Below are positions 1 through 32,286 of a stretch of 32,286 nucleotides of DNA, piece by piece (the stretch's first letter is position 1; every line of letters starts with the position of its first letter). A model generated the notes under the pieces. It saw nothing but the letters and a program-made list of their open reading frames with translations, made no database searches and had not been told where the DNA came from. Origin of the DNA: Basidiobolus ranarum (Eukaryota); assembly GCA_040143965.1 (NCBI GenBank), contig JASJQH010006959.1:1-32286 (forward strand), in the 5' to 3' direction. Position numbers and translations under genes: made by a program.

Positions 1-1422
1 GATATTAAGAAGCTTGAGCACCAAGACGCAATAGATTACAGTAGGTAATAAGACACACCAGCTAAAGAGATACGGAGATATTCCTACTTAAAATATAGGA
101 TCTGCTGTTATAGGATTACCCACACAGATTGAGTCTGACTTGTAATCATTGAAATTATGAGTAAAAGATATTTAAACCTACTTCCATTTCTAACACACCT
201 AAGACAAGTGGAATTTTTAATGAGAACTTTGGCATGCATGGAAAAATGAAGGTATTTCTTATACAGTAGTGTATTTTGTACTTCCTATTAAATATATTGA
301 ACAAGTGGGAAAGCGAATACTTTTGAAAGCTGATATTGATCCAACTTTATTTGCCTCTGGACTCATGTTAGGCTTGACAGTCAGTTTTAACAATAGAAGG
401 TTCCTCGCAATGGATGGTTCCTCGCTCAGATTTAAATGGTTTTTATGACATCATTAATATAATATTTCTTGAAGTTATATCTCTCATATATCCACACAAC
501 TGAACTCTAATGTTATAATGATAGAGATGATGGTTCGGATGTCGGTAATATCGGTAATGTGTATATACTAGATGGTTATTAAAGAAAGCCTGGACATTGA
601 AAGGGATTTTTCGCACATGAGCTACCAGCACGGATGAATGTGTATTTATACTAAACAAAAACGGGCTAATTAGGCCATGTTAGAAGTAGTTATTCCTTGA
701 AATCAATAGGTTGTTGTCAGTGTGAACGTGATAAATATTGTTTAGTTTTCTATACCTTATTGTTTTCTAACATTATAGTAGTCAGTCGGAAAATGCTGTA
801 CTAGACCCACAATACTGGACCACAGTATAATGACCCGGGTTCCGGTCACTACTCGGATTTATAGATGGTTTGCACATGATGCTATAGCTAAATGAAGTAA
901 TTGGATTAAATCATACAATATAATAGTGCACATTAGTAAATATATAGCGATCAGTGCATATTTAGAATGCTTTATGGCGGCTGCTACTACATTGGTACCA
1001 GGCAGGGGTATATCCAGGCGATATGATAATACTATGAACCTAGAAAGTCAAGAAAAGTAACCATATAAAAAATATACCAAAGCTCATCCCTAAAATGGAC
1101 TACCAAAGGATGGGTGCTTTCTTTTAAGCGCATCCGACGTGCTTGTTATATCAATGTCTCTTACGATGAGCAAATCAGCATGCCATAAAAGTGAGCAATT
1201 TTCGGCTCTAATTTATATATGAAATAAATTGCAGATTGCTTTATAGAAACTCTTACAGTGAGAGTCGGTTCTAATTCTTCTCACTAATCACTACATTTGA
1301 CAGAAAAGTGATGTAATTTAAGTTAGTGATCAGAATGGGCCTTATAAATAATCATTGTGTGTATTCCGAGAAACTCCTACTGGGAACAGTAAATACCTAG
1401 ACACTCTCGTTTATCTCTTGGT

Positions 1423-1546
1423 CCAATCAAGAGACTGACTTGCGGCATTTGTTGGCGAACACCAAATATGATTTTATGATTTATACTAGAACGCGACGAG
1501 CACAATTCGGTCCAATAGGTCATTAATGAAGTAGCCCATATAAATA
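1423..1546 (+). promoter_or_regulatory. Putative core promoter of the MFS gene
   Basis: GGTCCAAT occurs twice (CCAAT at 1423 and 1512). TATAAATA lies at 1539-1546, ~50 nt upstream of the ATG. Confidence 0.4.
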
Positions 1547-1592
1547 CCTTGGCTACATGGTCAATCGACTCTAACATTACCATAGTATAACC

Positions 1593-3044
1593 ATGACCAA
1601 AGAGGTAAAGAACTCTGGTGATTCATCACAAGCAGGTTTCTCTGTCTATACAGTCCTGTGTGTTTCCATCGCTTGTCTCGTATCTTTCAACAACGGTTGG
1701 AATACCTCCGATACTAACATCATTCAAGCTTCTATTGTCAGCTGTGACAATCCCAGTGAGAAAGTGAATGGCTTTCCTCATTGTTTCCCCATGGGTGATT
1801 GGATGTGGGGTTTTGCTGTGAGCAGTTTCTCTATCGGTGGTGCCATGGGAGGTCTATCTGCGGGTTGGTTCCAAGCCAGATTTGGCCGTCGTAACTCACT
1901 TATTTTCAACAACATATTCTTTATTATTGGTGCACTCCTGCTCGGTCTCTCTAAAAATAAGGGTATGTGGATTGTGGGGCGCTTATTCACTGGTATCGGA
2001 TCAGGCTTCGGAACTGTTGTACTTCCTACGTATATAGGAGAAGTATCCACCACCAAAGTTCGTGGTGCCTATGGTGCTATGACCCAACTTACATGCGTCA
2101 TTGGGCAGTTAGTCACCCAAGCAGCAGGTCTTGGATTATCTAGTCCTTCTGGTTGGCGTATTTGCTTGGCTCTTACTGGAGTTATCGCTATTTTTCAATT
2201 AGTTACTCTGTCGTTCATTACCGAGACTCCTCGCTACTACATTTCTAAGGATCAAATCGAAGATGCTGAGAAATCTTTACGTAAACTTCGTAAAGGGATG
2301 GATATTTCAGGAGAACTTCAAACCATGATAAATGCTCGCGCTCAAGCTAAAGCCGGAGGAGAGCAAACCTCAATGATGGATGGCTTCAGGTTTATCATGC
2401 ACGATCCCCTGACTCGCAAGCACGCCTTCATTTGCATGTTTCTCTGTATTATTCAACAATTGTGTGGTATTAATGGTATCATGTATTACTCCACATCTAT
2501 TTTCACTTCTATCTATGGCAATCAGACCGCTCAGTATCTTACCGTTGGTGTAGGTGCTATTAGTTTGCTTTCCACCATTGTCACCATTCTTCTGATTGAT
2601 CGAGTTGGAAGAAAGCTCCTTGTTCTTTTGAGTCTTGCTGGTATGGCCTCATTCAATGTGCTCATGATTATTGGTGTTGAATGTAATGATTCTGGTCTGG
2701 TTATTCTTGGTCTATTTGCATTTGTTGTTTCGTTCGCCTTGGGTATGGGACCTATTCCCTTCTTGATTATCTCCGAACTCATTCCTACCAGAGCAGTTTC
2801 CACTGTTGCCTCAAGTGCACTTGGACTCAATTGGTTTGGTAACTTTGTGGTTGGATTCTTCTTCCCATCATTGAAAAACTCCATGCATGGTTATGTATTC
2901 TTGATCTTTGTGTGCTGTTGTATTGTTGGTTTCATTGGAGTTCTCTTCTTTTTACCTGAAACGAAGGGGCGTAGTATTGAAGAAATCACTGGTCATCAAG
3001 ATGAGGATATAACCACCAACCTATCTGCTATGAACGAGTGTTAA
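1593..3044 (+). CDS. MFS sugar-porter transporter, GLUT-like / yeast Vps73-YBR241C-like, 483 aa, intronless
   Basis: About 12 hydrophobic segments. Motifs FGRR, GR..TG.G.G, Y.GE.S....RG, ETPRY, QQLCGING.MYYS, DRVGRK, GMGPIPF and PETKG. Cys pair in the first loop (C...CFPM). Confidence 0.92.
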   Translation: MTKEVKNSGDSSQAGFSVYTVLCVSIACLVSFNNGWNTSDTNIIQASIVSCDNPSEKVNGFPHCFPMGDWMWGFAVSSFSIGGAMGGLSAGWFQARFGRRNSLIFNNIFFIIGALLLGLSKNKGMWIVGRLFTGIGSGFGTVVLPTYIGEVSTTKVRGAYGAMTQLTCVIGQLVTQAAGLGLSSPSGWRICLALTGVIAIFQLVTLSFITETPRYYISKDQIEDAEKSLRKLRKGMDISGELQTMINARAQAKAGGEQTSMMDGFRFIMHDPLTRKHAFICMFLCIIQQLCGINGIMYYSTSIFTSIYGNQTAQYLTVGVGAISLLSTIVTILLIDRVGRKLLVLLSLAGMASFNVLMIIGVECNDSGLVILGLFAFVVSFALGMGPIPFLIISELIPTRAVSTVASSALGLNWFGNFVVGFFFPSLKNSMHGYVFLIFVCCCIVGFIGVLFFLPETKGRSIEEITGHQDEDITTNLSAMNEC

Positions 3045-3172
3045 ATGTTGCATTCATTATATGTAAATAATCCAATGTTACTTAGAGAAATACACTTTCA
3101 AGGATTACTCACTCCAAGTTCCAACTTATATACTATTATCATAGTTTCACCAAGTGATTGTAATAGTACAAA

Positions 3173-3235
3173 CTAGGGTTAGGGATAAATTATCCAACTG
3201 TTTGAAGTTTAAGGGTTAGGGCTAGGGTTAGGGTT
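3173..3235 (+). repeat. Interstitial telomere-like (TTAGGG)n tract
   Basis: CTAGGGTTAGGG at 3173-3184 and AAGGGTTAGGGCTAGGGTTAGGGTT at 3211-3235. Confidence 0.8.
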
Positions 3236-3605
3236 GAACCCTTTCTATTTTTAGTCGATCCTCTCATTCAGTTTGTTAGAGTTGTCTGAGTTTGGAAATG
3301 AATCATTTATTTTCATGGTCTAAGATTAATACAAGTCCAACCTCCGATCCTCCTAATTGGACAAGGTCTTGGTCTCCAATATATGAGCTATTGAGATAAA
3401 CCAGTGCCACTTCAAATAAGCTGGTGTAACCACCAAGTCTCTGCTATATAGTATAGAAAGTTGCTTCAAAGCGTTGCTATTCACCATCGTACTTCACTAT
3501 ACGCAACCTTTAAGGAGGCTTCAGCTCTAACCATTCATCTCTTCGTGATTGAATTCTCTAGTTTGTCTGTCTTTATTAGTGATCTATTTGACGTAGAGAT
3601 CACCC

Positions 3606-4190
3606 ATGCTGGAGTTTAAAACCCATAAAATGGTGCTTCTAGGTGATGGGGGAGTGGGCAAGACAGCTTTAACATTACAATTATGCTCAGCACATTTTGT
3701 AGAGACCTACAATCCCACCATCGAGAATGTTTATCGTAAACAAGTGGTGATTGATAACAAAGCATGTATTTTGGAGGTACTCGACACAGCTGGACAACTG
3801 GAATACTCTACATTACGTGAACAATGGATACGTGAAGGGGAAGCGTTTTTATTGGTTTATTGTATTACCGAAAGATCATCTTTTGAACGTTTAGAAGCGG
3901 TTCGACAACATATAATTAGTATCGTAGGCTCGACGACGGCCCCAATGATTTTGGTTGGCAACAAGTGTGATAGATCTTCGGAAAGACAAGTAACTCAACA
4001 AGAAGGCATAGCCATGGCTAGACGATTTGGATGTCAATTTATGGAAAGCTCAGCAAAAACGGCGGTCAATGTTGAGAGAGCATTCTTCACACTTGTCAGA
4101 GGGTTACGTGGGATATACTCCGAAGATTGTTCCAAACAGAAGTCAAGTGTCCCCAAGAGGATCAAGAAATTGAAATGCACCATCATGTAA
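3606..4190 (+). CDS. Ras-family small GTPase (fungal Ras2-like, divergent), 194 aa, intronless
   Basis: GDGGVGKT P-loop, PTIE, DTAGQ, NKCD, ESSAK, polybasic tail and CAAX box CTIM. Confidence 0.95.
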   Translation: MLEFKTHKMVLLGDGGVGKTALTLQLCSAHFVETYNPTIENVYRKQVVIDNKACILEVLDTAGQLEYSTLREQWIREGEAFLLVYCITERSSFERLEAVRQHIISIVGSTTAPMILVGNKCDRSSERQVTQQEGIAMARRFGCQFMESSAKTAVNVERAFFTLVRGLRGIYSEDCSKQKSSVPKRIKKLKCTIM

Positions 4191-4641
4191 CGCTTCTTCA
4201 TGCACATCCCCCTTCCCTTCCTTGTGACGACATATGTCTATTACTATTATATATCTCTATCTATGAACCAGGATTGTACAAACGGAATATGTTTCATTGT
4301 ATTTATTTACCAATATTGATGGCGTCTTTCACAGATGCGTCTAATCATATGTTATCATAAGCCTATCTTGAAGACACCCTAGTACAGATCAGCGACCAAA
4401 GTGTTACGTCCGGACTGTCAATTTACGCATTCATATACAATTAAATAAACTTTTTACTAGTCAACAACCCCTTTACAGCCCCTTTAAGCTATGAAAATAT
4501 TTATTTGGATTAGGACCTAGACTCTAATATCATTTCCGATGCAATTACTTGGAATCTACGTAATCAACCAAAATTAGGACAAAGAAGACCCAACGGAGCC
4601 TTAGTTCAAATATGTGTACCGGTTTTTTTGATGATTTAGGT

Positions 4642-5217
4642 TTAGTTGAGTCTCAACCAATCCTCTCTCAACATGGTGTAAATGAGATGATCAACAAATT
4701 GTCCATTGATCCATTTGGCTTGTAGACACCGTTCATTTTTGAAATTTAATCTCTCGGGAATGGCTCTACTTTTAAGGTTATCTACAGCACAATGAATCTC
4801 TACACAGTTGATCTCCAACTCGACCAACAATTTATGGACCAAATATTTTGTAGAGGATATCATTAATCCATGACCAGTGAAAGTGTCTCCAAGCCAATAG
4901 CCTAGAGTTGCAGTGGAGCTATCCCAATCAATGGTATGTATTCCCAAAACCCCAGCCAGTTCTCGGTTAAAGTAAACCCCCAGTTCTATTCCTTTGTTAG
5001 TAAGTAGTCGTTTTTCTGCGTTCAACACGAATTCCTTGGTATCGTCGATAGTTTTAACGAAATCTAACCAAGGTAAGAAAGCAGCCAGGTGTACACGTGA
5101 GTTATCAGTCAAAGTAAAAAGAGTGGGGACATCTTTCAGTGATAATATCTTTATACTACAAGTATCGTTTACTTGAGTAAATGAATGAGAAAATAATTGA
5201 CTGAGTGTTTTTGACAT
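4642..5217 (-). CDS. GNAT N-acetyltransferase, RimJ/RimL/YdaF family, 191 aa, intronless
   Basis: R.HL..FLPW, LGYWLG....GHGLM, IHCAVDN.KSRAIPERL.F and FVDH..Y.ML match the bacterial RimL/YdaF pattern. Confidence 0.88.
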   Translation of the reverse strand: MSKTLSQLFSHSFTQVNDTCSIKILSLKDVPTLFTLTDNSRVHLAAFLPWLDFVKTIDDTKEFVLNAEKRLLTNKGIELGVYFNRELAGVLGIHTIDWDSSTATLGYWLGDTFTGHGLMISSTKYLVHKLLVELEINCVEIHCAVDNLKSRAIPERLNFKNERCLQAKWINGQFVDHLIYTMLREDWLRLN

Positions 5218-5454
5218 GGTGGGTTTTTATCTTGGGTTATCTCAACGAACACAACGATTAAAGTGTCTTTCGGAATATCCAGCAAGGATATCATGTGGAA
5301 TTAACAAAGTTTGGGGTTGGAGAATTTTGGATTTAGCCGTGTTTTTGTAGTACAGACTCAGTCTTTTCTCATATACTAAGAAAATATGGAGTCACTACGA
5401 GTTAGAAAACCCACATAATATTAGGCTGATTTATATGCATATTGATGGTAGTAC

Positions 5455-5612
5455 TTAGGGTTAGGTTAGTAAGTTCATCTTTATGTATTAGATTGCCTCA
5501 TCTAACTTAGCAACCGTATCTAGGCCTTGAATATCTTTAGTTCGTATTTGATGCACTACAATTTCACATCCAAAATAAATGTAAAGCTAGGAGTACTATC
5601 TAACCCTAACCC
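5455..5612. repeat. Two short telomere-like tracts in inverted orientation
   Basis: TTAGGGTTAGGTTAG at 5455-5469 and CTAACCCTAACCC at 5600-5612. Confidence 0.55.
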
Positions 5613-6424
5613 GTAATGAATTTCACCTCTAAGAATTACAGGTATTAATTACAGGTATAGGGAAGAGGTACTGAGAAACCCATACTAAGAATGGCGAATG
5701 AAAGCAAACCTGAAGTTAATGATTAACAAGGAACATAGATATTGCTTTTAAAGAGGATATGGATACTTTTAAATGGATTTATTTATGGGAATGTTTATAG
5801 TAGTTTATGGAAAAAATATTCGGAACCATACGAACCGATCATCCGACTTCCTTACTCTATTGTAGCTAAATTACTCATCGAACTGAAACACACCTAGAGG
5901 AAGTTCAATCTCTTGGAAAAGAAAAGGCACAGCTGTGAATGTTATTGTAAGCTATACTATTGCAGCTATCATAGAACCAATACTACTACCTACACCTGGT
6001 AAATATTGGAACTATCATAGAACTGACACTACACTCCCACCACCACCATTGATTATACTCTACGCACAGGGTATATGACAAACTCGTAATACTCCCACTG
6101 ATTAATTAAAAACGAACGACAAAGTCTCATATTACCTATCGACTGTCTCGGGCAAAAAGGATATGCAATGATGTTCCTCCTTTGCCATCTCCTTTTGGTG
6201 ATGATGATTTATGCACAAACCTGAAAATGCAAAGCACAAGAAACATTCCTTCGCAGCGAAAAACTGGACTGCTAAATAGTAAGATGAGATAATCTATTAA
6301 GATTGATTAATCAATATCATGAGTTTCATTGGATAACTATGTATTTTGTAAATGTGGGAACGGCTTAAGATAATCTCTTACAGTCTAGGTTTACTTATTT
6401 CCCTTAAACCTACTAGATATCACC

Positions 6425-7740
6425 ATGATTCTTGAAGACGAGAGAGTCATTAGTAACTACTCCTCCATTACTGCTCCTTTGTTAGAAAATGAGGGGGTAG
6501 TTGAATTAAGCGAGCAAAACGAGGCCTCGCGCGGTACTTCTAATATGGTTCTTGGTGCCAGTGTATTAAGTATATGCATTGCAACGTTTACACTTCAGAC
6601 AGTAAGCTCCAAAGACTCTCTTTGTTTGGAAGCATTTCTTATTCACTATACCTCGTTTATTGACAAGTAGGAAATCGCGCAACACGTTCAATCAGGAATG
6701 AATTATCAGAAGCCTTATTTTATCCTGTAAGTGAGAAGGTTTCCTAACTCATAAAAGAGAATTATCTCTGAGTGGTATTTTTACAATATTAACCCTTAAC
6801 TTTTAGCTGGGTAGCTCATTCGTTCTACCTATTTTTGATACCGCTTCAATTTTTGCTAAACCGATTCAAAGGGAAATCCTTTCGAGATTCGCTACAAGAA
6901 TTTCGATATAACGTTGAGGATATATACGGTTTATTTGTAAGAAAAGACGAAATCACACAAAGTTATCCCAGTAGAATTATCTATGGACACCTTTTTAGAG
7001 TGGGATTCTTTTTAACGTTTATATTCACGAGTGCGGCTTATCTGTGGTACGTTTCCATATCATTCACGACGATGGCGAAGTTAACTGCCATTTACAATAC
7101 TGCATGTTTCTTCGCTTATGTATTCTCTACATGGCTATTGAAAGAGGAATTGAACAAAATCAAGATATTAGCGGTATTTCTAAGTATCACGGGAGTACTA
7201 ATGATATCATTAGATTTAAGTGGTACTCCTGATGTGAATACTGGTGAGAATTCCACTTTATTAGGGGATATTATTGCATGTATATGTGCATCACTTATTG
7301 GTTTTTACGAAGTACTTTACAAGAAATATGCGGTACCAAAGGAGACTTCCATATCATTTGCCAATTTTTTCACTGGTATCATTGGTGGGATTACTTTCTT
7401 TTGCTTTTGGATTCCCATACCGATATTTCATTATTTGGAGATTGAATCTTTCGCATTGCCTGACTCAACTACCGTAATATTTTTACTTGCTAATGCATCC
7501 ATGGGTCTCATATACAACGCATGCTTTATGATTGTTATTGCCCTTACCTCACCCACCTTCGCTGCGGTTGGAGTGATGTTAACCATTCCGGTGGTAGCAG
7601 TCACTGATATGTTGGTCACTTCTACACCCATTAGCTTGGCATATGTACTAGGAGGAGTATGTATTTTCATAGGATTTGGTGTGTTATTATCTGCGGAATC
7701 CAGCAGTTCCAACAAGCATGTAAATGAGTTAAACCACTAA
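6425..7740 (+). CDS. EamA/DMT-superfamily (SLC35F/Thi74-like) transporter, ~388 aa. Exons 6425-6601, 6671-6726, 6807-7740
   Basis: GT-AG introns join the ORFs in frame (..LQT|EIAQHVQ..YQKPYFIL|WVAHS..). TAIYNT..FFAY.FS..LL.E, GD, YEVLYKK and LTSP..AAVG..LTIP motifs. About 10 TM segments. Confidence 0.85.
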
Positions 7741-7946
7741 TTCCTCCAAGATCAATACATACAGCTTTTACACCCATTGCATAATAAATCATCCAAGTAA
7801 ATATCGAGAATTTAGGAGACTCTAATGGTTTATTTCACGGAAATTCGATATATTAAATGAATGTATATGTTAATGTGTACCAATGGAAGTAGATACCGAG
7901 GTAATCTGAAGTCGAACCTGCGCTAAAGTTTACCTTGAAAATGAAT

Positions 7947-8570
7947 TCAAGATTTCGCTAAAATCAAGAAAGATGCACGTTTAAATAATCGTTCTGCCAA
8001 GTTAGGTTGTTTACGTAAAGTAGTTGATTTCAAGGCACTTTTCAATGGTACTTGTGAGGATTCAATTTTCACTGGATCTGATACAATAGAGGAGGGGGCA
8101 TCTGGATCGTAAGGGAATATAACATCCATATTATCGAATTTCAATTTTCTACTTTGATTCTTTTCGAAGGAGATCTTTCGTTTGATTTTGGTAAGTTGAT
8201 GTTCTAATATGGTAGATTTAGGGGATAAAATCTTATTTCTACGTCTTTCTTGAATTTCGTAACGTATACTGGAGACAGTTGAATGATCTAGAACCGATAA
8301 ATCCAATGGTACTCTAGGGTCCTTTTTGATTTCTTTCATTAGTCTTTTTTCGTTGGCCACTTGATGTTTATCTACGATGGTCATGTGAAAGATCATTTCT
8401 TTCGTGGTACCATGAAGGATGTAGCCGTACTTTGTAAGGGTTTGATTGTGATGCATTTTGTATTTGTATCGGAAAAGAAACTGGGAATTATCTGGTGTCA
8501 TCTCCATATATTCGTATCCGTTTCCCTTTATCAAAGGGAAGAAAACACGTGTGTAAGGTAAGAAATTCAT
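7947..8570 (-). CDS. Hypothetical protein, 207 aa, intronless, basic
   Basis: ATG-initiated 624-nt ORF in AT-rich DNA with TATATAAA ~45 nt upstream. No family recognised. Confidence 0.6.
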   Translation of the reverse strand: MNFLPYTRVFFPLIKGNGYEYMEMTPDNSQFLFRYKYKMHHNQTLTKYGYILHGTTKEMIFHMTIVDKHQVANEKRLMKEIKKDPRVPLDLSVLDHSTVSSIRYEIQERRRNKILSPKSTILEHQLTKIKRKISFEKNQSRKLKFDNMDVIFPYDPDAPSSIVSDPVKIESSQVPLKSALKSTTLRKQPNLAERLFKRASFLILAKS

Positions 8571-9552
8571 TTGAAGTAAGAGCTGCCTTGGGAAATCGTA
8601 AATCCCCCTGGGTTTATATAGGTGAAGGTGGCGCTTGTCTTATACACTAACTGTATATATATATATCCTACACCAATGTATATATCACAAGATATCGATG
8701 ACGTTTGACCTCGAAGCCAGCACCCAACCAAGTGCAGTTTCATGCATCCTCTAATAATAGGCACTCCTACAAGCCAGTCAAAAATCATAAATAAAATGCG
8801 CAAAATTGTATAGAAAGAAGACAATACGCGGGAAATACACGGGGAAATGATCAAACATGAAATGATGTCTCAAACCGAGGTTGCTGGAACTTCAAATCAC
8901 GATTGATAAGTAATTTTAGGTGGTTTATCATCTAGACTTACTTTTAATATGCGAGTTGTAGGAGAGGGGCTCCATATTTGAGTGCTTGTATTGTAAGCAC
9001 GTTCGGAGCATGCAGGGTAATCTGAAAATGCGGGGATCGTAGTTCTCCATTCAATATCAGTTGGTGCAACCACACTCAACTGCATCGTGACTCTCGGTTA
9101 CAGTCACAAGTAATATCAATGTGTTTGATCGCAAAGCCAGCAAATCATTTACTTACATCTACACTGCCTATGAGGGGATGAAACATAACTACACTAGTTT
9201 AGAAGCGATGAAACACAATGAAAGAGAACCTGTTCCATGTAATCGATAAAATGGACGGGTTTCAGTAGATTCTTCATCTTTAAATGTATCGTGACCTTGT
9301 GAAGGCATCAGATCGTACCACTTGATGAAACATAATGAGTACCGAACATCCGAGCATTGGGATACTACACTCTTCAATTGTTTAATTAGGAGGAATGCAA
9401 AAGAACATGGTAGAGGGTATTGTAGTATTGCAGAAGCATCTCTTCATTTACCAATGATGGATATAATAGTATAGGCGTGGGTATGGCTGTGGGTGTGGGT
9501 GAGGGTGTATTTTCATGTGTATGCAACATAACGTCCAAGTTTGCAAGAAAGA

Positions 9553-11626
9553 TCATGATGGAACTGCGTACACTTCATGCACTTCACGATTGCCTTGACG
9601 ATCGATATGCTCCATTGCTTCATTAATCTTTCTGAAGAATCGATGTGGACCAACATGATCAATTAAACCAGAACGTGTAAACGTTTCCTTACAATTTTCA
9701 CGCAGTTTAACAAAGTAAACAATCACATCACGACGATGATAATCATCTACAATCTCGAGCAGAATTTGTGCTGCACTAGCATCGATCTCCGGCATATTAC
9801 CAACATCAAAGATAACGTAAGAGGCGGGTGCAATTCTTGGTTCTTCTGAAGGGTGAACATCATCATCACCAAATTGTTCCACTCTACGAAGACGATCTTT
9901 GAGTTGTCCAGTATTCGCAAAGAACAGAGCCTCTTGGATCTGAATCAATTGAACTCCTTGTACCTGTTCGGCTTCTGGATATTCCTTGATAGGTTTAAAT
10001 TTGTCCTCTCCAGGGATTTTCCCCATTATTAGGATCTTAGGTCTAGTGCTCTTTTTGATGACTAATAACAGCGATAGTCCAACAGAAGTGAATGTACCAG
10101 CCTCAATCGAGATTGCCATTGTAACAAGAAAAGTGATGGCCACCAATGCCAAGTCTCCCCAAGAACGCATATGGATGATGTAACGTAACTCTTTAGGTGC
10201 TTCAACCAAAAGTGACACTCCGGCTACGAAAATCAAAGACGAAAGGACCGCCTTCGGTAAGAATCGAAGCGATGGTAAGAAAAACGAAACCGCGACAAGG
10301 CCAATAATACCAGTCATAAAGCCAGAGAGCTGACTACGAGCTCCGACGTGGTTGTTTAATTTACTTCGAGCGACCGACCCGAAAGCTGGCCACGTTTGAA
10401 AGAGTGATCCAACGATATTGGCGATACCAAGTGCAACAAGCTCTCGATTGGGAGATACACTGTAATTGTGTTGAATAGCATATGTTTTTGTAATTGCGGC
10501 AGAAATCACGAAACCCATAATGGAGGTAAGAACGGCTGGAATCAAGACATCATGAATTCTACCCGCATCAAGAAGAGGAGGAATTCGGGGAGTGGGTATT
10601 TTGCCATGTTCTAAGGGGCCAAGGACCATGACACCGTCATCATCCCATCTGTAATGTTTACAGAAAATCGTAGATATAACACAAACAATGAGGAATTCGG
10701 GAACATATTGAAACCATTTGGTATTACTACGTCTCTTGAAGTATTGCATTGTGAACAGAAAGACTAACGATACACCGGATAACAATGCTGTCTGCCAGTG
10801 AATCTCTCCAATATTTTCAAGTATAAATAGAAATTTAGTAACGGTTGATCCTCCATGTTTACTACCCGCCAGTTTATCTAGACCCAATAGAGTAATTGAT
10901 TGACCGACAATGATGATTACGGCCAATGCAGTAATAAATCCTCGGAGCAAGGAACGAGATAAAATTGAATCAAGGAAGCCAACTCTAAATAATCCAAGTA
11001 AGAGAGTAAAAAAGCCAACCAGAAATCCAACCACTGTTACTGCTGCAATGGATTCAGCAAATATCTCATCAGGATCGGTCAAGTCTGAAGTCCTGATTGA
11101 GACTGCTGAACCAACCAGCATTGCGATAAGTGCTTCGGGTCCGATGGATATTTGTCTGTATAAGTATTGAAGGAGAGTTATATTCGACTGTCAAGACGAA
11201 TATATTTCAAATGTAACGTACCTGGAAGTACCAAAGAGGGCATAAACAATCAAGGGAACGCATGTAACATAAAGACCATACACAGGTGGTAAATGTACAA
11301 TAGCAGAAGCATAAGAAAGACCTTGAGGAATACTTAGGCAGGCAACTGTAAGGGCAGCAAGAAAATCCGAAGGAAATGTTTTCAAATCGTAGTTGGGAAC
11401 CCAGGAAAGACAAGGAACATAGTATCTCAAACGAGTATAGAATTTATTACTGTTTGCAACTTGCTGTTCTTGACTACTATTGTTGGAGCCTAAGATAAAG
11501 TTAGTACTAGAGACACGAAGGAGAAGCTTGAAAAGTCTAACCGTCGTATTGGTAACTATGCTGGGCAAAAGGCACAGTTTCGGAAGTGTAACTATCTGTA
11601 TCGGCTACACTGAATTTCCTTTCCAT
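9553..11626 (-). CDS. SulP/SLC26 anion (sulfate) transporter with STAS domain, yeast YPR003C-like, ~651 aa. Exons 11626-11542, 11489-11222, 11155-9553
   Basis: IPQGLSYA, YGLY, GTSR|QISIGP, NRELVALG.AN, FGSVARS, LFFANTGQLKDRLRR and STAS motif IDASA. Introns keep the frame. Confidence 0.92.
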
Positions 11627-12092
11627 CTTGAGCTGTTCAGCTGAACGTGTAGAGAGAAAGACGATATATAGGACTGTTTAACGGAAACTAGAGAAGGAAA
11701 AGTTACGAATATTTTAGAGGGTAATGATGACCAGAACAATTTATATTGGTTATTTATGGAAAAGAGCATCTGTTACTCAAACTAAAAGTCGACCTCTTCG
11801 GTTCGGGTCAGCTGAGTATTTATATGACTAACATCTCTAACTTGAGCATTTAGATGGATGGTCACGTGTCGGGAATCAGGTTATTTATCAAGTGAACAAA
11901 CTAAACAACTTCACTCTTAGACTTAATCAAAGGCTGAATTCAATGGATATATAAATTATAAATCTAGATAAACATCCGAGGCTTCATGGTTTATTTTGAC
12001 CATATCCTTCTCTAATTCTCTCGATTCCCTCGATATTCTTCCTCGATACGCTTAGCAAAAATTACTTTTTCTAGTAAATTAGTACTGGGGAG

Positions 12093-12135
12093 GTAGGGTA
12101 GTTAAGGTTAGAGTTAGGCGTTAGGAGTTAGGGTT
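12093..12135 (+). repeat. Degenerate TTAGGG-like tract
   Basis: GTAGGGTAGTTAAGGTTAGAGTTAGGCGTTAGGAGTTAGGGTT, with 6-7 nt periodicity. Confidence 0.55.
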
Positions 12136-13444
12136 GATGGATATCATTTATAAATGCGATTTCTTCTATATGTGAGCACAATTTATTGGAACAATAGAAT
12201 TATAATATAAATGTTAATTATATATGCTCTGGTGAGTCACCTATACGTATTTGGCAGTTGGGACTTGTTATTAAGCCAGACTTCGAACTGCCAGTAGAAG
12301 CTCTAGCATAATTCTCTCCTACACAGTGAATACCATGATTGTAAATCTCTAGCATTGTCAATGTTTCTCATTCACTAAATTTGACATGGTCGATGTTTCC
12401 CACGGCATTCGTATTAAATGATAGGAACAAGTTAGTTCAAAGTGGATACAGGATGTAGTTAACCTTCAATTTCACTTATATAGCATTTCGCATACAATGT
12501 ACCAGCTAATGTGCTTGTTAATAGTGAACCACTCTCACTCTATTGTTACCCTTGCCCCATACACGCCTTCTATTTAACAAATGGGCCTAGTATAAACAGA
12601 ATGTTCCAACTTGCTGTAGCTCCCACCCTCATAACAAGTTTAAAAACATTGAGGCTTAGCATTATGTTGAGAGGCTACTATTGGTGAACACCTAGTTAGT
12701 TGGATTTATTTGTTAAGTGGTCTCATGCTCATGCTCATCGCATCCCCACCCATATATTCTATTTGACGAAACAACCAGGGTAAAGGCGTAGAGCAAGGGT
12801 TGTAGTAGGTATTGAGTATATCTCGAGCTTATATTTTATGCAGATAATCATCGATAAGAAGCCAAGCATAATCTAGCATGTTGAATAGACTAGATTGCTC
12901 TCGAATGTCAGTATCATCATCCCGATTTAGTGCATAGTCTTGATTCTCATGGGAACGATATAGGCAGTGGAGGAAAATAAAAGGGAAAGGCAGAGCAGGC
13001 AAGAACAAGATAATATCTATCACAATCTCGGGAATTCTAAAAACTAGATGAAATCACCCGAATTGACCTTCTGAATGTATCTAGATCAGTTCTGGCCTTT
13101 TAAAAGCATATGGGGATTACAAACATACGGAGATACATGTGACCTAGATCTATCCAACAACAAGTAGACTAGCTATGACAGAATCTATGCCAGAATCTGC
13201 TAAGAAGACTCCAATAAGGGAATGGTTCAAATGCATCACATCTACTGTTTATTTGGTATGTTTAGTTCGTTGTCTAGGGTGGAAATTTCCTGTATAATTA
13301 AGAGCCACTATATTATCATGTATATATATCAGCTGGTTCACGTACTCACAGGTGTACAGTTGAAAATGGTATAATATATCGATGCGAATTAAGAATAAGA
13401 GAATGTAGTTTAGGATGAAGCTATAATCTTAGCCAGGTGCTTTC

Positions 13445-15004
13445 TCATAAGCGGTTTGGTAGCTAGTGATTAAAGAAATATCGTTCATTAGAGGCATATA
13501 CTGATTGGTGGTTGATGCGTTTATCGACTTACTTTACGACCATGTCCCTCTACAATAGTAGACGGAGCTGCGTTCTCATAAACAATTTGGTAAATCCCTG
13601 TGAACAAAGGAAACCTAATAGACAATGCCAGTTAGAATCATATATAGCATTAGCGAGGAAAATGTAGAAACTTACTCTTCGGTCATGTTCTTAGCTTTGA
13701 GGTATTCGTGGACTTCATGGGCAGCTAAAGTTCCTTGTAATTTTTGACCATTAAGCATCTCACGTTCAAGCTCATCAAATGATTTTCCAGTGATCACATG
13801 GGCTTCAGAAACTTTACGATTTCTACCACCAGCGCATGTAGTAATAAGATCGGCAACACCACAACTTTCGTAGAATGTCTCCTCTCTAACACCAGTCCAG
13901 AATGTGCAAGCAAATTGCTTCATCTCCATAAGGCCGATTCTCATAATGGCTGCTTTAGTGTTTTCACCAAGTCTAAAAGAATTCTAAAATGAATACCATA
14001 CAATGGAAATGGTGAATCAACTGTCTGTATGAGGCTTACTTTAGACCGTCGATAATTCCAGCACCAACAGCGACAATATTCTTTAAAGCACCACAAATTT
14101 CAACACCAGCTACATCGTCAACAACAGTAACTCTGAAGGTAGGAGTGTTGAAAAGCTTGTAAAAGACCTCTCCATCTTCGCTTCTGTTGGAGCCAATTGT
14201 AGTTTCGCAGAAATAACCTTCAGCTACTTCATTAGCGATGTTAGCACCAGATAGGACACTAACTTCAATATTAAGAGACTCGGCAATAGCTTGAGAAAAG
14301 AGTCTCAATCCAGTAGAAGAAGCATCAAGTCCCTAGAATCCGAATTTAAAATGCAAATAGATAAATATAATATTTACACCTCAATTATTCCACAAAAGGT
14401 AAATACCTTGATCAAAGAGATTGCCTTAGCGTCAGGTCTGATATTTCCGAGTAAAGTTTTACAAATTCCGTTCAAGAACTGAGGTTACAATAGTTTAGTA
14501 TCCAAGAAACCTGAAATAACGAAAAGTCCAAATTTATACTGACTTGATGAGGAACAACGAAAATCAAGGTGGTAGCATCTTTGACACACTCGAGCAAGTC
14601 AGGGACCGCAACAATACTTTCAGGAAGTTTGATACCGGGTAAATATCTTTAAAAATGTTAAGGTATAATACAGTTCAAGTGGACAAAAAATGCCTTCTAC
14701 TCGTTCTAAATGACTGTCTCTTGTGAAGTGAGAAAAGGATACTTGACATTCTCATGGTCGGTATTGATGATTTCAGTAAGTTTACGGTCGTTAACTATTT
14801 CCTCGAAAACCCACATTCTAACTTCGTTATCAAACTCAGGACATTCCAGGGCATTTTTACCAATGATTTTAGCAATAGCAGAACCCCTGTTTAGTTCAGT
14901 GGAGATTTTGTTAGCAACGGAAAGAAAATTAGAGGTCAAGGCCTCCCACAAACACTAACGCACCAATTTCCTGAACCGATCAAAGCGACTTTTTCTTGGG
15001 CCAT
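13445..15004 (-). CDS. GPD1: NAD-dependent glycerol-3-phosphate dehydrogenase. Exons 15004-14964, 14886-14743, 14646-14544, 14478-14407, 14332-14040, 13972-13676, 13614-13533, optional 13462-13445 (349 aa spliced; 347 aa with stop at 13521 if the last intron is retained)
   Basis: [66 protein letters not shown] and FPLF. All junctions are GT-AG and in frame. Confidence 0.96.
14647..14742 (-). other. U12-type (minor spliceosome) GT-AG intron, GPD1 intron 2
   Basis: 5' splice site GTATCCTTTT. Branch site TACCTTAAC (14665-14657) ends 10 nt before the intron 3' end. Phase 2. Confidence 0.85.
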
Positions 15005-15091
15005 ATTTGAAGCGTAGTAGTAATGTAAGATTAGCACAGAAGAAGTGGCAAGATAAAACTATAGATTAGCAAGTTGAGCTTGGATGTCTCA

Positions 15092-15099
15092 TATTTATA
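15092..15099 (-). promoter_or_regulatory. TATA box upstream of GPD1
   Basis: TATAAATA on the minus strand, ~90 nt upstream of the ATG. Confidence 0.4.
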
Positions 15100-16354
15100 C
15101 AAGAGTCAGAGTATTGCATTGAATTAGTTATATCGATATATTAGCTACTAAGCTCAGCTCTAGTCCGATCTTGATAAAAATACACTAATCGGAGCTCTAT
15201 CAGAAGAATCCAATCCTAATCTGATGGGCGAAACTTGAGAGGTTCGGAATAATCCGGTATGGTTGAATTTCATGATATCATTATACTAAACAGGTCTTTT
15301 TGAATGAATGGAACTCCGAAGTTCAACTTGGTGAACCAAAATGGCAGCGGTTACTGTCAAGTAGAGAAATGACTGAATGTAGAAGTTTCATAGAGTTACG
15401 CTTACGCTCCCGCTACCGAACCGACCAAACCTCGCTATCGACCAACAGAACACCAATCCTGTAACACTGGAGTACTGCATGGCGTTTGACACAAGAATTG
15501 GTTGATATTCATATGCCATAAGATATTAGCACATGCAGCATTCCATCTGACCTGGAAAAAAGAGCCTGAGTGGTTTAGCCATATGCAAGTCAATCAGAAG
15601 TAATTAATTACCAAGGATGGGGTGGTCCCAGTTGGTGCCACGATGAGGAAATCTAAGTGGAGATACATTATTTAGTGCTCCCCTAGCAGTGGGTTGGAAT
15701 TGTCAGTTGGACTAAATGATTACAAATTTCCAATAAAATCACCCATCATCGATTTACCCATTTCCCACGAAGTGGACTTAAGGTTTGCATCTGTCAGATT
15801 TAGAGACCAACTGCAGTTGCATGTGCAAATATCCGATCAAATAGCACTCTGGGAAGACAGTCAAGGCCAATGCGAGTCATAACCAGTTACTTCATATTTC
15901 ACAATATAACCAAAGGTATCTTCATTTCATGTGACGAGTTATTTATCTTGTTAATCTGCTCTAATAACCCTTAATCTCTCTAATTGCTTGAAATGCCTTA
16001 ATTGATTATTAACTTTGATGCTGATTAGAATATTAGCTTGATGTTAGATAATCAGTCGATGGCTTAATATATCATCGCTCACTAAAAAAGACTCATCAAC
16101 TTTATTGACTTAAATATGTATCGGGTTTCCACCCATCCAAGGATACTGTTTACTGATAGGCTAATGGAATGGGTCGTGAAGGATCGTCGTGTCACAAACC
16201 CATGAGGTTGCAAACAGCCTTTAGTCATGTCAAAGGATTTGTTCTGGCTTGGCTCGGCACGCGGGAATACAAATGTTATAATACAAAACTCAAGCAATCA
16301 ATGAGCGGTTGTTTGGTGATACATTGTAGCTTTAGCAGAGTAATCCACACGTTC

Positions 16355-19300
16355 TCACAAATCCAAGATATGATCTAACTGTTTTAATAAATCTACAGTT
16401 CGCTGTCTCGGGTCAATTGCTTCCATTGTCTCTAGCTCCCATCCGCTCCCAGAAGATTTGAGAGTGTACTTGAAATGATAGTAAACAAGAAATGTTAATT
16501 ACTACAATAAAACCAAATATGCACAAGAGCATTACCTTGAAAGTCACTTGTCTCATACAAGAAACGAACAAGTCCGAGAAATGATCCCATTCTGGTTGTA
16601 GCATAGGTAAAAAGAAGTCGTCTGCATTAGAGTCAATTTGCGTAATGTCTATTAGTGTTGTGAAAAATATCGTATAATCTTCATCATCTGTTGGTGAGGC
16701 TGTGCTCTTTTCATGCGTAGTATTTTGATCTTGCAGCCAACTTAGATACTTATCGTAGAGTGACTGAGGGTCTATTAGACTCGCTGTCATCAGAATTGCA
16801 TTGATTTTTAGAATTGGTGTTGCTCTATTCACGGTTAGGATAGGGTACACTTTTTCTTGCTTAAATTGAACAAACTTTTTAACAAAAGCTTGCAAGTCTG
16901 CAACCTTCAGCGGTACTTGTAAATCGAGGGTTTCGAGATTACTGTGTACTTGTGCATCTGCCAATTTGTCTATTACTTTGAAACTTTGGCGGTTGATACT
17001 TGTAAACCAAATCTGAACGCCATCATCAATACAAAGTGCAATGTCGTTGGATGTCTTTGAAGCTTCGCTCACGATACTGACATTAATAATAGACCCAGTG
17101 ATTACTTTAGGGGATGATTGCTCATGATACGATCCAGGAATAGGTCGTATACAGGGTGTGACAAGCACGTTGTGAGCCGAGTTGGACGGTAAACTCTGAA
17201 CACTTGCATTAGGAAGCTCAGCTCTCATAATTAAAGGTGTTAAAACGTAGGGAGCAGGTGACTGCGTCAACAAGTCGGTATGTGTTACATTGCTGTGCTC
17301 AGGGATATCCTCCGTGTAGGCTATTAGCCTTTTCACGTGCTCTGGATTTCTAATAGATCGGTGTCAAACATTGGTAGTTGAGTAGAAGTTGACATTCTTT
17401 GGATCACGTACCTTTTCGTCCAGTCCTCTATAGATAATCCAGTTTGCCTCAGATGAGCGATGCGCGTGAAAGGTTTGATTTCTGTGTCTTGAGTAACAGA
17501 TAATACATGAACATTACGTACAGGATCTTTTCGTATATACAACAAATTTACAAATCCTACAATATCATTCGGCTGAAGGTGCCAAAGTTAATGTGAGATG
17601 ATCAAAGGGTTGGTAGCAGAGTGTAAAGAATACCTTTAAATGCCCCGCTTTGCCATTTGTATTAATCTGAATAACGTTTTGTGAGCAATCCGACGCAAAT
17701 ATAGAGATGTCTTGAAGACGGTTATCTGAATGATTCGAGAAGCAATTAACAGAAAGCACAACCAGTGCCATATCAGCTTCTTGGCCTCGGTTAAACTCAT
17801 CAAGTTTAATGCATCCTATCGCTTCTCTAGGAGAGAATAGTGACTCAGATCTGGCTTCTGAAGAGATGGATGTTTCTTTCCAGCTAGTAGTCCTTGTTGC
17901 TGTCAAATGGATTTGTTTTCGAAGTGAGAAAGATGATATTGTTTTGTTCGATGCGGACAGTGAATAAACCTATAGATATACGTTGTTAATGTGCACTCTC
18001 CAGCCACATCAGCTAATCCAGACTTACTTTGTAGCGATGCCCTTCTAAAAGCATATCATAGGTGCTCAGATCTGGCCTCCATATGGTTATAGTAGCCTCA
18101 CCAGGATAGTTGGATACGGAGCAGTCACATACTCGTATTTTAAAAAAGGGGACCACATTCCTTTTATGCTTTGAGCTCTAGCATACAGTAAATAATCAGG
18201 AACAGATATAAATTGAACAGAATTGCTGGAAGAGTTTACCTCTAAGCGCTCATTGATTTCCTGCATCATTTCACTTCGTTGTTGCTCTTTGTTTTGGAGC
18301 ATATATTGTTCTAGTCGTACCTTTTGAGTGGGGGTCAAATTTTCGAGGAATCCAGCTGGATCAAGCTGATTCGACATTTCCTCATAAAGTTCCTGGCCAC
18401 TTTCTATGTTTTCGACATTTTTTTTCTTTCCTGAGGGTTTCGACGTGGAAGTTTTTTTATCTAAGGTATATCGATCCAAGAGGGTGCGAGCTTCTGCAGC
18501 AATTTGGTCCTACGAAATTGACAGTCAGTTCATGTTTGATAAGGACAAAAATCTACATTAACATCAAACCTGGTTTTCTCTTTCCTTTACTTCTTCATCC
18601 TTTGCATTTCGAAAGACTTTTGAACCATCTGGCTGAATTTCCATGTAACACATAGGATATTTGCGCATCACAATCACATCGACACAGGGGATGAGGCCTC
18701 CCTCAGCAGATATAGCACCAAGAGAGACCTTAAATGAGCTCCTACAGTATCCAAGCTTAGCATCCCATAGGGCAATCCTACAACTATTTGAAGATATTTT
18801 GAGGCAAGTGGATTCACTGACTTCTAAAGCTGGTGTTGCTTCAGTAGAGCCAACTAACTAAGTTGAAATGATATGTTAAGCTTAATTCTAGTGCAAGTTA
18901 TATTTCATATGCTTACTCGTGCGCCAACTATAGATAGTTTGTAACCAATCTGTAATTTTTTGGAGTCGATAGCCCGCTGGAGAGGTTTATCTATATGCGT
19001 TCGTAATGAATACCAACCATCGGTCAACTCAAGTACATACTTTGAAGGAGCTTGAATTGCATCATCTAAGTAAATGATTAATGTTTGTGAGAAATCTGCT
19101 TTAAGGTGAAATTCTCAGGGAAATAGGCACATCGTATACCTGTTACAGCTTCGGCTCTATTATTGTTCGTATCAAGGGATTTATTTTCAATTATTGCTGA
19201 AACACAAAGTACCATCGGCTTAGCAGGTGAATCATCCCGTTCTATTATCCGTTTCAATGCCGACCGATGACCGAGATTAATTTCTTTTTCATATCTAGAT

Positions 19301-22300
19301 AAATAGAATGATCCAAGTTAGAATATCTTCTACAGTGGAATTTGCCATGTCTTTACATACCTATATCGAAGTTGATTCATAACTCGCTCTGGAGACCACC
19401 ACTTGGAAAATTTGGCGGGATATGATCTAATAAAACTGGCAATCTTCCATATGATCCATCGATAATGATTCTCGGTCCATCTATCAGAGAATTGTGGTGA
19501 CTTGCATCCAAGAGACATCATCTCTTTGTGAGCGTCTTCAAATCCCCAACGATCGTCTGTAAATTTGGATTGGCTATCGGTAGTAGAGTTCTTAAAGCAA
19601 TATTGTGCTGCATTTGAAGGGTCAATATTCACAATTTCCACAGGGCTAAGAGACTGCAATTAGCTCAAAGAGTCCATTAAAAATGGTAATAAGAAAAACA
19701 TACAGATTGTGTTTCCTTAGCTCATCAATGTCCTTGTTCGCAGGATACTGAAGGAAGCTTCGCAATGAAATTCTCGAAGTAGTAGCTAATACAAAGAAAT
19801 GGAATAAATATGCAAATAATTCAAAATGTCAAACACCACAAAGTGTACCATTCATGTTAAAGATATCTGAGGAGCGCGAAGGTAAAGCCGAAGCAGAAGA
19901 GATCTCTTCGTCAGGGAGGCGGGTCATTTTTTGGCTGACGACAGGTAAATTGATGGGGGTTTTCGGTCGAGGCGACATCATCGGACTCTTGAAAGGTTTA
20001 GTCAGTCTCTTACGAGCAGGTTTGGGGGTAGAAAATTGGGCTTTGGGTAAAATATCTACGACATTCTTGTCGATAGGAGATTTCATAAAAGAAAAATTAC
20101 TGTCTGATGTATTATTCACATTGGTGCTTTTTCGAATTGGTGTTTTAAACATTGGTTTTAGGCCGATTCGACTGTGGGCTGGTCGAAATGGATGAGTGGG
20201 CGTATTCTTTGCGTTGGTTTCATACTCAACAGTATTTGTTCCTGTGAGATAGTACCTCAATATATTACTATCTTAACTACGAAAAGTGACAAGATTAACT
20301 ATTTTACGTACCTAATTCCTCCACAGAAGATGTGTTTCGTTGGGGAGTTGATGAGGTTTGGCCTATGGAGATATCATGTTTGGATAAATCCTGAGGATTA
20401 CGAGAAGAGGATGGTGATTTCTCGATATTTCTCTGCCGTGCCTCAATCGGATGCAGCACCTTGTTTTTCGAAAAGGGCGATGGAGAATAAGGTTGATTAT
20501 CTGTTTGTACTGGGGCTATACTAACTCCAGTTTTTTTGGGAGAAGGCATTGTTGTTGTTTCATTGGCAAATCCAATGTCGTTATCCAAAGGATCCAAGAC
20601 ATCCTGGTTGAAAAGTTCTTTCGCCTTTTGTAACGAAGATTCTGATGGAGCTGCAAGTTTTTTCCCAGTACCAGTCGAAAACCCGAGGTTGCTTAAAATG
20701 GCTGGATGATCGTGACTTGGCGATGTATTTAAATTGTTGGCTTCGTCTGTATCGCTAAAAAGTTTATATGCACGCTCTAACGAAGATTTAGAAGGAGTCG
20801 CTAGCTTTTTTCCACTACTCGTTGAGAATGATGGAAGTGGGTCTTTTTCGTCTAAATCATGGAATATCGATGAAGCTTTCTTCATGGCATCCTCAGATGG
20901 AGGATTCAGTTTTTTACCACCACCCGTAGAAAACCCACAAGTAAACGAATTTGCCGGAGTCTCCTCAGTACTCCCAGAGGTTTCAACAGCACCAATGTTA
21001 GTTTCATTAACTTTTTGTAATGGCGATTTGAATGGGGAGACAAACGCTCTTGCATTACCAATAGAAAGACTTCCTCCAGAGAAAAGATTTCTCTTAATAG
21101 GAGTATCGGCCTTTGCCGTTAGTGGAACATCTTTGACCTTCTGTTTTGAACTATCGGGTAAAGAGCCATCAATATTGTCCACCATATAATTGTTTTCATT
21201 TTTTGAATTTAGAAAAGTATCACTCATTACAACTTCGTTAGACTCTGGTGGCCGATTATTAGAAGACCCAAGGCCGGATCGAAACCCTGATGTAAATCCA
21301 CCAAATTTACTGACAATTGTTGCCACATCAAGATCATGAAATTCGTCTCTCAAGTCCTCAGCCAGCGGATTTGTAACGGCTTCCGAAGTCATACTTGTGC
21401 TTGGAAAAGTATTATCAGTATCATTATAATCATCCAGAGCTAAAGGATATGTCTTTTTAAGGGATCTCTTCTTCGAGCTGGTAAGTAATTCAGTGTCGGC
21501 CAAAGATCGCTTAGCATTGTTAGGTGTATTGATTCGATCTTTGTATGGTGACTGTATTATTAATTCACTATCATTTTCCACTGATTGTTCTTCAGCCGGA
21601 CCGGGAAGATCATTAACTTCATTAGAATTAGATGTAGAAATCGCTGGTATGGCTTCAAAAACCCCCATAGCCTTTCGTAGAGAAGCTTTGTCAGGAGGTT
21701 GCAGTCGTTTACCTTTTCCAGTAGAAAACCCCCCAAATGTCAAGAGGGTATTCTCCATGGCATTAAAGTCTGGCTTTTCATCGTAACTGAACAAATTATC
21801 GTTTGGATTTGTTTCAATAGTTTCAGAAGCTTGATCTTCCATCAGTCGTGGTTTCTTTGATATAATTGCTACCGGTGGAAAAGAATCGGAGTTGATTAGA
21901 CTATTGCCATCACTAACTCTTTTGTTTGTTAGCAATGTTTCATTATCACCAGAAGGTTTATCTATAGTAAGTGCATCATGCTCTGCGATCTTAGACGAGG
22001 CTTGAACGTTTTTCTGATACAGAGATTTGATTTTTGCTTCTTGTGCAAGCGCCCCAAGAGTTTTGGCTCGAAACATACTAGTGTTAGATTTTCCCACATT
22101 GATCGGCTCATTAAGTAGTAGAGCGTGTTCAGCCTCACGTAATTTGGTTTTATTTGGGAGAGGGAGTAATCGACCTGAGCCAGTTCTAAATCCCTTTGAT
22201 TCGAGAATCGTAAGGTCCAGTGGTGCAGTGATTTCGAATAAACATGGATGTTCTTCAATGGAGGTAGATACTTCAGTAGACTGCTTTTCGATCATCTCCT

Positions 22301-24424
22301 GAGGTTCATGTTGATCGCTTTCTACCTGTGTTGAAGTGGTCGACAATTTGACAGATTCGTTTACGTTCATTTCAAGCTCAGATACGTTTTGAATATCGTG
22401 TTGTTCTTCATAATATGTTAGTACAAACTGGGTTATTCATTCGAATTGTAGATAATACTTTACCATTAGCTTCATTATCAATAACAGGATCTTCTCCAAT
22501 ACAGTCTGAATGTCAACACAACATATATTATTATATGATACATGTGAGTGTACAGTGATTATTCTTACCTTGTTGCTTTTCTTCTGGATTATTGGTATTG
22601 GAAGCACCCTGAAACATTGAATGGTATAGTGAGTAATTGCAAGTATCAACGCTTCATCAACAAAAGAGATGGACCTTCGAATTTAATACTACTTCATTTT
22701 CAATTAGAGGTAATGGTGGCTCTTGAGATATTTGCTCGACATTCGCATTTGGACTCGGACTTGATGTATTGTGGGGTAAATTAGAGATGTCGCAGATTTC
22801 GCCTTCTTCATCTACAGTAAATAGAAAATTTAACACGCTTTGTTAAACTTGGCTGGCTATCCCAAATTGCTATACCTTCACATTGCTCCCCATCTGATCC
22901 AATAAAGTAATATTGTTAAACAAGTCATTGGGAAAGCTTCCAGTTAGATAGTAATGAGTTTTACTTACCACTTGGAAGGTCAGTAGAATCAGCGCTAGAA
23001 TGCTCTGAGTGGTTGGAAGTATTCTCAAATAATGAGGGAGAAAGTGACCGTTCGACACCTCCAAGATCAACAGAGTCTAGCGGTATAGAATCTTGAGAAT
23101 CGCCCTTTTCGTTATAAGGTTCTGTGTTTTCGCACTGAGTTCTTTCAGCCTCTTTTCCCTCAAACTCCAGTGGATTGGATGAGCTCATATGATCACTTGA
23201 TTTTAAAAGGATCATATCAGATATAGCTGGAATAATATCTCCAGAGGTCGTTGGTGTATTAGGTGATCTAGATGGTAACCTAATACTTAGGGTGTCGAGA
23301 GGTTTAGCTTCTTCTTGATGTTCTGTGGAGTTCGAACTACTTGATGAAGCGTTAATAATGCTTTGTTTAGTTGAACCGTAATCTAATATATTATCTTGTT
23401 TAGGGTTGTCCTCTGTATTTCTTAAATATTCAACAGGAGTTGAGACGTTATCCCCATCATCGATGGACCATTCTTGGAGCCCTTTTCTAGATTTTACACG
23501 AGAAGGCGTATCTAATGGTGACCATGGCATACTTGGACTATGCTCTAGACTTTGTCTAGACACTCCGCCAAAAGAAAATCGTCTTATTTTTGCGAAAGGA
23601 GTGGATACCATAGAGGGTTTTTGACTAATAATTTGTGTACTGTTTGAACTGCTAAATTGAACTCGTTGTGTAGGGGAAGATAGCCATCCGGGCGAATCAC
23701 CAAGGTTTTGATCCAAGAGTTTTGAGATAGATATGTAAGGTGAAAGGTCCTCGTCACCATCGTGCATATGCGAGAGGGGAGAACCAGGTATGCTATGTGA
23801 ATATCTATTTCGACTTGAGGTGTTTGAATTCATCAACACAGTAGTAGGAGTACTCGTTAGGCTTTTGAATTTTTCCGAGTTCCTTGAAGGTGTCTTATTA
23901 CCAAAAGTTAAATTTTCTACACTCTCCGGTGAGAATTTCTCATAAATGGGTGTCTTGTCGCGTATTAATTGGGTAGTTTGTTGTGTAGGAATCAACTCCT
24001 CATTGTCCGAGTTTCTAGAAGTTTGTAATCGAGTTGAAGGGGTTTTAATTTTATAATATCTCTGTGTCTCCGGTGTATGTAATTCTTCATTCGTATTCAC
24101 ATTGCTAGTTTCTTCAATCTAAAAAATGACCAAAAATCAAAGGTAATCTCCAATTAATTCCACCTAGTTAAATGAGAAAAGCAAGTATTTTAAATTGTTA
24201 TATTAAGTACATACCACCGATACAATCTGCTCAGCGTGGAATTTTTCGTTTATTTCTTTTTGTATATGTTGAGGCACCACTGACCACCAACCGTCGTCGT
24301 CATCGTCGTCTTCATTTAAGTTTTTATGACCTTGTTCAGTCCCATCGTTATAGAATTTTTGTAAAATAAAAGTATTTCCTCGGGGACATTGAAAGGAAAA
24401 GTTCCTCTCCTTTGACTGACCCAT
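16355..24424 (-). CDS. BRCA2: BRCA2/Brh2 homolog, ~2295 aa, 19 exons: 24424-24215, 24118-22969, 22893-22876, 22811-22675, 22608-22569, 22505-22464, 22405-20312, 20241-19849, 19785-19704, 19645-19361, 19294-19140, 19065-18917, 18857-18570, 18509-18240, 18177-18028, 17969-17634, 17572-17412, 17349-16536, 16468-16355
   Basis: Helical domain W..NHYRWIIWK and QLRYRYEKEI. OB1 RSALKRIIERDD..MVLCVS, LELTDGWY and WDAKLG. OB2 EGG...VDV..MRKYP, RNVVPFFKIRV and TIWRP. BRC repeats present. Exon lengths sum to 6888 nt, in frame. Exons 1-6 and 19 rest on splice/frame logic only. Confidence 0.92.
20605..22196 (-). repeat. Array of five clear BRC repeats in BRCA2 exon 7
   Basis: Phe codons at 22190 (FRTGSGR), 21728 (FSTGKGK), 20933 (FSTGGGK), 20828 (FSTSSGK) and 20681 (FSTGTGK). 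Each is followed by L..P....L/M..A..(L/I/V)F or similar. Confidence 0.85.
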
Positions 24425-25265
24425 ATGCTATGACAAGCAGCAACTTCATAAAAAATTCATATATATTATTGAAACTAATCTTTACAAGTTTACACTGAAA
24501 TTACCGACTAACCAATGAAATTATCTAACAAGCTAATAGCAGTCTTTCAGTAAAAATTGCGGTGAAATATAAACAGTGAATTGGAATTTATATTGTATTT
24601 CATCAAATACTACGCCTCTATCTGAAACGAAAGTAAAGGTTCAGGTGGTATTTATACTGTATATAGTTTCAGAAGAATTTACTTATTATCATGCTCGTAT
24701 TAAGGAGTGAGAAGTTCAAATGGCCCAACCCATAGAAAAGCCTGGAGCCTCAATGGCATTGGAGTTCGGATAAAACAAAAGAGAGTGAATGCTAGTGTAT
24801 TTTCTTCTGAACACTCTTTCTCGATATTTTGAAGCTCCCATAGCAACAACAATGAATGAAGATACATGAGTATAGATGCTCCACGTTGATTTATTCAAAT
24901 GCAATACACCCAAGAGGAATCAACCAGCAAAACATAAGAATACACCTCAGTTAAATATTGTGCCAAGATATGGCAACTACCTAAGACAATTTCTAGTTTA
25001 CAGCTTCCACAACAAATGCAAACAAGAGAAAGGTTGTTTGCTATCCTTCGTGATAAACATTTGAATACATATGGTGCAAGAAAATCCAATCGACTGCCAA
25101 AGAAAATGAGAGATATTTAGTCTTAAAAAACCAATTTTGTTTATGAGAAGAGTAATTCTTGGAAAATGAAGAGCACATGTGAATATTGTAGTGATTGAAA
25201 AAGAATGAGGTAGAAATTTTGGCTGTAAGACAATAATATACTACGTAAGAAAAATACGTAAGGAA

Positions 25266-25618
25266 TTAATGATGAGCAGCGGAAGATTTGCCATCATCCT
25301 TGTGCTTGGAAATATATTCCTTAACAAAAGCCTCTTCTTCGGCGGAGGCAGTGTTGAGAGGTGGCTCTGAGGTCAAATCCTTGGGAGGACCAGCCATCTT
25401 CTTTTTGGCACCCCAGACTAAGGCACCTAAGCTACCTAGAGTACCAAGAGCAAGCTATTAAAGCAAGAGATAAGTAATTGAAAATATATGGTTCAACTGA
25501 ACGGTGACGTAAAGCTAATCAAATCTCCTCGTAGGCAAACAGATAAAGAAAGGTACATAAATATCCTTACGTATTCGTTGGCGATTTTTTTACCGGCAAT
25601 AACGTAGTAGCCACCCAT
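25266..25618 (-). CDS. ATP19: Mitochondrial ATP synthase subunit k, 78 aa. Exons 25618-25571, 25454-25266 (not in the ORF track)
   Basis: MGGYYVIAGKKIANEY|LALGTLGSLGALVW...EEEAFVKEYISKH matches the yeast Atp19 pattern (Y...GK.I....LA.GTLG...EE.F...Y..KH). Confidence 0.88.
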
Positions 25619-26359
25619 AGTTGTGTAAGTATTGGCTGTGGTCAAGGATAGAAGGACAAGAGCTACTGTAAGTCGAATGAATGTAAAAACTTCAAAGTAA
25701 AAAAAATTGATTCCCCGAGCCTATTTAGATAAGGTTGGGTTTGGTGTGGGGTTGTAAAGTTAAGCTGATCTATACAGAATAACAATTAAGCTACATTTTC
25801 ACATTGCTAATTTATTGGTCAATATAGATGGATATTATCGGAGTTACATGTCTTCTTCAAACATTTACCGATAAAATATGTAAATTACAATAATATTATG
25901 AAATCCACATCACCCCAAAAAAAGGGCTATAAAGGATTTAGAAATAGCATGTCAAGATACTTTTGTCTAATATACTTGAGATAAATAATGTGATGAGTAT
26001 TTTATTGTAAGATGTAGGATCGGAAGGACAGTGGCACGAGGTGAAACTGGTAGAGGTTGAGCTTTAGCAAAAATAAAGAAAGTTCCATTGGAGATTTGGT
26101 TGTAATTATGAGAATCAGTAAAGTGAATAATGGATATAACTGAAAGACAGAACTAGTGTTGAACTTATAGGAGTGCGTAATAAATATCATTAACAAGAGA
26201 ATGAGGGACAATTTTAACACTAGAAAGGCTGATTTGTAAAGCTCTTGAAAAAGGGTAATAAACAAAAGAAATATCAGAGAAATATAGTAGGTCACAGACC
26301 TTCATACCATTTAGAGTCAGTAGTAGGAATCGGGATTACTACCGCCTTACCAACAGCAG

Positions 26360-28213
26360 TTAATTCTTTTTTCCCGATTTCTTCTTCCTTTGCCTAAGAG
26401 GAGTTTCGTCGGTTTTGTTCTTCAAAACAGTCTCACGGACCGGCTCTACCGGAAACTCTGCTTCGTCCGAACTTGCAGCTCTACATTCATCGTCTTGGCT
26501 TGAATTAACATTTTCCCGTTTTTCATGCTCTCCTTCAGATATATTAAAGTTCTCATTTTCTGAGTCATGAGCTTCATCGACGTTTTCATCGCTAGAAGAA
26601 AAAATATCATTCTCAGAGCCATTGATTTCTTCATTGTTTGCTTTGATAGGATTTTCAGCAGGAGTAGGGGTCATGATATTAGCAGACTTTTGTTTATCTC
26701 GAATTTGGCTCTCTTTGGGTGCAGATTTGAGAGTCTTATTCATAGGAGTCTGAGTATGTTGAGGCTGAAGGCGAGAGCGACGACTAGGGTTAAGAAAGTT
26801 ACATTTGGGACAATGGTATTCTGTTCAATTATAAAATCATTCGTTAGCTGCGAAGTCACACATCCTAAAAACTTATAGTTAGAACTTACGTATATCCTCG
26901 ATTTCATTAGGTAAGGCTAAACCATTGTGGGCGAAGCAGTTTTTGCAAATCAAAGCATATTTGGTATTTGGCCCCTCTTGACCAACAATAACATCTATGA
27001 TTTTATCATACCAATTATTCTGCTGGTTGTCAATGTGGTTGCTAAATACTTGAGTAGCTAGATTTCAGATAGAAAGTAAGCGCCTTGTGAATACAACAGA
27101 GATTACTATATACTAACGATTAATTCCATTGATGGGGCCGGATGGAGGTAGGGCGGGTATGTTAGGGTTCTTGATATCTTTAGAGGAGCTGGTGGAGGGA
27201 TTGCGGGGACCAGGTACTGCAGTTGGAGTGCCATTAATCCTTGGATCTTGAGGTTTACCTGGGGTATTTCGTTGACGGAGGTTAGGATTGGCAGGTGCTA
27301 AGAAGATGCAAATTAAAAACAATGTGAGATAATAATCGGAATTTCTTTACAATCTCTAGAAGCCAAACCTGAATTAGGTACAATCAGTCTTCCTTGAGCT
27401 CGAGCAAGATTGGCATTATGTAGAGGGGTTTTTGGACCTTCGTTCTATTAATACAAATAAGTACCAAAAATCAAGAGTATAGATAAGTGAAAGAAACTAA
27501 CTCCATTTTTTCCTGGTTTTGATTTGGTAGGTGTATCATAGCGATCAAGTAGATTTTTGGTAGAGTAGTATGCGGTTTTTTTCTTTAGTTCCTCAACCTG
27601 TTTGATAGTAGAATGCGTCAATACGTATTAATGAGTGTTGTACTTCGAGGATACCGCTGTGTATATACCTTTTGTCTTTGTTTAATCTTCAAGGTTTCCA
27701 AATGTGTTTCTGAAATTTATTGTTAAGAGAAAGGTATAATTGACTATATGAAGTCAAGAACCACTTACCTTCGTTTAAGCGTTTTCTATTGTACCAGTAG
27801 GAGACACCACGAGATACATAATATATACTACAAAAAACGGTCAAGACAGAAGACGGGATAACCGTACAGGAAATATACATACCTGACTGGACTCCCAAAT
27901 GCTGGAAGTAGTTTCCATATACCTGCGTAATATCCATCATGCGGATCTCGTAGGTAAACAAAGTAGGTAACCAAGTAAAGACCGTAGGCAAATAGGGAGT
28001 ATATCAAGAAAATGAGAACAAATTTTCGCTCTCGTGCCTTAATGTCAGAGAGACGGACTTCAATCTTTTGAATTTCATCCTCCAAGTCAGCTAGTATTTT
28101 TTCGTAATCATCTTCGTTATGCTAGATAGTAACAGGCTATCAGTCGTACGGAAAGATAATATTCAGATTATGATAATACATACAGATTTAAATAGGGAGA
28201 ATATGGCCCCCAT
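26360..28213 (-). CDS. LNP1: ER junction protein Lunapark, ~449 aa. Exons 28213-28184, 28121-27883, 27827-27769, 27709-27669, 27597-27502, 27444-27369, 27297-27118, 27057-26890, 26820-26360
   Basis: N-myristoylation-type start MGAIFS, two TM helices, ELKKKTAYYST..LLDRYD, WYDKIID...G and zinc ribbon YALIC..C..HNG...Y.CP.C.FLNP. Confidence 0.93.
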
Positions 28214-28783
28214 TCTTACAGCTTATCCAGAGCTTAGAAGGTAAAGTAGTGGTAGCAGTAGAAGAAAACAACGATGTCAACTTAAAGCAAAGCAGAAATT
28301 GCCTAAAACGTGCAATGAATTTCCACACTTATGGCTGCACATATAATATCGAAAAGTAGCCGAGTGTCACTTTTTCGGTAAATCCCATATTACTCATTAT
28401 CAAATGATGTTTGCTTTTTTATACCAACGTCAACCTTTCATGAGCTGTACCCTGCACAGATTAATCCACATACAAGCCATGTACGAAACTCAGTACTATC
28501 ACATGTTTCTTAGCATCTGCTCATAGCACTCAGTCAACATCAAATTGAAAAGGGGCTTCAAGCTTTCTAATGATACATACAGTAAAAGTGTCCGCCAAAT
28601 CTCACATAAATACACTGCTATGCACTTGGGTTTAAAAATGCCTTGAATTATACTATTTAATATCGTTCGAAAATAATTGGCGTATATTTCGATTTTTTCG
28701 ATAATTTATCAACAAGCATAGTTGATTTATGTATGGTATTTACACTAACCATTTCTCTATTTACATAACCAAGCATTGACAAC

Positions 28784-30387
28784 ATGTACTCTCGTCCAAT
28801 AACCACTTTAAACTTAAGTCCTTTTATACGTGGAAAGCTACTAAAAGCTGGTTTTAAGAATACCAAGGATCTAGAAGGAATCACACCTGTCGGTTTAAGT
28901 CGAGGTTAGTTTTGATTCTTTATGTGTTTTCGAGGTTCTAGCATAGACATTCGAGGACAGTCTCTTCACAAAGTCCGAATATTGATATCGATAATTTGTA
29001 CAGAACTCACAATCTCAAATGAAGAAGCATTAGTTATTTTACAGCAAGTAAGACAAGGTAACTTACTACCTTAGACCTACTACATTAGCTGAGGCAAACT
29101 AGATACATATTCTTTCTAGAAAATGTGGACTCTTTCTCGGCCACTGAAGCATTAGAACGCGAAAAAACTCGCTGCCCCATTAGTACTGGTTGTTCAGATT
29201 TGGATGAAATGTTTGGAAGTCGAGGAATTATGGTTGGGAAAATTACTGAATTTTGTGGTGTTCCAGGCATTGGAAAAACACAACTTGGGTATATTGAATT
29301 TTTATAACCCCTTTCCGGGTCAGATATGTACTCATGAAGATGGAAATATAGTATGCAATTGGCTTTGAATGTACAGATCCCAAAATCTCTCGGAGGTCCC
29401 GAAGGGGAAGCAATATACATTGGTATGAGTCTAAAGCTGATGTTTCTCCAAGTCCACTTTCTAAAAAGTTATCATTAAACTACTAGATACGGAAGGTAGT
29501 TTCATAGCACAACGAACTGCAGAGATTGCTGAAGGCACCATAGAGCGGATAAACCAACAACTACACGAGAAAGCCATTGACGCTGAACGTAATTCTTCTT
29601 GAGATTCATTAGATTTTAATTTCACCGTTGGCTTACAAGTAGAACAGCATTGCAGGTTGAATCAATGCTAGCTAGAATTCATTATTTCAGAGTCTTGGAA
29701 TATACTGAGCTTGTCGCCCTTGTAAATTTGCTAGAGGAGTTTCTTGAGACTCATACAATGGTGATTATTTCCATAAATAGCCCAGTAAATGCTCGAACCT
29801 TGCTAATTAGAACTACCCAAGGTCAAGATAATTATTATTGACAGCATAGCCTTCCATTTCCGGTTGAACTTCACGGACATGGGCTTACGAACCAGGCTAC
29901 TCAATGGTATTGCGCAGACATTGCTACAAGTGGCTGATTCGAAAGATATTGCGGTGGTTCTCATGAATCAGATGACGACTAAAATCAATCACCATGCGGT
30001 TGACAAGCAAAACGAAGCAGTGTTAGTTCCGGCTCTAGGTTTGATCATTTATTTCTGAACTGTAGATTGCTCTGAATCTGACCAACAAATAGGTGAGAGC
30101 TGGGGACATGCTAGCACCAATCGAGTGATTTTATTCTGGAAAGATGGTGTTAGGTAAGCATTAGAAATGGTGGTTTTATTGACAATCATGCTAACGTCGT
30201 TGCATCTCAGAAATGCTCTTCTTTATAAATCTCCAAGTATGGGCGAGAAAGTGGTTCAATATCAGGTGACCGTAAGTAGACGCTTGCTTCCGATGTGCTC
30301 TTGTAGGTACACTAAAACACTCCTTTGTAGGCACATGGAATTCAAGAATACGAAGAAAGTCGAAAAAGAATGCATTCGGACCCATGA
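28784..30387 (+). CDS. RAD51C: RAD51 paralog C, ~341 aa. Exons 28784-28904, 29004-29057, 29120-29288, 29352-29422, 29487-29588, 29648-29760, 29822-30038, 30093-30153, 30211-30271, 30331-30387
   Basis: Walker A GVPGIGKTQ, MQLALNVQIP...GG, YIDTEGSF, Walker B IIIDSIAFHFR, RTRLLNG.AQ, NQMTTK, PALGESWGHA, LYKSPS and C-terminal RKR. Confidence 0.94.
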
Positions 30388-30462
30388 TGTGCGAAATTGG
30401 CTGTTTCGATTCAATAAACTCTTGTATAAATATATCTTGGTATGTCGGGCAGGATTGAAGGT

Positions 30463-31593
30463 TTATTTGGTGCTTAATGCTCTATCTTCGCCCTGAAATA
30501 AGCGGTCTATGTTATCGTTAGATCTAATTGTGGTCTTTGTGGGTATTTGAGAGGCTAACCTTTTACTCATTCGATCACTAGAAATCTCTGAACCATCCTT
30601 GAACTGATGAATGGTCATTCGGCTTTCAAACCTTTCATTTGACTTGTGCTTTCCATTACTATTCTGGAGTTCTGATGTGATATGTTCTACCTTTTTTTCG
30701 TGCTCCTCTCGTGCCTGGAGAGCATTGTTTGAGGTCTCTTTGATTTGTTCGATCTTTTCGTCAATTGTATTGAGAATATTCAAAGAAGTAGAAGACCTCG
30801 TTATGAAATTCCAATAAATATACGAAATTTACTGCAAAGATAAGCCAGAGAATGTAGCTTACCAAGAATTTAATCTCTTTAGCATTTGGTCCAATTGACC
30901 CGGTCGTAAATCTCTGCCTATTGTATATTCAATTTCCACCTGGCTTTTTTTTTGGTCTAGCTTGGCCTTGATTAATCCTTTGTACATGGCATCAATCATC
31001 AAGTCTTCAAGCTCACGAACATTAGAGATATCAAGATAATGAAGCAGATTACTATATTCCAAGACCTATGAGTGTTGCTATTAGAATGGCTCGAAAAGCT
31101 ATCAATGGGCACGAAAATAGAAAGTATTTCAATTCCTACATGCTTTTCACTGGCCAGAGTGACAATAGACAATGACTTCAATTTTCTTATTTGAGGCTGA
31201 GTTAGTTCCGGTAAGCTGGAAGCACGTTCTGTTGGGTAAATATTGGTAGCATATGAAGTATGCAAATTACTATGATAGCAAAACTACCTTTATAATCTTG
31301 ATAAGTTCCATAAGAAAACAACTCTAAAAGAGAAAAATACGAAGCGTATTCCGGCTGGTTTTTAAGCTAAATGGAGCTTAAGGGTCAACTTTTAAACCTG
31401 AAAAAAGGTACTCTAAGCTACTCACCTCCGTAACATTTGGCATCCGTAGTACTTCAGAAAACACAAAAGTATTCGGTGCCGCAAGGAGTTCTTTGATTAA
31501 TTGAGCACAAGCTGCACCTTTAGCGGATTTCGCAAGCAATAAATATGATTCAAGTTCGTGTGAGCTCGAATATTTTAAAGTGATTTCTGACAT
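30463..31593 (-). CDS. CSN7: COP9 signalosome subunit 7 (PCI domain), ~290 aa. Exons 31593-31426, 31366-31288, 31228-31140, 31065-30863, 30796-30463
   Basis: LLLAKSAKGAA...LI...L.AP..FVF.E, LLELFSYGTY.DY, KLK.LSIV.LA, VRELEDL.I.A.Y, KLDQ and GRDLRP. Confidence 0.92.
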
Positions 31594-32286
31594 GTGTAAG
31601 TTTCGACAGCAAACAACAGCAACGTTGTGGTACTAAAAATGGGGTTACAGATAAACTGGTAGATGACGTTACTTGAAGCAATTATGGATAATCGTTTTCG
31701 TATATTTCTACGGACCCTAAATGAAAGCAGGAATTTGTATCTAATTGACGTTCCATTAAATAGCGAGTATATTTAGAATTTGATATATCTCAATCCCTAA
31801 ATTATCATGATAACAAAGGAAAGCTAACAGGCTTGGGACTGCTAAATTCTAAATCAAGTTGCTTAATTAATTGGTGTCAAAGTTGGTTTATGTAAGTTGT
31901 TGGAACATACTCTATGATACCCAAACCAGAAACATAAATGAACCTTACTCACCAATATGTATATCTTTTTAAACACGGTTAATATATATATATATTATTT
32001 AACAATGTTGACCTTCAACATTGTTGGATATGAATGGCCATATATCTCCGCTCGTATTGGTATCTTTCGGAGCACGCGCCATTCCACGTGACCTTGTAAT
32101 TTTCATTGATGCTTAGGGTGCAAAAAAGGGCAATCTTGAGGTACCCCTGTACAAATATACTAGCAATTGGATCTCGTTTGGTGGGAAATCCAGTGTCATA
32201 AATTATACCCAAAGGCACAAGGGTTCTTTCTTTCCGCCACTAACATCTGTGAAGGTAAGGATTAATTCCATCCATCCAAGTTATCG

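Follow-up and report, generated by a model that had tools for sequence, protein, structure and literature searches.

A predicted five-codon last exon would give one glycerol-3-phosphate dehydrogenase of Basidiobolus ranarum a lineage-specific tail with a possible weak peroxisomal signal

In fungi, central carbon and redox enzymes can acquire a cryptic C-terminal peroxisomal targeting signal (PTS1) by differential splicing at the 3′ end of the transcript, as reported for GAPDH in U. maydis and PGK in A. nidulans (Freitag et al. 2012, as cited in PMC3798809), and for MDH2 in Y. lipolytica and 6PGDH in C. albicans (PMC3798809). Among the glycerol-3-phosphate dehydrogenases (GPDs), Gpd1 of S. cerevisiae is partly peroxisomal via an N-terminal PTS2 and contributes to a redox shuttle with Mdh3 (PMC9549241, PMC3798809), and a PTS1 has been inferred for the GPDH of kinetoplastids and diplonemids (PMC9512073). 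The first two of these systems had been invoked in the original prediction for the locus studied here, which proposed that an optional last intron in a GPD gene of the zygomycete Basidiobolus ranarum toggles a cryptic peroxisomal signal; both the fungal precedents for a PTS1 made by alternative splicing (PMC3798809) and the partial peroxisomal localization of yeast Gpd1 through a PTS2 (PMC9549241) are as it gave them. GPD itself is absent from the splice cases listed in the available sections of PMC3798809 and PMC9549241, and a GPD with a splice-dependent PTS1 is described in the available sections of none of PMC9549241, PMC9512073, and PMC3798809.

The window analysed here is the whole stretch of 32,286 nucleotides of contig JASJQH010006959.1. 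An eight-exon gene model built from open reading frame fragments and GT...AG borders (table 1) translates to a protein of 349 amino acids identical to KAK9722094.1, a B. ranarum glycerol-3-phosphate dehydrogenase, designated P0004 in our protein set. The deposited NCBI model of this gene already removes the last intron, such that the spliced end and the deposited end are the same. Both Pfam domains of the family score above their gathering thresholds in P0004 (PF01210 with 166.6 bits against a cut-off of 23.1, PF07479 with 159.2 bits against a cut-off of 25), which makes the gene an NAD-GPD, in line with its earlier naming as GPD1. The structures of human GPD1L (2pla) and of a protein named as glycerol-3-phosphate dehydrogenase [NAD(+)] 1 (4fgw), which we take to be yeast Gpd1, match P0004 with E values of 1.8e-128 and 1.3e-104, respectively. 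The N-terminal GxGxxG dinucleotide-binding motif (G10 S11 G12 N13 W14 G15 in P0004) is nearly invariant across 45 aligned sequences, and K120, K204, N205, D259, T263, and R268 are invariant across the same set and all present in P0004; from the human GPD1 literature we presume catalytic roles for these residues. Judged by its domains and relatives, the gene is an NAD-dependent GPD, and a paralogue of the cytosolic type.

Table 1. Features of the GPD gene and of its 3′ end, with positions in the window.
Feature	Position	Strand	Basis or remark
GPD gene, spliced product 349 aa	13445..15004	-	ATG at 15004, TGA at 13447-13445; exon model, identity to P0004, Pfam PF01210 + PF07479
Exon 7	13533..13614	-	family-typical protein end would come after ...IVEG + one residue
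Candidate last intron, 70 nt, GT-AG, phase 0	13463..13532	-	sequence signals; spliced in deposited model
5′ splice site GTAAGT	13527..13532	-	sequence; right after GGA CAT GGT CGT AAA (GHGRK)
CTAAT, branch-site-like motif	13487..13491	-	sequence; branch A 25 nt from 3′ splice site
3′ splice site TAG	13463..13465	-	sequence; first AG past CTAAT
TAA stop used on retention	13521..13523	-	translation; GTA AGT CGA TAA = VSR*, end ...GRKVSR*
Terminal coding exon, carries PTS1-like -NRL	13445..13462	-	translation; CTA CCA AAC CGC TTA TGA = LPNRL*
Possible polyadenylation signal AATAAA	13248..13253	-	pattern only; ~190 nt past TGA

At the end of this gene the original prediction had placed a phase-0 intron of 70 nt, running from GTAAGT (13532) past CTAAT to TAG (13463), and all of its coordinates are borne out on the minus strand; translation likewise returns the two alternative ends it had named, ...GRKVSR* upon retention (stop 13521) and ...GRKLPNRL* upon splicing (stop 13445). 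The length of the intron is not divisible by 3, and it falls between codons. It has the borders, the donor consensus, a branch-site motif within 10-40 nt of its 3′ end, and the typical length of a U2-type GT-AG intron; the sole AG ahead of its TAG acceptor would make an intron of 32 nt. The standard by which it was judged consists only of the gene's remaining six introns, which are 61-96 nt long and each backed by protein continuity with homologues. Their donors are GTGCGT, GTATCC, GTCAGT, GTATTT, GTAAGC (intron 5), and GTAAGT (intron 6), and their acceptors CAG, AAG, CAG, TAG, TAG, and TAG, with TAG thus in three of the six. Set against these homology-backed introns the candidate is no worse than any of them. 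A window-wide intron set obtained by bridging open reading frames was dropped as too permissive, as it comprised 2451 candidates without donor consensus.

It should be noted that GTAAGT alone is weak evidence for an intron, because its 22 copies in the window only slightly exceed the number in shuffled sequence (16.8 +/- 3.65, where 9 of 100 shuffles reach 22). At a frequency of ~3.4e-4 per position per strand, taken from the window count, GTAAGT would fall by chance on one of the 7 codon borders that separate the family-typical end from the first in-frame stop with a probability of ~0.2%, by arithmetic from that frequency. The gene is also rich in introns, with the 6 others lying within 1.5 kb, or about one per 170 coding bases. 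Given this low chance of a well-placed donor and this density of introns, we consider the last intron likely to be real, and with good confidence. With alternative acceptors downstream of the GTAAGT donor, no PTS1-like tail results (KAPG, HLAKIIASS, and IIASS are examples of those obtained). A sequencing or frame error was also considered as the origin of the extension and rejected for want of support; the other two frames after GGA also fail to restore the family end.

To place the tail within the family, we used the best 120 of the 3103 proteins that were found with exon 6 at E <= 0.001 among 3288 candidates. These best 120 include six Basidiobolus proteins, three each from B. ranarum and B. 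meristosporus, and P0004 extends eight residues beyond the end of all five others: P0005 (B. meristosporus) ends in ...SSIVEGL, P0009 (B. ranarum) in ...PSTIVEGY, P0015 (Basidiobolus) in ...QAIVEGL, P0020 (B. ranarum) in ...STLVENL, and P0032 (Basidiobolus) in ...STLVDGL. The end ...IVEG[L/Y], eight residues short of that of P0004, is also found in most GPDs of early-diverging fungi. Where these relatives have a single L or Y, P0004 carries the nine residues HGRKLPNRL, and the last 12 residues of its spliced form are VEGHGRKLPNRL. Counted from the conserved FPLF, 24 residues follow in 87 of 182 anchored C-ends and 23 in a further 19 of the 182, compared with 32 in P0004. Since the tail is missing both from the other Basidiobolus proteins and from most GPDs of early-diverging fungi, it is, as far as these comparisons reach, a lineage-specific extension.

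Phylogenetic analysis of 12 proteins placed P0004 as the sister of B. meristosporus P0005 (support 82/84; 86.8% identity), with P0009 and P0015 falling in the same group as this pair (support 98/96). By this grouping B. ranarum has two GPDs of the cytosolic type, the tailed P0004 and the tail-less P0009; a third type, P0020, has an N-terminal extension of 30 residues. Between the two Basidiobolus species compared, no conservation of the tail in orthologues was found, and P0005, the closest relative, ends in ...IVEGL. The original prediction had looked to SKL-like ends in orthologues as a check, and here conservation lends it no support, the sister protein P0005 and the Basidiobolus paralogues being without the tail. 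A metagenome scan for DNA of relatives recovered 4 loci with 52-59% identity, none of them from Basidiobolus, which were left aside, and the protein cluster of P0004 has a single member, with no transcript-derived copy in it.

The tripeptide -NRL does not satisfy the strict PTS1 consensus [SAC][KRH][LM] (as quoted in PMC12960970). It does satisfy, as a regular expression, the relaxed formula [ACHKNPST][HKNQRS][AFILMV], which ~5% of random tails also pass, and the plant PTS1 formula quoted alongside it has no N at -3 (PMC12316961). With R at -2 and L at -1, two of its three positions are canonical. The dihydroxyacetone synthase of Hansenula polymorpha uses -NKL. In one tested case N at -3 was tolerated by human PEX5, when the change of SKL to NKL in human EHHADH lowered the apparent affinity from 6.44 to 2.03 and about a third was kept (PMC6770196). 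Mammalian alanine:glyoxylate aminotransferase (AGT) offers a close parallel for the tripeptide, with the same non-consensus residue at -3: its PTS1 is [N/K]-K-L in 330 of 498 mammals, and NRL, identical to the tripeptide of P0004, arose in several lineages (PMC12960970). There the tripeptide acts as a weak PTS1 that allows dual localization; the non-consensus signals are described as necessary but insufficient, and further protein residues are reported to be needed, in what is an animal enzyme unrelated to GPD (PMC12960970).

The residues upstream of NRL are favourable for a PTS1 on general grounds: the C-end carrying HGRKLPNRL includes two glycines and the basic residues K (-6) and R (-7), and its last eight residues are free of D and E. 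An AlphaFold2 model built on the 45 aligned sequences has a mean pLDDT of 94.3. In residues 341-349, which lack secondary structure, the mean falls to 47, a low score that is to be expected of any segment without aligned homologues; by this model the C-terminus of P0004 is probably free and accessible. None of the six Basidiobolus GPDs has a PTS2 pattern, and among the 277 proteins of the collected set none shows one within its N-terminal 70 residues. The claim of the original prediction that -NRL, with basic residues upstream, forms a non-canonical PTS1 therefore stands in part: the tripeptide fits the relaxed formula and the upstream residues are basic, but the strict consensus is failed. 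We regard it as possible that the tail is a weak PTS1 on one GPD paralogue.

To interrogate how GPD C-ends vary across the family, we combined the best 120 of the 3103 proteins from the exon 6 search with the best 150 of 13,142 from an exhaustive search, giving 268 distinct proteins. The C-ends were anchored by a custom pattern on the conserved FPLF...Y.I motif, and the 182 with an anchored end of <=70 residues were kept, whereas 86 proteins that were fragments, fusions, or without the anchor were dropped. Ends were classed as normal length when at most 26 residues follow the start of the anchor, and P0004 was left out of the counts, which leaves 181 ends. None of the 116 normal-length ends carries a strict PTS1, compared with 9 of the 65 extended ends; at a chance rate of 0.003 per tail, derived from tail composition, this corresponds to a binomial P of 5e-13, although the rows are cluster representatives rather than independent lineages, many are gene predictions, and the anchor is self-made. 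The relaxed formula is matched by 12 of the extended and 9 of the normal-length ends, the latter by chance (chance rate 0.049 per tail from tail composition). As 53 of the 65 extended tails fit neither pattern, most extensions are not PTS1s.

The extended GPDs with a strict PTS1 include those of Atractiella rhizophila (P0129, -CKL), the diplonemid Artemidia motanka (P0040, -ARM), and sea urchins (-ARL), the remaining ones being metagenome or transcriptome proteins. Predicted gain of a PTS1-bearing tail thus clearly recurs in the GPD family, in agreement with the inferred PTS1 of kinetoplastid and diplonemid GPDH (PMC9512073) and with the occurrence of peroxisomal GPD among fungi (PMC9549241). 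The family also contains isoform pairs in which one member bears a PTS1 tail and the other does not (Lytechinus P0275 and P0273; MMETSP P0148 and P0269). The sea-urchin pair differs in the presence of -ARL, and in the protist transcript pair -SKL is exposed in one member and buried in the other. P0004 resembles the glycosomal GPDs of kinetoplastids and diplonemids and those of A. motanka, A. rhizophila, and sea urchins (GPD1) in that an extension ends in a PTS1-type tripeptide; those tails, however, meet the strict consensus, which -NRL fails, and they are of independent origin and not homologous to the tail of P0004.

The explanation we prefer, tentatively and at something short of even confidence, is that the last intron is an ordinary and probably constitutive one, and that the tiny exon beyond it equips one of the GPD paralogues with a young tail resembling a weak PTS1. 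It would be a U2-type intron in one of two cytosolic-type NAD-GPD paralogues, spliced from most or all transcripts, and splicing would append the five-codon terminal exon to yield the lineage-specific nine-residue tail. This flexible, basic tail with its non-canonical N-R-L may then direct a weak and partial PEX5-dependent import of P0004 into peroxisomes, where the enzyme could join a glycerol-3-phosphate/DHAP NAD(H) shuttle in the manner of the PTS2-bearing yeast Gpd1, with P0009 and its normal end serving the cytosol. Any division between cytosol and peroxisome would come from a weak signal combined with paralogy rather than from regulated splicing.

Compared with the fungal enzymes with splice-made PTS1s, the GPD is alike in being a central carbon or redox enzyme that would gain a PTS1-like C-terminus only by a splice at the extreme 3′ end, and in that an enzyme which is complete but lacks the signal is encoded by the unspliced or alternative form. 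For those enzymes, however, experiments have demonstrated two mRNA isoforms and peroxisomal import, and the signals are shared between species, whereas the two forms of the B. ranarum GPD are predicted from sequence, the tripeptide is non-canonical, and the closest relative is without the tail. S. cerevisiae Gpd1 belongs to the same enzyme family and has the same proposed role in the peroxisomal NAD(H) balance; it uses, however, a phosphorylation-regulated PTS2 with Pex7, whereas none of the six Basidiobolus GPDs shows a PTS2 pattern and P0004 has a candidate PTS1 at its C-terminus.

The same constitutive intron could also leave behind an inert tail, a reading that we find doubtful but still a serious contender: the ancestral stop would have been lost in the B. 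ranarum lineage, reading would cross the nearby intron into a few former 3′-UTR codons, and the tail would be a neutral by-product, with -NRL arising by chance, no meaningful import, and a simply cytosolic enzyme. This is in keeping with the absence of the tail from P0005 and all paralogues, and the tail may be young, since the two species are well diverged at 86.8% identity; the 53 of 65 extended GPD ends without a PTS1-like tripeptide, the ~5% of random ends that satisfy the relaxed formula, and the failure of -NRL against the strict consensus point in the same direction. A purely accidental end accords less well with the canonical R and L at two of the three positions of the tripeptide, with the basic upstream residues and the flexibility of the tail in the model, or with the strong enrichment of strict PTS1s on extended GPD ends (9/65, P 5e-13), and the peroxisome is an established location of GPD in yeast and an indicated one in Ustilago (PMC9549241). 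That the splice does not occur at all we consider unlikely. GTAAGT...TAG would then be a chance match taken up by a gene predictor, and a protein ending in ...GHGRKVSR*, seven residues beyond the family end and without a PTS1, would be made. The shuffles, of which 9 in 100 reach the 22 copies of GTAAGT seen in the window, are compatible with a chance donor; the ~0.2% probability of its falling exactly on one of the 7 codon borders, the typical distance of CTAAT, an acceptor that is the first AG to follow, the typical intron length, and the 6 other introns within 1.5 kb argue for splicing.

Very unlikely, in our estimate, is the optional intron of the original prediction, in which regulated retention gives a cytosolic ...GRKVSR form and splicing a peroxisomal ...LPNRL form, according to carbon source. 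The gene structure would allow such a switch: the Pfam C-terminal domain spans residues 193-339 and the intron lies after residue 344, such that retention would give a complete enzyme, as splicing does, and an in-frame stop comes after the first three codons of the intron. With no junction downstream of the retained intron, the mRNA should escape NMD, and even background retention would therefore yield some tail-less protein. Differential splicing of a PTS1 has its precedents in U. maydis GAPDH, A. nidulans PGK, Y. lipolytica MDH, and C. albicans 6PGDH (PMC3798809), and the Lytechinus (P0275/P0273) and MMETSP (P0148/P0269) pairs provide GPD isoforms with and without a PTS1 tail elsewhere. However, the splice signals are strong, whereas a regulated intron might be expected to have weak ones, and the arrangement is absent from the B. 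meristosporus proteins; the second cytosolic-type paralogue, P0009, already supplies a tail-less enzyme through its normal end, which would make a splice switch unnecessary. We likewise see only a slim prospect that regulated retention, switching one GPD isozyme between cytosol and peroxisome, would be an instance of a wider and mostly unnoticed rule by which eukaryotic NAD-GPDs repeatedly gain optional PTS1 tails; the hints of such a rule come from the strict PTS1s on 9 of 65 extended ends, the sea-urchin -ARL pair, and the protist -SKL pair.

Should the tail be inert, the last intron would simply have been annotated correctly, and the protein would end in a short extension owed to the loss of a stop. 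If the tail works, B. ranarum would have a peroxisomal GPD by way of a PTS1 on a five-codon last exon, unlike the PTS2 of yeast, and this early-diverging fungus would thus have arrived independently at the same NAD(H) shuttle in the peroxisome; GPD would then join the short list of fungal enzymes of carbon metabolism with a peroxisomal form that depends on 3′ splicing. More valuable than the B. ranarum tail itself may be two leads from the wider family, the isoform pairs and the enrichment of PTS1 tails: the enrichment of strict PTS1s on extended ends in unrelated eukaryotes suggests that peroxisomal GPD evolved many times by the gain of a tail.

The 41-codon open frame that precedes the gene for the glycerol-3-phosphate dehydrogenase (GPD) P0004 lies upstream not only of the start codon but also of TATAAATA at about 15090, and probably does not belong to the GPD gene; inspection of this frame by eye revealed no pattern of the N-terminal peroxisomal signal PTS2. 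The frame is listed below with the neighboring features of the window.

Open frames and domain matches in the window around the GPD gene
Feature	Position	Strand	Remarks
Sugar transporter ORF	1575-3041	+	Pfam match
Ras-family GTPase ORF	3597-4187	+	Pfam match
GNAT acetyltransferase ORF	4645-5226	-	Pfam match
EamA transporter ORF	6793-7737	+	Pfam match
Long ORF	7950-8639		Pfam search, 0 matches
Sulfate permease ORF with STAS domain	9556-11604	-	Pfam match
Open frame, 41 codons	15160-15285	-	Contains MKFNHTGLFRTSQVSPIRLGLDSS...; ~150 nt upstream of GPD start codon
BRCA2 helical domain	19333-19659	-	Pfam match; within long ORF series 16416-24118
Long ORF	20307-22436		Pfam search, 0 matches
Long ORF	22964-24118		Pfam search, 0 matches

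A third type of GPD, 372 aa long, is found in Basidiobolus, represented in B. ranarum by P0020 and in B. meristosporus by P0032. Its N-terminus is extended by 30 residues, among which R, S, L, and T are abundant and acidic residues are absent up to just ahead of the Rossmann fold; this extension looks like a mitochondrial presequence, and a pattern search found no PTS2 in it. Among the database matches there are also models from Rhizoctonia and Ceratobasidium (in the range P0006-P0011, 596-796 aa) with two GPD units per protein, which are either true fusions or tandem genes joined by the predictor.

At the C-terminus, a strict tripeptide of the peroxisomal signal PTS1 ([SAC][KRH][LM]) was found in 9/65 extended ends (more than 26 residues after the anchor start), whereas none of the 116 normal ends has one (181 anchored C-ends among the matches listed, the best 120 of 3103 and the best 150 of 13,142, excluding P0004); the chance of a strict PTS1 is 0.003 per tail. 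GPD seems to have become peroxisomal several times through the gain of a C-terminal tail. The protist transcripts P0148 and P0269 (MMETSP 39354 and 39353) represent the same GPD and differ solely at the C-end: one exposes a strict PTS1, ending ...VQKSKL, and the other runs on as ...VQKSKLNINEYLQ, thereby burying the SKL.

Sea-urchin GPD1 was compared using P0273, P0275, P0276, P0277, and P0087, all encoded outside the window, and the forms on record come as pairs. The Lytechinus pair consists of isoform X2, with the terminus ...HDHPEHI, and isoform X1, with ...HDHPEHMFEPKKSGARL; a Strongylocentrotus form with the terminus ...HPEHM is recorded beside another with ...HPEHMFESKKSGARL. As the recorded forms differ at the C-end, the canonical PTS1 -ARL, on a ten-residue tail, appears to be optional in this animal GPD1.
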